DNA of 64,000 nt from an uncultured Clostridium sp. GTDB taxonomy: Bacteria; Bacillota; Clostridia; Oscillospirales; CAG-272. Positions within the stretch are counted from its first letter, which is position 1. Every line of letters begins with the position of its first letter. The notes beneath the pieces were generated by a model, which saw only the letters and a list, made by a program, of their open reading frames with translations, ran no database searches and was not told the origin of the DNA. This document shows positions 1 to 64,000 of this stretch, piece after piece. Location of the stretch: the NCBI GenBank assembly GCA_964463245.1, contig CAYXBU010000001.1:36554-100553 (forward strand), given 5' to 3'. Made by a program: the position numbers and the translations under genes.

Positions 1-1
1 G

Positions 2-178
2 CCCGCCGAGTATGCCACCTGGGGCAACATGATCAACGCCGCCGCCAATAATACGGCACTGGTCTACTACCCCAATCTGTGGATCGCGCCGGGTGTGTGT
101 ATCGTGCTGGCGGTGCTGGCATTCAACTTTGTCGGGGATGGTCTGCGGGATGCGATCGACCCCAAGTCGAGGAGGTGA
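2..178 (+). CDS. ABC peptide transporter permease, C-terminal fragment (OppC/DppC-like); 5' end outside window
   Basis: Open frame from the window edge to TGA 176-178, ending ...VLAVLAFNFVGDGLRDAIDPKSRR. This is the conserved C-terminal motif of binding-protein-dependent peptide permeases. Two Opp-type ATPase genes follow directly. Confidence 0.75.
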   Translation, partial: PAEYATWGNMINAAANNTALVYYPNLWIAPGVCIVLAVLAFNFVGDGLRDAIDPKSRR

Positions 179-183
179 GCGGG

Positions 184-1365
184 ATGGCAGGAACCACCGA
201 AAAGAACCAACATTATATTACTGCCAAGGAGTCCCGCACCATTGCCCGCTCCAACCGCCGCGAGATCCGACGGCTGCAAAAGCTGCGTAAGAGCTACCGC
301 CGCGCCGACTGCGTGACCGAGATGAAGGATCCGCGTAATGTGGTGGAGTTTGATGATCTGCATACCTATTTCTTTACCGATAACGGCACGGTCAAGGCGG
401 TCAACGGTGTGACCTTCTCCATCCCCGAGGGGTCTACCGTAGGTGTGGTGGGCGAGTCGGGGTGCGGCAAGTCGGTCACCAGCCTCTCGCTCATGCAGCT
501 GGTGCAGGGACCGATGGGGCAGGTGGTCAGCGGGAGCATCCGCTTTCGCTCCACCGTGCGGGACGAGTCCGGCATCCACGAGGAGGTGCTGGACTTAGCC
601 AAGCTCCCGGTGGCGGATATGGCGGCCATTCGCGGTCGGGAGGTCTCCATGATCTTCCAGGAGCCCATGACCAGCCTCAATCCGGTGTTCACTATCGGCA
701 ACCAGCTGGACGAGGTGACCCTGCGCCATGTGGAGGGAGCTACACGCCAGTCGGCACGGGACAAGAGCCTGGAGATGCTGCGCCTGGTGGGCATAGCCAT
801 GCCGGAGCACGTCTATGACTCCTACCCGCACCAGCTCTCGGGCGGTATGCGCCAGCGGGTCATGATCGCCATGGCACTCTGCTGCAACCCCAAACTCATC
901 ATTGCCGATGAGCCGACCACCGCGCTGGATGTGACCATACAGGCGCAGATCCTCGACCTTCTGCGGGAGGTCAAGGACAAGATCAGCGGGAGCATCATGC
1001 TCATCACGCATGATCTGGGTGTGATCGCCGAGATGGTGGACTATGTGGTGGTCATGTACGCGGGACGGGTGGTGGAGCAGGGAACCGTGCAGGAGATCTT
1101 CAAGAACCCCCTGCATCCCTACACCATCGGCCTGCAAAAGAGCAAGCCGGTCGTGGGCAAGAGCGTGGATCGCCTTTACAGCATCCCCGGCAATGTCCCC
1201 AACCCCATCAATATGCTGCCGCATTGCTATTTCCGCGACCGCTGTGCCGCGCGGTGTGATGCCTGCCGCGGGGAGTACCCGCCCATGGTGCAGGTGTCCC
1301 CCACTCATTTCGTGGCCTGCTATCGGGCAGAGACCCCGACGGACAGGGAGGAGACGACGACATGA
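184..1365 (+). CDS. oppD: oligopeptide/dipeptide ABC transporter ATP-binding protein (OppD-like)
   Basis: ORF 79-1365. Start set at ATG 184 (GGAGG at 171-175, just after the upstream stop). Walker [10 protein letters not shown], signature LSGGMRQR, Walker [15 protein letters not shown] motif and a Cys-rich Opp C-terminal domain. The ~45-aa basic N-terminal extension depends on the start choice (alternative ATG 322). Confidence 0.88.
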
Positions 1366-2381
1366 ATCAAAAGAAGCTACTGACTCCCGAGGAGGGTGCG
1401 CCCCATCTGCTGGAGGTCAAGAACCTCAAGAAGTATTTCCCCATCAAGAAGGCTCTGCGGGAGGCGGATTCGGTCTACCTCAAGGCGGTGGATGACGTGT
1501 CCCTGACGCTGGATGCCGGCAAGACAGTGGGCATCGTGGGGGAGTCCGGGTGCGGCAAGAGCACCCTCGGGCGTACCATCCTGCGGCTCTATGAGCCGAC
1601 GGCGGGGGAGATCATCTTCGACGGAAAGCACATCGAGTCCCTCAAGGGGGAGCCGCTCAGGCGGATGCGCCCCGGCTTCCAGATGATCTTTCAGGATCCC
1701 TACTCCTCCCTCTCCCCCCGCATGACGGTAGGCGAGATCGTCTCCGAGGCGGTGCGCCAGCATAAGATCGTGCCGCGGGCTGACCTGCGGGACTATGTGC
1801 TGGACATGATGCAGAAGTGCGGCCTGCAGGCGCACCACTATGACCGTTACCCCCATGAGTTCTCGGGTGGACAGCGACAGCGCATCTGCATCGTCAAGGC
1901 ATTGGCACTCCGTCCCAAGCTGATCATCTGTGACGAGCCGGTCTCGGCTCTGGATGTGTCCATTCAGGCGCAGGTCATCAACCTGCTCAAGGATATGCAG
2001 GAGCAACAGGGACAGGCCTACATCTTCATCTCCCACGACCTGTCGGTGGTGGAGCACATTTCGGACGAGGTCGGGGTCATGTACCTCGGCTCCGTGGTGG
2101 AGTACGGGTCGAAGGACGACCTGTTCGCCGAGCCGCTCCACCCCTATACCAAGGCACTCTTTTCGGCGGTGCCCATTCCCGACCCCGATGTCAAGATCAA
2201 GCGCATCCATTTAAGTGGGGACATTCCCTCCCCGGCCAACCCGCCGAGCGGATGCAAGTTCCACACGCGGTGCCCCGACTGCCGTGAGGTCTGCCGTCAG
2301 CAGGCTCCCGTCATGCGGGACATGGGCGGCGGACACACGGTGGCCTGCCACCTCTATGACGACCTGCCCGCCAAGGAATGA
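1362..2381 (+). CDS. oppF: oligopeptide/dipeptide ABC transporter ATP-binding protein (OppF-like)
   Basis: ATGA overlap with the upstream gene. Walker [31 protein letters not shown] motif, C-terminal CKFHTRCPDC. Confidence 0.9.
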   Translation: MNQKKLLTPEEGAPHLLEVKNLKKYFPIKKALREADSVYLKAVDDVSLTLDAGKTVGIVGESGCGKSTLGRTILRLYEPTAGEIIFDGKHIESLKGEPLRRMRPGFQMIFQDPYSSLSPRMTVGEIVSEAVRQHKIVPRADLRDYVLDMMQKCGLQAHHYDRYPHEFSGGQRQRICIVKALALRPKLIICDEPVSALDVSIQAQVINLLKDMQEQQGQAYIFISHDLSVVEHISDEVGVMYLGSVVEYGSKDDLFAEPLHPYTKALFSAVPIPDPDVKIKRIHLSGDIPSPANPPSGCKFHTRCPDCREVCRQQAPVMRDMGGGHTVACHLYDDLPAKE

Positions 2382-2433
2382 CCCCCGTACCGCATACCCC
2401 ATTCTGCGCATATACCGGAAAAGGATACATACC

Positions 2434-5400
2434 ATGAACCGAAACAGATTTCTTGCAGCCCTGTTTGCAACTCTGCTCTGCGTCTGCCTGCTTCTGACCG
2501 CCTGCGGCGGGGACGGGGGCGAGAGCGGCTCTGCGACCGAGGACACCGAGGCACCCGCCGCATCCGAGACCGACACGGTCGGAGTCGAGACCGACACCCG
2601 ACCGGGCGAGGATGCAACTTCGACCGAGGACAACAACGAGACCGAGTCCGAGCGGCCGCCCGAGAGCGGCACTGTGACCGTGACCTACCGCTACGGCAAC
2701 GGGGAGACCGACACGGTCATCACCCTGCCGACGGGCAGTCGGGCGGTCGAGCCGAACGACCCCGTATGGGACGGCCATACCTTCCGCTTCTGGGCGCGGG
2801 AGGGAGAGGAGACCGCCTATGATTTCAACAGCATTCCGAGCATCGACCTTGTCCTGGTAGCCGTCTGGGAGACGGGGGGCGGCGAGACTGTCCGTCTGCG
2901 CTGGAGCGAGGACGAGGTCGCCTCCTTCCTGTTCGATGGCACGACTCCGAGACAGGCCACCGTCGGCGAGACCCTGCGCTTCCGCCTGTGGGTCTCTCCC
3001 TACTATACCGGAGAACCGGTCGTGACGGCGGGGGATCAGACCGCTACCCTGGGCGAGGACGGCTACTACAGCTTCACCGTCCGTGAGGCGGTAACGGTCA
3101 GCGTCAGTGGACTGAAGCGGGACATGACCCCGATTCGCGGTCTGGGCACCGAGAAGAGCCCGTACATCGTCACCTCGGCCTCCCATCTCAAGATGCTGGC
3201 GGATTCCATCGCGGCAGGGGAGGAGAAGTATGTCGAGGCTGTCATCCGTCTGGATGCCGACGTGGATCTGCGCGGGGAGACCATCTCCCCTATCGGAACC
3301 GCGACCAACTGCTTCAGCGGAACCTTTGACGGCAATGGGCACACGGTCTCGAACTTCCGCGCGGACAGCGCGAACGGCGTGGCAGGCTTCTTCGGCTATG
3401 TCGCCGAGGGAACCGTCAAGAACCTGCATATCGACACCTCCTTTACGGTGGAGGCATCGGATCCTTCCTACAATTATCTCATCGGCGGCGTGGTCGCCTA
3501 TTGCATCAGCGGCGATATTCAAAACTGCAGCTTTGACGGCTCGGTCAAGGTGTTCAGCACCCTCGGCGCCGACAATGTCTGCTATGTGGGCGGTATCGTC
3601 GGATTCCTGCAGGGCTATGAGACCGACTACACCGGCACCGTGTCCTACTGCACGGTGCGGGCGGAGCTGACCTCGGTCGGTGACAGCACCCTGACCGCTA
3701 TCGGCGGTATCGCGGGTGCCGTGGTGGGTACGGCCGACTCCGCACCGGCATATATCCACAACACGGTGTTCAGCGGAACCGTCTCGGGCAAGACCGCCGT
3801 GGGCGGCGGGATCGCGGGCTACCTGCGAGACCGTGCCGCCATCGCCGCTTGTCGGAGCGAGGGGAGCATCTCCGCCCGCAACGAGAACGATGTGGCCGCC
3901 GCAGGTGCACTGGTCGGTGTCGCCGACAACGAGTCCGCTGTCACGAACTGTGTCTCCACGGCCTCGGTAGAGGCGGTCGGAGCGGATGCATCCGCTTATG
4001 AGACGGGGGATATTGTCGGGATCCGCTACGCCGATGCCAACGTGGGCATCGACTCCCGCAAGTGCGTGATCCTGGACAGTTACTACGCCCCCGACGGCAA
4101 GATCGTGATAGACGGGAAGACCTACGACACGTCTCGCCTGTCGGATATGACCGCCCTGCTCGGCTGGGCTGAGGCGGATTGGCAGCTCGCAGAGGGGGCT
4201 CTGCTCCCGAATGCGGCGGGTGCCGATGAAGTCCGTCTGCCCGTACACTTCGAGTTCGGGCGGGACATCACCCTGCCGGGGTTGGACGGTAAGCCCCTGA
4301 CCCAGAGCCGCGAGACCGTCTCCATTCAGGGCTACGGCCCTCTGTACTGGGTGTTTGACGGGAGCGGCATGAACAACTTCAAGGCGGACGACGGCTACAT
4401 CTCCTACGGCTACTTCTTGGACGAGGCCTGCACGCAACGCCTGCCCGCTTCCATGGTGCTGACCTCCGAGATGACCGTGTATGTCGGCTTTGCGGATTAC
4501 AGCGGCATCGCGGGTGAGTACTACGCCGTCTTTGGGGACGAGGAGGTCAAGCTGACCTTTGACGACAACGGCAAGATGACCATGTTCGCGTCGGGGCGGC
4601 TGGCATCCTATGTATACGTATTCAACGGCGAGCACGTGCTCATCCGTGACAGCTACTTCGCCTACCTGGCGTACCCCTCCCTGGTCGGGAAGGGCTACGA
4701 CCTGACCACCGACTGCTACGCCGACCCGGAGGGGCAGGCTCTGGTGCTGTACGATCACCTGTTCTTCGCCAAGGAGAACGGTCTGGAGGTGCGCGCCGGG
4801 CGGGAGAATGCCGCCATGGGAACCTGGTACACCGAGGACGGCGACACCTACACCTTCCTTTCGGACGGCACGGGAAGCCTGTCGAGCGGCGGGGGCTTTA
4901 CCTACACCTGCACCAACCGCACCGTGACCCTCAAGCTGGGCACGACACAGATCGTGGCAAGCATTTCGGCGGACGGCCTCTCTATGACCTCGGCGGATCG
5001 CCGCGTGGAGCTGTTCCGCACGGATGCCTTTGCGGGGACATGGGAGTCGGATTTCGCCACCCGCTCCGAGCTGGTGGTGGACGGTCGGGGGACCCTGACC
5101 CTGAACGGGCAGAGCTACCCGTACACCGTGGCCGACGGTGTCCTCTCCTTCGCGGGCGGGACGCTGACCTATGATCCGGACGGCCTGCCGATCTTTACCG
5201 CCACCGACGGCACCGAGACGGTGTACGGTCGGGAGGGCAGCTTCATCGGCGTGTGGTACGAGACCTGGCTGGACTACCGTATGGAGCTGTACGGCATCGG
5301 CAAGGACGGCTACGGCTATGGCACCGACAGCAACGGCGTGACCTTCACCTATGTGGTGGAGCGTAGCGAGGACGGCTCGCTGTCGGTGAGTATGTACTAC

Positions 5401-6624
5401 CGCACGACCCTGTACGGCCTGTTCAATCTGGCGACCTCCCAAGAGGACGGAAGCGAACTGCTCTTCCTGGCGGTCTGGACGGCGGCCTCGGGTATGCTGG
5501 TGGACGACTACCAGATGTGCTACATGGATCCCTTCTGCGGGACGTGGCACACCGAGGACGGCTTGACGCTGGACTTCAACGGTCTGGGCAGCTACAACAT
5601 CGATTTCCATCAGGGCGATATTGACTGGGTCGCCATGGGCTATGTGACGGTCAAGCAGAACGGATTTGAGGAGCAGGTGCGCTACACCTACAGCAAGGCC
5701 ACCGCCACTGCGACCTTTACATGGGGCGGCAAGACCTATACCGTCACGCAGAACGGCGGGGTAGTCGAGGTCAACGGCGAGACCGTGCGGGAGCCGGACG
5801 GTCTGGAGCAGACCGGATGGCGCACGCCCGACGGCAGTATCCTTCTGACCTTCAACGGCAAGAGCCATGTCGGTCTGGGGGAGGCGACCCTGACGGTCGG
5901 CGGCGAGAGCATTGCTTACCGCTACGAGCAGGAGCTGACCGAGAACGGGCAGATCGTGCGCCTCTACACTGAGGACGGTGCCTTGGCATTCACCTTCACG
6001 CTGAACGGCGGGACACACGCCCTGCTCGGCGATGCCGAGGGCTACACCATGGCCGAGCTGGGGCTGAATCACAAGCTCTTGGGACAGACCTACCTTCTGG
6101 GCAACGGCTACGAGCTGGTGGTCGGCACCGATATGACCGCCGATGGCATGGTCGTGGGCTATCTGGGGGAGATCGAGTTGACCCTTGTGTATGTGGATCA
6201 AACCTACTTGATCCTGTATGCCGAGGACACCTTCCTCTACTATCTGGGGTGGCTCAGCGAGGACTGCGCCGTGCTGATGGACGAGAGCTTTGATGTGGTC
6301 AGTGTCATTTGCCACGACGACGGCCTGCGCGGCACCTATGTGGCGGCAGACGGCTCGGTTCTGGAGCTGGATGGCCGCAGTGCCGCCGCCGCGTACGTCT
6401 ACCCGTCCGCCGATCTGACCCGCGAGGAGGACGGCGAGACTCTGCGTGAGACCCTGACCTATCGCTGTGAGGACGGCACTTATATCCTCTCCGAGATCGA
6501 CCGCTCGGGCGAGGAGGACGTGCTGGTGGATCGCTGGCTGATATTGACCGAGGCGCAGGAGGGCGCGACTGCCTACACCGCCGAGGACGGACGGGTCATC
6601 TACCTGTTGCCCGCAGATGCATGA
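2434..6624 (+). CDS. giant surface lipoprotein 1 (1396 aa): Listeria-Bacteroides repeat, GLUG-type beta-helix, unassigned beta-rich C-terminal region
   Basis: ORF 2215-6624. Start set at ATG 2434, where MNRNRFLAALFATLLCVCLLLTAC-GG gives a signal peptide plus lipobox Cys. An acidic T/E/D linker follows. One Flg_new-type repeat (VTVTYRYGNGETD...LVLVAVWE, ~2671-2871). GLUG-like region ~3140-4210 (SPYIVTSASHLKML, FSGTFDGNGHTVSNF, GGIVGF, GGIAGA, GGGIAGY). About 800 aa are unassigned. Confidence 0.85.
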   Translation: MNRNRFLAALFATLLCVCLLLTACGGDGGESGSATEDTEAPAASETDTVGVETDTRPGEDATSTEDNNETESERPPESGTVTVTYRYGNGETDTVITLPTGSRAVEPNDPVWDGHTFRFWAREGEETAYDFNSIPSIDLVLVAVWETGGGETVRLRWSEDEVASFLFDGTTPRQATVGETLRFRLWVSPYYTGEPVVTAGDQTATLGEDGYYSFTVREAVTVSVSGLKRDMTPIRGLGTEKSPYIVTSASHLKMLADSIAAGEEKYVEAVIRLDADVDLRGETISPIGTATNCFSGTFDGNGHTVSNFRADSANGVAGFFGYVAEGTVKNLHIDTSFTVEASDPSYNYLIGGVVAYCISGDIQNCSFDGSVKVFSTLGADNVCYVGGIVGFLQGYETDYTGTVSYCTVRAELTSVGDSTLTAIGGIAGAVVGTADSAPAYIHNTVFSGTVSGKTAVGGGIAGYLRDRAAIAACRSEGSISARNENDVAAAGALVGVADNESAVTNCVSTASVEAVGADASAYETGDIVGIRYADANVGIDSRKCVILDSYYAPDGKIVIDGKTYDTSRLSDMTALLGWAEADWQLAEGALLPNAAGADEVRLPVHFEFGRDITLPGLDGKPLTQSRETVSIQGYGPLYWVFDGSGMNNFKADDGYISYGYFLDEACTQRLPASMVLTSEMTVYVGFADYSGIAGEYYAVFGDEEVKLTFDDNGKMTMFASGRLASYVYVFNGEHVLIRDSYFAYLAYPSLVGKGYDLTTDCYADPEGQALVLYDHLFFAKENGLEVRAGRENAAMGTWYTEDGDTYTFLSDGTGSLSSGGGFTYTCTNRTVTLKLGTTQIVASISADGLSMTSADRRVELFRTDAFAGTWESDFATRSELVVDGRGTLTLNGQSYPYTVADGVLSFAGGTLTYDPDGLPIFTATDGTETVYGREGSFIGVWYETWLDYRMELYGIGKDGYGYGTDSNGVTFTYVVERSEDGSLSVSMYYRTTLYGLFNLATSQEDGSELLFLAVWTAASGMLVDDYQMCYMDPFCGTWHTEDGLTLDFNGLGSYNIDFHQGDIDWVAMGYVTVKQNGFEEQVRYTYSKATATATFTWGGKTYTVTQNGGVVEVNGETVREPDGLEQTGWRTPDGSILLTFNGKSHVGLGEATLTVGGESIAYRYEQELTENGQIVRLYTEDGALAFTFTLNGGTHALLGDAEGYTMAELGLNHKLLGQTYLLGNGYELVVGTDMTADGMVVGYLGEIELTLVYVDQTYLILYAEDTFLYYLGWLSEDCAVLMDESFDVVSVICHDDGLRGTYVAADGSVLELDGRSAAAAYVYPSADLTREEDGETLRETLTYRCEDGTYILSEIDRSGEEDVLVDRWLILTEAQEGATAYTAEDGRVIYLLPADA

Positions 6625-6650
6625 CGGGCATACGAAACGAGGACGAACAT

Positions 6651-9600
6651 ATGAAACGAAACAGAATCAATATACGGTGGCTCCCGCTCCTCTGCCTGAT
6701 CGCGGCTCTGCTGATCGGCATGGTGGCGTGCGGCGGCGGTGGAGATACCGCGACCGACCCCGCGACGGGTGACACCACGACGGAAGCCACAGCGGATGCC
6801 ACAGGGAATACCACGCCGGCAACCGAGACCGACACGGGCGAGATCGACACGGCTCCTGCCGAGAGCAGCACCGAGACGACCACGACCGATGCCGAGACCT
6901 CCTCGGACACCGAGACCGAGCCGAGCCCTCAGCCCGAGACCGTAACGGTGCGCTTTACCGGTGAGTCGGTCAGCACGGCGGATCAGACCGTCCTGTACGG
7001 CACATCCGCCCTGCGCCCCCGCGACCCCGAGCGGGAGGGCTATGTCTTCCTCGGCTGGGTGGCCGAGGGACAGGAGGACTTCTTTGATTTCTCCATGCCC
7101 CTGACGGCGGATCTGACTCTCTCCGCCGTCTGGGAGGACGTGCGGCAGGACGGCTCGGCTGAGCGACCGTACCGTATCTCCTCGGCAGAGGACTTGATGG
7201 ACTTCTCCGAGCGCATGAACGACCCCGAGGCGGAGGGCTATGAGGACTACTGCCGCGCCCACTTCGTGCTGACCGCTGACATCGACATGGCGGGGTGCAG
7301 CTATGTGGCGGCCGGGCAGACGGTGACTCTGCGCGAGGGCGAGGAGGACGAGGTCACGCTGGGTGGTTTCATGGGTGAGTTTGACGGTGCGGGATATACC
7401 ATCCGCAACCTGACCATCCGCAAGAATCTGCGCTCGACCATTTACTATGTGGGTCTGTTCGGCGTGACCGAGCGGGCATATATCCATGATCTGACCCTGG
7501 AGGATATCGACTACACCATCGAGAGTGGAGCCAATACCACCGCTATCGGTGCGGTGGTGGGCGGCATCGCGGGACGGAGCGACCTGTCCGAATTCTTCAA
7601 CGTGAAGGTCAGCGGCGTGATAGAGATGCGGATGTGTGCCGACAACTCGGCCTACATCGGCGGCCTGTGCGGCATTTACGGCGTGTCGGGTCGCTCGGGT
7701 CAGGCCTATGTCGCCTATGTGGAGAACTGCTCGGCCGGTGTGGAGACGGTCATAGGCAAATTTGACGATGGGGAGAAGGGTGTCCTGGAGGGTGCCATCA
7801 ACGGCGGCCTCATCGGGTACCTGACTACCTCAAGCGGCGCGGTCGGCCTGCTCAACTGCACGGCCGAGGGCAAGGTGTACGGCGGGCAGTATGTCGGCGG
7901 CCTTGTGGGCTACATCAACGGCTCCTATGTATCGGTCATCAACTGCGCCAACTATGCCCCCGTGACCGGGACGGCCTCGGATTCGACCTACTGCGGCGGC
8001 ATCATCGGTTTCTCGTCGGGTGACAACACCATCATGGACTGCGTGTCGCTCGGACGGGTCAAGGGGGTCAAGGCACCCACCGGCTCGGTCTACAAGTCCT
8101 ACGCGGGCGGTATTCTGGGCTATGCCTCCGAGGACGACTACGAGATGTACTATGACGCGGGTACCGCTGTCATCAACTGTTACTATCTGAATGAAATATC
8201 CACCTTTGACGTGCGTAACAGCGCGGGTAAGAAGCTCTCCCGCGCCACCGACTTCACGGCAGATTTCGCACAGCAGAACCTGCGCTGGGATCTCTCCGTC
8301 CTGCCCTTCGGGGAGGATGGCCATGCCCGACCCGCCGATCACCGCAGTGAGGCCAAGGCATGGAAACTGACCCTCGTCGAGGTGGACGGCAGCAGCCACA
8401 CCGTGGAGCGGAACTATGCCGACGGGATGTACGCCATGGTCGGGGAGCACGAGGCGGGCAAGAGCCAAGGCACCCTCCTGTTCTTTGACTGGATGCACGG
8501 CGAGGACGTGCGCCTGCGCTTCTATGTCCCGGTCATCAAGGATATGACCCTGACCGCGAAATGCGGTGATGTGGCGGATATCGCGGGGGTCTACACCGGC
8601 ACCTGGACGCTCCATGAGAGCGGCGATGCGGGTACGCTGGTGCTGATGACCAACGGCTCGGTGCAGTGGGTGAGCGACACGGTGGTGCGCGGCACCTACA
8701 CCTGGGACGGCAAGCATATCGAGCTGGAGTTTTTCAGCAATGTCGGCGAGGTCAGCGGTACCGTGGACGGCAAGAAGCTGACCTACACCGTGGATGCGGG
8801 CATGACCGGCTCGGTGGAGTACACCTTCAGCAAGACCGACCTGCGTTTCGTCGGGGAGTATTTCTCGGCGGACGGCGACAGCCTGACCTTCTCGGGTGAG
8901 AGCGGCGTTGCCTTCCGCGCCGAGGGGGTCAACGGCGGTCGTCCCATTTCCGGCAGCTTTACCGACAAGGGGGATCGGTTGGAGATCAGCGGCTTTGGCG
9001 ACTACTTCGCAAGCTTTGCCGTGATCGTGAATGCGGACGGCTCTCTGACCGTCACGGCTGTCCCGCGTGCAGGGAAGGGAAAAGCACTGGACGGTGTCAC
9101 CTTCGCCCCGCCCGCCTCGGTCAGCTACGAGGGTCAGCCCTTCGTGGGGGACTACCACTGCCCGTACTTGAATCTTTCCTCCTATGACAATACTCCGTAT
9201 CTGGAGAACTACACGCTGTCCCTGAACGCGGACGGTACGGTGGCCTACCGCGGCTTCTATTCCACCAAGCTCGGCTACTACTATGTGTTCCGCGACGGCA
9301 GCTACATCGTCCTGACACTGGAGGGCTACACCAGTATCTTCCGCTACGATGCGGAGCATAACGTGATCTGGGGTACCCTGGAGCGCGGCGTGACTGCCAA
9401 GACGACTCTGGTACTCCTCCCGGTCTCCGAGGGGGATGCCAAGCTGTTCGTGCTGGATCTGTCGCGGGAGAATATCCTGATGACCAACCCCGTGCGCTCC
9501 TACTTGATCCGAGACGGGAAGATCGCCTTTGATGCGGTCATCGAGGCGCCGTCCTTCGAGGAGGGCGCGCGTGTGACCGTGGACGGCAAGGATTACCGCA

Positions 9601-10709
9601 CCGTGTACTATGTGTTCAACGACCGCCCGGGCTACAGCCTGCTCAGCATCGGCGACGAGGAGGGCAGTTACACCTGGGACGGCAAGCGGATCACGCTGGA
9701 CGGGCTCGGTAGCTTTGATGGTGACGTGCGCGGGAGCTATTGGCGGTATGACGACCTGATCGTTCTGCTGTCCGAGGATGACCGCATGGTGGGCTTCTCC
9801 TGCACGGCGGCACGGGCGGCGGAGGGTGTCGTGACCCCCTTGGCGACCGACGGCTACCAAGGGGTCTGGTACAAGGCCTCCGAACTGCATGAGAGCGAGG
9901 TCGGGGACAAGTATTACAAGCTCCTTCTGGACGGCTTCGGTCACGCGACCTTCTTATATTGGAATGAGGACTACGGTTGTTACCGCTTCACCTGGGGCAA
10001 TGAGTGGACGCCCTACACCCTGACCGATACCGGTGTCCACTGCCGGTTCAATCAGTACCAGCTTGCCGATCTGGTGTTCTACTACGATATGCAACTGGTC
10101 TACTCCAAGTCCTTCGGCTACATGGGGGAGACCTCCTTCACGGCAGGCGGCTATAGCGGCACGACTCAGCCGCCCGCCCTGCCGAACGGCCTGATCGGAA
10201 GCTACACCGGGCTGGATGCGAACGGTGTGGCGGTGGTGTTCAACCTCCGCGCCGACCTGAGCGGGAGCTGGCGCGGTCAGCCCTTCACCGCCACCTACGA
10301 TGGCGAACACAGCTTGTATTTCGTCACGACCGGCGAGTCCTACTGCTTTGACACGCAGACTCTGACCCTGACGGGCGGGGGACAGACCATCTCCCTGTCC
10401 CGCGCAGGGGAGGTCACCGAGGTCATCCCTGCCGCCCTGTGCGGGAGCTTCAGCGGAGTCTGGAGCGGCCTTAACGTGGCCTCGGGCGAGGTGCGCACCG
10501 TGGTGGTGCAGTCGGACGGAACCGTCCTCTATCAGGGGATGGAGTTCGCGGCGACCTACTCTGCGGGGGCTGTTTACGGTACATCCGGCAACTTTACCAT
10601 CCGCCTGACATGGGACGGCGGGAGCGGCTACGCGGCTCGGGTGGTGTTCACCGACCCGAGCGAGGGCGGCTCACATGAGTATGTGTGCGAGTCATTGCAA
10701 CCGGACTGA
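6651..10709 (+). CDS. giant surface lipoprotein 2 (1352 aa), paralog of lipoprotein 1
   Basis: ORF 6621-10709. Start set at ATG 6651 (GAGGA RBS, 27 nt after the upstream stop). MKRNRINIRWLPLLCLIAALLIGMVAC-GGGG lipoprotein signal. T/E/D/P linker. Flg_new-type repeat (VTVRFTGESV...LTLSAVWE, ~6939-7136). GLUG-like region ~7150-8340 (RPYRISSAEDLMDF, FMGEFDGAGYTIRNL, GGLIGY, GGLVGY, GGIIGF, GGILGY). Long unassigned beta-rich C-terminus. Confidence 0.85.
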   Translation: MKRNRINIRWLPLLCLIAALLIGMVACGGGGDTATDPATGDTTTEATADATGNTTPATETDTGEIDTAPAESSTETTTTDAETSSDTETEPSPQPETVTVRFTGESVSTADQTVLYGTSALRPRDPEREGYVFLGWVAEGQEDFFDFSMPLTADLTLSAVWEDVRQDGSAERPYRISSAEDLMDFSERMNDPEAEGYEDYCRAHFVLTADIDMAGCSYVAAGQTVTLREGEEDEVTLGGFMGEFDGAGYTIRNLTIRKNLRSTIYYVGLFGVTERAYIHDLTLEDIDYTIESGANTTAIGAVVGGIAGRSDLSEFFNVKVSGVIEMRMCADNSAYIGGLCGIYGVSGRSGQAYVAYVENCSAGVETVIGKFDDGEKGVLEGAINGGLIGYLTTSSGAVGLLNCTAEGKVYGGQYVGGLVGYINGSYVSVINCANYAPVTGTASDSTYCGGIIGFSSGDNTIMDCVSLGRVKGVKAPTGSVYKSYAGGILGYASEDDYEMYYDAGTAVINCYYLNEISTFDVRNSAGKKLSRATDFTADFAQQNLRWDLSVLPFGEDGHARPADHRSEAKAWKLTLVEVDGSSHTVERNYADGMYAMVGEHEAGKSQGTLLFFDWMHGEDVRLRFYVPVIKDMTLTAKCGDVADIAGVYTGTWTLHESGDAGTLVLMTNGSVQWVSDTVVRGTYTWDGKHIELEFFSNVGEVSGTVDGKKLTYTVDAGMTGSVEYTFSKTDLRFVGEYFSADGDSLTFSGESGVAFRAEGVNGGRPISGSFTDKGDRLEISGFGDYFASFAVIVNADGSLTVTAVPRAGKGKALDGVTFAPPASVSYEGQPFVGDYHCPYLNLSSYDNTPYLENYTLSLNADGTVAYRGFYSTKLGYYYVFRDGSYIVLTLEGYTSIFRYDAEHNVIWGTLERGVTAKTTLVLLPVSEGDAKLFVLDLSRENILMTNPVRSYLIRDGKIAFDAVIEAPSFEEGARVTVDGKDYRTVYYVFNDRPGYSLLSIGDEEGSYTWDGKRITLDGLGSFDGDVRGSYWRYDDLIVLLSEDDRMVGFSCTAARAAEGVVTPLATDGYQGVWYKASELHESEVGDKYYKLLLDGFGHATFLYWNEDYGCYRFTWGNEWTPYTLTDTGVHCRFNQYQLADLVFYYDMQLVYSKSFGYMGETSFTAGGYSGTTQPPALPNGLIGSYTGLDANGVAVVFNLRADLSGSWRGQPFTATYDGEHSLYFVTTGESYCFDTQTLTLTGGGQTISLSRAGEVTEVIPAALCGSFSGVWSGLNVASGEVRTVVVQSDGTVLYQGMEFAATYSAGAVYGTSGNFTIRLTWDGGSGYAARVVFTDPSEGGSHEYVCESLQPD

Positions 10710-10781
10710 TTATTTATGCAGATAAACTCATAATTATTCGGATTTTTTTCGGAAAACCGTGGTTTTTTTGGAAAAACCATC

Positions 10782-10810
10782 TTGACATTCATGCGAAAAT
10801 GATATATAAT
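10782..10810 (+). promoter_or_regulatory. sigma-A type promoter of lipoprotein 3
   Basis: TTGACA 10782-10787, a 17-nt spacer, TATAAT 10805-10810. A/T tracts lie upstream (10745-10780). GAGGAGG RBS at 10827-10833, 7 nt before ATG 10841. Confidence 0.75.
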
Positions 10811-10840
10811 AAGTTATCTTTTTTCCGAGGAGGCATTTGT

Positions 10841-13800
10841 ATGAAAAAGAGAATATCTCTCGTCCTGCTTTTGTCCGTACTGGTGCTGGCACTGGCTCTG
10901 TTTGCCGTTGCTTGCTCTGATGACGGCGAGGGCGAGACCGGCACGTCCACCGAGTCTGCGGTCGTGACCGAGACCCCGACCGAGACTCCCACCGAGGCTC
11001 CGACCGAGACTCCGACTGAGCCTGTGGAGACTCCCACCGAGTCTGCAGAGACTCCCACCGAGACCCCGACCGAGGCTCCCACCGAGACCCCGACCGAGGC
11101 TCCGACTGCGGCTCCCACCGAGGCTCCCACCGAGCCCGCGACCGAGCCTGCAACTGAGCCTGCAACCGAGCCCGACAGCTATGCCGACGGCATGAAGGCA
11201 TGGTACGAGGGCAAGGGCGAGGGAACCACATGGAAGGACCTTGTCGGCAGCAACGACATGACCGTCACCATCGACGATAAGAACTACTTTACCGAAGATG
11301 GCTTCTTTGTGGATTCCACCCAGCACTACTTCCCGCAGGAGATCGTTGACATGGTCAACGGCAGAACCTTCACGGTAGAGATCCTGCTGAGCGACATCGT
11401 TTCCAAGGGCGGAAACTACAATACCCTGCTGAACAGTAAGAACGACAACCTGTCCCTGTATCAAATGACCACCGATGGTAAGCTGTACCTCAAGTGGGCG
11501 CAGAGCGGTCAGCCCAGACCGACGACTGCGGCCGATGTCAGCGACCTGCTGGAGAACGATACCCTGATCACCATCACCTACAATGCAGACGGTAAGGTCT
11601 CCATGTACATCAACGGTGAGCTGATCGCCGCTTCCGACTGCGGCGGTAAGATCATGGGCGCGGATAACCTGTTCATCGGCCATGAGCATGAGCAGAAGGT
11701 GTTCAGCGGCATTTACAAGTCCATCCGCTTCTACGATCGTGAGCTGACCGCCGCTGAGGTCATGAACAACAAGCTCTACGACGAGGTTCGCAAGAACCAG
11801 CCCAAGCAGCTGTGGACACCGATCTCTTCCACCGCTATGTCTGCCGATACCTACTACGAGGACGGCACGACCATGAAGGACGGTCAGGCTCAGGCATGGC
11901 TGGCCGAGAATCGCGCTGACGGTATCAAGGGCGTGAACAACATCATGTTCCGCGGCTGGGCCGGCATCGGCGATAAGGAGATCGCTGCGTACGGCTACGC
12001 ATTCGATGAGGATCTGGAGGGTGCTGTCTGGAGTGCCGACTTCATCAAGGATGCTGAGGATGCTGTTAAGGCCGCTGCCGGCAGCGAGTTCGCTACCCGC
12101 TATGAGATCCTGGTGGATCTGTCCGTGGTTCCCGAGAACGAGACCCATGTCCTGCACCTGCTGGTGAAGGCCACCGACGGCTCCGTCTTCGAGCTGGCGA
12201 ACTGGAATACCATCGAGATCAAGGTCACGGGTAATCAGGCCGCGCCCAAAGGTGTCTCCTTCGACGACTTCAAGGCCGGTGCTACCGAGTACCACAACAC
12301 CGCCGCTACCGGCAACTGCTTCGTGCAGCTGGAGGCCGCGAACAACACCGTGACCGTTCCCGCCGGCGGAAACCATGATTCCGTGTACTTCCGCGGCTGG
12401 ATCGGCTTTAACCAGGCCATGACCCAGATCGGCTATGCCATCGACGGCGGTGAGATCGTCTGGGACGACTTCTTCAAGAACACCGAGGATGCTGTCAAGG
12501 GTGCGGGCGGCGAGTTCGCACAGCGATTCGAGGTAACGGTTCCCACGGCTGAACTGGCGGCCGGTACTCATACCGTTGCCTGCATCATCGAGCTGGAGGA
12601 CGGGCGAGTCTATGTCTTCTCCGAGATCACGCTGGTGATCGAGCAGGCTACCATCGACAGCTATGTCGGTACCTGGTACGACATGGATAAGCAGATCCTG
12701 ATCACGGTCGCCGCTGATGGTACCGTCACCGGCACCAATGTCGCCTCTGCCGCGCTGAACGACGACGGCGCGCTGGTCGTGAAGACCAACGAGCGCATGG
12801 AGAGCTACACTCTGACCCCCGCTGCCGACGGCAAGAGCGTGAACGTGGATCACGCCTTTGATCCCTACGGCGACGGCTACGACATCGACCATGAGAGCTT
12901 CACCCTGACCAAGCTGGAGGCCACCGGCCTCGGCGGTTCCTACCGTCAGGACAAGAACACCTACCTGATCGTGGCGGACAACGGTGTCATCACCAAGGTC
13001 GGCTCTGCTGACTCCGACGCGCCTTACTTCGGTCTGGTCGTGGCGGATGCCGAGGGCAACGGCGTGACCGTGACCTATAAGTCCAGCAGCTACTCCAAGC
13101 TGTACAGCTTCCACGCTGTCAAGGACGAGAAGGGCAACCTGGTTCTGGACGGCAACGCAGGTCTGTATGTGGCTGACACGACCGACTTTGCAAGCTACTA
13201 CTGCTCCGAGACCGGCGAGTACCTGTATGTCTTCACGGTCGGCGAGACCTCTGTCATCGTCTACCGCGAGAAGCTGGACGAGGGCTATGCCTACGCCTAC
13301 GCTACCGTCGAGGGCACCCTTGCCGACGGCGAGATAATTACCTTCACCGCCGGTGAGAAGACCGGCACCGTCAAGCTGGCCGGCGGCTACATGAGCTACG
13401 CCTCCGCTGAGGCGGGCAGCTACACCGTCGGTGATAAGACCGCGACTCTGGACGGCTTCGGCACCATGACAATGGATGGTCAGACCTATGCCTACACCGT
13501 TGCAGGCGACCTGTTGACCGCTGAGGGTCTGGGCATCTACAAGCTGGATGTCGAGGCAAAGACCCTGACGGCCGCTGCCGAGATCGGCTATGCCGGTACC
13601 TACGACTACTGGGTGGATTACGCGTGGAACGAGAAGTACACCCTGAAGCTGGACGGCTACGGCACCGCGACCCTGATCTACTCCGCCTCCTACGGCGACA
13701 CCACCTATGTCGGTTCCTACACCGTTGTGGACGGCAAGCTGACCATCGCAGATTGCAACTACTCCTTCAACGGCGAGTGGACGCTGACCCATGACGGCAA

Positions 13801-15850
13801 CGCCATGGAGAAGACCTCCTGGGGTACGCTGTATCAGTTGGTCAAGACGGACTATGAGCCGACCATTGATGATTCCGTGTTCTTCGGCTACTGGCAGAAC
13901 GGCGATGTGATCCTCCACATCTACGAGGAGGAGGGTATGCTGTGGCTGGATGGCTTCGGCGTGACCTCCAAGCGGCCTTACCACTCCTGGGACGGTGCAG
14001 TCCTGATGTTCGAGGCGGCTGACGATTGCGCGATCCTGGAGAGCAAGCCCACCGTCATCTACATGATCTCCCTGCAGGACGGCAAGCTGTGCATCACGCA
14101 TGATTGCACCAACGGCTTCGACGACGACGGCTATGTGGCTACCGAGCCTGTGACCGTGACCTACGAGGCTGCCGAGGCTCCCGAGGAGACCTTCGCCTTC
14201 GGTGAGGATGTCATCGGTACCTGGTACAAGGCCGACGGCACCGAGATCGTCGTCACGGCCGACAGCATCACCGTCGGTGGCGTGGTCGGTACCGACTACT
14301 CCATGGAGATGGTATGGGGCTCCTACACCTACTACTTCAGCATCGACGGCGAGGCTTGCCAGCTGTATGCAGGCTGGCCCGAGTCGGGTGCCGGCATCTA
14401 CTACGGTCCGGCGGACAGCTGGGATGTCGAGGAGCTGTACGCAACGGCTCCTGCGGGCGAGAAGGACGAGTTCGCGGGCAAGTGGATCTGCGACAGCCTC
14501 GTTTGGGAGTTTGACGGTCAGGGTACCGCCACCAACGAGGACGGCTACACCTACAGCTACACCGTGGCTGACGGTGTCATCACCTTTGCCAACGCGGCTT
14601 ACACCATCACCGGCTCCATCAACGAGGATGGCGCACTGGCTCTGCACTACGACGACGGCTACGGCGAGGATATCTTTGACAAGGTCTTCACCAAGGAGGA
14701 GTCCGAGGAGCCTGTCGGCGAGCAGATCCCCGAGGAGCTGTGGGGCACCTGGTCCGGTGACACCGAGTGGGCACACTACGACCTGATCATCACGGCTGAC
14801 GGCGCGGATCTGGTTGAGGAGTACGAAGCAGAGTACGCCGTTGCCTACACCTTTGTTTCCTATGTGGACGGTGTCCTGACTCTCAACAGCATGGCATGGG
14901 GTGAGGTGACCCTGACCATCACCGGTGAGAACACCGCTCACTTCTACCAGAACCGCTACACCGAGTTCGACATGGTGCGCGGCGGCGCGACCGGCGGCGA
15001 TGAGGATAAGATCCCCGCTGAGTTCCAGGGCATCTGGGAGTGCGATTTCGATGCATACGGTTCTATTGGTCATGCTATCTGGACCATCACGGGGGACAGC
15101 GTTTCCCTGTATGCCGAGGAGATGGACTTTACCTACCGGTTCGTTTCCTATGCAGACGGCGTTCTGAACCTCTCCTGCGACGGCTTCCCCGCAACCATGA
15201 CCCTGACCGAGACCGGCATCCACTGCGTGGATGACTACTACGGTGAGATGGATCTGGTCAAGTCCGAGGGTGGCTCCGAGCCACAGGCCGGCATCCCCGA
15301 GGAGTTCTACGGCATCTGGGAGGGCGAGATCGATTCCTACGGTTCGACCACGCATGCGGTTTGGACCATCACGGCAGACGGTATCACCCTGTTCGCCGAG
15401 GATGTGTACTACGACTACACCTTTGTTTCCTACACCGACGGTGTTCTGAACCTCAACTGCGAGGGCTTCCCCGCAACCATGACTCTGACCGAGGACGGCA
15501 TCTACTGCGTGGATGACTACTACGGCGAGATGGATCTGACCAAGACCGGCGATGCTCCGGCTCCCGGCACCGAGGCTCAGATCCCCGAGGAGTTCCGGGG
15601 GATGTGGAGCGGTGAGTTCGACTTCTACGGCGAGATGACCACGATCGATCTGGTCATCGCTGACAAGAAGGTCACCATGTACCTGGACGGCGATCTGGAT
15701 TGGCCCACCGTCCTGAACTATGTGTCCTGCGAGGGCAACGTGCTGGTGGTGACCGATTCCATGATGGAGGTCACGCTGACCCTGAACGACGGTACGCTGC
15801 ACTACAGCGACGAGTACTTCGGAGAGTTTGACCTGACTCCGGCTGAGTAA
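10841..15850 (+). CDS. giant surface lipoprotein 3 (1669 aa): PTE linker, LamG-like jelly-roll, two FRGW modules, beta-rich modules, four C-terminal tandem repeats
   Basis: ORF 10685-15850. Start set at ATG 10841 with MKKRISLVLLLSVLVLALALFAVAC-SDDGEG (signal peptide plus lipobox). LamG/Laminin_G_3-like segment ~11180-11770 (...NLFIGHEHEQKVFSGIYKSIRFYDRELTAAEV). TAA stop followed by a strong hairpin. Confidence 0.88.
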   Translation: MKKRISLVLLLSVLVLALALFAVACSDDGEGETGTSTESAVVTETPTETPTEAPTETPTEPVETPTESAETPTETPTEAPTETPTEAPTAAPTEAPTEPATEPATEPATEPDSYADGMKAWYEGKGEGTTWKDLVGSNDMTVTIDDKNYFTEDGFFVDSTQHYFPQEIVDMVNGRTFTVEILLSDIVSKGGNYNTLLNSKNDNLSLYQMTTDGKLYLKWAQSGQPRPTTAADVSDLLENDTLITITYNADGKVSMYINGELIAASDCGGKIMGADNLFIGHEHEQKVFSGIYKSIRFYDRELTAAEVMNNKLYDEVRKNQPKQLWTPISSTAMSADTYYEDGTTMKDGQAQAWLAENRADGIKGVNNIMFRGWAGIGDKEIAAYGYAFDEDLEGAVWSADFIKDAEDAVKAAAGSEFATRYEILVDLSVVPENETHVLHLLVKATDGSVFELANWNTIEIKVTGNQAAPKGVSFDDFKAGATEYHNTAATGNCFVQLEAANNTVTVPAGGNHDSVYFRGWIGFNQAMTQIGYAIDGGEIVWDDFFKNTEDAVKGAGGEFAQRFEVTVPTAELAAGTHTVACIIELEDGRVYVFSEITLVIEQATIDSYVGTWYDMDKQILITVAADGTVTGTNVASAALNDDGALVVKTNERMESYTLTPAADGKSVNVDHAFDPYGDGYDIDHESFTLTKLEATGLGGSYRQDKNTYLIVADNGVITKVGSADSDAPYFGLVVADAEGNGVTVTYKSSSYSKLYSFHAVKDEKGNLVLDGNAGLYVADTTDFASYYCSETGEYLYVFTVGETSVIVYREKLDEGYAYAYATVEGTLADGEIITFTAGEKTGTVKLAGGYMSYASAEAGSYTVGDKTATLDGFGTMTMDGQTYAYTVAGDLLTAEGLGIYKLDVEAKTLTAAAEIGYAGTYDYWVDYAWNEKYTLKLDGYGTATLIYSASYGDTTYVGSYTVVDGKLTIADCNYSFNGEWTLTHDGNAMEKTSWGTLYQLVKTDYEPTIDDSVFFGYWQNGDVILHIYEEEGMLWLDGFGVTSKRPYHSWDGAVLMFEAADDCAILESKPTVIYMISLQDGKLCITHDCTNGFDDDGYVATEPVTVTYEAAEAPEETFAFGEDVIGTWYKADGTEIVVTADSITVGGVVGTDYSMEMVWGSYTYYFSIDGEACQLYAGWPESGAGIYYGPADSWDVEELYATAPAGEKDEFAGKWICDSLVWEFDGQGTATNEDGYTYSYTVADGVITFANAAYTITGSINEDGALALHYDDGYGEDIFDKVFTKEESEEPVGEQIPEELWGTWSGDTEWAHYDLIITADGADLVEEYEAEYAVAYTFVSYVDGVLTLNSMAWGEVTLTITGENTAHFYQNRYTEFDMVRGGATGGDEDKIPAEFQGIWECDFDAYGSIGHAIWTITGDSVSLYAEEMDFTYRFVSYADGVLNLSCDGFPATMTLTETGIHCVDDYYGEMDLVKSEGGSEPQAGIPEEFYGIWEGEIDSYGSTTHAVWTITADGITLFAEDVYYDYTFVSYTDGVLNLNCEGFPATMTLTEDGIYCVDDYYGEMDLTKTGDAPAPGTEAQIPEEFRGMWSGEFDFYGEMTTIDLVIADKKVTMYLDGDLDWPTVLNYVSCEGNVLVVTDSMMEVTLTLNDGTLHYSDEYFGEFDLTPAE
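10966..11172 (+). repeat. in-frame 12-nt periodic repeat encoding a (P-T-E-x)n linker
   Basis: Repeated accgagrcyccsacc units translate as TETPTETPTEAPTETPTEPVETPTESAETPTETPTEAPTETPTEAPTAAPTEAPTEPATEPATEPATEP. The repeat lies entirely inside the CDS frame. Confidence 0.9.
14726..15847 (+). repeat. four tandem ~94-aa coding repeats at the C-terminus of lipoprotein 3
   Basis: Units start at 14726, 15011, 15293 and 15581, each opening IPEELWGTWSG / IPAEFQGIWEC / IPEEFYGIWEG / IPEEFRGMWSG. They end ...YYGEMDL(V/T)K or YFGEFDLTPAE. Units 2 and 3 are also very similar at the DNA level. Confidence 0.9.
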
Positions 15851-15860
15851 TGTAACAAAA

Positions 15861-15888
15861 GGGGCTGACACCCGCGGGTGTCAGCCCC
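15861..15888. terminator. bidirectional intrinsic terminator between lipoprotein 3 and the GNAT gene
   Basis: GGGGCTGACACC, loop CGCG, GGTGTCAGCCCC: a perfect 12-bp stem. AAAA precedes it and TTTCCTT follows. It sits between convergent stops at 15850 and 15894. Confidence 0.85.
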
Positions 15889-15893
15889 TTTCC

Positions 15894-16469
15894 TTATGTA
15901 TCCTGCCATTCGTCCGCCAGCAGGGAGCATCTCCCGATGGTGCGGTAGATACCGTTTACCTTGATGGCATCCCGTGACCAGCCCTCAAAGGTCATCCCGA
16001 CCCGCTCCATCAGGCGGAGGGAGGGGTCATTGCCCTGCATGAATCGCGCCTCGATGCGGTGCAGGTGCAGTTCCCCAAAGCCGAACCCGATGACACGGCG
16101 CACCGCCTCGGTCGCAAAGCCCCGGCCGCCGTACTCCGGGTTAAGCACATACCCGATCTCCCCTGCATCCGCACCGTAATCAAAGGAGGTAAAGCCGCAG
16201 GTGCCGATCATGTGCCCGCTTTCGCGGTGGACGACCGCCCAGTCAAAGAAGTCCCCCGTGCGGTACCGCTGACCGATATAGGTCAGGTACTCGCGGGTGA
16301 AGCCGATGTCCCGATGGGGCGACCAGAGCAGGTAGCGGGTGACATCCTCGCGGCAGGAGTAGGCGTACATATCCTCAGCATCCCGCACCCGCATCCCGCG
16401 CAGGATCAGACGCGGTGTCTCCAAGAGGGGGATGTGGGAAAACAGCTTGAAGATCGTCTCTTTCCTCAT
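15894..16469 (-). CDS. GNAT family N-acetyltransferase (RimJ/RimL-like)
   Basis: 191 aa. GYVLNPEYGGRGFATEAVRRVIGFGFGELHLHRIEARFMQGNDPSLRLMERVGMTFEG matches the acetyl-CoA binding core and RimJ/L-type tail. Confidence 0.85.
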   Translation of the reverse strand: MRKETIFKLFSHIPLLETPRLILRGMRVRDAEDMYAYSCREDVTRYLLWSPHRDIGFTREYLTYIGQRYRTGDFFDWAVVHRESGHMIGTCGFTSFDYGADAGEIGYVLNPEYGGRGFATEAVRRVIGFGFGELHLHRIEARFMQGNDPSLRLMERVGMTFEGWSRDAIKVNGIYRTIGRCSLLADEWQDT

Positions 16470-16501
16470 GAAAAAGCACTCCTTGAAGGGTTAGTTCTTC
16501 T

Positions 16502-16529
16502 ATTATACGCTTTCCCTCGGAAAAAGCAA
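16502..16529 (-). promoter_or_regulatory. candidate promoter of the GNAT gene
   Basis: On the minus strand: TTGCTT, 16 nt, TATAAT, about 30 nt upstream of ATG 16469. Confidence 0.35.
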
Positions 16530-16581
16530 GGGCTTTTTGCCACCATTTTGTAAAAGATTCGCAAATATTCACGCCGTCCTC

Positions 16582-16610
16582 TTGACAATCAGATGACCGC
16601 AGGATATAAT
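16582..16610 (+). promoter_or_regulatory. sigma-A type promoter
   Basis: TTGACA 16582-16587, 17 nt, TATAAT 16605-16610. It lies upstream of the 16657 gene. Confidence 0.7.
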
Positions 16611-16656
16611 AAGACTAAAGCTGTTCGTATAGTTCAACCAAGATCGAAGGGGAGAA

Positions 16657-17262
16657 ATGTATATGCAACTCAAGATCAACGACATCATGATCCCGGGCAC
16701 CCTGCTGACCAAGGCCGAGGCGGGCGGTGTTACCGGACTGGAATTTCTCAACCGTGTCTTTTTCCCCAGTGAGGGTGTCATGCTCTCCCGCATTCGGGAC
16801 GTATCGGGGGTGGACGGCTCCACGCTCCAGAACTGGACGAAGCGCGGATGGGTCGAGAATGCACCTCTGAAACGCTACGGCATTGACCAGGTCGCCAATA
16901 TCCTCATCATCAATATGCTGCGCTCCTGTGTCCGTCTGGATCATATCACCTACCTCATCCGTTACATCAACGGCCGCGTGGACAACCGCAGTGATGACAT
17001 CATCCGTGAGTCGGTACTGTACGATTATATCTGTCGGACGTTGGATCGCTTGATGGAGGAAGAGAACTGCTCGGATGAGTCCATCCGCGCCATCATCGAG
17101 GAGGTGACTGCCTCCTACGAGGAGGTGCGCCCGGGTAGCCGCGAGCGGCTGAACCATGCGCTCTGCATCATTGTCGTTGCGTACTATGCGGTGGTTCTGA
17201 AGCACCATGCCGATGATATGATCTCAGACCTGATGCATCGGAGCGAGGGTATGTTCGAGTGA
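16657..17262 (+). CDS. DUF1836-like protein (possible HTH-containing, function unknown)
   Basis: 201 aa. The segment STLQNWTKRGWVENAPLKRYGIDQVANILIINMLRSCVRLDHITYLIRYI resembles the DUF1836 signature as I recall it. GAAGGGGAG RBS at 16646-16654; the start could be ATG 16657 or 16663. Confidence 0.55.
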   Translation: MYMQLKINDIMIPGTLLTKAEAGGVTGLEFLNRVFFPSEGVMLSRIRDVSGVDGSTLQNWTKRGWVENAPLKRYGIDQVANILIINMLRSCVRLDHITYLIRYINGRVDNRSDDIIRESVLYDYICRTLDRLMEEENCSDESIRAIIEEVTASYEEVRPGSRERLNHALCIIVVAYYAVVLKHHADDMISDLMHRSEGMFE

Positions 17263-17273
17263 GTGGAGGGGTT

Positions 17274-17831
17274 ATGAAGCAATTTTGTCGAAGCCTGCTG
17301 GATGCCGTTGTGTATCTGGTCTATATTTTCCTGTCCTGCCTTGTGGTGCTGCTGGTGGAAGCCCTGCTCCTGTATGTGCTGGACAAATTCGTCCTGCTCT
17401 CTTATCTGACCCAGACCGTGATAAGGCTGGTGATCTACTCGCTGGGTGTCCCCGCGATGATCGGCGTGGCGGGGTATCTGGAGGGGTATCGTGAAGCTGA
17501 GTCCCACCCGGGATGGACGGCATTTTCCTGCGGTCTGGCGGTGCTGGTTCCCCAGCTCCTGCTGGCTCTGCTGTTCCACTTCCGCCAGTTCTGCGCGGGT
17601 GCCGTGCCGTTCGCCGCAGGGCTCTTGCGGGACGGCAAGGCTGTCACGGCGGACAGCATCCTGTTTACCGAGATCGGACAGCTTTGGCTCTTCCTCGGTG
17701 TCTATGTCGGGTATGGCGTCCTGTATGCCGTTACCCTGACGGTCTGCCGTGAGATCGGTGTGTACCGCCGTCTGCGGCAACGCTGCGAGATGGGGCTGAC
17801 ACCGGACGGGAGAGCACACCGGGAATCGTGA
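17274..17831 (+). CDS. hypothetical multi-pass membrane protein
   Basis: ORF 17259-17831. ATG 17274 is preferred (GGAGGGG just upstream); GTG 17259 is the alternative. Several hydrophobic spans (VVYLVYIFLSCLVVLLVEALLLYVL, VIRLVIYSLGVPAMIGVAGYL, LAVLVPQLLLALLF, LWLFLGVYVGYGVLYAVTL). No family recognised. Confidence 0.6.
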   Translation: MKQFCRSLLDAVVYLVYIFLSCLVVLLVEALLLYVLDKFVLLSYLTQTVIRLVIYSLGVPAMIGVAGYLEGYREAESHPGWTAFSCGLAVLVPQLLLALLFHFRQFCAGAVPFAAGLLRDGKAVTADSILFTEIGQLWLFLGVYVGYGVLYAVTLTVCREIGVYRRLRQRCEMGLTPDGRAHRES

Positions 17832-17862
17832 TGTCATCCGATGCGAAATTCCTCGGAAACGG

Positions 17863-17891
17863 TTGACAGAATCCAAAAAAAATAGTATAAT
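17863..17891 (+). promoter_or_regulatory. sigma-A type promoter of lysS
   Basis: TTGACA 17863-17868, 17 nt, TATAAT 17886-17891. The ~85-nt leader contains hairpin ACCACGCGGCTC...GAGCCACGGTGGT. Confidence 0.7.
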
Positions 17892-17980
17892 ATCCCCGAT
17901 ATATACCCATTCAAGAAGTAAATCAACCACGCGGCTCTCTCGCGGAGCCACGGTGGTGCAGTGAAAGGAATCCTATCAAC

Positions 17981-19483
17981 ATGAGTGAGATCAATGTGAA
18001 CCTCTCGGAACAGGAGCAGGTGCGCCGCGCGAAGCTGCAGAAGCTGGTAGAGCAGGGAAATGACCCGTTCGAGAAGACGGTATTCGATGTTACCGCGCAT
18101 TCGGACGAGATCAAGGAGAAGTTTGATACTCTGGAGGGCAGTGAGGTCGCCATTGCAGGTCGTTTGATGACCAGACGGATCATGGGCAAGGCCTCTTTTA
18201 CCCATATCGCCGACCGAAACGGCGAGATCCAGGTGTATGTCCGCAAGGACGAGGTCGGTGAGGAGACCTACGCCGCCTTCAAGAGCGATTTTGACATCGG
18301 CGATATCGTGGGCGTGCGCGGAACCGTCTTCCGCACCAACAGCGGCGAGATCTCGGTGCGCGCCACGCACTTTGAGATGCTGGCCAAGGCACTCCGCCCG
18401 CTCCCCGAGAAGTTCAACGGTCTACGGGATGTGGACACCAAGTACCGCCATCGGGAGATCGACCTGATCATGAATGGGGATGTCCGCGAGACCTTCGTCA
18501 AGCGGAGCCGTATCATCAATGCCCTGCGGAACTACCTCAACAGCAAGGGCTTTCTGGAGGTGGACACGCCGATCCTGCAGACCGTGGAGATCGGTGCCTC
18601 GGCTCGCCCCTTCTTTACCCACCACAACACGCTGGACATCGACATGGTGCTCCGCATTGAGACCGAGCTGTTCTTGAAGCGGCTGATCGTCGGCGGCTTT
18701 GAGAAGGTCTACGAGGTGGGACGTATCTTCCGCAACGAGGGCATGGACACCAAGCATAACCCTGAATTCACCACCATCGAGCTGTATCAAGCCTATACCG
18801 ACTTCCGCGGCATGATGGATCTGGTGGAGGAGATGATGAAGACCGTCGTGACCGAAGTCTGCGGCTCCACCGTCATCACCTATCAGGGCAAGGAGATCGA
18901 CTTGGGTCACTGGGAACGCCTGACCATGATCGAGGCGGTCAAGAAGTACTCCGGCGTGGACTTTGGCGAGATCGCCACCGACGAGGAGGCCATCGCCATC
19001 GCCAAGGAGAAGCACGTCGAGCTGCCCGCCGTACCCACCAAGGGAGCCATCCTGGCGGAGTTCTTTGATGCTTTCGTGGAGGAGAACCTCATCCAGCCGA
19101 CTTTCATCTACGACTACCCCGTAGAGATCTCGCCGCTGGCCAAGCGCAAACCCTCCGACCCGACCCTTACCGAGCGGTTTGAGTATTTCATCAACGCGAC
19201 CGAGTATGGCAATGCCTTCTCGGAGCTGAACGACCCCATTGACCAGAAGGCGCGCTTTGAGCGGCAGATCGCCGAGCGCAAGAAGCTGGATCCGAACACC
19301 ACCGCGCAGGTGGATTACGACTACATTCTGGCGCTGGAGCACGGCCTGCCGCCCACAGGCGGTCTGGGCTTCGGGGTCGATCGCCTGGTCATGCTCCTGA
19401 CCGACTCTCCCTCCATTCGGGACGTGCTGCTGTTCCCGACCATGAAGCCGCTGGATCAGGCGAACTCCGCTGATCGTTCATAA
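17981..19483 (+). CDS. lysS: lysine--tRNA ligase (class II)
   Basis: 500 aa. The N-terminal anticodon-binding OB region and class II core (RIFRNEGMDTKHNPEFTTIELYQAY, GLGFGVDRLVMLLT) are unmistakable. Confidence 0.97.
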   Translation: MSEINVNLSEQEQVRRAKLQKLVEQGNDPFEKTVFDVTAHSDEIKEKFDTLEGSEVAIAGRLMTRRIMGKASFTHIADRNGEIQVYVRKDEVGEETYAAFKSDFDIGDIVGVRGTVFRTNSGEISVRATHFEMLAKALRPLPEKFNGLRDVDTKYRHREIDLIMNGDVRETFVKRSRIINALRNYLNSKGFLEVDTPILQTVEIGASARPFFTHHNTLDIDMVLRIETELFLKRLIVGGFEKVYEVGRIFRNEGMDTKHNPEFTTIELYQAYTDFRGMMDLVEEMMKTVVTEVCGSTVITYQGKEIDLGHWERLTMIEAVKKYSGVDFGEIATDEEAIAIAKEKHVELPAVPTKGAILAEFFDAFVEENLIQPTFIYDYPVEISPLAKRKPSDPTLTERFEYFINATEYGNAFSELNDPIDQKARFERQIAERKKLDPNTTAQVDYDYILALEHGLPPTGGLGFGVDRLVMLLTDSPSIRDVLLFPTMKPLDQANSADRS

Positions 19484-19492
19484 CCATCCCCC

Positions 19493-19536
19493 GCCGAAGC
19501 CCGCGCAAAATAATTTGCGCCGGCTTCGGCGTTTCT
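19493..19536 (+). terminator. intrinsic terminator of lysS
   Basis: 17-bp stem GCCGAAGCCCGCGCAAA / TTTGCGCCGGCTTCGGC (one mismatch), 4-nt loop, then GTTTCTG. Confidence 0.8.
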
Positions 19537-19802
19537 GTCACCTTTTGACTTTTTGGCTGTCTATACGGATGAACGGACTTGAACAGCCGATTGTAAAAGT
19601 GCTCTTTTTCTGAATACATTGTGGGGCAGGGGTCCCACATGGGCGGAGGATGACGAGAAAAACTGTCGGCAAACCATTTCTCGGCAGCAAAATATGTCAT
19701 AAAAGTCCTTGAAAGGGGTCTGGGGGAAACTTCCTTCAGGAAGGTTCCCCCAGATATGTGACTTTTACAATTGGCTAAAGGACTTGAAAGGAAGGAGCCG
19801 AT

Positions 19803-20348
19803 ATGAGAGACGACACGCAGGACACCCTGCGCCTGACCGAGCGATACCTCGCGCGGGACGAGAGCGTGGTGCAGGAGACAGCGCGGCTGTATGAGCCGCT
19901 GTGCATGAGCATCGCGCTGAACATCCTCTGCAACCGCGAGGACGCGGAGGAGTGTGTCAACGACACCTGGCTGAAGGTGTGGAACCACATCCCGCCCGAC
20001 CGCCCGCGTTCAATGGCGGCCTATCTGGGAAGGATCGTCCGCAACCTGGCCATCAACCGCTGGCACGCGGGGCGGGATCGGGCATTCCTGGTGGATCTGG
20101 ACGAGCTGCGGGATTGTCTTCCGCTTGCCGAGGAGGAGGCGGGACAGCTGCCCACCCTGCTGGACGAGTTCTTAGCGGGCTGTGACCCGCTGGATCGCCG
20201 TCTGTTCGTAGGGCGGTACTGGTACGCCTACTCGGTCAAGGATATGGCGGCGGCCAACGGCATGAAACGCAACACGGTCTCGCAACGCCTGACGCGGGTG
20301 CGAAAGCAGTTGAAGCAGTTTTTGGAGGAAAGGGGTTACAGAATATGA
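19803..20348 (+). CDS. RNA polymerase sigma-70 family (ECF-type) sigma factor
   Basis: 181 aa. Region 2 (DAEECVNDTWLKVWNHIPP...YLGRIVRNLAINRW) and region 4 HTH (YSVKDMAAANGMKRNTVSQRLTRVRKQLKQFL). AAGGAAGGAG RBS. Confidence 0.88.
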   Translation: MRDDTQDTLRLTERYLARDESVVQETARLYEPLCMSIALNILCNREDAEECVNDTWLKVWNHIPPDRPRSMAAYLGRIVRNLAINRWHAGRDRAFLVDLDELRDCLPLAEEEAGQLPTLLDEFLAGCDPLDRRLFVGRYWYAYSVKDMAAANGMKRNTVSQRLTRVRKQLKQFLEERGYRI

Positions 20349-21994
20349 AGGAGCGGAAGCGTATGGAGCGGGAGACTCTCCTCAAGCAGCTCGGGAGCAT
20401 TTCCGAGACATATGTACTGGAGGCGGCGGATATCGCCTCATCCGAGCGACCGGAGCGGCAGGAGCGGCGGGGGAGCTTTTGGTTCCGCCTGCGTACCAGC
20501 CCCCTCCCGGCGGTCTGCTTGGGCTTTGTCGTGGCACTGGTGGTCATCGCTGCCATCGTCCGTGCGAGTTGGACATCCCCCGAGACCCCTGTGGGCACCG
20601 AGGGCGGGCTACCCGGTGCCTCTCTGTCCGGAACGGATGTAATCTACACGCCCCCGGTGGATGCCCCCGAGGAGGACGCGGAGCTGATCGCACAGGGCTA
20701 CACGGCACAGATCGGTCGTATCGTTCGCCACACGGGCGGGTACTTCTTCGTGTGGCAGGACAGCTACGGTCGCTGGGACTTTACCGTCTTGACAAAGGGC
20801 TTCGGGCAGACCGATGCCATCCCGGATGACCTCAACAACGGCGACCTCGTGCGGGTGTATTATCAATATATCCAAAAGACCTATCCGTCATCCATGCCGG
20901 TCTACCGCGCCGAGCTGTTGCAGAGAGGTCAGCTTGATCTGGTGGACGGTGCGACACTGGGCAACATCATGGCTCTGAGCGGAGACATGGAAATGGGCGC
21001 GGGCTGGGCGATCTGCTTCGATAACATCCAGACCGGACGGCTGTACCGCATGGGAAATGAGTGGTTCTTGATCCGCGAGGACAAGGATGGAAACCAGACG
21101 GGTTACTGCTATCTTCGCAGTGCATCGTGGCTGGATCCGGGCTTGGCGGATGACTTCCAAACCGGCGACCGCGTGGAGGTGTCGGGCGGTTTCTTCTACT
21201 ATACCGACCCGCCTATCCTGCCTACCTACCGCGTGACCCTTCTGGAGCGCGGCGACGAGAGCGACATTGACCCCGATATCCTTCGGAAATTGACCGATTG
21301 GGGCGACCTGAAGCTCGAAGGCGGCACCCTCCCGCCCTTTGAGTCGGCGACCGAGCCGGAGACCGAACCGAAGAATGAGCCGGAGACCGAGCCCCTGCCG
21401 ACGGGGTATACCAAGACGGTCGGTCGTATCCTTCGCCGCACGAATGGTAGCTACTACCTCATTTCGGAGGATGGCGGAAGCGTGGTATGCATAGGAAGTG
21501 CTCTCAGTGGGGTAAATGTTATCCCGGATGATCTGCACAACGGCGATCTCGTGCGGGTGTACCACATGGGACTTTTTGAGAGTTATCCGGTACAGATGCC
21601 GGTCTATCGCCTGGACTTGATCCGGGAAGGAACTCTTACCGAGATCACGAATATCAAGTCGGTGCTGAATCGCATCATCACGGGGATCGAGTTCGATGTG
21701 GATGTGACCGGGCGGCTGTACCACGATGAGGCAAACGACCTCTGGTACCTGTTTTGGACGGACGATGAGGGGCACACGACAGGCCGTTTCGATCTCCTGT
21801 ATGACTACCTTGTCGGGGATGTCGACCTCGCCAATTTCCAGACCGGCGATCTCGTGACGGTGTCGGGGGATAACTATTTGGAGTCCGACCCGCCCATCCT
21901 GCCGGCCTTCTATATCACGCTCCGGGCACACGGAACCGAGGCCGACATCGACCCGGAGCATCTGGCGTGGCTGATAAATGATCCGACTGAGTGA
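20345..21994 (+). CDS. sigma-associated single-pass membrane protein (putative anti-sigma factor) with four DUF3221-like extracytoplasmic modules
   Basis: ATGA overlap with the sigma gene. Short cytoplasmic N-terminus (LLKQLGSISETYVLEAA), one TM (LPAVCLGFVVALVVIAAIV), then an internally duplicated ectodomain. Confidence 0.6.
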   Translation: MKERKRMERETLLKQLGSISETYVLEAADIASSERPERQERRGSFWFRLRTSPLPAVCLGFVVALVVIAAIVRASWTSPETPVGTEGGLPGASLSGTDVIYTPPVDAPEEDAELIAQGYTAQIGRIVRHTGGYFFVWQDSYGRWDFTVLTKGFGQTDAIPDDLNNGDLVRVYYQYIQKTYPSSMPVYRAELLQRGQLDLVDGATLGNIMALSGDMEMGAGWAICFDNIQTGRLYRMGNEWFLIREDKDGNQTGYCYLRSASWLDPGLADDFQTGDRVEVSGGFFYYTDPPILPTYRVTLLERGDESDIDPDILRKLTDWGDLKLEGGTLPPFESATEPETEPKNEPETEPLPTGYTKTVGRILRRTNGSYYLISEDGGSVVCIGSALSGVNVIPDDLHNGDLVRVYHMGLFESYPVQMPVYRLDLIREGTLTEITNIKSVLNRIITGIEFDVDVTGRLYHDEANDLWYLFWTDDEGHTTGRFDLLYDYLVGDVDLANFQTGDLVTVSGDNYLESDPPILPAFYITLRAHGTEADIDPEHLAWLINDPTE

Positions 21995-22016
21995 AGTCAT
22001 ACACGACCTATAGGTA

Positions 22017-22040
22017 TCCCCCTCCGACGGCGGAGGGGGA
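22017..22040 (+). terminator. intrinsic terminator
   Basis: TCCCCCTCCG, loop ACGG, CGGAGGGGGA: a perfect 10-bp stem followed by TATTCATGTATATT. Confidence 0.7.
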
Positions 22041-22254
22041 TATTCATGTATATTCACTCGTTTATTCATGCAGAATGACCATCGTAAGACGGCATATCCT
22101 GCATTGGACGCGCTTGACCCCCTCCCACAGCACCCCGAATGTGTCGAAATGCACCGTATTTACACGACCTTTTGGCGAAACGCACAAAAAAACAGCCTGC
22201 CAAGCCCGTTCGCATATTTATTCGCACAAATTCAAAAAAGTTGCGAAAAAGGGC

Positions 22255-22283
22255 TTGACAAATGCATATTTATGCGGTATAAT
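22255..22283 (+). promoter_or_regulatory. sigma-A type promoter of the amino-acid ABC operon, with an operator-like motif in the spacer
   Basis: TTGACA 22255-22260, 17 nt, TATAAT 22278-22283. The spacer contains GCATATTTATGCG (22264-22276). Confidence 0.75.
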
Positions 22284-22344
22284 AGCGCCATCACAGACGA
22301 GCACACGAACAAAAATATAACGGCTCATCAAGAAGGAGATCATC

Positions 22345-23265
22345 ATGAAAAAGTTTCTATCCATTCTGCTGGCGGCACTGATGCTGTGCGGTAGCGTATG
22401 CGCTCTGGCTTCCTGCGGCGATGCCGAGGAGGAGGGTCTGGACAAGGCCTACAACAAGTACCTGGAACAGTACAAGTTTGACGACAGCGACAAGCCTACC
22501 CTGACCGTGGCACTCTCCCCCGACTTTGCTCCCATGGAGTTCACCGACACCGCTAAGTCCGGTCAGGATCAGTACGTCGGCTTCGACCCCCTGCTGGCTC
22601 AGTATCTGGCCAAGGAGCTGGACATGAAGCTGGTGATCAAGCCTATGTCCTTTGATGCCTGCATGACCGCCGTTCAAACCGGCGCAGCTGACCTCGGTAT
22701 CTCCGGCTTCTCCTGGACGGCCGAGCGTGGTGAGAAGTTCCTGATCTCGGACTACTATGTGGCCGGCGAGAATGAGAACGGACAGGTCATCATCACCACC
22801 AAGGAGAATGAGGGCAAGTGGAAGACCAAGGCTGACTTCGCCGGCAAGAAGATCGGCGCACAGGGCGGCTCTCTGCAGGAGCTGCTGGTCAAGGAGAACT
22901 TCGGTGAGGATGCTCTCTCCCTGTACACCGACCTGACGGTCGCCGTGGAGGCTCTGATGACGGGTAAGATCGATGCACTGGCGGTTGCTGTCGGTAACGG
23001 CGATGCCTTTATCAGCAAGAACCCCGACAAGCTGGGTCAGACCGGCTTTGAGTTCGAGGTCGAGGATAAGTACAAGAACAACGTCATTCTGATCAACAAG
23101 AACGATCAGGAGCTGCTGGACAAGGTCAACGCGGCTCTGGCAAAGGCCATGGCGGCCGATGTCTACGACAGCTGGTACGAGGCCTGCCAGATCTACTCTC
23201 AGGTCAAGACGGCTGACGAGCTGGGCTACGACGATAACGGCAACAAGATCACGAACGCGGATTGA
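22345..23265 (+). CDS. polar amino acid ABC transporter substrate-binding lipoprotein (SBP_bac_3 type)
   Basis: 306 aa. MKKFLSILLAALMLCGSVCALASC-GD lipoprotein signal. Family-3 SBP features (LTVALSPDFAPMEF, DLGISGFSWTAERGEKFLISDYY). Confidence 0.85.
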   Translation: MKKFLSILLAALMLCGSVCALASCGDAEEEGLDKAYNKYLEQYKFDDSDKPTLTVALSPDFAPMEFTDTAKSGQDQYVGFDPLLAQYLAKELDMKLVIKPMSFDACMTAVQTGAADLGISGFSWTAERGEKFLISDYYVAGENENGQVIITTKENEGKWKTKADFAGKKIGAQGGSLQELLVKENFGEDALSLYTDLTVAVEALMTGKIDALAVAVGNGDAFISKNPDKLGQTGFEFEVEDKYKNNVILINKNDQELLDKVNAALAKAMAADVYDSWYEACQIYSQVKTADELGYDDNGNKITNAD

Positions 23266-23377
23266 TAGACCGCACGGGCTGTTGCAGATCGGGTCGGCGC
23301 CGCCGCAGGAACACCCTGCGGCGGGCGGCTCGGTCGCGGCGGCCCCTGTATCTGTATAAGAAGGGAAGGAACGGCAT

Positions 23378-24064
23378 ATGACGTTTGGTGAGCTTATCGT
23401 ATCCATGGGCGAGATATTTGCGAAGTACTGGAAGGTGTTCCTCTTGGAGGGACTGACCTGTACTCTTCTGCTCTCGCTCATTACCGTGTTTTTTGGGGCG
23501 ATCTTGGGTGCCCTGTTTGCTGTCGGCAAGATGTCACGCGTTAAGCCCTTGAGTTGGATCGTGACCGCCGTGATCGAGGTGGTGCGCGGAACGCCGTTGC
23601 TCCTGCAGCTGTATGTGGGCTACTTCCTCTTGCCCATGCTGTTCCCGTCGCTCCAACTGAGTGAATTTACCACCGTTGCGATCTCGCTGGTGCTCAACAG
23701 TGCCGCGTATGTCTCGGAGGTCATTCGTTCCGGTATCCAGGCCGTGGACAAGGGGCAGACCGAGGCGGCGCGCACGGTGGGGCTGACCTCCTTTACCACC
23801 ATGACCTCGGTGGTTCTGCCGCAGGCCATCAAGAATATCCTGCCGGCTCTGGGTAACGAGTTCGTGACGGTCATCAAGGAGACCTCGCTGGCCTCCACCT
23901 TCTTCGTGGGTGAGCTGATGACTTCCTACCAGATCGTGAAGGGCAATACCTTCCAGTCTCTGCCCACATTGATGATCGTGGGTATCATCTATTTTGTCAT
24001 TACCTTTGCCCTGTCCAAGGTCATCGGCTTATTTGAAAGGAGAATGAAGCATGAGCGTGCTTGA
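23378..24064 (+). CDS. polar amino acid ABC transporter permease (HisM/GlnP family)
   Basis: 228 aa. [41 protein letters not shown] and the EAA-loop region. Confidence 0.9.
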
Positions 24065-24989
24065 TACGCAGTCCGCCCCCCGCAAGATGCTGGAGGTACG
24101 CGGCTTATATAAGAGTTTCGGTGACCTGCAGGTCCTGCGCGGGGTATCCACTGACATCGGCGCGGGCGAGGTGGTGTCCATCATCGGTCCCTCCGGTTCG
24201 GGTAAGAGCACCATGCTGCGGTGCATGAACCTCTTGGAGACCCCCACCTTCGGCGAGGTATGGATGGAGGGTAAGCTCCTGACCCCCGTCGATCCCTACC
24301 TGCACCCTGAGGTCATCGAGACCTCCAAGACCTATCAGAAGCTGGTGGGGCAGGGCATGAGCGAGGAAGAGGCTGTCCTGAAGATCAAGAAGGAAGACTT
24401 GCTTCACGAGCATTTCAGTGCCGAGGGCAAGGAGTATCGTGCCCTCATGAAAAAGATCTACGCCGAGAATCACCTGGATATCAATCTTGCACGCCGCAAG
24501 ATGGGCATGGTGTTCCAGCAGTTCAACCTGTTCAACAACCTGACGGTCATGGGCAACATGATCCTGGCTCCGGTCAAGCTGAAGCTCAAGACCCGCGAGG
24601 AGGCGGTCGCGCAGGCGGAGGTGCTCCTGCAACGTATCGGTCTGCTGGACAAGAAGGATGTCTACCCCTCTACCCTGTCGGGCGGACAGAAACAGCGTAT
24701 CGCCATCGTCCGCGCCTTGATGATGGAGCCGGACGTGATGCTGTTTGACGAGCCGACCTCGGCACTCGACCCGGAGATGATCGGCGAGGTGCTGGACTTG
24801 ATGAAGGATCTGGCGAATACCGGCATGACCATGGTCATCGTCACCCACGAGATGGCCTTTGCGCGGGAGGTATCTGACCGCGTGCTGTTTATGGACGGTG
24901 CCAACATCCAGGAGGAAGGCGCACCCGAGCAGATATTCAAGAACCCGCAGAACCCGCGTCTGAAGGAATTCCTCAGCAAGGTTCTCTGA
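24051..24989 (+). CDS. polar amino acid ABC transporter ATP-binding protein with an internal insertion
   Basis: 312 aa. Walker [11 protein letters not shown]-loop [17 protein letters not shown], Walker [13 protein letters not shown]-loop VTHEM. An extra segment of roughly 60-70 aa sits between Walker A and the Q-loop. Confidence 0.9.
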
Positions 24990-24996
24990 TCCTGCC

Positions 24997-26445
24997 ATGA
25001 TCGAGCAAACAAAGCAGATCGCACTGGATGCGATCACCGCCGAGGCCGCGACCTTCTGCGACCTGTCGGATGAGATATGGGGCTATGCCGAGCTGTCCTT
25101 GAAGGAATTCCGCTCGGCGGGAGCCTACTGCCGCGTGCTGGCCGAGCTGGGCTTTGCCGTCGAGCAGGAGGTCTGCGGGATCAAGACCGCATTTTTGGGT
25201 CGGTACGGCAGCGGGAAGCCGGTGATCGGCATACTCGGCGAGTTTGATGCGCTGTCGGGGCTGTCGCAGGTCGGCGGTGCTACCGAGCACACCGAGCTGA
25301 CCCCCGGTGGGAACGGTCACGGTTGCGGGCATAATATGCTGGGCGCGGGCGCACTGGCGGCGGCGTACGGCATCAAGACTTATCTGGAAAAGACCGGCAA
25401 GAGCGGCACGGTCATCTTCTTCGGTACGCCCGGCGAGGAGGGCGGTGCAGGGAAGGCCTTCATGGCGAAAGCGGGACTGTGGTACGACATCGACTGCGCC
25501 CTGACCTGGCATCCCGACGACGCCAACGAGGTTGTGACCGGTACCTGCAACTCCTGCATCCAGACCCTCTACCGCTTCCACGGGGTCGCGGCACACGCCG
25601 CCGGTGACCCGGAGGACGGTCGCAGTGCGCTGGATGCCGTGGAGCTGATGAACACCGGGGTGCAGTACCTGCGGGAGCATATGAAGTCGGATGCTCGCAT
25701 CCATTACGCCATCATCGACGGCGGCGGTGCCTCCCCCAACGTCGTACAGGCCAACGCAAGTGTGCTGTACATGGTGCGCTCCCTGTCGGTCAAGGATGCC
25801 CTCGCCCTGCAAGCGCGGGTGGATCGGATCGCTGAGGGGGCGGCACTCATGACTGAGACCACCTGCGAGAAGGTCTTTATCGACGGTTGCTCCAACACGG
25901 TGCCGAACCACACACTGGAGAAGGTGATGTATGAGAATTATACCGCGTTGGGAGTGCCGCACTATACCAAGGAGGAACAGGCCTTCGCACGCGCCCTCAA
26001 GACCACCTACCCCGACCGCGGTCGTCTGCCGGGTCTGGCGGCCGCCTGTGACCCGAACGCCGCCGCTGTCGTGCGGGAGCTGAGCGATGGCGGGACACTG
26101 GCTCTGAATCAGTTCCTCTGCCCGCTCTACACGGGCTACGCCTTTGAGGCCGGCTCCACCGATGTGGGGGATGTCTCCTGGCAGACCCCGACGGCACAGC
26201 TGCATACCGTTTGCTTTCCCGCCGGTGCACCGGGACACTCCTGGCAGAATGTTTCCTGCGGCAGGACTTCCATCGGGCACAAGGGACTTCTCCACGCGGG
26301 ACGAGTGCTGGCGGCGACCGCCATCGACCTGTACGAGCACCCCGACCTGCTGGCCGCCGCACAGGCGGAATTTGAGCAGGTCGCGCAGGGGGGCTACGTC
26401 TGCCCCATCCCCGATGGGGAGACCGCTCGGGCGGTGGAGCTGTAA
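24997..26445 (+). CDS. M20 family amidohydrolase (AbgB / aminobenzoyl-glutamate utilisation protein B-like)
   Basis: 482 aa. LSDEIWGYAELSLKEFRSA, ILGEFDALSGLSQ, GHGCGHNMLGAGALAAA, GTPGEEGGAGKAFM. Starts 7 nt after the ATPase stop. Confidence 0.85.
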   Translation: MIEQTKQIALDAITAEAATFCDLSDEIWGYAELSLKEFRSAGAYCRVLAELGFAVEQEVCGIKTAFLGRYGSGKPVIGILGEFDALSGLSQVGGATEHTELTPGGNGHGCGHNMLGAGALAAAYGIKTYLEKTGKSGTVIFFGTPGEEGGAGKAFMAKAGLWYDIDCALTWHPDDANEVVTGTCNSCIQTLYRFHGVAAHAAGDPEDGRSALDAVELMNTGVQYLREHMKSDARIHYAIIDGGGASPNVVQANASVLYMVRSLSVKDALALQARVDRIAEGAALMTETTCEKVFIDGCSNTVPNHTLEKVMYENYTALGVPHYTKEEQAFARALKTTYPDRGRLPGLAAACDPNAAAVVRELSDGGTLALNQFLCPLYTGYAFEAGSTDVGDVSWQTPTAQLHTVCFPAGAPGHSWQNVSCGRTSIGHKGLLHAGRVLAATAIDLYEHPDLLAAAQAEFEQVAQGGYVCPIPDGETARAVEL

Positions 26446-26455
26446 AAATATCGTG

Positions 26456-26492
26456 TGGGACGCTCTCCCTATGGGCGTCCCATCGATCTTTT
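26456..26492 (+). terminator. intrinsic terminator after the M20 gene
   Basis: TGGGACGC ... GCGTCCCA stem followed by TCGATCTTTTA. Confidence 0.65.
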
Positions 26493-26535
26493 AGAGGCAC
26501 CTTGCGCGTATTTTTGCAAATATTTCCCATTCCTC

Positions 26536-26564
26536 TTGACCGAAGGGGATTTTTTTGGTATACT
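26536..26564 (+). promoter_or_regulatory. sigma-A type promoter of the RCC1-like gene
   Basis: TTGACC 26536-26541, 17 nt, TATACT 26559-26564, preceded by TGG (extended -10). AAAGGAGGA RBS before ATG 26601. Confidence 0.65.
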
Positions 26565-26600
26565 ATAGACAGCATATCACAGCGCAAAGGAGGAAGCCAT

Positions 26601-29570
26601 ATGACAAGCGTGAGCGAGGCGGCAGGGGTGCGGTATGCCGAGTCCGAGGGGGATCGGGAGTTGACCCGTCTGCAGGACAGCATTCGTGCGCGGAAGGGCA
26701 TCCTTGCCTGCGGGAGGGAGTACGCGGCCGCCGTGACGGCGGAGGGGCGAGTTCGCTTTGCGGGTACAAACAAGTGGGGGCAGGAGGCCGCCGCCGCTTG
26801 GCGGAATATGACAGCCGTCGTGGGCGGCGCGGAATGCATTCTGGGCGTGACGACCGACGGCTCGGTGCGCTTTGCCGGGCGGGATACGGCGGGTCTGCGG
26901 GCAGGGCTTGCGCACCTACGGCGGGTCTCCCTGCTGGCGGTATCCCCCACACACGCCGCCGCCCTGCTGATGGGTGGGCGCGTCCTGTGTGTCGGGGACG
27001 GAGCAGAGGCTTGCGCCGCCGTGTCGGAGTGGCGCGACATACGGGATATTTGTTGCGGACGGAATTTCACCTTGGGTCTGACCGCGGACGGCGAGGTGTT
27101 GGTGGCGGGCGGCGACTACGCCCTACGGGAGAAGATCGCCGCGTGGGGGCGAGTCGCGGGGCTTTTCTCGGACGACTGTGGAGAGCAGGTGTATGCCATC
27201 ACGGCCACCGGTGGCTTGGTCGGTACCGGTCGTATCCCCGGACGACTGCGCCGTGCGGGACACCTCGCCTTCGTGGCCGCCTCCCGCGCGGGTATTTGGG
27301 GCATCACCGCGACGGGACAGCTCTGTGGACGGCGCCGCATGACCGACGGAACGGCACTCTTGACGCTGGCGGCGGGGGGCGGACATCTCCTGTCACTGGA
27401 TCGGGATGGGTGTGTACACGAGCCGGAGCCGCGGCTCGGGGGTGCACATCGAGTCGACACGGGCTGGCGGGACATCGACACATGGGCACCGCTGTTTGAC
27501 GGCGAGGACGGATTGCTCATCGCGCGCAGGCAAGCCGCAGATGACTGCCTGGATCACGCACAGACCTACCTGGAACGGCTGACAAAGGCCACGCGCTATG
27601 CACGGCGGCTTGCTTGCGGTCCCCGCTTGACGGCTTGCATCGCCGCAGACGGGCGGGTATTGGCAACAGGTGGAGTCTCGCTCTCCGCGGGGGAGACACT
27701 TCCCATGGGCATGGGGGGCGGGCTACAGCTCTCCTGCGGCGGCTCTCACCTGCTGGCACTCTGTCGAGACGGGCGCGTGGTCGCCGCCGGGAATGATATG
27801 GACGGTTGCTGTCGCGTTTCAGATTGGACAAACATCGCCTCGGTGCAGGCCGGTGACCGCTACTCGCTGGGGCTCTGTGAGAATGGGCAAGTTCGCTACG
27901 CGGGTGCGCCGCATTCTCCGCTCGCCGAGGTGGCCTCTTGGGAGCATATCCGACTCCTGCGCGGGAGCGAGGGCTGTGTGATCGGTGTGACCGCGAGTGG
28001 CGAGGTGAAGTGTGCGGGTCAGCACCCGGCTCTCCAAGGGTGTGAGTCGCCAGCTGACGGTTGGGGCGATCTTTGCGACCTGGTGGTCTCGCGCCATATT
28101 TTGGCGGGTCTGCGGCGGGATGGCCGCGTGATCGCGTTTAGTGACTTGGAGGATATGACCGAGGCGGTCTCAGGCTGGTGCGGGATCCGCGCCCTCGCGG
28201 TCGGGGATGGGCATCTGGTGGGTCTGTGTGTCGGCGGGGATGTGGTCAGCGTTGGTCGAAATGAGTGTGGTCAGTGCGAGGTGGATGATTGGCGGGACGT
28301 GGTATCGGTCGCGTGTTGTGCCGATTGTACGGTCGGTCTGCTGGCAGACGGGACGGTCAGAGCGGCAGGACAGCTGTATGTCGGAGCTGATGGTATACAT
28401 AGGGACGGGCGGATGCCCTGCCGAACCGAAGGCTGGACACACATCTTGGCGGTGGCGTGCGGGCAACATCATGTGGTCGCCATGACCGAGGGGGGGCAAC
28501 TGCTCTCCTGCGGGCTGGATGCCGATGGGCAATGCCGCGGGGTCTCGGTGGTCACCCTGTTTCAGAAACTGTGCCAATACGACGGCGTGTCTATATTCAG
28601 TCGGGATAACGAGTCGGAGGAGCCTAAGTCGGCACCCCCCATTTCCCCTGAACATGATGACGCGGGAGATGACGGACAGGCAACGGCCACCCGTCCGATC
28701 TACACCTGTGGCGGGCAGGGAACTGCCGAGTCCGCCCGTGTGATCAGACGCACCGTGGGGTGCGGTGTTGCCCATGCTGTCACGCTTTCCCCGTCGGGGA
28801 CGGTTCACGCCGTCGGCAACAACGAGGAGGGACAATGCAATACGGCCGCATGGCAGGACTGCACGGCGGTGGCCTGCGGCTCGTACCATACGGCGGGGGT
28901 GTGCGGCGGTCTTGCTGTCGCCACCGGGCGGAACACGGCGGGGCAGTGCCACGCGGCCGGGCTGAATGCCTTGCTGGCGGTTCCCGCTGAGGGACAGCCC
29001 CGCATCGGTGCGGCGGCTTTTGCAGCGGTCGCCTGCGGGCATGAGCATACCGCCGCCCTTCGCGGGGATGGACGGGTCTTCTCAATCGGGTGCCGTGAGG
29101 ACGGTCGATGCGATACCGAAGCGTGGCATGATGTGATCGACCTGGCGTGCGGCGTGAAGCATACCGTCGCGGTCTTGTCGGACGGCCACTGCGTGGCGGT
29201 CGGAGATGACAGCCACGGGCAATGCCGCGTGCAGGACTGGGAGAATGTCGTGATGGTGGCCTGCGGCGAGTTCCACACGGTGGGTCTGACGGCAGACGGT
29301 CGCCTTCTGGCGGCAGGGGATGCCGAGAACGAGGGCTGTCGGGTGGACGACCTGCGGGATGTCCTGTCGGTCGCGTGTCTGTCGGATGCGACGGTCTGTG
29401 TCCATGACGATGGCCGCGTGACCGTGCGCGGGAGCGACCGCACGGCTCGGGAGGTGTCCTCCATACGGGATGCCGTCGCGACGGACGGATGCGAGTTTCG
29501 GTTGGCGGTGCTGTGCGCGGATGGGGGCGTTGTGCTCCTGCCGAGCCTGTCGGGCACGGATGCGGAATAA
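26601..29570 (+). CDS. RCC1-like repeat protein (989 aa, about 20 or more blades, Cys-rich, no signal peptide)
   Basis: ORF 26502-29570. Start set at ATG 26601 behind the RBS. Reiterated ~38-aa units such as GDDSHGQCRVQDWENVVMVACGEFHTVGLTADGRLLAAG and GNNEEGQCNTAAWQDCTAVACGSYHTAGV match the RCC1_2-type repeat pattern. Confidence 0.8.
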   Translation: MTSVSEAAGVRYAESEGDRELTRLQDSIRARKGILACGREYAAAVTAEGRVRFAGTNKWGQEAAAAWRNMTAVVGGAECILGVTTDGSVRFAGRDTAGLRAGLAHLRRVSLLAVSPTHAAALLMGGRVLCVGDGAEACAAVSEWRDIRDICCGRNFTLGLTADGEVLVAGGDYALREKIAAWGRVAGLFSDDCGEQVYAITATGGLVGTGRIPGRLRRAGHLAFVAASRAGIWGITATGQLCGRRRMTDGTALLTLAAGGGHLLSLDRDGCVHEPEPRLGGAHRVDTGWRDIDTWAPLFDGEDGLLIARRQAADDCLDHAQTYLERLTKATRYARRLACGPRLTACIAADGRVLATGGVSLSAGETLPMGMGGGLQLSCGGSHLLALCRDGRVVAAGNDMDGCCRVSDWTNIASVQAGDRYSLGLCENGQVRYAGAPHSPLAEVASWEHIRLLRGSEGCVIGVTASGEVKCAGQHPALQGCESPADGWGDLCDLVVSRHILAGLRRDGRVIAFSDLEDMTEAVSGWCGIRALAVGDGHLVGLCVGGDVVSVGRNECGQCEVDDWRDVVSVACCADCTVGLLADGTVRAAGQLYVGADGIHRDGRMPCRTEGWTHILAVACGQHHVVAMTEGGQLLSCGLDADGQCRGVSVVTLFQKLCQYDGVSIFSRDNESEEPKSAPPISPEHDDAGDDGQATATRPIYTCGGQGTAESARVIRRTVGCGVAHAVTLSPSGTVHAVGNNEEGQCNTAAWQDCTAVACGSYHTAGVCGGLAVATGRNTAGQCHAAGLNALLAVPAEGQPRIGAAAFAAVACGHEHTAALRGDGRVFSIGCREDGRCDTEAWHDVIDLACGVKHTVAVLSDGHCVAVGDDSHGQCRVQDWENVVMVACGEFHTVGLTADGRLLAAGDAENEGCRVDDLRDVLSVACLSDATVCVHDDGRVTVRGSDRTAREVSSIRDAVATDGCEFRLAVLCADGGVVLLPSLSGTDAE

Positions 29571-29592
29571 GGAAGGTCGCACAAATGCAAAG

Positions 29593-29637
29593 GCGGGTCG
29601 CACTCCCGAGAGTGGGAGTGCGACCCGCTATCTTTTT
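29593..29637. terminator. bidirectional intrinsic terminator between the RCC1-like and CHAP genes
   Basis: GCGGGTCGCACTCCC, loop GAGAGT, GGGAGTGCGACCCGC: a perfect 15-bp stem. TATCTTTTT follows on the plus side and CTTTGCATTTG on the minus side. Confidence 0.85.
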
Positions 29638-29669
29638 AGGCGGGAAAGACCCGCATTTGGCTTGGTCGA

Positions 29670-31175
29670 TCAGGCGCGCTTTCTGCGAAGCACCCGGCAG
29701 AGCATCACGAGGAGAGACCCCAGAGCCGCTGCGAGTACTGCCGACAGACCGACGGAGGAGAAGCAACCCATTGATCCGACATCAGACACATCCGATGTTG
29801 CCTCGGTGGCGGGGGAAGTCTCGGCATCCGTTGCGGCAGCCGTGGTCTGCGGCTCGGATTCGGTCTCGGTCTCAGGCTTGGTGATGGCGGTGTAGACGGC
29901 CTTGACGGTCAGATCCGCCGTTCCCAGCCTGTAGGTCTCCCACACGCCGGTGTAGCCCGCCTTCTCAGGCACGGCGGGCGGGGTGATATCTCGCTCCTCG
30001 ACCGTGAAGGGAAGCTCGGCCACGACATTCCCGTCTGCCACGAAGGTGACGGTATAGGGAACGATGGTGTATGCCGCCTTGAAGGTCAGGGTCATTCCGC
30101 TCATGACGGGATCCTGCCAGACCCCCGCGTAGCCTGCCTTGTCGGGCACGGCGGGCATGGCCTGCGACAGCACACCGTGCTTGCAGGGGATGGTGGTGGT
30201 CTTTCCGTCGGCTGTGAACTCGGCACTCTGCGCCGGGGTGAGCAGCTGAAGGGTGGAGGCGCGCACATAGCCCACCTTGTCATCGACCGCCACGCGGGCG
30301 TATTCGCCCTCATTGCCTAAGTAGGTCACTGTTGTGCCGACGGACAGGACATCCAGCCGCTTGCCACCGCCCGCGGCGGAGGTCAACTTGATCTGACTTG
30401 CGTTGAGGATGTACTGCCCGTAGGGCATCCCATCGGCGCAGGAGAAGTCAATGGTCTCCTCGCCGCCGTCGGGGTAGGCGGGGGTGCCGAAGCCGATGAC
30501 GCAGGGGTCATACAGGTCGTAGGAGCGGATGCCGACCTCGTTGTTGCTGTTGCCCTCGATGGTATAAATGGTGGTGTCGGTGACATACAGGACATAGCCG
30601 ATGTGCCCGGAGGTGGTGTTGGTGTTCTTCCAGTTGAAGAAGATCATGTCGGCGGGCTGAGGCAGGTATGTACCGGCATAGGCGAAGGAGTCTTGGAACA
30701 TATCGTTGTCCTTGAGCCACTCGACCCACTTCCAACAGCCGATCTCACCGTAGGCGTAGTCCACCCGTGCTTGATTCAGACACCAGTTGACGAAGCAGGC
30801 GCACCACTCATAGGCATTGTCATTGTAGTTGGGAACCAGGAGGCGGGCATACTCGATGTAGTTGCTTGACCCGGAGGTGTTCTTGCCGTCAAAGTCGGCG
30901 GTGCTGTCCCCCTCGTGGTAGCCGAGCTGAGACAGAGCTATGCGGAGGATGTTGTTCCGCGTGTTGGCGGTCAGCTCCAGCGCGTCAAAATTTTCGTACC
31001 ACACCGAGGTCATGTAGGCCTCGGAGAAGGAGTAGCTCGGGTCATTGGTCAGCCAGTCTCGCACCTTGACGCTGTTTCCGTGCGGCTCCAGAGCAGTAAT
31101 GGGGAGCAGGGTGGCCGAAACCAGCAGGATAGAGGACAGGCCGATCGCCGCGATGCGAGAAAATATGTTTTTCAT
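29670..31175 (-). CDS. secreted CHAP-domain cell-wall hydrolase with SH3-like domain, Listeria-Bacteroides repeats and a C-terminal membrane anchor
   Basis: 501 aa. Signal peptide MKNIFSRIAAIGLSSILLVSATLL. CHAP-like core (YEWCACFVNWCL ... SGHIGYVLYV ... TIEGNSN). SH3-like segment (GTTVTYLGNEGEYARVAVDDKVGYVRASTL). Two Flg_new-type repeats. T/E-rich linker, hydrophobic tail and RVLRRKRA. Confidence 0.8.
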   Translation of the reverse strand: MKNIFSRIAAIGLSSILLVSATLLPITALEPHGNSVKVRDWLTNDPSYSFSEAYMTSVWYENFDALELTANTRNNILRIALSQLGYHEGDSTADFDGKNTSGSSNYIEYARLLVPNYNDNAYEWCACFVNWCLNQARVDYAYGEIGCWKWVEWLKDNDMFQDSFAYAGTYLPQPADMIFFNWKNTNTTSGHIGYVLYVTDTTIYTIEGNSNNEVGIRSYDLYDPCVIGFGTPAYPDGGEETIDFSCADGMPYGQYILNASQIKLTSAAGGGKRLDVLSVGTTVTYLGNEGEYARVAVDDKVGYVRASTLQLLTPAQSAEFTADGKTTTIPCKHGVLSQAMPAVPDKAGYAGVWQDPVMSGMTLTFKAAYTIVPYTVTFVADGNVVAELPFTVEERDITPPAVPEKAGYTGVWETYRLGTADLTVKAVYTAITKPETETESEPQTTAAATDAETSPATEATSDVSDVGSMGCFSSVGLSAVLAAALGSLLVMLCRVLRRKRA

Positions 31176-31214
31176 GGGGATGGAAGCACTTCCTTTCGTT
31201 GCTTGCTATGGGGC

Positions 31215-31243
31215 ATTATACCATAAAACAGGCAAAATGTAAA
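31215..31243 (-). promoter_or_regulatory. sigma-A type promoter of the CHAP gene
   Basis: On the minus strand: TTTACA, 17 nt, TGgTATAAT (extended -10). Confidence 0.6.
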
Positions 31244-31335
31244 GGGAATCCGGAAAAAAACAGGGATGGAAATCCTTGGATGAGTCATCGCGCCGCATTC
31301 GACTTTGTGAACTTTAATTTTTTATCGAAAAGGGG

Positions 31336-31364
31336 TTGACAAACGCTCCGAATTGTGATATAAT
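31336..31364 (+). promoter_or_regulatory. sigma-A type promoter of tRNA-Arg
   Basis: TTGACA 31336-31341, 17 nt, TGaTATAAT ending at 31364. The tRNA starts about 33 nt downstream. Confidence 0.7.
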
Positions 31365-31396
31365 ACCATCTGTTCGGTTGAGAGATCATCCGACAC

Positions 31397-31473
31397 GCGG
31401 CGTTAGCTCAGCTGGATAGAGTGCCTGGCTACGAACCAGTAGGTCGGGGGTTCGAGTCCCTTACGCCGCGCCA
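31397..31473 (+). tRNA. tRNA-Arg (anticodon ACG)
   Basis: Acceptor GCGGCGT/ACGCCGC. D arm GCTCAGCTGGATAGAGT. Anticodon loop CTACGAA. T loop TTCGAGT. Encoded CCA. A few G-U and mismatched stem pairs. Confidence 0.85.
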
Positions 31474-31477
31474 AAAA

Positions 31478-31505
31478 ATCCAAGTCGAAAGACTTGGATT
31501 TTTTC
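31478..31505 (+). terminator. intrinsic terminator after tRNA-Arg
   Basis: ATCCAAGTC, loop GAAA, GACTTGGAT, followed by TTTTTT. Confidence 0.85.
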
Positions 31506-31511
31506 GTTTGT

Positions 31512-31563
31512 GCCGCAAGGCGCAACTTCATTTGCGCTTTGCGCAAATGAAGTTGCCTTCGGC
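31512..31563. repeat. long near-perfect palindromic hairpin
   Basis: GCAACTTCATTTGCGC (31522-31537), loop TTT, GCGCAAATGAAGTTGC (31541-31556): a perfect 16-bp stem extended by imperfect GCCGCAAGG/CTTCGGC flanks. Confidence 0.8.
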
Positions 31564-31602
31564 AAAAAAGCACCGCGTGCGCCCTCCGGCGTCCGCGGTG
31601 CT
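31563..31602 (-). terminator. intrinsic terminator of the lysine-riboswitch ABC operon
   Basis: On the minus strand: AGCACCGCG ... CGCGGTGCT followed by TTTTTT, 40 nt after the permease stop. Confidence 0.8.
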
Positions 31603-31644
31603 CTCTTTGTTGTGACTCATAGATCGAGACAACCGGCTCGATCT

Positions 31645-32388
31645 TTAATCCGGCAGATCGATCTGGGACTGGAAATCCGTCTGCGAGCCGCAGATGGTCT
31701 GCCTGCGGGAACCGTCCATTTTCTTCTCGGCCAGCCGCAGAAGGCGGGTGATGGTAAAGGTGAGGATGAAGTAGATGACCGCGCAGACACAGTAGGACGG
31801 GACGAACTGCGCGTAGGCACCGCCCGCCTGCTTGGCGGAGAACATCAGCTCGGTGATGGAGATCACGCTGAGCACCGAGCTGTCCTTGATGTTGACCACG
31901 AACTCGTTGCCGATGGAGGGCATGATGTTGCGGATGGCCTGCGGGAGGACAACGAACAGCATGGTCATGGCGTAGGATAGCCCCAGAGAGCGTGCGCCCT
32001 CGGTCTGACCCTTGTCTATCGAGCCGATACCGCCGCGCACGATCTCGGCCATGTACGCGCCGGTATTGACCGAAATGATGATGATAGCCGAAATTAAGGA
32101 CGGCATACCGATCTTGACGAACCAGCTGTAATGTACGATCAGAGCCTGCACCAGCATGGGGGTTCCGCGAATGACCTCCACATAGACCGTCAGCAGGAGA
32201 CCGACTGGGCGCAGGAGCCACGCGTTCTTGCGTGTGATCGGCACGGCGCGGATGGACGCGACTAATAGCCCGATCAGGAGTCCCGCCACCGTGCCGATGA
32301 TCGACAAGAGGAGAGTGCTTCCGGTTCCCTGGAGAAAGCTCAACCAGTATTCCGAGACGATCCGCTCGACCCAATCAAAGAATGACAT
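31645..32388 (-). CDS. polar amino acid ABC transporter permease (HisM/GlnP family)
   Basis: 247 aa. [66 protein letters not shown]. Confidence 0.9.
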   Translation of the reverse strand: MSFFDWVERIVSEYWLSFLQGTGSTLLLSIIGTVAGLLIGLLVASIRAVPITRKNAWLLRPVGLLLTVYVEVIRGTPMLVQALIVHYSWFVKIGMPSLISAIIIISVNTGAYMAEIVRGGIGSIDKGQTEGARSLGLSYAMTMLFVVLPQAIRNIMPSIGNEFVVNIKDSSVLSVISITELMFSAKQAGGAYAQFVPSYCVCAVIYFILTFTITRLLRLAEKKMDGSRRQTICGSQTDFQSQIDLPD

Positions 32389-32405
32389 TCTGTTTCAGTT
32401 TCTCC

Positions 32406-33278
32406 TTAGTCTGCGGAGGAGGGCTGGCGTCCGATGGCCTCTACCATCGTCTGCTCGCGCTCCGCTTGGGATATGGTGGCCAGGATGCGGTTCAGCTCGG
32501 CCGTCAGGCTGCTGTTCTTACGAACGCCGATCGCAATGGAGGACTCGGCGGGGTCGCAGGTAAAGCCATTGCCCTCGGTGAACTCGATGTAGGTGAAGTC
32601 GGAATGAGAGGCGACAGCCGAAATAGCACCCGGCTTCTCGCAAACATACCCGTCGATCGCACCGCTGTCCAGAGACTGGATCAGGGCTGCAAAGTCGTCC
32701 ATCTCGGGACGCTTGTTGACACCGTCGATCTGGTCGATGACCTCATAGTGGAAGGTGCTGATCTGTGCCGTGATCTTGGCCCCCTTAAAGTCGGAGATCT
32801 TGGTCGCGCTTGCGTAGTCGGAATCCTTGCGAACCACCATGACCAGCTCACTGTCGAGATATGTGTCGGTGAAATCAATGGTCAGCTTGCGCTTCTCGGT
32901 GGGGCTCATGCCTGCGATGATGAGGTCGATCTCCCCGGATGCGCAGGCCTCGGTCAGGCCGCTGAAGTCCATGGGCTTGATCTCCAGCTCAACGCCCAGT
33001 GCCTCGGCGATCTTCTTGGCGATCTGGACATCGTAGCCGTCCGCGTAGGTGCCGTTCGCCAGCTTGACCGAGGCGAACTCGTTGGAGGTGGCCTGTGCCC
33101 AGTTGTAGGGGGCGTAGGCGCATTCCATGCCCACGACCAGCTTGCCCTCGGACTTGACATTCTCTAAATCTTTGGACGCGTCGATCTTTTCCCCGCAGGA
33201 GGCAAAGCAGAGCAGGGTGCCCAGCGTCAAAAGCAGGGCGAGCAGGACAGACAGGGTGTTTCTTAGTGTGGTTCTCAT
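32406..33278 (-). CDS. polar amino acid ABC transporter substrate-binding lipoprotein (candidate lysine-binding)
   Basis: ORF 32406-33464. Start set at ATG 33278 (GGAAGGAA RBS). MRTTLRNTLSVLLALLLTLGTLLCFASC-GE lipoprotein signal. Family-3 SBP body. A lysine riboswitch lies immediately upstream. Confidence 0.85.
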   Translation of the reverse strand: MRTTLRNTLSVLLALLLTLGTLLCFASCGEKIDASKDLENVKSEGKLVVGMECAYAPYNWAQATSNEFASVKLANGTYADGYDVQIAKKIAEALGVELEIKPMDFSGLTEACASGEIDLIIAGMSPTEKRKLTIDFTDTYLDSELVMVVRKDSDYASATKISDFKGAKITAQISTFHYEVIDQIDGVNKRPEMDDFAALIQSLDSGAIDGYVCEKPGAISAVASHSDFTYIEFTEGNGFTCDPAESSIAIGVRKNSSLTAELNRILATISQAEREQTMVEAIGRQPSSAD

Positions 33279-33312
33279 GATGGTTCCTTCCATTTCCGTA
33301 TGTATTTGATCC

Positions 33313-33555
33313 AAAAAGAAAAGCCGCAGGGACGGTATACCATCACTGCGACACACACGGAAAGCGGGTGCTTGGCGTGATAGCTCTCCATCTTCCATCG
33401 TATATGGGAAGATGACAGTACGGCAGATGTTCTCTGCAATACCGGTATATACGGCAGGATCCACACCGTATACCCTCGGCGATCATCCCTTTCGCACGGG
33501 AGTGGTTCCTCCTCTGTTCGTGCTACTTTTGATGGCCGCGCCTCTACCTTCTACG
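33313..33555 (-). promoter_or_regulatory. lysine riboswitch (L-box / LYS element) with terminator expression platform
   Basis: The minus strand reads GAAGGTAGAGGCGCGGCCATCAAAAGTAGCAC...GTGCGAAAGGGATGATCGCCGAGGG...CTGCCGTACTGTCATCTTCC. This parallels the B. subtilis lysC leader blocks AGAGGTGCG, AAGAGTA, GAAAGGGGAGCGTCGCCGAAG and CTGTCA. Next, CATCTTCC/GGAAGATG offers an alternative pairing. The terminator is GTCGCAGTGATGG, loop TATA, CCGTCCCTGCGGC, then TTTTCTTTTT (33313-33352). Confidence 0.8.
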
Positions 33556-33580
33556 ATCCCTCATTGGAATCATGGATGGT

Positions 33581-33609
33581 ATTATAGCACAACAGCCCCT
33601 GCCTGTCAA
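33581..33609 (-). promoter_or_regulatory. sigma-A type promoter driving the lysine riboswitch operon
   Basis: On the minus strand: TTGACA, 17 nt (GGCAGGGGCTGTTGTGC), TATAAT. Confidence 0.75.
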
Positions 33610-33701
33610 GGGAAATCATGATTTATTTACAATTTTGTTAAATTTGCCATTTGGCTCCGTCGATGCGTCGTTGCCAAAATGTTCGGGGTGCAAAAAAAGA
33701 C

Positions 33702-33730
33702 TTGACAGAAGTCCGGGGCTGTGCTATAAT
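33702..33730 (+). promoter_or_regulatory. sigma-A type promoter of tRNA-Ser
   Basis: TTGACA 33702-33707, 17 nt (GAAGTCCGGGGCTGTGC), TATAAT 33725-33730. The tRNA starts 12 nt downstream. Confidence 0.75.
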
Positions 33731-33741
33731 GTAGGGCGTAT

Positions 33742-33830
33742 GGAGGGTTATCGAAGTGGTCATAACGAGGCGGTCTTGAAAACCGTTTGAGAGCAATCTC
33801 GCGTGGGTTCGAATCCCACACCCTCCGCCA
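33742..33830 (+). tRNA. tRNA-Ser (anticodon UGA)
   Basis: Acceptor GGAGGGT/ACCCTCC. Anticodon loop CTTGAAA. Long variable arm TTGAGAGCAATCTCGC. T arm GTGGGTTCGAATCCCAC. Encoded CCA. Confidence 0.92.
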
Positions 33831-33852
33831 AACAGCGGCGACAGACCGCGAA

Positions 33853-33886
33853 AAGCCGCAAGGGAAGACCTTGCGGCTTTCTTCTT
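33853..33886 (+). terminator. intrinsic terminator after tRNA-Ser
   Basis: AAGCCGCAAGG, loop GAAGA, CCTTGCGGCTT: a perfect 11-bp stem followed by TCTTCTT. Confidence 0.8.
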
Positions 33887-33984
33887 CCAATGGTATTTTG
33901 GGAGGTTATTTGAGAAAGTGAAAATTGAAGCTACTTATATTCGAGACGAAATAATTGCTAAAGAATACTTCCCTTACCATAAGA

Positions 33985-34011
33985 CCCGCCCCCACGATCC
34001 GTGGGGGCGGG
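33985..34011. terminator. GC-rich hairpin downstream of ftsH (terminator, possibly bidirectional)
   Basis: CCCGCCCCCAC, loop GATCC, GTGGGGGCGGG: a perfect 11-bp stem. ATTTTGTG follows on the plus side. It lies 28 nt beyond the ftsH stop on the minus side. Confidence 0.65.
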
Positions 34012-34038
34012 CATTTTGTGTCTATCGAGGGCAAGGGG

Positions 34039-36114
34039 TCAGTCGCTATCCCTCTCGTCCTCATTGCCGCCGTTCTCACCGTCGGTTCCGAGGGCCTCCT
34101 CGTGTCGCCGACGTGCCTCATCGGCACGAGCCTGCGCCTCGTTGGCGGCCTTGCTCATGCGCTCCCGCTCGGCGGTGATCTCGTCCAGCATCTCGACCGT
34201 CGGGAACTCGGCATCCATAGCCGCCTTGAACAGGTCACCGTCCATATCCTCATGATCCAGCAGGTACTGCGCAATGAAGTGCAGCTTGTGGATGTGGGTG
34301 GTCAGGAGCTCCTTGGCCTTGGCATAGGCCTCGGTGATCAGGACATGGATCTCGCGGTCGATCTGCGCGGCGGTATCCTGCGAGTAGTCGGCGTTGGAGG
34401 AGAAGTCACGACCCAGGAACACCTCGTTCTGGTCTGAGCCGAAACGGCGGGGACCCAGAAGCTCAGACATACCGAACATGGTGACCATGCGCTTGGCGGT
34501 GTCGGTCGCGTTCTTGATGTCGGAGTAGGCTCCGCTGGTCACATCCCCGAAGATGATCTCTTCGGCGGCACGACCGGCCAGTGCCATGGCGATCTCGGCT
34601 TGATACTCGTGCTTATACATCTGGTTGCGGTCGGCATCCGGGCGGAAGCTGGTGAAGCCCAGCGCACCCTTGCCGGTCGGCACGATGGTGATCATGTGCA
34701 CGGGGTCAAGATTCAGGAGATAGCCCACGATGGCGTGTCCTGCCTCGTGGTAGGCGGTGTTCTTCTTCTCCTGGTCGCTCATGACCCAGGACTTCTTCTT
34801 GGGACCCATGAGGATCTTGTTGAGGGAATCCTCGATCTCGGGCATACCGATCAGGCTCTTGGAGCGGCGTGCGGCCAGCAGAGCCGACTCGTTCAAGAGG
34901 TTGGCGAGGTCTGCACCGGTGAAGCCGACGGTAGCTTTCGCCACCACCGAGAGGTCAACCCCCGGCTCCAGGGGCTTGTTGCGGGCGTGTACTTTGAGGA
35001 TGTCCTCGCGTCCCTTGAGGTTGGGGCGGTTGACCGAGATCTGACGGTCGAAGCGTCCGGGACGGAGCAGGGCAGGGTCAAGCACGTCTGCGCGGTTGGT
35101 GGCGGCGATGACCACGATGCCGTCATGGGAGCCGAAGCCGTCCATCTCCACCAGCAACTGGTTCAGGGTCTGCTCGCGCTCGTCGTGACCGCCGCCGAGA
35201 CCCGTGCCGCGCTGACGGCCGACGGCATCGATCTCATCAATAAAGATGATGGCATTGCCGGCCTTGCGGGCGGTCTCAAACAGGTCACGCACGCGGGAGG
35301 CACCCACGCCGACGTACATCTCCACGAAATCCGAGCCGGAGATGGAGAAGAAGGGAACCCCCGCCTCGCCTGCAACGGCCTTGGCCAGCAGGGTCTTACC
35401 GGTTCCGGGAGGGCCCATCAGAAGGACACCGTGGGGGATCTTAGCCCCCAGACGGGCGAATTTCTGCGGATCCTTGAGGTATTCCACGATCTCGACCAGC
35501 TCGGCCTTCTCCTCGTCCGCACCCGCCACGTCGCGGAAGGTGACGCGGTTCTTCTCATCGGGCAGCTTGACATGGGACTTGCCGAAGCTGTTCATACGGC
35601 CGCCGGGGCCGCCTGCGTTCATCATGGACTTCATGGCGCGCCAATACAGGAAGATCAGCACCACGACCAGGATGATACCGGGCAGGTAGGCCAGCCAGGC
35701 GGGGATGGACTCAGCCGGCTCGTACTCGGCCTTGGTGATGACACCGGAGGCGATCTGCTCATTGATCAGCTCGCCCAGATCCATGTGGAAGTAATCCACC
35801 CGTGCCAGCTTGTAGCTTTTCTTGATCAGGTCGGGAGACCCGTCCTTCTTGGTCTTGTAGATGCGGTTGCCGTCCTCGTCTAAATTAGGCTCACCATTTT
35901 CGTCGGTCTCGAACTGGTAGAGGGACAGGGTGAGCTTGTTCTTGTTGTTGATCTCAAACTCACATACCTCCTCCTTCTGGAAGTAGGAGATGACCTTGTC
36001 GTAGGTGATGACCTCGGTTTGACTGGATGTGCCTCGGTAGATCATGGTCACGATACCGACGATGACCACGATCGCCAGCACGTAGCCGATGATGACCTTC
36101 ATTTTACTCTTCAT
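34039..36114 (-). CDS. ftsH: ATP-dependent zinc metalloprotease FtsH
   Basis: ORF 34039-36183. Start set at ATG 36114 (GGAGGAG RBS). TM, periplasmic loop, TM. AAA core [23 protein letters not shown]. Zn site HEAGHAIV. Confidence 0.97.
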
Positions 36115-36247
36115 GAGACTCCTCCGATCCGTGTGCGGTCTTTTCAAATATTGAATACAATCATACGGTATGAAGTATAGCACACGGCTATGAATTTTTT
36201 ATGACTCTGTGTGAAAAACCCTGTGAAGGTTTGCGGAAAAGGACACC

Positions 36248-36841
36248 TTACGCCTGTGCCTCGGGGTCATAGACCGACCGCTTGAGCACCCCGACGAACG
36301 GCAGGTTGCGGTAACGCTCGTTATAGTCCAGGCCGTAGCCGACCACGAACTCGTCCGGCACCTCGGCTCCGCAGAAGTCGGGGGTGAAGACCACCTCGCG
36401 GCGGGCGGGCTTGTCCAGCAGGGTGCAGGCACGGACAGAGTGGGCATTGCGGTTGCGGAGCAGCTGGGAGAGCCGCGCCAGTGTGCGCCCGGAGTCCACG
36501 ATGTCCTCCACGATCAAGAGGTCGGTGTTCGGCAGGTCGTCGCGGTTGAGGTCAAGCGAGACCTTGATCTCGCCGGAGGACTTGGTGTCGGCACCGTAGG
36601 AGGAGACCTTCATGAATTCCAGCTCCAGCGGCAGGCGGATCTTCCGCATGAGGTCAGCGGCGAAGGGCATGGAGCCCTTCAGGATGACAAGCAGGACCAG
36701 CTGTTTGTCGCTGTCGCGGTAGGTGTCCTCGATCTCGCGGGCTAAGCGGTCGGTGATGGCCTCCAGCTCCTCTTTGGAAACGAGGATCTTCTCGCAATCG
36801 CGGCAGAGGGAGCAGGAGTCGTCAAAGATTTGTGTCGTCAT
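36248..36841 (-). CDS. hpt: hypoxanthine phosphoribosyltransferase
   Basis: 197 aa. PRPP-binding motif LLIVEDIVDSGRTL and the ELEFMKVSSYG region. Canonical position between tilS and ftsH. Confidence 0.93.
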   Translation of the reverse strand: MTTQIFDDSCSLCRDCEKILVSKEELEAITDRLAREIEDTYRDSDKQLVLLVILKGSMPFAADLMRKIRLPLELEFMKVSSYGADTKSSGEIKVSLDLNRDDLPNTDLLIVEDIVDSGRTLARLSQLLRNRNAHSVRACTLLDKPARREVVFTPDFCGAEVPDEFVVGYGLDYNERYRNLPFVGVLKRSVYDPEAQA

Positions 36842-36910
36842 GATGAGTATGGCCTTTCTGATCTGATTTCATTACGATGCCCGCAGGGCATCCGTGCACC
36901 TTGGTGCATT

Positions 36911-38353
36911 TCATTCTTCCATGCGAAAACTGATCCGTATACAGCCCCCTTCCGACGGGGTCTTCCACCCGTCCCGAAAGGCGACCGTCGGGAACCAAAG
37001 TATCTCGCCGTCGGGCAGGCATACGGCGGGGATAACATCCCGCAAATCCTGCGGAATATGATTGTCGCACAACAGCTTTTTTAGTTTTTTCGTCATGCCG
37101 TGGGAGAGGATGGTGTCCCCGGGACGGCGGCGGCGCAGGGTCAAGGGTAGCGGCAAACTGTCGGGGAAGACCGCCGATGCCGGCACATCCTCGCCCGAGA
37201 GGGGGGCGAGCGGTCGGTCAGACTGCTCTGCCGTGACGGTGAGGCGGTGACCGCCCGCGCACAGGATCGTGTCCCCGATCCGCAGGGGGATGCCTTCGGC
37301 GGGGATACCATCCGACTCGCCGTCGGTCGGGGCAGTCGCACGGGGCGGGAGAAAGCTCAGCCGCCCGTCCGTGATCCGACCGCGCCAGCTGCTCGGCAGG
37401 GTGATCTCGCTACCGCTCTGCGCGGTCTCGCAGAGGGACAGCAGGGCTTGCAGATGAGTGGCGGTCAGACTGCGCTCCCCGATGCCCTGACCTTCGGTCG
37501 CGGTGGCGTAGGCGCAGAGGAGACACCGCTTGGAGAGGGCGGGGTGGAGGCGGCACAGCTCCGCGCAGGACAGCCGCCCGTCCCCGTCGGGGTCGATCGT
37601 CGCATATTGCCGGGCGGTCTCGGCCATGAGGAAGTCATCGTCCTCCCGCGCCGCCTCGCACAGGCGGGTCGCCGTGCGCTGGGGCACTCCGGGGGCGGTG
37701 ATCTCCTCTATGAGCGGGAGAACATCATGGCGCAGCTTGTTGCGAGTGCAATCATCTGCGGCGTTGGTGCTGTCGGTGACGTAGCGAAGCCCCCGCCGCC
37801 CGCACTCGTCCAGTATCTCTCGGCGCGTGGCGGTCAGCAGAGGGCGCAGGAGCCACCCGCCCGACACCTCACGCGCGGGGGGGATGCCGCCCAGCCCGTG
37901 GACTCCGCTCCCGCGCAACAGCCGCAGGAGCAGGGTCTCCAGCTGGTCGTCTGCGTGGTGGGCGGTCAGGAGCAGGGGGATATGTCGCTCCCGCATGACA
38001 TCTTCAAACAGGGCATAGCGGGCGATCCGTGCTTCCAGCTCAAGGCTCCGCCCGTTTTGGGCGGCCAGCGTCGGAATATCCGCGTGAGCCACGACCAGCG
38101 GAACGCCCAGAGTCGCGCAGACCTCGCGGCAGAAGTGCTCGTCGCGGTCGGCCTCCGCACCCCGTATGCCGTGGTGCAGGTGTACTGCCGTCACGGGTGC
38201 CCCGACCGACCCTGCCCATTCCGTCGTCAGCTCCAGCAGGAGACGGGAATCGGCACCGCCCGAGAAGGCGACCAGAAGCGGTGTCTCGGGCGGGAGCGGG
38301 CAGAGCTTGCTCGGCGGGAGGAAGGGGAAGGACGGATCATTTGCTCGGCGCAT
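36911..38353 (-). CDS. tilS: tRNA(Ile)-lysidine synthase
   Basis: ORF 36911-38626. Start set at ATG 38353 (17-nt overlap with the dnaB end). PP-loop VAFSGGADSRLLLE. The part of the ORF upstream of 38353 overlaps dnaB in another frame. Confidence 0.9.
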   Translation of the reverse strand: MRRANDPSFPFLPPSKLCPLPPETPLLVAFSGGADSRLLLELTTEWAGSVGAPVTAVHLHHGIRGAEADRDEHFCREVCATLGVPLVVAHADIPTLAAQNGRSLELEARIARYALFEDVMRERHIPLLLTAHHADDQLETLLLRLLRGSGVHGLGGIPPAREVSGGWLLRPLLTATRREILDECGRRGLRYVTDSTNAADDCTRNKLRHDVLPLIEEITAPGVPQRTATRLCEAAREDDDFLMAETARQYATIDPDGDGRLSCAELCRLHPALSKRCLLCAYATATEGQGIGERSLTATHLQALLSLCETAQSGSEITLPSSWRGRITDGRLSFLPPRATAPTDGESDGIPAEGIPLRIGDTILCAGGHRLTVTAEQSDRPLAPLSGEDVPASAVFPDSLPLPLTLRRRRPGDTILSHGMTKKLKKLLCDNHIPQDLRDVIPAVCLPDGEILWFPTVAFRDGWKTPSEGGCIRISFRMEE

Positions 38354-39728
38354 CGTCTTCGATGGTGCGGAACTTGGTATATTTCCCGATCCAGCCCATC
38401 CGAACCGTACCGGTCGAGCCGTGGCGGTTCTTGGCGATGATGACCTCGGCGATGCTGGAGCCGCCGGAACTGTTGGGATCGGAGGATTCGTTGGTCTTGT
38501 AGTATTCGTCGCGGTATAGGAACATGACCGAGTCGGCGTCCTGCTCGATAGCACCCGAGTCACGCAGGTCGGACAGCATGGGCTTCTTGTCGGTACGGGA
38601 TTCGGGACCGCGGGAGAGCTGCGCACAGCAGATGATGGGCACCATCAGATCCTTGGCCATGATCTTCATGGCGCGGGAGATGTCGGCGACCTCCTGTACG
38701 CGGTTGTCGTTGCGGCGGTCGGATTGCATCAGCTGGAGGTAGTCGATGACCACCAGCCCCAGATTCTGCACACGGCGCAGCTTGGCCTTCATACCGGTGA
38801 CGGTGATACCGGAGGTATCGTCGATGAGGATATTGCAGGAGGCAAGGCGAGAGGCGGCCGTGGCAATGCTGCTCCAATCCTCGGGGGAGAGGGTTCCCTT
38901 GCGCAGGGCATAGCTGTCCACCAGAGCCTCGGAGGAGAGCATACGGTTGACCAACTGCTCGGCAGACATCTCCAGAGAGAAGATGCAGACCGCCTTGCCG
39001 GTCTTCTCGGCAACATTGGTGGCGATATTCAGGGCGAAGGAGGTCTTACCCATACCGGGGCGGGCGCCGACCAGTACGAGGTCGGACTTTCCCATGCCGG
39101 CCAGCACGCGATCCAGCCCGGAGAAGCCGGTGGCAAGTCCTTGGGACTCCTCGCCGTTTTGCTTCAGCTCGTTGAGGTGGGCATAGACACTGCCGATGAC
39201 CTCCTGGATATGGCGGAAGTTGCGGGTGTCTCGCCCCTGCGCGATGGCAAAGATGCGGTTCTCGGCCGAGTCCAGGATATGCGCCACGGTGTCCTGCTCG
39301 GAGTAGGCGGTGTCGGAAATATCCCCGCAGACCTCAATGAGCTGGCGCAGGATGCTCTTGTCCTTGACGATGCGGGCATAGTCCTTGATGTTCAGGGCAC
39401 TGGGCACGACATCCACCAAAGAGCGGATGTACTGTGTCCCGCCGGACTTGTCGTATACGCCCTGCTGTACCAGCATATCCACCAGCGTGACCGCATCGAT
39501 GTCCGCGCTGGCGATGAACAGCGCATGCATGGCGGCGTAGATCTGCTGATGCTCCTCTAAGTAGAAGTCAGTGGCGATCAGCATATCCCCGATCTGATTG
39601 AAGGCCTCGGGGTCGATCAGCACCGACCCCAAGAGGGATTGCTCGGCGATCAGGCTGAAGGGTACCTTGCGCTGAAGAGCCGCATCGGTACCGTCCCGAC
39701 CCATCGTCATACGAGATGGTTGATCCAT
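38337..39728 (-). CDS. dnaB: replicative DNA helicase
   Basis: 463 aa. N-terminal LIAEQSLLGSVLIDPEAF. Walker A GARPGMGKTSFALN. VVIDYLQLM and RNDNRVQEVADISR motifs. Confidence 0.96.
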   Translation of the reverse strand: MDQPSRMTMGRDGTDAALQRKVPFSLIAEQSLLGSVLIDPEAFNQIGDMLIATDFYLEEHQQIYAAMHALFIASADIDAVTLVDMLVQQGVYDKSGGTQYIRSLVDVVPSALNIKDYARIVKDKSILRQLIEVCGDISDTAYSEQDTVAHILDSAENRIFAIAQGRDTRNFRHIQEVIGSVYAHLNELKQNGEESQGLATGFSGLDRVLAGMGKSDLVLVGARPGMGKTSFALNIATNVAEKTGKAVCIFSLEMSAEQLVNRMLSSEALVDSYALRKGTLSPEDWSSIATAASRLASCNILIDDTSGITVTGMKAKLRRVQNLGLVVIDYLQLMQSDRRNDNRVQEVADISRAMKIMAKDLMVPIICCAQLSRGPESRTDKKPMLSDLRDSGAIEQDADSVMFLYRDEYYKTNESSDPNSSGGSSIAEVIIAKNRHGSTGTVRMGWIGKYTKFRTIEDDAPSK

Positions 39729-39739
39729 GTCGGTGTCTG

Positions 39740-40183
39740 TCAGCTGCAGACCAGAACGTGCAGCTTACCGACCACGTCGGTATACAGTTTGACGTCCAGA
39801 TCATACTTGCCGTAGGCGCGGATGGGGTCGGAGAGCTGGATCTTGCGCTTGTCCACCGTGATACCGTACTCCTTTTCCAGCCGTTCGGCGATCTCCTTGG
39901 AGGTGATGGAGCCGTAGAGCCGTCCGTCGGCACCACAGCTGGCGGGGATCTTGATGAGCAGGGTGTCCAGACGGGCGGCGGTAGCCTTGGCCTCGGCGGT
40001 CTCGACCTCGATCTTGTGCCGCTTGGCCTCCTCCTTGCCGCGGATGGAGTTGAGAACCGTAGCATCCGCCTCGATGGCCAGCTTACGGGGAATGAGGTAG
40101 TTGCGGGCGTAGCCGTCCGACACCTCGATGACATCATTCTTCTTTCCTTGTGCTTTTACATCCTGTAACAGTACGACTTTCAT
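39740..40183 (-). CDS. rplI: 50S ribosomal protein L9
   Basis: 147 aa. MKVVLLQDVKAQGKKNDVIEVSDGYARNYLIPRKLA. Confidence 0.97.
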   Translation of the reverse strand: MKVVLLQDVKAQGKKNDVIEVSDGYARNYLIPRKLAIEADATVLNSIRGKEEAKRHKIEVETAEAKATAARLDTLLIKIPASCGADGRLYGSITSKEIAERLEKEYGITVDKRKIQLSDPIRAYGKYDLDVKLYTDVVGKLHVLVCS

Positions 40184-40221
40184 GTGTAGTATCCTTTCAG
40201 AAACGATTCATTTTTTTGTAT

Positions 40222-42414
40222 TTATTTGCTTTTTTGGAACAGCTCGGGGTACTGGAGGCGGTACTCATCGATGGCGGCGCACAGCTGTTCGACCGCCTCC
40301 TCGACATCACCCGGCACCTGTGCACCCGCCATGTCGAAGTGGCCGCCGCCGTCCAGCTTCTCCAGAATGAGCTGGACATTGATACGCCCCTTGGAGCGGC
40401 CGGAGATGGCTACCCCTGAGCCGACCACCGCCAGCGCGAAGGAGGCCTCTACGCCGCGCAGGGAGAGCAGCTTGTCTGCCGCCTTGGAGGCCGCGATGCG
40501 ATCCTCGGGGGTGGGGGCATGGTCGGCGCTCAGCCAGGTGATGGCGAAGACATCCGCATACAGGCGGGCATGGGAGTCAAAGTCGCTGGCGACCAAAAGC
40601 TCCTCCATGCGCTCGTTGAAGAATTCGCGGGCGACTCCGGTGTGTGCTCCCCGTCCGTAGAGGTAGTACGCGACCTCAAAGGTCTGGGAGCCGGCAGAGC
40701 GGGTGAAGTTGTGGGTGTCCAGCATGATGCCGGACAGCATGACATTGGCTTCCTCCTTGTACAGAGAATCCGCATAGATGGACTGCTCCAGCATTTCCGC
40801 CACGATCTCGGAAGCGGAGGACTTGGTGGCTTCAATATAATGAAGGAAAGGCGTGAAAGGCAGCTTGCCCACCAAACGGTGGTGGTCGATGACGGCAATG
40901 GCGTGTACGCCGTCCACCATCGGGATGGCACCGTAGAGGTCGGGTGCCTCGAAGATGACCGGGTTGTTGACATCCACCAGCATCAGCACCGAGCCGGTGT
41001 TGACCAAGGAGCGGGCGGTGGCGGCGTCTATGAACACCTCGCGGTAGACCTCCAGCTTGTCCAGATGCGCGGCGCAGATGCGGAAGGTGTCGCAGGTCTT
41101 GTTGGTGACGATGTGGATGGGGACATCGGTGCGCCCCATAGCATCCAGAATACTGCGGCAGAGGCGATAGGCACCGACCGAGGCACCGATGGCATCAAAG
41201 TCGGGGTTGCTGTGCCCCATGATCAGCAGGTTCTGGCAACCCGCCAAACGACGCTCCAGCAGGTGTACCGACACGCGGGAGGAGATGGAGGTGTTGCCCT
41301 CCAGTGTCTTGTGGGTGCCGCCGTAGTAGGTCAGTCCGACCGCGCCGCGGCGTTGCAGGGCGACCTGATTGCCGCCGCGTTGCAGAGCCATGTCCAGGGC
41401 GGCACGGGCGGCGCGATCCCGCTCCTCCATGCTGCCGTCTATGTCGGCGATACCCATGGAGACCGACACGGGAAAGGTGTTGTCCCCGATCCGAATATTC
41501 ATGACCTTCCCCAGAATGGAGAACTCATCTCGGATGCACTTCTCCAGCATCTCCTCGGAGAAGAGGGCGATATAGCGGTCACGGTCATACTCGCGGATCA
41601 TGCCGTTCATGGAGGCCACCCACGTCGTCAGGGTCTCCTCAATGGTGTTGGCGGTCGCACGGTAGTTGGCGCGGACGAATTGGGTCAGTTCCTGCAGGTT
41701 GTCCAGCACGATATAGGCCAGCACCACCCGATCACGGTCGGTCTCCTCTATGAAGCGGAGCTCGTCCTCCACATCCCGGTAGAGCAGAAGGTAGTAGGTC
41801 TCGGTGCTCTGACGGAGCAGGTACGGCTCCACGCGGTAACGACGCCCGTCGGCCAACAGGACGATCGGGGTGCCGTCCCGAGAGGAACTCGTCTGCTCAT
41901 TCGGCAGGGGGACTCCATGCAGGTCGGGCAGATCTCCGTCCCCGGGGTTCCGCAGGGCAGAGAGGAGCTGCTCCCGCGGAATGTCCGGGCAGACCTCATG
42001 CAAGGGCAGGTCGCACACCGGGGAGCGAGCCCCCAGGATCTGTTGCATGGCGGCGTTGATGACCCGTACGCGACCATCGGTGTTGACCACGGCGTAGGGG
42101 ATGTCGATGACCGAGCGGAACATCCGATAAATATCGGCGGTCAGCAACTCAGCTGTGCGGAGCTTCTTGCGAGAGACGGAGATGCGTCCGACAAAGGCGG
42201 CGAAGGTGATGCCCACCGACAGGACATACATGGACAGGAAGAACACGCCGATCCGGGGCAGGTGAGAAAAGCCCAGATAGGCCAGCAGGGTATACAGACC
42301 GAGGAGCAGGAAGCCCTCGAGCGCACAGACGGCAAACGGGGTGCGGAGATCTACCCGCAGGGGGGCATCAGGGTCTTTCCGAGCGGTTTTCTTCAAGGGG
42401 GAAGGGGAGATCAT
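40222..42414 (-). CDS. gdpP: GdpP/YybT-type DHH-DHHA1 phosphodiesterase (cyclic-di-AMP phosphodiesterase family)
   Basis: 730 aa. Two N-terminal TMs, a PAS-like region and a degenerate GGDEF-like region. DHH motifs (GHSNPDFDAIGAS, VIDHHR) and DHHA1 GGGH. Canonical position upstream of rplI-dnaB. Confidence 0.85.
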   Translation of the reverse strand: MISPSPLKKTARKDPDAPLRVDLRTPFAVCALEGFLLLGLYTLLAYLGFSHLPRIGVFFLSMYVLSVGITFAAFVGRISVSRKKLRTAELLTADIYRMFRSVIDIPYAVVNTDGRVRVINAAMQQILGARSPVCDLPLHEVCPDIPREQLLSALRNPGDGDLPDLHGVPLPNEQTSSSRDGTPIVLLADGRRYRVEPYLLRQSTETYYLLLYRDVEDELRFIEETDRDRVVLAYIVLDNLQELTQFVRANYRATANTIEETLTTWVASMNGMIREYDRDRYIALFSEEMLEKCIRDEFSILGKVMNIRIGDNTFPVSVSMGIADIDGSMEERDRAARAALDMALQRGGNQVALQRRGAVGLTYYGGTHKTLEGNTSISSRVSVHLLERRLAGCQNLLIMGHSNPDFDAIGASVGAYRLCRSILDAMGRTDVPIHIVTNKTCDTFRICAAHLDKLEVYREVFIDAATARSLVNTGSVLMLVDVNNPVIFEAPDLYGAIPMVDGVHAIAVIDHHRLVGKLPFTPFLHYIEATKSSASEIVAEMLEQSIYADSLYKEEANVMLSGIMLDTHNFTRSAGSQTFEVAYYLYGRGAHTGVAREFFNERMEELLVASDFDSHARLYADVFAITWLSADHAPTPEDRIAASKAADKLLSLRGVEASFALAVVGSGVAISGRSKGRINVQLILEKLDGGGHFDMAGAQVPGDVEEAVEQLCAAIDEYRLQYPELFQKSK

Positions 42415-42449
42415 GGCGGTTCTCCTTTCGGGTGAAGTCGGGGAAGGGA

Positions 42450-43721
42450 TCAGTTCATATCCTCGGGCGGACGAACGCGGGAGAGAATGGCATCCAGGAC
42501 GGTTGCGACTGCCGCATAGGCTGCCACCAAGGGGGAGGCATACAGGAGCAGGAACGGCAGCATCAGGAGCAACAGGAAGGACAGACAGCCGCCCCGCCGA
42601 GCCGGGCGGGTGAAGATCCGCAGGACACCGATCAGAAGCAGACCGGGTTGCAGGATCAGCGAGATGTTCTGCGCCACGGTGCCGACCAGCGTGGAGTCTG
42701 GACTAGTAAGGGAGGTCACGGTCGTGATGATCGCCGCGAGCAGGAACACGACGCAGGACATGATGCTCATGCGAAGCGATCGCACCCGCCCACAGAGCGA
42801 GGTTGCATATCCGAAGGCGGACAGGCCGTTATACAGGACGACCTGGCAGAGCGCGGCGAGGATGTTGCAGAAGGCAATGGCCATGCCGGGGAAGATGTTG
42901 ATAAAGCTGTTGACGATATTCCGTGCCTCCTCCTCGGAGGGAACCGTGACGAGGACGGCCTGACCATTCGACTGCTCGGGCAGGGCATCCGCCACCTGTT
43001 GCATGAGCTCTACGATGGCACGGGAGAGGGAGGTACGCAGTTCCTCCAGCCATTCCGAGAGGTGGGTGGGAGAGAGGGTGCCTAAGTGCCGCCCCAGAAG
43101 CAGGAGCGCGACCCCGACCGTGCAGACCCCTAAGCACAGCGATGTCAGGCAGATCACGCCGACTCGCCCGGGGGCATCCTCCCGCTCGGCGGCGGCGGCG
43201 CGTGTGCCGAAGGCCAGCGCGGCGGCGGCAGGGAAGGGGAGCAGGGAGACAAGGGAGAGCAGCGGGTCACGGCAGAGGATCAGCGACAGCCCGTAGGCGG
43301 CCAGCGGGATAAAGGCTAAGCGGGAGAGCACCTGCTTTTCGGACACGGCCAGCAGGAGGGCAGAGAAGCCGACGGCGGCCGGGAGTGCAAGCACCATTGC
43401 CGAGAGCGAGAAACTGCCGCAGGTCGCGTAGAGCAGGCCGCCTATTATGAGCAGGAGGGGAGCCAACCAGCGGCAGGTCTTGCGGATACGGAACAGGCAG
43501 AACAGGATCAGAACGCACATGGCCGCCGACAGGATCTCCATGGCGACGGCGTTCAGTTGGCAGGAACCCGAGAGGTAGGACACTCCTCCCGTGAGCATGG
43601 CGGCGGACAGTGCCGTCACGATGGAGAGGAGCCACAGGGGCTGGGTCGGAAGGCCGCGCCGCGCAAGCGGCAGGGGTGTCGGGGTGGCGTCGGGAGCCGG
43701 ATTCATGTCCGGACGGGTCAT
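42450..43721 (-). CDS. YybS-like polytopic membrane protein (DUF2232-like)
   Basis: ORF 42450-43907. Start set at ATG 43721 (AAAGGAGG RBS). About ten hydrophobic spans. The position upstream of gdpP mirrors B. subtilis yybS-yybT. The family call rests mainly on synteny. Confidence 0.6.
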   Translation of the reverse strand: MTRPDMNPAPDATPTPLPLARRGLPTQPLWLLSIVTALSAAMLTGGVSYLSGSCQLNAVAMEILSAAMCVLILFCLFRIRKTCRWLAPLLLIIGGLLYATCGSFSLSAMVLALPAAVGFSALLLAVSEKQVLSRLAFIPLAAYGLSLILCRDPLLSLVSLLPFPAAAALAFGTRAAAAEREDAPGRVGVICLTSLCLGVCTVGVALLLLGRHLGTLSPTHLSEWLEELRTSLSRAIVELMQQVADALPEQSNGQAVLVTVPSEEEARNIVNSFINIFPGMAIAFCNILAALCQVVLYNGLSAFGYATSLCGRVRSLRMSIMSCVVFLLAAIITTVTSLTSPDSTLVGTVAQNISLILQPGLLLIGVLRIFTRPARRGGCLSFLLLLMLPFLLLYASPLVAAYAAVATVLDAILSRVRPPEDMN

Positions 43722-43773
43722 GGGGAAACCTCCTTTATGGCAGGAAAATGGCAGTTTATATCCATAGACTATA

Positions 43774-43802
43774 ATTATAGCATAATCTTCCGGTTTTGTA
43801 AA
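43774..43802 (-). promoter_or_regulatory. candidate promoter of the yybS-gdpP-rplI-dnaB block
   Basis: On the minus strand: TTTACA, 17 nt, TATAAT. The -10 lies inside palindrome CTATAATTATAG. Confidence 0.6.
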
Positions 43803-43880
43803 CAGGAAAACGTGTTTTTTTTCTGAAAACTGCGAGAAAGTCGTGACAGAAGACCTTTCCTTTGTCGTGCGCGGACAGCG

Positions 43881-43918
43881 CAAAAGGCGGAGCACTCCGC
43901 AGAGCACTCCGCCTTTTG
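43881..43918 (-). terminator. intrinsic terminator of the M28 peptidase gene
   Basis: CAAAAGGCGGAG ... CTCCGCCTTTTG: a perfect 12-bp stem. The loop region contains a direct duplication of GCACTCCGC. Confidence 0.65.
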
Positions 43919-43934
43919 TGGTGGTGAGGTGTAT

Positions 43935-45320
43935 TTATCCGACGATACCGCTCGCATCCTCCTGCAGGAGCAGCTGATCCAGCAGGGTGGAGAACATGGT
44001 CAGGTGGTGCATGGGTCTGCCGGGGAAGTAGGCCTCGATGTAGTCCAGATAGTCGTTCTCAGTGTTCATCAGCATCCCGATCAGGTAGGTCTCGCCGTAG
44101 CCGGTGTAGTCGGGGATATCCCAGTTGGTGGCCTCCATGTACAGGTAGGGGATGCCCGCCTTGGCAAAGGGCGCGTGGTCGCTCCAGTTACCGGTGGCGG
44201 GGGAGGCGTAGGACGGCACGGTCTTTCCGGCGGCCAGGTCATCCGGGGAGAGCTTGTCCCATGTCCAGGGGTTGGACTTGAAGGTCAGGCCGATCTCATC
44301 GGCGACCTGCATGGCATTGTCGTAGGCACCCGTCGCGCTGACGGTCTTGGACTCGTTGTCCTGCACTCCGCCGTAGAGGTAGCAGTAGTCACCGCAGACC
44401 AGGGAGTCCATGTTGATCATGTACAGGGTGTCGGCCACGGCCTGCTCGCTCATGGCGGCTACATAGGCGGAGGCACCGTACATCCCGTATTCCTCGCCCG
44501 TCAGGAACACGAATTGGATGGTATAGGCGGTCTCGACGTCATGGAAGGCCTGTGCCGTTGCCAGTCCCAGAGCCACGCCGGAGCCGTTGTCGCCCGTGCC
44601 GGTCCCGTCATAGTGCATGGCGACGATGATGGTCTTCTCGCTCTTGCCGGGCTTGGTCACGATGATGTTCTGACTGTAGCCGGTGGCCTTGGTGTAGGTG
44701 CCGTTCTCGTCCTCGACATACTTCCGACCGGTGCGGCTGTAGGTCTTACCGTCGGTCGTGACCGAGGTCAATGCCGAGGTGGTGGTGTTAGGGTCATCGA
44801 CCGGCACATACTTGGACATGGCCACATCCTGATAGACGATGTCCGCCTCGGTGTAGCCCGCCTGCAGCAGCTCGGTGTGGATCCACTTCTGGCAGAGCAG
44901 GAAGTTCTCCCCGGCGAAGCAATCCCGATCCGAGAGCATCTTATCGATGTAGCAGAGCTTGGCGTAGGCCTCAGCGGCGTGGTTGGTATAGACCACCTCC
45001 GGCTCGACCGGCACCTCGGCCTCGGGGGCATCGGTCTCGGCCATGGCATCCGCCAGCGCACCGACCTGCCCACTCAAGGTGCCGATGACCTCCTCCAGTT
45101 CGCCTTGCTTGGACAGGATGTCCGCACCGCTGTCCGGCTTGCCCGCAATGGCGGCGATCTGTTGGGATAGGGCGGCCACGGCACTCTCCAACTCCACCTG
45201 CTTGCTCATCAGGGCGTCATTGGTCGTTTGGTCATCGACGGCACTGCTGCACCCGATGGTGCCCGCCAGCAGGCAGAGGGCGGCGGCACCGGACAAAATG
45301 GATTTCATAATAGGTTTCAT
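43935..45320 (-). CDS. M28 family aminopeptidase lipoprotein
   Basis: 461 aa. MKPIMKSILSGAAALCLLAGTIGC-SS lipoprotein signal. Coiled N-terminal region. M28 core (IIVAMHYDGTGTGDNGSGVALGLATAQAF, FLTGEEYGMYGASAYV). Confidence 0.85.
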   Translation of the reverse strand: MKPIMKSILSGAAALCLLAGTIGCSSAVDDQTTNDALMSKQVELESAVAALSQQIAAIAGKPDSGADILSKQGELEEVIGTLSGQVGALADAMAETDAPEAEVPVEPEVVYTNHAAEAYAKLCYIDKMLSDRDCFAGENFLLCQKWIHTELLQAGYTEADIVYQDVAMSKYVPVDDPNTTTSALTSVTTDGKTYSRTGRKYVEDENGTYTKATGYSQNIIVTKPGKSEKTIIVAMHYDGTGTGDNGSGVALGLATAQAFHDVETAYTIQFVFLTGEEYGMYGASAYVAAMSEQAVADTLYMINMDSLVCGDYCYLYGGVQDNESKTVSATGAYDNAMQVADEIGLTFKSNPWTWDKLSPDDLAAGKTVPSYASPATGNWSDHAPFAKAGIPYLYMEATNWDIPDYTGYGETYLIGMLMNTENDYLDYIEAYFPGRPMHHLTMFSTLLDQLLLQEDASGIVG

Positions 45321-45361
45321 GATCTTGATCCTCCTTCGATCTCGTGATTTGTGATGCCGTT

Positions 45362-45390
45362 ATTATACGCATAAATATGCGGTTTGTCAA
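45362..45390 (-). promoter_or_regulatory. sigma-A type promoter of the M28 peptidase gene, with an operator-like motif in the spacer
   Basis: On the minus strand: TTGACA, 17 nt (AACCGCATATTTATGCG), TATAAT. The spacer motif matches the one at 22264-22276. Confidence 0.75.
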
Positions 45391-45605
45391 GTACTTTCTG
45401 AATAATTTTTCAGAATCGTGAATATAATCGGCAAATTCGAGAATAAAAACTCAAAAATTGTGCATATCGGCGAAGACCCGCAGGGCGGGGCGGAAGGGGC
45501 TCCCTCGCGACATAGGCGGCCGCTTGCCCGCGGACAAAAAGCCCCCCCTCCAAGCGGGCTCACTTGTGCATATTTGACAAAATCGGGAAAATCCGCAAAA
45601 AAAGC

Positions 45606-45634
45606 TTGACAAAAGGGGGTTTCCGTGATAAAAT
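45606..45634 (+). promoter_or_regulatory. candidate rpoBC promoter
   Basis: TTGACA 45606-45611, 17 nt, TGaTAAAAT ending at 45634. It leaves a leader of about 340 nt before ATG 45977. Confidence 0.6.
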
Positions 45635-45976
45635 AGTAAACTGCATTATAATCGCCAGCATCATGGGGTGGTTCGTGAAAAACGCCATCTCCCGGCTGGC
45701 AGTCCGTCGGCGCTTGTGCATTCTGACGAAGGCGCGCGTCGCGGCGATCTGCCGTCTCCCTCACGGGACGGCACAGGAGGATCAAGGCATTTGCCGTGCC
45801 CGCCCCGCTCTCATGGATCGGGGAACGAGACCCTCGCCCGCCACGACCGTCTTCCGCTCGTTATGCCCACTCCGGCGGTGCATGGAGGGAGGGGAGCGTC
45901 CTGCGCTGTCCCGCAGGCATCCACTGCCGCCCTGCCCGCATCTCCCGATCAAGAAAGAATGGAGTGATAGTTCTAC

Positions 45977-48900
45977 ATGATTCAACTGAAAGACCAGAGG
46001 CTCGGCGAGAACACCCGCAAGTCCTTCTCCCGCACCCGCTTTAACCTGGAGCTGCCTAACCTGGTAGAGGTACAGACCCGCTCCTATGAGTGGTTCCTGC
46101 GCGAGGGACTGACCGAGGTTCTGCATGAGGTCTCCCCCATCGTGGACTTCTCGGGCAACCTGCTCATCGAGTTCGTTTCCTTTACTCTGAGTGACGAGCC
46201 GAACTACCCCGTTGAGGAGTGCAAGGAGCGGGATGTCAACTACGCGGCGCGCCTCAAGGTAAACGTTCGGCTGACCAACAAGCAGACCGGCGAGGTCAAG
46301 CAGGGAGACGTCTTCATGGGCGAGTTCCCGCTCATGACCGAGACGGGCACCTTCGTCATCAACGGCGCGGAGCGTGTCATCGTCTCCCAGATCGTCCGTT
46401 CCCCGGGTATGTACTACGCGACCGACATCGACAAGTCGGGCAAGCCGCTCTTCTCGGCACAGGTCATCCCCTACCGCGGCGCATGGCTGGAGTATGAGTC
46501 CGACATCAACGGCGTGATCTATGTCCGTATCGATAAGACCCGCAAGGTGCCCATGACCATGTTCATCCGCGCGCTGGGTCCCGAGACCCGCGACGACGTG
46601 TACGCCCTTCTGGGTGAGGACGACCGCCTGAAGGTCACCTTCGACAAGGACGAGAGTGAGAATCTTGCCGCCGAGAACCATACCTCGGCGCACATCGAGG
46701 CTCTCAAGGAGATCTATAAGAAGCTGCGTCCGGGCGAGCCGCCTCTGGTGGAGTCGGCCGAGACCCTGATCAATAACTATTTCTTCGATCCCAAGCGGTA
46801 TGACATCGCTCCCGTGGGTCGCTACAAGTTTGACAAGAAGATGGCTATCTCGGATCGTATCACCGGGCAGGTGGCGGCCGAGGATGTGATCTCCCCGCTG
46901 ACCGGTGAGGTGGTCTGCGAGGCGGGCACGGTCATCAACTCCGAGCTGGCTCTGACCATCGAGCACGCCGGGGTCAACAGTATGGATGTGCGGCTGGATA
47001 ACGGCAACACAGTCCGCGTCCTGTCCAACAACACCCTGGAGCCGGAGTATATCATCGGCTGTGATCTCAAGGACTGCGGTGTGCGCGAGAAGGTACGCAC
47101 GACCATCCTGCAGGAGATCGTGGAGGCCTGCGGCGGTGACCTGGACGAGGTCAAGCGTCAGGTCAAGCTGCGCCTGTCCGAGCTGTGCCCCAAGCACATC
47201 ACCAAGGACGATATCTTCGCTTCCATCAGCTACCTGCTCTGCCTGGCCAACGGCATCGGCTCGGCCGATGACATCGACCACCTGGGCAACCGTCGGATCC
47301 GCTCGGTGGGTGAGCAGCTCCAGAATCAGTTCCGTATCGGCTTTGTCCGCATGGAGAAGATCATCAAGGAGCGCATGACCACCCAGGACAACGACAAACT
47401 GACCCCCCAGGCACTCATCAACATCCGCCCTGTCGTGACCGCCATCCGGGAGTTCTTCGGCTCCTCTCAGCTGTCCCAGTTCGCGGATCAGAATAACCCG
47501 CTGGCCGAGCTGACCCACCGTCGCCGTCTGTCGGCACTGGGCCCGGGCGGTCTGTCCCGTGACCGCGCCTCCTTCGATGTCCGTGACGTGCACTACACCC
47601 AGTACGGCCGTATGTGCCCCATCGAGACCCCTGAAGGTCCCAACATCGGTCTGATCTCCTACCTGACCACCTATGCCCGTATCAGCGACTACGGCTTCAT
47701 CGAGGCACCCTACCGTAAGGTCAAGCGTGTGTACGATGAAAACGGCAAGGTCGTGGATCAGTATGTCACCGACGAGGTGGTCTACATGACCGCCGATACC
47801 GAGGACAGGTATGTCGTGGCGCAGGCCAACGAGCCGTTGGACGAGACCGGACACTTCATTAATAAAAAGGTCACGGCGCGCGAGAAGACCGAGATCGCAT
47901 CCATCGATGCCTCCAAGGTCGACTACATGGATGTCTCCCCGAAGATGGTGGTGTCGGTCGCAACGGCTATGATCCCCTTCTTAGAGAACGACGACAACAC
48001 CCGTGCTCTGATGGGTGCGAACATGCAGAAGCAGGCCGTCCCGCTGATGGTCACCGACAGCCCCATCGTGGGTACCGGTATGGAGTACAAGGCGGCGGTG
48101 GATTCCGGTGTCGTCATCACGGCAAAGCGCGCAGGTCGCGTAGAGCACGTCGAGGCCGACCGCATCGTCATCGTGACCGACGAGGGCATGAAGGACGTGT
48201 ACACCCTGCGTAAGTTCCGCCGTACCAACCAGGGAACCTGCTTCAATCAGCGCCCCATCGTCAAGCGGGATCAGCTGATCAGTGCAGGACAGGTCATCGC
48301 GGACGGCCCGGCCACCAGCCGCGGCGAGGTGTCGCTGGGTAAGAACGCCCTGATCGGTTTCATGACCTGGGAAGGCTACAACTACGAGGACGCCGTCCTT
48401 CTGAACGAGCGTCTGGTGCGGGATGATGTGTATACCTCCCTGCACATTGAGGAATACACCCATGAAGCACGGGATACCAAGCTCGGGCCGGAGGAGATCA
48501 CCCGCGAGGTTCCCAACGTCGGCGACGAGGTGCTGAAGGATCTGAACGCCGAGGGTATCGTCAAGAAGGGTACCGAGGTGCGTGCCGGGGATATTCTGGT
48601 CGGTAAGATCACGCCCAAGGGCGAGACCGAGCTGACCGCCGAGGAGCGCCTGCTCCGCGCCATCTTCGGCGAGAAGGCACGCGAGGTGCGGGACACCTCC
48701 CTGCGCCTGCCGCACGGCGAGTCCGGCGTGGTGGTGGATGTGCGCATCTTCTCCCGCGAGCAGGGCGACGAGCTGCCCGCTTCGGTCAACAAAGTGGTCA
48801 AGGTCTATATCGCCCAGAAGAGAAAGATCTCGGTCGGCGATAAGATGGCAGGCCGCCATGGTAACAAGGGTGTCGTTTCCCGCATCCTGCCGCCCGAGGA

Positions 48901-49954
48901 TATGCCCTTCCTGCCGGACGGTACGCCGCTGGATATCGTGCTGAACCCGCTGGGTGTGCCTTCCCGTATGAATATCGGTCAGGTGCTGGAGGTGCATCTC
49001 GGCATCGCCGCCCGCCGTTTGGGCTGGAAGATCATGACCCCTGTGTTCGACGGTGCCAACGAGAAGGACATCTCGGAGTGTCTGCACATGGCCAACTACA
49101 GCCGTCCCCTGTTCGAGGGCGAGAACCCCGAGGGCAAAGATCTGTACGAGATCGTGCAGCCGGATGAGCCGCACGACATCGACGTGCCCCCGATGTACGA
49201 GGGGGACACCCGCCATTGCTACCGCCTCTTGACTCCCGAGCAGCGGGCGGATGCCGCCTATATCGAGTCGCTCCGTCGGGCGGACACTCTGCGCCTGTTC
49301 GACGGTAAGACCATCCTGTATGATGGTCGTACCGGTGAGCCGTTCGACAACCCCGTAACCGTGGGTATCATGTACTACCTCAAGCTCCACCACCTGGTGG
49401 ACGATAAGATCCACGCGCGCTCCAACGGTCCGTACTCTCTGGTCACGCAGCAGCCCCTGGGCGGTAAGGCTCAGTTCGGCGGTCAGCGTTTCGGAGAGAT
49501 GGAGGTCTGGGCACTCGAGGCATACGGCGCCGCATACACCCTGCAGGAGATCCTGACCGTCAAGTCCGACGATATCACCGGACGGCGTAAGGCCTATGAG
49601 GCCATCATCAAGGGTCAGAACATCCCCACGCCCGGTGTGCCGGAGTCCTTCAAGGTCATGGTCAAGGAGCTGCAGGCTCTGGCTCTGGACATCCGCGTCC
49701 TGAACCAGAACGGCGAGGAGGTAGACCTCTCGGCTCTCTGCAACGAGGACGACCAGCCTGCCTACCGCCGCCACAACCCGCGGTTTGACCGTGAGGCTGA
49801 GGAAGAGGCCGAGCGTGTGACCGGTCAATTCGTGGAGACCGAGGACCTCTCCGGCTCCTACCTCATGGAAAAGAGCGAGATGAACCCGGACGAGGAGTAC
49901 GATGACGAGGCGGATTACGGCGATGCCGGAGCCGACGAGGGCTACGACGAGTGA
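45977..49954 (+). CDS. rpoB: DNA-directed RNA polymerase subunit beta
   Basis: 1325 aa. [28 protein letters not shown] at the N-terminus. Conserved blocks throughout ([35 protein letters not shown]). Acidic C-terminal tail of about 80 aa. Confidence 0.98.
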
Positions 49955-50029
49955 TCCGACCCTTCCCCGCGACCCTTCCGTGCCCGCCGCCCGTAACTTG
50001 CGGGCGGTCGGGACATGAATATAGAATGA

Positions 50030-53000
50030 ATGGAGAAAAAATCTGTGGAGCGTAATGAAATTTCTTCCATCAAGATCGGTCTGGCTTCCCCGGATATGAT
50101 CCGGGACTGGTCCTACGGTGAAGTGACCAAGCCCGAGACCATCAACTACCGCACCCTGAAGCCGGAGGTCGGCGGCCTGTTCTGCGAGCGCATTTTCGGG
50201 CCGACCAAGGATGGCGCTTGTATGTGCGGCAAATACAAGAATTCCCACAGTAAGGAGATCATCAAGTGCGAGAAGTGCGGCGTGGACGTGACCACCAAGA
50301 AGGTGCGCCGCGAGCGCATGGGACATATCGAGCTGGCAAGCCCGGTCTCGCACATCTGGTACTTTAAGGCCATCCCCTCTCGGATGGCTCTGGTGCTGGA
50401 CATTTCCCCCAAGCAGCTGGAGCAGGTGCTCTACTTTGCCGAGAATGTCGTGCTGGATCCCGGCAACACCCCCCTGACGACGGGTCTGGTGCTGACCGAG
50501 CGTCAGTATACCGATTACCGCGAGATGTACGGCGACGAGTTCCGTGTCGGCATGGGTGCCGAGGCGGTGCGGGAGCTGCTGTCCAAGATCGACGTCGAGC
50601 AGCTGGCGGCTGACCTCAAGAGCGAGCTGACCCGCGCCACGGGGCAGAAGAAGATCCGCCTGATCAAGCGGCTGGAGGTCATCGAGTCCTTCCGCGTGTC
50701 CGAGAATAAGCTGGAGTGGATGGTGCTGAGCGCACTGCCCGTCCTTCCCCCGGATATCCGCTCTATGGTGCAGCTGGACGGCGGACGCTTTGCCTCCTCC
50801 GATCTCAACGAGCTGTACCGTCGGGTCATCGCCCGTAACAACCGTCTCAAGAAGCTCCTGGAGATCCACACCCCCGACATCGTCATCCGCAACGAGAAGC
50901 GTATGCTGCAGGAGGCTGTGGATGCCCTGATCGACAACGGTCGTCGCGGCAAGCCGGTCACGGGTCCCTCCAACCGTCCCCTCAAGTCGCTGTCCGAGAT
51001 GCTGCGCGGTAAGCAGGGACGTTTCCGTCAGAACCTGCTGGGTAAGCGCGTGGACTACTCCGGCCGTTCGGTCATCGTGGTCGGTCCTTCCCTCAAGATC
51101 TACCAGTGCGGTCTGCCCAAGGAGATGGCTCTGGAGCTGTTCAAGCCCTTCGTGGTCAAGAGACTGGTGGAGATGGGCAAGGCGACCAACGTCAAGGATG
51201 CCCAGAAGAAGATCGAGCGCGTGTACCCCGAGGTGTGGGATGCGCTGGAGAATGTCATCAAGGAGCATCCCGTGCTCTTGAACCGTGCACCCACCCTGCA
51301 CCGCCTGTCCATCCAGGCCTTCGAGCCGGTGCTGGTGGAGGGTCGTGCCATCAAGCTGCACCCGCTGGTGTGTACCGCCTTCAACGCCGACTTCGACGGT
51401 GACCAGATGCCTGTCCATGTCCCGCTGTCGGTCGAGGCACAGGCCGAGGCGCGCTTCCTCATGCTGTCCTGCAACAACCTGCTCAAGCCCATGGACGGTA
51501 AGGCCGTGACCATTCCGACTCAGGATATGATCCTCGGCTCCTACTACCTGACCATGGAGAAGGAGGGCGAGCCCGGCGACCGTTGGCCGCTGACCGATGC
51601 AGACGGCAACGCGCTGGTGGACGAGAACGGTGAGCCCATGTACGGCTACCGCCTGTTCCGCAACTTCGATGAGGCCATGATGGCCTATACCAACCGCCAG
51701 ATCGGCCTGCACTCCCGCATCAAGGTACGCATCAGCCGCGACTTTGTCGAGACCGATGCCGAGGGCAACGAGATCACCGTCAGCCGCACGGCTGTCATCA
51801 TCACCACGCTGGGACGGATGATCTTCAACCAGCCCCTGCCGCAGGATCTCGGCTTCGTGGATCGTTCGGATCCCGCCAATGCCTTCAAACTCGAGGTCGA
51901 GTTCGTGGTCAAGAAGAAGCAGCTGGGTCAGATCATCGACCGTTGCATCCGCGCCCATGGTACCGCCGTCTGCGCCGAGATGCTGGATAACATCAAGGCT
52001 ATGGGCTATCAGTTCTCCACGCAGGCTTCCTTCTCCATCTCGGTCTACGATATGACCATCCCCGCCGAGAAGCCCGGCTACCTGGCCGCCGCACAGAAGG
52101 ACGTGGATACCATCGCCAAGCACTTCCACCGCGGCGAGCTGTCCGAGGAGGAGCGTTACAAGGCGGTCATCCGCGTGTGGGAGAAGACCACCGACAATGT
52201 CACCGCCGCGCTGGATAAGGGCTTTAGCAAGTTCAACCCGATCAAGATCATGGCCGACTCCGGAGCGCGTGGTTCCATGACCCAGATGCGTCAGCTGGCC
52301 GGTATGCGCGGACTGATGTTCTCGGCGACCGGTAAGACCATGGAGCTGCCTATCAAGTCCAACTTCCGCGAGGGTCTGAATATTACCGAGTACTTCATGG
52401 GCGCTCGTTCCTCTCGTAAGTCCTTGTCGGATACCGCTCTGCGTACCGCAGACTCGGGTTACCTGACCCGCCGTCTGGTAGATGTGTCCCAGGAGGTCAT
52501 CGTCCGCGAGGTCAACTGCGATACCACCAAGGGAACCACGGTCTCGGATGTCATCGACGAGCGGGATAAGAACGTACTGGAGCCGCTGGCGGATCGTATC
52601 ATCGGCCGCTTTGCTCTGGGCGATGTCGTGGATCCCGCGACCGGCGAGGTGCTGGTCGCCAATGATACCATGATCTCGGAGGAGGATGCCGACGCCATCA
52701 CCAAGGCGGGCATCACCGAGGTCACCATCCGGACACCCATTCAGTGCCACGCACGCTGGGGTATCTGCTCCCACTGCTACGGCGCGGATATGTCCACGGG
52801 TAAGCTGGTCAGCGTCGGTGAGGCGGTCGGTATCATTGCCGCGCAGTCTATCGGTGAGCCGGGTACCCAGCTGACCATGCGTACCTTCCACTCGGGCGGT
52901 GTCGCAGGGTCGGATATCACACAGGGTCTGCCCCGTGTTGAGGAGCTGTTCGAGGCGCGTTCCCCCAAGAAGGCCGCCATCATGGCCGAGCAGGAGGGCG

Positions 53001-53713
53001 TGGTCTATGTCCATCAGGATCCCGACACGCCGGGTGTCAGTGATGTGTTCATCCACGACACCGAGACCAACCAGGAGCTGGGCAAGTATCCCATCCCCTA
53101 CGGTATGCGTTTGGCGGTCGGTACCGGTGCTCATGTGAAGGTCGGTCAGGCTCTGACCGAGGGCTCCAAGGCTCCCGCCGACATCATGCGTATCCAGGGT
53201 CTGGACGAGGTATACGCTTACCTGATCCGCGAGGTGCAGAAGGTCTACCGTTCTCAGTCCTGTAACGTCAATGATAAGCATATCGAGATCATTGCCCGTC
53301 AGATGACACGGAAGATCCGCATCGACGAGCCCGGAGATACCACCCTCCTGCCCGGGGCCGTGGTGGATCGCAACGAGCTGGAGGAGGTCAACAACCGCAC
53401 GCTGGCCGACGGCGCCGCGCAGGGACTGGAGCTCCGTCCCGCTACCGGCGAGCCGATCCTGCTGGGTATCACCAAGGCCGCTCTGCAGAGCGAGTCCTTC
53501 CTCTCGGCCGCTTCCTTCCAGGAGACTACCAAGGTACTGGCGGATGCTGCCATCCGCGGCAAGGTGGATCACCTGCGCGGACTCAAGGAGAATGTCATCA
53601 TCGGTCGCCTGATCCCCGCCGGTACCGGTATGGAGTGCTACCGCGAGATCACGGTCGAGCCGGGTGAGACTCCCGTGGTCGAGTCGACCTCCGAGGAGGA
53701 GCCGGCATCCTGA
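50030..53713 (+). CDS. rpoC: DNA-directed RNA polymerase subunit beta'
   Basis: 1227 aa. Zn-binding CMCGKYK...CEKCGV. Catalytic NADFDGDQM. The start ATG 50030 has a weak RBS, so the exact start is slightly uncertain. Confidence 0.97.
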
Positions 53714-53797
53714 TCGTGCCGCCTCTTGCTATTCACTAACCAAACAAAATAAACCCCTGCTTTTCCGTGCAAATTGTGGAATAGGGAGAAATTTTGG

Positions 53798-53834
53798 CAG
53801 GATGGACTGTTCGCTTGACAAACAGTCCATCCTG
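53798..53834 (+). terminator. perfect 14-bp hairpin after rpoC (attenuator/terminator candidate) enclosing the rpsL -35 box
   Basis: CAGGATGGACTGTT (53798-53811), loop CGCTTGACA, AACAGTCCATCCTG (53821-53834), followed by TGTTATAAT. Confidence 0.55.
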
Positions 53835-53843
53835 TGTTATAAT
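53815..53843 (+). promoter_or_regulatory. sigma-A type promoter of the str operon (rpsL-rpsG-fusA-tuf)
   Basis: TTGACA 53815-53820, 17 nt, TGtTATAAT ending at 53843. Leader of about 150 nt to ATG 54000. Confidence 0.7.
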
Positions 53844-53999
53844 ATGATGGTTCCTGTGGGTAGGGATATCTATGCCATGTATAGGGCGAGATCCTCCCCG
53901 ATACAGAACCGACATGGGCAGTTCCACCCCGACGAGGGTCACCTCGGCGGAGTGCCTGTATATAAACATCGAATTTCAGAAGAAGGAGGAAAAACAGGA

Positions 54000-54419
54000 A
54001 TGCCGACCCTTAACCAGCTCGTCCGTCAGGGACGTGCCGACCGCGTGTACAAGTCCAAGGCTCCTGCACTGCAGAAGGGCTTCAACAGCCTGGAGGGCAG
54101 AGCCACCGACAAGTCTTCTCCCCAGAAGAGAGGCGTGTGCACCAAGGTCTCGACCATGACCCCGAAGAAGCCGAACTCCGCTATGCGTAAGTTTGCGAGA
54201 GTGCGTCTGACCAACGGCATGGAGGTCACCAGCTACATCCCCGGTATCGGACATAGCCTGCAGGAGCACTCTGTCGTGCTCATTCGCGGCGGTCGTGTCC
54301 GTGACCTGCCCGGTGTGCGGTACCACATCATCCGTGGCACACTGGATGCTCAGGGCGTTGCGAACCGCAACCAGAGCCGCTCCAAGTACGGTGCCAAGGC
54401 TCCCAAGAAGAAGAAGTAA
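54000..54419 (+). CDS. rpsL: 30S ribosomal protein S12
   Basis: ORF 53664-54419. Start set at ATG 54000 (GAAGGAGGA RBS). [12 protein letters not shown]...[19 protein letters not shown]...[17 protein letters not shown]. Confidence 0.97.
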
Positions 54420-54666
54420 TTCATCCGCGAGGGAGAGCGCGCGAGCGCAACGCATCCTCCGCTGTGCGTAAACGGCAGAACAGCCGTGGCGGAAAGGGTA
54501 GAAAAGCAGACAAGTTAGATACAGTACCTGTGCCCGCTGATTTTCGTGTTTATATACCGGCTCCCGCCGGACACCGATCAACGATATGCAAAACAGGCTC
54601 GTGGACAGAAGGATGCTTTTGAGTACCTATGATTTCATTCAATACTAATGAAGGAGGGAAGTTACA

Positions 54667-55137
54667 GTGCCGAGAAGAGGTTCGATCTCGAAGAGAGATG
54701 TACTGCCGGATCCGTTGTATAATTCCAAGCTGGTGACCAAGCTTGTCAACAACGTGATGTATGACGGCAAGAAGGGCGTGGCTCAGACCATCGTCTATGA
54801 TGCATTCCATATCATCGAAGAGAAGACCGGAGAGAATGCGCTGGAGGTTTTCCAGGCATCTCTCGACAACATCAAGCCGGAGTTGGAGGTCAAGGCTCGC
54901 CGCGTTGGCGGTTCCACCTACCAGGTTCCGATGGATGTGAAGCCGGGTCGTCAGCAGACCCTGGCTCTCCGCTGGCTCATCAACTATGCACGGTCGCGCT
55001 CCGAGCGCACCATGGCAGAGCGTCTGGCCGGCGAGATCCTGGATGCCAAGAACAACATGGGCGGCGCCTTCAAGAAGAAGGAAGAGACCCATCGTATGGC
55101 AGAAGCAAACAAGGCGTTTGCTCACTACAGATATTGA
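54667..55137 (+). CDS. rpsG: 30S ribosomal protein S7
   Basis: 156 aa, GTG start behind [40 protein letters not shown]. Confidence 0.96.
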
Positions 55138-55188
55138 TGGGCGGGCAGTTGCCGCTTGTCAGTCAAGTAAAAACCAAGGAGTAAATCA

Positions 55189-57276
55189 ATGCCTAGGGAA
55201 TATTCTCTTGAAAAGACCCGGAATATCGGCATTATGGCGCACATTGATGCCGGTAAGACCACGACGACTGAGCGTATCCTGTTCTATATCGGAAAGACCC
55301 ATAAGCTCGGCGAGACCCACGAGGGTGCCGCCACGATGGACTGGATGGAACAGGAGCAGGAGAGAGGTATCACCATTACCTCCGCTGCCACCACCTGCTA
55401 CTGGAAGGATCATCGTATCAACATCATTGATACCCCCGGGCACGTGGACTTTACCGTCGAGGTCGAGCGTTCCCTGCGCGTGCTGGACGGCTCTGTGACC
55501 GTCTTCTGCGCGAAGGGTGGCGTTGAGCCTCAGTCTGAGACCGTTTGGCGTCAGGCTGATAAGTATCATGTTCCGCGCATGGCGTATGTCAACAAGATGG
55601 ACATCACCGGTGCCGATTTCTATCGCGTGCTGGACATGATGCGCGATCGTCTACACACACACCCCGTCCCGATCCAGCTGCCTATCGGTAAGGAGATGAC
55701 CTTCCGCGGCATCATCGATCTGGTCGAGATGGAGGCCGATGTGTACTACGATGCTGAAGGCAAGGATGTGCGGGTTGAGCCGATCCCGGAGGATATGCTG
55801 GAGCTGGCTCAGCAGTACCACAGCCAGATGGTGGAGTCGGTCGCCGAGACCGACGAGGAGCTGATGGAGAAGTACCTGGAGGAGGGCGACCTCTCCAAGG
55901 ACGAGATCCGCGCGGCTCTCCGCAAGGCTACCATTGCCAATGAAGTCGTCCCGGTCTGCTGCGGTTCTTCCTACCGCAACAAGGGCGTCCAGAAGATGCT
56001 GGATGCCGTCGTGGACTATATGCCGTCTCCTCTGGACATCCCGCCCGTGGACGGTATCGATCCCGACAGCGGCGAGACCGATGTCCGCAAGGCCGACGAC
56101 AACGAGCCGTTCTCGGCTCTCGCATTCAAGATCATGACTGACCCGTTCGTGGGTAAGCTGTGCTACTTCCGCGTCTATTCCGGCGTGATCCATGCAGGCG
56201 ACACCGTGTACAACTCCACCAAGGGCAAGCGCGAGCGTCTTGGCCGTATCCTGATGATGCACGCGAACGAGCGCGCCGACATCGACACCTGCTACACGGG
56301 TGATATCGCGGCGGCTATCGGCGTGAAGAATACCACCACCGGTGATACCTTCTGCGACGAGAAGCACCCCATCATCCTGGAGTCCATGGAGTTCCCGGAG
56401 CCTGTTATCAGCGTTGCCATCGAGCCGAAGACCCGTGCCGGTCAGGAGAAGATGGGTATCGCCCTCGCCAAGCTGGCTGAGGAGGATCCTACCTTCCGTA
56501 CCTACACCGACGAGGAGACCGGTCAGACCATCATTGCCGGTATGGGTGAGCTGCACCTGCAGATCATCGTGGAGCGTATGCTGCGCGAGTTCAAGGTGGA
56601 GGCCAACATCGGTAAGCCGCAGGTCGCGTACAAGGAGACCATCCGCAGAGCTGTGGATCAGGAGACCAAGTACAAGCGTCAGTCCGGCGGTTCCGGTCAG
56701 TACGGTCATGTCAAGATCACGCTGGAGCCCAACGAGCCGGGCAAGGGCTACGAGTTCATCAACGCCGTGGTCGGCGGTTCCATCCCGAAGGAGTACATTC
56801 CTGCGGTGGATGCCGGTATCCAGGGTGCTATGCAGAACGGCGTGCTCGCCGGCTACAACGTCGTGGACGTGAAGGTCACGCTCAACGACGGTTCCTACCA
56901 CGAGGTCGACTCCTCGGATATGGCCTTCAAGATCGCCGGTTCCATGGCGTTCAAGGAAGCTATGCGTAAGGCTGACCCTGTCCTGACCGAGCCGGTCGTC
57001 AAGGTCGTGGCCATCGTGCCGGAGGAGTATATGGGAGATGTCATCGGCGACTTCAACTCTCGCCGCGGACAGATCAACAGCATGGAGGCCGGCAACGGCG
57101 GCGTGGAGGAGATCACCGCGTTCGTCCCGCTGTCCAATATGTTCGGTTACGCCACCGACCTGCGCTCTAAGACGCAGGGACGCGGCATCTACTCGATGGA
57201 GCCCAGCCACTTCGCTGAGGTGCCCAAGAGCATTCAGGACGAGATCATCAAGGCTCGCGGCAAGTCTCAGGCGTGA
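55189..57276 (+). CDS. fusA: elongation factor G
   Basis: 695 aa. [33 protein letters not shown]. Confidence 0.98.
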
Positions 57277-57346
57277 GACTGTCCGCGTACCCGCTGATCT
57301 ACTATAACTTTGAAACTCAAAAAAAAGAATACGGAGGATTTTTACA

Positions 57347-58552
<1,206 letters not shown>

Positions 58553-58631
58553 TTCCGGGTTAGTTTCGGACTCATTTCCGATCATACTTTCCGGTTCCCC
58601 GTCTGCTTGCCGCGGCGCGGGAACCGGACAC

Positions 58632-58663
58632 CCCCGCGGCGAGCTTTTTGCTGCGGGGTTTTT
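58632..58663 (+). terminator. intrinsic terminator of the str operon
   Basis: CCCCGCGGC ... GCTGCGGGG stem (one G-U pair) followed by TTTTT. A second hairpin, CCGGTTCCC...GGGAACCGG, lies just upstream (58591-58629). Confidence 0.8.
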
Positions 58664-58707
58664 CCTGTCTGCCGCCCCGACGGGCGACAGAGTCCTCAAA
58701 TATTGCA

Positions 58708-58856
58708 TATCTTTGGGAATAGGTGAAATTCCATACCGGTGGTACCCGACTCCGACAGCCGCCTCGGCTCGGATCGAAAGCCCACGACCGCGCAAACAGC
58801 GCGCTGAGCAGGTGAGACTCCTGCGCCGACGGTAAAAGTCCGGATGGGAAAGGATA
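58708..58856 (+). promoter_or_regulatory. FMN riboswitch (RFN element)
   Basis: TATCTTTGGGAATAGGTGAAATTCCATACCGGTGGTA ... GCGCCGACGGTAAAAGTCCGGATGGGAAAGGATA matches the RFN conserved blocks (GGTGAAATTCC, ACCGGyGGTA, GCCGACrGT-AAAGTCyGGATGGGA). A ribU-type gene follows 6 nt later. Confidence 0.9.
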
Positions 58857-58862
58857 AAGTAT

Positions 58863-59519
58863 ATGTTGCACTCCACAGCACAGGCGCGGCGGGGAGCCGT
58901 CCGCCGCCTGACCGTTACCGCCGTGCTGGCGGCTCTTTCGACAGCCTTGATGTATCTGGAATTTTCGATCCCGATCGTGCCGGGCTTCCTGAAGTATGAT
59001 TTCTCAGACCTCCCCGCGCTGATCGCCGCCTTTGGGGTAGGCCCCGTGGCGGGGGTGGCGGTCGAGCTGATCAAGAATGTCATCCATCTCCCCATGACCG
59101 TGACCGGCGGGGTCGGAGAGTTGGCCAACCTCATCATCGGCACCTGCTATGTCCTGCCTGCAGGGCTGATCTACCGCTACCGCAAGGGGAAATTGGGCGC
59201 GTTCTTAGGTTCCCTTGGGGGGGCTGTGCTGGCGGCTCTCATGAGTCTGCCGATCAATTACTATGTCACCTACCCCGTGTACGCCACCCTCATGCCGATG
59301 GAAGGCATTATCGGCGCGTACAGTGCCATCATCCCTGCCGCCAATACCCTTTGGCGAGCACTGTTGCTGGTCAACCTGCCCTTTACCTTGGTCAAGGGGC
59401 TGGTCAATGTGGGCATTACCTTTGCCCTTTACAAGCGCATATCCCCTCTGATACACGGTGGAACACATAAACAGGCATCGGATACCCCCGATGCATCCAC
59501 GCGAAAGGATACGGATTAA
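58863..59519 (+). CDS. ribU: ECF transporter S component, riboflavin type (RibU-like)
   Basis: 218 aa, six hydrophobic spans. YLEFSIPIVPGFLKYDFSDLPALIAAFGVGPVAG is typical of RibU/FmnP. It sits behind an FMN riboswitch. Confidence 0.85.
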   Translation: MLHSTAQARRGAVRRLTVTAVLAALSTALMYLEFSIPIVPGFLKYDFSDLPALIAAFGVGPVAGVAVELIKNVIHLPMTVTGGVGELANLIIGTCYVLPAGLIYRYRKGKLGAFLGSLGGAVLAALMSLPINYYVTYPVYATLMPMEGIIGAYSAIIPAANTLWRALLLVNLPFTLVKGLVNVGITFALYKRISPLIHGGTHKQASDTPDASTRKDTD

Positions 59520-59522
59520 ACA

Positions 59523-60218
59523 ATGAACATGATAGGCTTTGCTCCCACCTCCGCCCGTCGGCGTTTTCTGGCTTGGCTCAGCATCGCACTGATCCTGACC
59601 CTTGCGGCGGCCGCGCTCAGTACGGTTCATGCCGCGGAAGCCCCCGCCGCGACGGATGCGGCCTCCGAAACCGAAACTGTGACCGAGCCCTCGACTGAGA
59701 TCGAAACCGCAGCCTCCGGCAGAGGGTTTACCGCCGCTATCAAGAACTTTTTCTTGGAGACGGTGGGCAAGCGGTGGTGCGTGTTCTTCTGCTCCATGAT
59801 CCCCATCATCGAGCTGCGTGGGGCGATCCCCATGGGCGCGGCCTTCGGGCTTCCGTGGTGGCAGACCTTCCTTATCAGCGTGGTCGGTAATATGCTCCCC
59901 GTCCCGTTCATCCTGCTCTTTATCAACGCCATCCTGAAGTGGATGGAGGGCTGTCGGGTCAAGCTGTTCAATAAGATCGCGGGCTGGCTCCTGCGCAAGG
60001 CCGAAAAGAACCGCGAGAAGATCGAGAAATATGCCTTCTGGGGTTTGGCGATCTTCGTGGGGGTTCCCCTGCCGGGAACCGGCGCGTGGACGGGCTCGCT
60101 GGTCGGTGCCGTCATCCACTTGAAGTTCTGGAAAGCACTGCTCTCCACCCTGATCGGTGTGTTGGCGGCGGGGGTGGTCATGACCATGATCTCCTACGGC
60201 GTGGCGGCGATCTTTTAA
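59523..60218 (+). CDS. small multidrug export protein family (COG2426-like) membrane protein with an N-terminal extension
   Basis: 231 aa. Core IPIIELRGAIPMGAAFGLPWWQTFLISVVGNMLPVPFILLFI ... GVPLPGTGAWTGSLVG. The first ~75 aa (signal-like segment plus T/E/A-rich linker) are extra. Confidence 0.7.
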   Translation: MNMIGFAPTSARRRFLAWLSIALILTLAAAALSTVHAAEAPAATDAASETETVTEPSTEIETAASGRGFTAAIKNFFLETVGKRWCVFFCSMIPIIELRGAIPMGAAFGLPWWQTFLISVVGNMLPVPFILLFINAILKWMEGCRVKLFNKIAGWLLRKAEKNREKIEKYAFWGLAIFVGVPLPGTGAWTGSLVGAVIHLKFWKALLSTLIGVLAAGVVMTMISYGVAAIF

Positions 60219-60250
60219 GACTCCGGTACGGGACACAGAAAGACAGAAAA

Positions 60251-60280
60251 GAGAGGCTTGACCCTGCGGTCAAGCCTCTC
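60251..60280. terminator. bidirectional intrinsic terminator
   Basis: GAGAGGCTTGACC, loop CTGC, GGTCAAGCCTCTC: a perfect 13-bp stem flanked by AAAA and CTTTTGG. It lies between convergent stops at 60218 and 60303. Confidence 0.88.
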
Positions 60281-60302
60281 CTTTTGGATATGTGATAATG
60301 CC

Positions 60303-61784
60303 TTAATTCGTCTCGACGTCGGTCGCCGTGTCGGGAAGAACGTAGTCCCCGAACTCCAGCGTGGTGTCGATGACCTGAGTACCGATGAAGGTTTGATTGC
60401 CCTGCGTGATGCTGTAGCGAAGCGCGATATGGTAAACGCAGGAATCCAAGCGGCCGTTCTCCTTGAGGGTCACGGTCACGGAGCCACTGCCGTTGAGGAA
60501 GGTGTACCCGCTCTGCTCGTACGTCTCTTTGTAGCTCTTCAGTGCATTGTTGTTGAAGGTGATGGTAAAGCTGCCGTCCGGATCCCGGCTCATGCTCTCG
60601 ACCATGTTGAGGTCGAAACTCAAAGGGTCATACTGGCCGGTGAGGAAGGCCTCGGCGGTCGGCTGACTTTTGACCTCATAGCCGTTGTTCTTGCCGTTGA
60701 CATTGACGGTCTGCTTGCCGTCGATGTAGGTGATCACATATGCGTCCTTGTTCATCTTGGCATTGATGGTGAAGGTGAGCTCGCCGTCCTGACGGGAAAA
60801 GGTGGCCTCATCCGTCTCCTCGGTGCTCTGGGTCTGCCCCGCGATCTTGACAACGTTCTTGATGGTTCCCTTGTAGGAGCCGGTCAACGCCTCGTTCATG
60901 GCATCATACTGATCCTTGAGGGCGTAGAGCAGGCGCAGGTCGTCGCACTTGGTCAGTGTGGTGGGATCCACCGTTTCCACCGTCGCGTTGTTCCAATCGG
61001 TGATGGTGCAGGTGCAGGTCATGGTGGGGGCGTTGGCGTTGGCGGTATCGGTGATAAAGACAGGGGTGACCTCAATGGAGGAGGCCAGATAGGTGGTCTT
61101 GTCGAGAACCGCCGAGATGGTCGCATCGGTCATGCGTACACCGCTGTCCAGCTCCTGCAGGGACTTGGTCAGGGAATCCATAGCTTCCAGAACTGCCTGA
61201 TCCAGCCCGCTGAGAGTGACGATGTAGCCGGTCTCGTCCTCGGTGCAGGTGCGAGTCGAGGAGGCGGCGGCCAGCGTTACGGCATCCATGATATCGCCGC
61301 CGGTTGCGGCGTGACGATCCTCCGACCATGCCCGATAGTCCTCCTGCGACAGCTCGGAGTACAGGCGAGCCTTGCCGTTCATGTAGAACATGAACCCGTC
61401 CATGTAGCCCTCATAGGAGCGGATCCGCTCGTTGATCTTGGCGGAGGGAGCCGACACCGTGGTGTCAACCGAATTGTATTCGCGGAGTTGACCGTCCTTT
61501 TCGCTGTGCTGTGTCTTGGACTTGATGGTGACGGTCATGTCCAGGTTATTGACCCTCATGGTGATGGTGGCATCCATGACCGCCACACCACCGGTGGAGG
61601 CCTCGTCAGCCTTGGCGAAACGGCGGATCAGCTCGGCGGCACGCTCCGGCTCGGCGAGATCCTCCGGCGAAGTTTCGACCTCGGTCTCGGTCTCGCCGCA
61701 GGCGGTCAGGGTGACGGCTGCCGACAGGAGCATCAGCACAGCCAGACTCACGCTGAGCAAGCGGCAGAAAAGGGACTTTTTCAT
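60303..61784 (-). CDS. hypothetical lipoprotein (493 aa)
   Basis: ORF 60303-61814. Start set at ATG 61784 with MKKSLFCRLLSVSLAVLMLLSAAVTLTAC-GE (signal peptide plus lipobox). The mature part is globular with a T/S/D/N-rich composition. No family recognised. Confidence 0.75.
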   Translation of the reverse strand: MKKSLFCRLLSVSLAVLMLLSAAVTLTACGETETEVETSPEDLAEPERAAELIRRFAKADEASTGGVAVMDATITMRVNNLDMTVTIKSKTQHSEKDGQLREYNSVDTTVSAPSAKINERIRSYEGYMDGFMFYMNGKARLYSELSQEDYRAWSEDRHAATGGDIMDAVTLAAASSTRTCTEDETGYIVTLSGLDQAVLEAMDSLTKSLQELDSGVRMTDATISAVLDKTTYLASSIEVTPVFITDTANANAPTMTCTCTITDWNNATVETVDPTTLTKCDDLRLLYALKDQYDAMNEALTGSYKGTIKNVVKIAGQTQSTEETDEATFSRQDGELTFTINAKMNKDAYVITYIDGKQTVNVNGKNNGYEVKSQPTAEAFLTGQYDPLSFDLNMVESMSRDPDGSFTITFNNNALKSYKETYEQSGYTFLNGSGSVTVTLKENGRLDSCVYHIALRYSITQGNQTFIGTQVIDTTLEFGDYVLPDTATDVETN

Positions 61785-61831
61785 GTAGAGGATTCCTTTC
61801 TCAGTCTGAATCATTTAGGTATGCTACCTTT

Positions 61832-61860
61832 ATTATATCAAAATGCGGAAAGGAATGCAA
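61832..61860 (-). promoter_or_regulatory. candidate promoter of the 60303-61784 lipoprotein gene
   Basis: On the minus strand: TTGCAT, 17 nt, TGaTATAAT. Confidence 0.5.
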
Positions 61861-61903
61861 TGCTTTTTTGCACAAAAATTAACAGGTAGCTTTGTGCAAA
61901 AGC

Positions 61904-61938
61904 AACAAGAAAGAGCGGCTCCGTCGGCGGTTCCGCTC
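61904..61938 (-). terminator. intrinsic terminator after the metallophosphoesterase gene
   Basis: On the minus strand: GAGCGG ... CCGCTC with inner CCG/CGG pairing, followed by TTTCTTGTT. Confidence 0.55.
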
Positions 61939-61949
61939 CCTTATTGGTT

Positions 61950-62744
61950 TTAGACCTCAATGACCACGATCTCTCGCGGGTTGAACAGGCGGGGGATGGG
62001 CGAGACGGTGTTGCACAGGCCACGCGAGATGACCAGTCGCCCCTCGTGGACACCGCTCGTGTACCGGGGGAACAGCCCTTGATCCGGCGCAAAGACTCCG
62101 CGCCCGAAGAACCGCCACTGCCCGCCGTGCGCGTGCCCCGCCACGAACAGGTCAATGTCGCGGTCGCGCAGGTAGCGGTCAAAGTACTCCGGCTGGTGGC
62201 AGAGCAGGATGCGGTAGCCGGGGGTCGCGCAGAAGCCGTCCAGCCAGTCGGTGTTGGGTACCCGCCCCGGGTTGAGCAGACCGGAGCGCATCCCGCCCAG
62301 CACCAGCCCGTGGTAGACGGTGTAGGTCTCGTCCAGCAGAGTGGCTCCCGTGGCACGGATGTCCTTCAGCCAGTGGAGCAGGACGGGCTTGGGGGGCTCG
62401 GGGTGCTTCTCCAACTCTCGGAGGTGGATATGCCCGGCACCGGTCTCGTGGTTGCCCCAGGAGTAGAAGGTCGGCGCGATGGCGGCGGCCTTCTCCAAAA
62501 GCCCCAGCCCCGGGCGGGAGAGTGGCGTGTCGGAGGGCACCGTCAGATTCTCGGTCAGGTCTCCGGGGATCAGGATGAGGTCGGGGGCTATCTCTCGCAG
62601 GCGGGTCAGCACCGGTTCATACGGCGCATCGTGCAGATCGGCCACGACGGCGGCGCGAAAGTGGATGCCGGGGTGTCGTTCCTCCCAGCCCGTGCAGAGG
62701 GTCGCCGCAGACTCAGAGCTGAGGCGGTATCGGGTGATCCGCAT
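61950..62744 (-). CDS. metallophosphoesterase (calcineurin-like)
   Basis: ORF 61950-62771. Start set at ATG 62744 (AAGGAG RBS 7 nt upstream). Motifs VADLHD, PGDL, GNHE, GHAHGG. Confidence 0.85.
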   Translation of the reverse strand: MRITRYRLSSESAATLCTGWEERHPGIHFRAAVVADLHDAPYEPVLTRLREIAPDLILIPGDLTENLTVPSDTPLSRPGLGLLEKAAAIAPTFYSWGNHETGAGHIHLRELEKHPEPPKPVLLHWLKDIRATGATLLDETYTVYHGLVLGGMRSGLLNPGRVPNTDWLDGFCATPGYRILLCHQPEYFDRYLRDRDIDLFVAGHAHGGQWRFFGRGVFAPDQGLFPRYTSGVHEGRLVISRGLCNTVSPIPRLFNPREIVVIEV

Positions 62745-63270
62745 GGGAGACTCCTTTCCTGCGCCGCGCACGGAGGATCAGCGCATACACGCCCCAAAAG
62801 AGGGCAAGCCCCAGCACCGCGCCCAGTCCGTCGATGAGGACATCCGTGACCGAGGCACCGCGGTGCGAGAAGATCTGATGGGTCTCATCCGAGGCGGCGT
62901 ACAGCAGACTAAATCCCAGTGCCGACAATAATTTTTTCCATATGGAAAGTTTCTCTTCCATGTCCCACGCGACGAGCAGGGAGGCGGTCAGGACGGCCAG
63001 CAGGGCGTACTCGCTCATATGCGCCAGCTTGCGGATGGGATAATGCAGGCGGTGGACGATCTCTTCCTGCTCGGCGGAGGGCAGATCGTGGTAATCGGGG
63101 ACGATCAGGGCGGCGATGGTCTCGGTCACGCGGCCACTGCGATCCCCCGAGTCTGTCTTGCTCTCGCTTGAGAAGCGGAAGATCACGGTCATCAAGGCTA
63201 AGATGCACAAGAGAAGCAGGACACATACGGTGATCCGTGCCGGGGAGCGGCGGGTGGTGGGTCGGATCAT
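62713..63270 (-). CDS. VanZ-like family membrane protein
   Basis: ORF 62713-63339. Start set at ATG 63270 (ATGA overlap with the upstream gene). IRKLAHMSEYALLAVL and SDETHQIF...DVLIDGLGAVLG motifs. Confidence 0.75.
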   Translation of the reverse strand: MIRPTTRRSPARITVCVLLLLCILALMTVIFRFSSESKTDSGDRSGRVTETIAALIVPDYHDLPSAEQEEIVHRLHYPIRKLAHMSEYALLAVLTASLLVAWDMEEKLSIWKKLLSALGFSLLYAASDETHQIFSHRGASVTDVLIDGLGAVLGLALFWGVYALILRARRRKGVSHADHPIPPQL

Positions 63271-63710
63271 GGTGCACCCTCCTCGGACGGCGAGACGGCC
63301 GTCTCGGTCGCGGCATGGCGGTCGCGGCAGGTGGCGCACAGCCGTGTCTTCCCGGTCGCCACGGCATCCTCGACGCTACCGCTGTGAACGGTATCGGAGC
63401 GATCCAGGTGGTAGCAGGATTCATCTATGTGCAGGACGCTCCCGCCGTTTGTCCAGTAGACGGTGCCCTCGATGGCGGACAGCTCGGGGGACGGTGCGAC
63501 GGCTGTCTCGACCTCGGGCTCGGTGGCGGGCGGGAAGAGGGAGGCGGATATCTCCTGCAACCGCTCGGGAGTCAAGGTCTCGCCGCCGACAAAGCCGGAC
63601 GGCAGGTCACGGCACCCCGCCGCCATCAGGGTGACCAAGAGGAGCAGGAACAGGCAGAGGGCAGAGCCGATCCGCCGGTTGATGTGATGCGTATGCGTTT
63701 CGTGGTGCAC
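63267..63710 (-). CDS. small lipoprotein with C-terminal Cys/His motif
   Basis: 147 aa, GTG start behind AAGGGGG. Signal peptide plus lipobox LLLLVTLMAAGC-RD. C-terminal YWTNGGSVLHIDESCYHL...GKTRLCATC. Confidence 0.65.
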   Translation of the reverse strand: MHHETHTHHINRRIGSALCLFLLLLVTLMAAGCRDLPSGFVGGETLTPERLQEISASLFPPATEPEVETAVAPSPELSAIEGTVYWTNGGSVLHIDESCYHLDRSDTVHSGSVEDAVATGKTRLCATCRDRHAATETAVSPSEEGAP

Positions 63711-63755
63711 GGGGACACCCCCTTTCCATATCCTATCCCATTATATGATGAACTC

Positions 63756-63784
63756 ATTATATCATGAATTGCGTGAAAAGTCAA
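63756..63784 (-). promoter_or_regulatory. candidate promoter of the lipoprotein-VanZ-phosphoesterase operon
   Basis: On the minus strand: TTGACT, 17 nt, TGaTATAAT. Confidence 0.6.
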
Positions 63785-64000
63785 TAGAAAGTGTGAGGAA
63801 GGGAAGGGCAGAGCATTCACTTTGCGTGAATGTTTGATGTTGGAGCCGGGCACAGAGGTACCATGTCCGTCGGCAACCACCCGCCCAAGCACCCACATGG
63901 GTTCCGCGTACCTTCCGGCTACCGCTTCGGGGATGCAAGGGGTGCAGCCCCTTGCATATAAACGCGTGCTCCCCCTTCCCCGCCGGGGAAGGGGTCGGGG

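Follow-up and report, generated by a model that had tools for sequence, protein, structure and literature searches.

The transporter operon, the M28 peptidase gene and their promoters

The window (the whole 64-kb stretch of DNA that was analyzed) carries a four-gene operon on the plus strand and a peptidase gene on the minus strand, as had been correctly called in the initial annotation. Domain matches identified the first three genes of the operon as an SBP_bac_3 lipoprotein substrate-binding protein (SBP) of a polar amino-acid ABC importer (22345..23265), a BPD_transp_1 ABC permease (23378..24064) and an ABC ATPase of 312 aa (24051..24989). An M20 amidohydrolase (24997..26445; TIGR01891, E 7e-76) is the last gene and is followed by a terminator-like hairpin at 26455-26483. 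The second gene encodes a peptidase of the M28 family whose N-terminus resembles a signal or lipoprotein sequence (43935..45320, minus strand) and is divergent from rpoB. With respect to likely substrates, the SBP is probably arginine-related, since its best solved relative was 4I62 (E 2.8e-29), which is the arginine-binding protein AbpA of S. pneumoniae (PMC4022495). Further solved matches of the SBP were T. maritima ArgBP (4PRS/4PSH) and STM4351, and the solved relatives of the M20 enzyme were HmrA and Xaa-Arg dipeptidase. The ATPase carries an insertion of ~70 residues between its Walker A and signature regions, and Pfam ABC_tran was matched in two stretches; orthologous ATPases are 311-334 aa in length, and the insertion is therefore conserved.

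Each of the two units is preceded by a sigma-70-type promoter. That of the transporter operon (22255..22283, plus strand) consists of TTGACA at 22255-22260, a spacer of 17 nt and TATAAT at 22278-22283, with 12/12 consensus matches, and that of the M28 peptidase gene (45362..45390, minus strand) of TTGACA at 45390-45385, 17 nt and TATAAT at 45367-45362. The initial annotation had described three copies of a 13-mer, GCATATTTAT[GT]CG, in these promoter regions, and all three proved to be exact and correctly placed; with one flanking base added on each side the motif reads TGMATAWWTATKC[A/G]. Copy A (plus strand; core GCATATTTATTCG, 22212-22224; 14-mer CGCATATTTATTCG, 22211..22224) is the distal box of the transporter operator. 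Copy B (plus strand; core GCATATTTATGCG, 22264-22276; 14-mer TGCATATTTATGCG, 22263..22276) begins 52 nt after the start of copy A and lies within the 17-nt spacer of the perfect TTGACA/TATAAT pair. Copy C (minus strand; core GCATATTTATGCG, 45368-45380; 14-mer CGCATATTTATGCG, 45368..45381) occupies the M28 promoter spacer, again perfect and of 17 nt, at an offset of 1 nt relative to copy B, so that the two are indeed in almost the same register. Compared with the 14-mer TGMATAWWTATKCA, copy B has 1 mismatch and copies A and C have 2 each. A further box that had been missed, TGAAAAATTATTCA at 45399-45412 (minus strand), also has 1 mismatch and forms a second M28 operator box 31 bp, or three helical turns, upstream of copy C. 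Two weaker boxes resembling the ARG boxes of ArgR/AhrC, each with 3 mismatches to TGMATAWWTATKCA, are located at 45440..45464 (minus strand), at -72 and -83 from copy C and in helical phase with it; their membership of the operator is uncertain. No Rfam family matched at either site when an RNA element was looked for.

The motif is more frequent in the window than composition would predict. Six matches at ≤2 mismatches were found where 0.81 were expected, and 0/100 shuffles reached six. Using a curated gene mask to divide intergenic from coding DNA and a composition-matched Markov model for the expectation, the 5.0 kb of intergenic DNA was found to hold 5 matches to TGMATAWWTATKCA at ≤2 mismatches versus 0.21 expected, an enrichment of ~24-fold, with 0/400 Markov simulations reaching 5, while the 59.6 kb of coding DNA held only 1. 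Within the window the motif is therefore not equally dense elsewhere, and is scarce outside the promoters of acquisition genes. The earlier judgement that it is hard to ascribe to chance stands, with the shuffles, the intergenic enrichment and the cross-species conservation described below all in agreement.

Several other elements were observed in the window. Three overlapping ARG-like boxes, TGATTATTTATGCA (1 mismatch), TGCAGATAAACTCA and CTCATAATTATTCG, two of which are 20 bp apart, occur at 10707-10740 in intergenic DNA, ~45-75 bp upstream of a perfect promoter (10782-10810) that precedes the gene for a 1669-aa lipoprotein with a Laminin_G_3 domain (10841-15850); these boxes may mark a further ArgR target or may be due to chance. 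Repeated ATTCA half-sites, ATATTCATGTATATTCACTCGTTTATTCATG, are present at 22040-22070, ~220 bp upstream of copy B and just past the terminator of the ECF-sigma operon, and a similar repeat, GAATATTCATGTGAATATTCAT, was seen at 4826-4880 of L009, one of the orthologous loci. They might serve as distal ARG half-sites or be bound by a different protein. The window also contains a lysine riboswitch (33373-33554, minus strand, 90 bits), an FMN riboswitch (58705-58859, plus strand, 85.9 bits) and two tRNA genes (31397-31470 and 33742-33827).

Conservation, spacing and occurrence of the design in other genomes

Footprinting of orthologous promoters, proposed with the initial annotation as a check, revealed that boxes are kept at both the transporter and the M28 promoters, with the single exception of the M28 orthologue at L135 (55% identity), in whose promoter no convincing box was found. 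Orthologues of the SBP-permease-ATPase-M20 operon, with SBPs 64-89% identical, were found among quite different neighbours. A spacer box in the same register as copy B reads TGAATAATTATGCG in L137, CGAATAATTATACA in L009, TGAATATTTATGCA in L139 and TGAATAATTATCGA in L011, the changes being exchanges between TGCAT and TGAAT and substitutions at the central W positions, within surrounding DNA that has diverged. In L137, the orthologous locus with 89% identity, copy A is retained letter for letter at -52 and the spacer box is altered at degenerate positions only. In L139 the two boxes are perfect and separated by 42 bp, one helical turn fewer, the -42 box standing in place of copy A, and the boxes of L009 are 21 bp apart in the classical tandem arrangement. 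ARG boxes were likewise found at the M28 orthologues of L133 (67%), L134 (60%) and L136 (54%), whose neighbours differ. At the place of copy C these read TGAATATTTATGCG (L133) and TGAATAAATATGCG (L134), and at the place of the second M28 box, at -31, TGCATAAAAATGCA in L134 and the ARG-like TCAAGATTTTTGCA in L133. The same register is thus kept in orthologous promoters while the flanking genes differ, which supports the earlier proposal that the motif is a shared operator, presumably of a repressor, at promoters of amino-acid and peptide acquisition genes. In 10 other loci, too, an M20 gene accompanies an SBP promoter with an ARG box.

The transporter operon has as neighbours the genes of an ECF sigma factor and of a putative anti-sigma factor, the latter ~520-550 aa long and without Pfam matches, at 19803-21994 of the window and at 2531-4647 of L009. 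The pair is co-directional with the operon in the window, divergent from it in L009 and L010, and absent from more distant orthologous loci. It was considered as a local regulator and discarded, since the promoters match the sigma-70 consensus and the pair does not accompany most orthologous operons.

The classical layout of ARG boxes is a 21-bp tandem, and paired in-phase boxes are typical of hexameric ArgR. In the related promoters, upstream boxes were located at 21, 30-32, 41-42, 50-52, 61-63, 73, 83, 92, 102 and 112 bp from the spacer box, the commonest spacing being 30-32 bp (18 cases, in 53 related promoters among the matches listed). The best period was 10.2-10.3 bp, with a Rayleigh R of 0.70 (n = 77) whose significance is overstated, the promoters being related by descent. 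A period of ~10.3 bp accounts for the distance of 52 nt between copies A and B, which corresponds to five turns; the 31 bp between copy C and its partner corresponds to three turns, the commonest arrangement. The 21-bp tandem does not occur in the window and was found in the relatives L009 and L136.

A contig collection with one genome per species (genome_contigs) was scanned with the pattern TTGACA-N2-5-GMATAWWTATKC-N0-3-TAWAAT, and at least 119 loci were returned, for each of which the first downstream gene was taken and clustered by BLAST. As the pattern itself fixes most core positions, independent evidence comes solely from the flanks, the spacing and the downstream genes. Amino-acid ABC binding proteins of several subfamilies, 25-75% identical to the window SBP, accounted for at least 39 loci. 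A BLAST cluster of at least 14 loci consisted of argininosuccinate synthase genes (argG), two representatives of which matched NF001770 at E 1e-172 to 1e-186. Among the matches listed, five argG loci were from Streptococcaceae (four Streptococcus, one Lactococcus) and nine from other sources, eight of these being titled as Clostridia, Oscillospiraceae, Acutalibacteraceae or Eubacteriales MAGs and one (L076) as Bacteroides; the argG evidence comes from other Clostridia and from Streptococcaceae species, and not from this organism or from relatives with >75% SBP identity. The argG promoter of L111, TTGACAATTGAATATTTATGCGGTATAAT, and window promoter B agree at all but 2/29 positions. The free base before the core was T in 42/53 SBP and argG promoters among the matches listed, as in TGNAT.

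The same scan returned several other classes of downstream gene. At least two loci in two MAGs, L039 and L119, have a C69 dipeptidase gene behind a promoter with an ARG box in its spacer, and the one representative scanned has a lipoprotein-type N-terminus; this suggests that other peptidases join the predicted ArgR regulon in relatives. At least 22 loci (L016, L019, L031, L033, L038, L049 and at least 16 others) precede a cluster of ~120-aa proteins, assigned to the ArsR/SmtB family from one scanned representative (L016). In these loci the spacer holds a longer palindrome, GTTGAATAWWTATTCAAC, which is repeated immediately downstream of the -10 element, an arrangement that seems to be a widespread autoregulated design among gut Firmicutes/Bacilli MAGs. 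Proteins of ~89 aa (range ~76-94 aa) follow promoters of the form TTGACA…AGCATAATTATGCTATAAT with the motif AGCATAATTATGCT at five or more loci (L015, L043, L068, L093 and L122); one of these proteins gave no NCBIfam match, and the loci may carry a toxin-antitoxin-type autoregulated operator. The remaining loci listed were singletons or had no gene called, and the singletons named by eye, L037 (biotin-carboxylase-type N-terminus), L040 (GyrB/ParE), L104 (MetK) and L123 (HisG), were set aside as probable chance matches.

An additional short element, (C/T)ATCA(A/C)(A/C), was observed 6-8 nt downstream of the -10 element in SBP and M28 promoters of many species and not in argG promoters. It is present at 22284-22296 and 45361-45349 (minus strand) of the window and in L046, L050, L132, L133 and L134. 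Since CATC stands at the same place in two other perfect promoters of the window, it may be general start-site context.

Identity of the regulator

The ARG box consensus published for E. coli is TNTGAATWWWWATTCANW, that for B. subtilis is CATGAATAAAAATKCAAK and that for Streptomyces is AWTGCATRWWYATGCAWT (PMC5291005); the E. coli box is also given as TNTGNATWWWWATNCANA (PMC4278536), and the half-site of L. lactis as WGHATADW (PMC6586332). Copy B matches the Streptomyces consensus AWTGCATRWWYATGCAWT at 16/18 positions and the E. coli consensus TNTGNATWWWWATNCANA at 11/14 specified positions. Copies A and C have C at position 1 and G at position 14, and in this respect depart from the TG…CA consensus. 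The initial annotation had left the regulator unnamed. The comparative evidence now points to ArgR/AhrC as the most likely one, because the motif fits published ARG boxes and precedes argG elsewhere, and from sequence comparison we put at roughly 85% the probability that the motif represents the half-unit of an ArgR/AhrC operator, known as the ARG box. Searches with phmmer for an argR/ahrC homologue returned none in the 64-kb window and 132 loci (~1 Mb), using E. coli ArgR and B. subtilis AhrC as queries. We assume that argR is present in this organism.

An uncharacterised repressor that recognizes an ArgR-like palindrome, and through it controls the acquisition genes independently of arginine, would fit with the outcome of the phmmer searches and with the outer C…G bases, in place of T…A, in copies A and C. 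The scan pattern, moreover, also picked up operators of unrelated regulators. Such a look-alike is nevertheless unlikely given the occurrence of the same design before argG in at least 14 genomes and the fit of the motif to published consensus sequences, and it is further disfavoured by the paired, helically phased boxes, typical of hexameric ArgR, and by the drift of orthologous boxes between TGCAT and TGAAT, both of which are known ARG-box forms. Among the unrelated operators recovered, those of ArsR/SmtB-type metalloregulators share the palindrome TGAATA…TATTCA and precede the ArsR-type cluster described above, yet the window sites have neither the extended GTTGAA…TTCAAC arms nor a second copy downstream of the -10 element, the genes behind them are those of the SBP and the M28 peptidase, and no ArsR gene is adjacent. 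We consider it highly improbable that the window sites belong to this class.

CodY senses branched-chain amino acids and GTP in Firmicutes and is a common regulator of peptidase and amino-acid transporter genes; its box has the consensus AATTTTCWGAAAATT. Control of the M28 and transporter promoters by CodY could operate through a 7-6-7 palindrome, TTCTGAAAAATTATTCAGAA, at 45417-45398 (minus strand) and through related AT-rich sites, and by eye this palindrome resembles the CodY box, with 4-5 mismatches. The reading fails for TTCTGAAAAATTATTCAGAA because the orthologues L134 and L133 have plain ARG boxes at that position and nothing CodY-like; in addition, copies A, B and C are unlike the CodY box, and the 31-bp phasing with copy C follows the ARG pattern. 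A role for CodY at these promoters therefore seems very doubtful. It could also be argued that the motif has no regulatory meaning and arises by chance or from the composition of AT-rich consensus promoters, or that it is part of a duplicated promoter cassette. Perfect TTGACA-17-TATAAT promoters are indeed numerous (9 in 64 kb), and promoters B and C share flanks (cTTGACAAA…TATAATA.CG.CATCACA). However, only 2/9 of these promoters, namely B and C, contain the motif, its intergenic enrichment was measured against a composition-matched model, and it is kept across species at 54-89% protein identity where the flanking DNA has diverged. On this conservation and these statistics a fortuitous origin or a duplicated cassette can be excluded within the scope of this analysis.

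Proposed control of arginine acquisition and comparison with known systems

In this protein family, it is established that the L-arginine-bound ArgR hexamer binds ARG boxes in pairs. We infer that the protein bound at the window sites is ArgR, that arginine represses, and that the genes behind the sites handle arginine-containing substrates. When arginine is plentiful, the arginine-loaded hexamer would bind the proximal and the distal box of each promoter; the DNA between them would be bent or looped and the core promoter occluded, the distal in-phase box providing cooperativity through this bending or looping. As the proximal box lies between the -35 and -10 elements, a repressor bound to it should keep RNA polymerase out. 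Under arginine shortage the repressor would leave, and the arginine-scavenging set, comprising the surface M28 aminopeptidase, the ABC importer and the cytoplasmic M20 hydrolase, would be expressed.

A broader reading, which we put forward tentatively and regard as possible rather than probable, is that Oscillospirales-like gut Clostridia possess an ArgR-run module reaching beyond the uptake of free arginine. In such a module the M28 peptidase would free arginine or arginine peptides outside the cell, and the SBP-permease-ATPase-M20 system would take up a conjugate of arginine (an Xaa-Arg dipeptide, or an N-acyl-arginine or ornithine derivative) for cleavage inside by the M20 enzyme. The boxes, flexibly spaced over 21-112 bp and in phase, would then imply looping by the hexamer and not a contiguous tandem.

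With respect to wider use, a simple pattern that combines promoter and operator is enough to recover part of the predicted ArgR regulon across genomes of uncultured Clostridia, and arginine acquisition becomes a probable role for an otherwise unannotated SBP-permease-ATPase-M20 operon and an M28 lipoprotein peptidase. This could help in reconstructing the metabolism of gut and rumen MAGs, for instance in the prediction of arginine auxotrophy or cross-feeding. Existing knowledge of how ArgR acts is unchanged, and it is well established that ArgR controls arginine ABC importers (E. coli artJ/artPIQM; pneumococcal abpA/artPQ). What is proposed here adds modestly to this, namely the M28 surface peptidase and the M20 hydrolase as putative conserved regulon members in uncultured Clostridia, and the variable but phased spacing of the boxes.

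Like the ARG boxes of E. coli ArgR, B. subtilis AhrC and Streptomyces ArgR, the window motif is an imperfect palindrome of the form TGNAT-W4-ATNCA, and as in the ArgR/AhrC systems it occurs as pairs on one face of the DNA, overlaps the core promoter, is associated with arginine-related genes and is found before argG. The differences are that the window pairs are 52 and 31 bp apart in contrast to the classical 21 bp, that two window copies have C…G outer bases, and that the half-site is of the TGCAT form, as in Streptomyces, and not the TGAAT form of E. coli and Bacillus. E. coli ArgR represses the arginine ABC importer promoters of artJ/artPIQM (PMC6640053). The system differs from that of the window in transporter subfamily and operon make-up, and has no peptidase or amidohydrolase attached to it. 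A further parallel is with S. pneumoniae, in which ArgR1/AhrC represses abpA, argGH, artPQ, abpB and aliB, AliB being peptide-binding (PMC4278536). That regulon includes arginine uptake genes, among them that of AbpA, the closest solved relative of the window SBP, and AliB for peptides, and Streptococcus argG promoters were found by the same scan pattern. While the pneumococcal targets given in that study include neither an M20 hydrolase nor an M28 peptidase, the window combines an SBP-permease-ATPase-M20 operon with an M28 peptidase gene, and does so in an uncultured Clostridia-type bacterium of ~60% GC.
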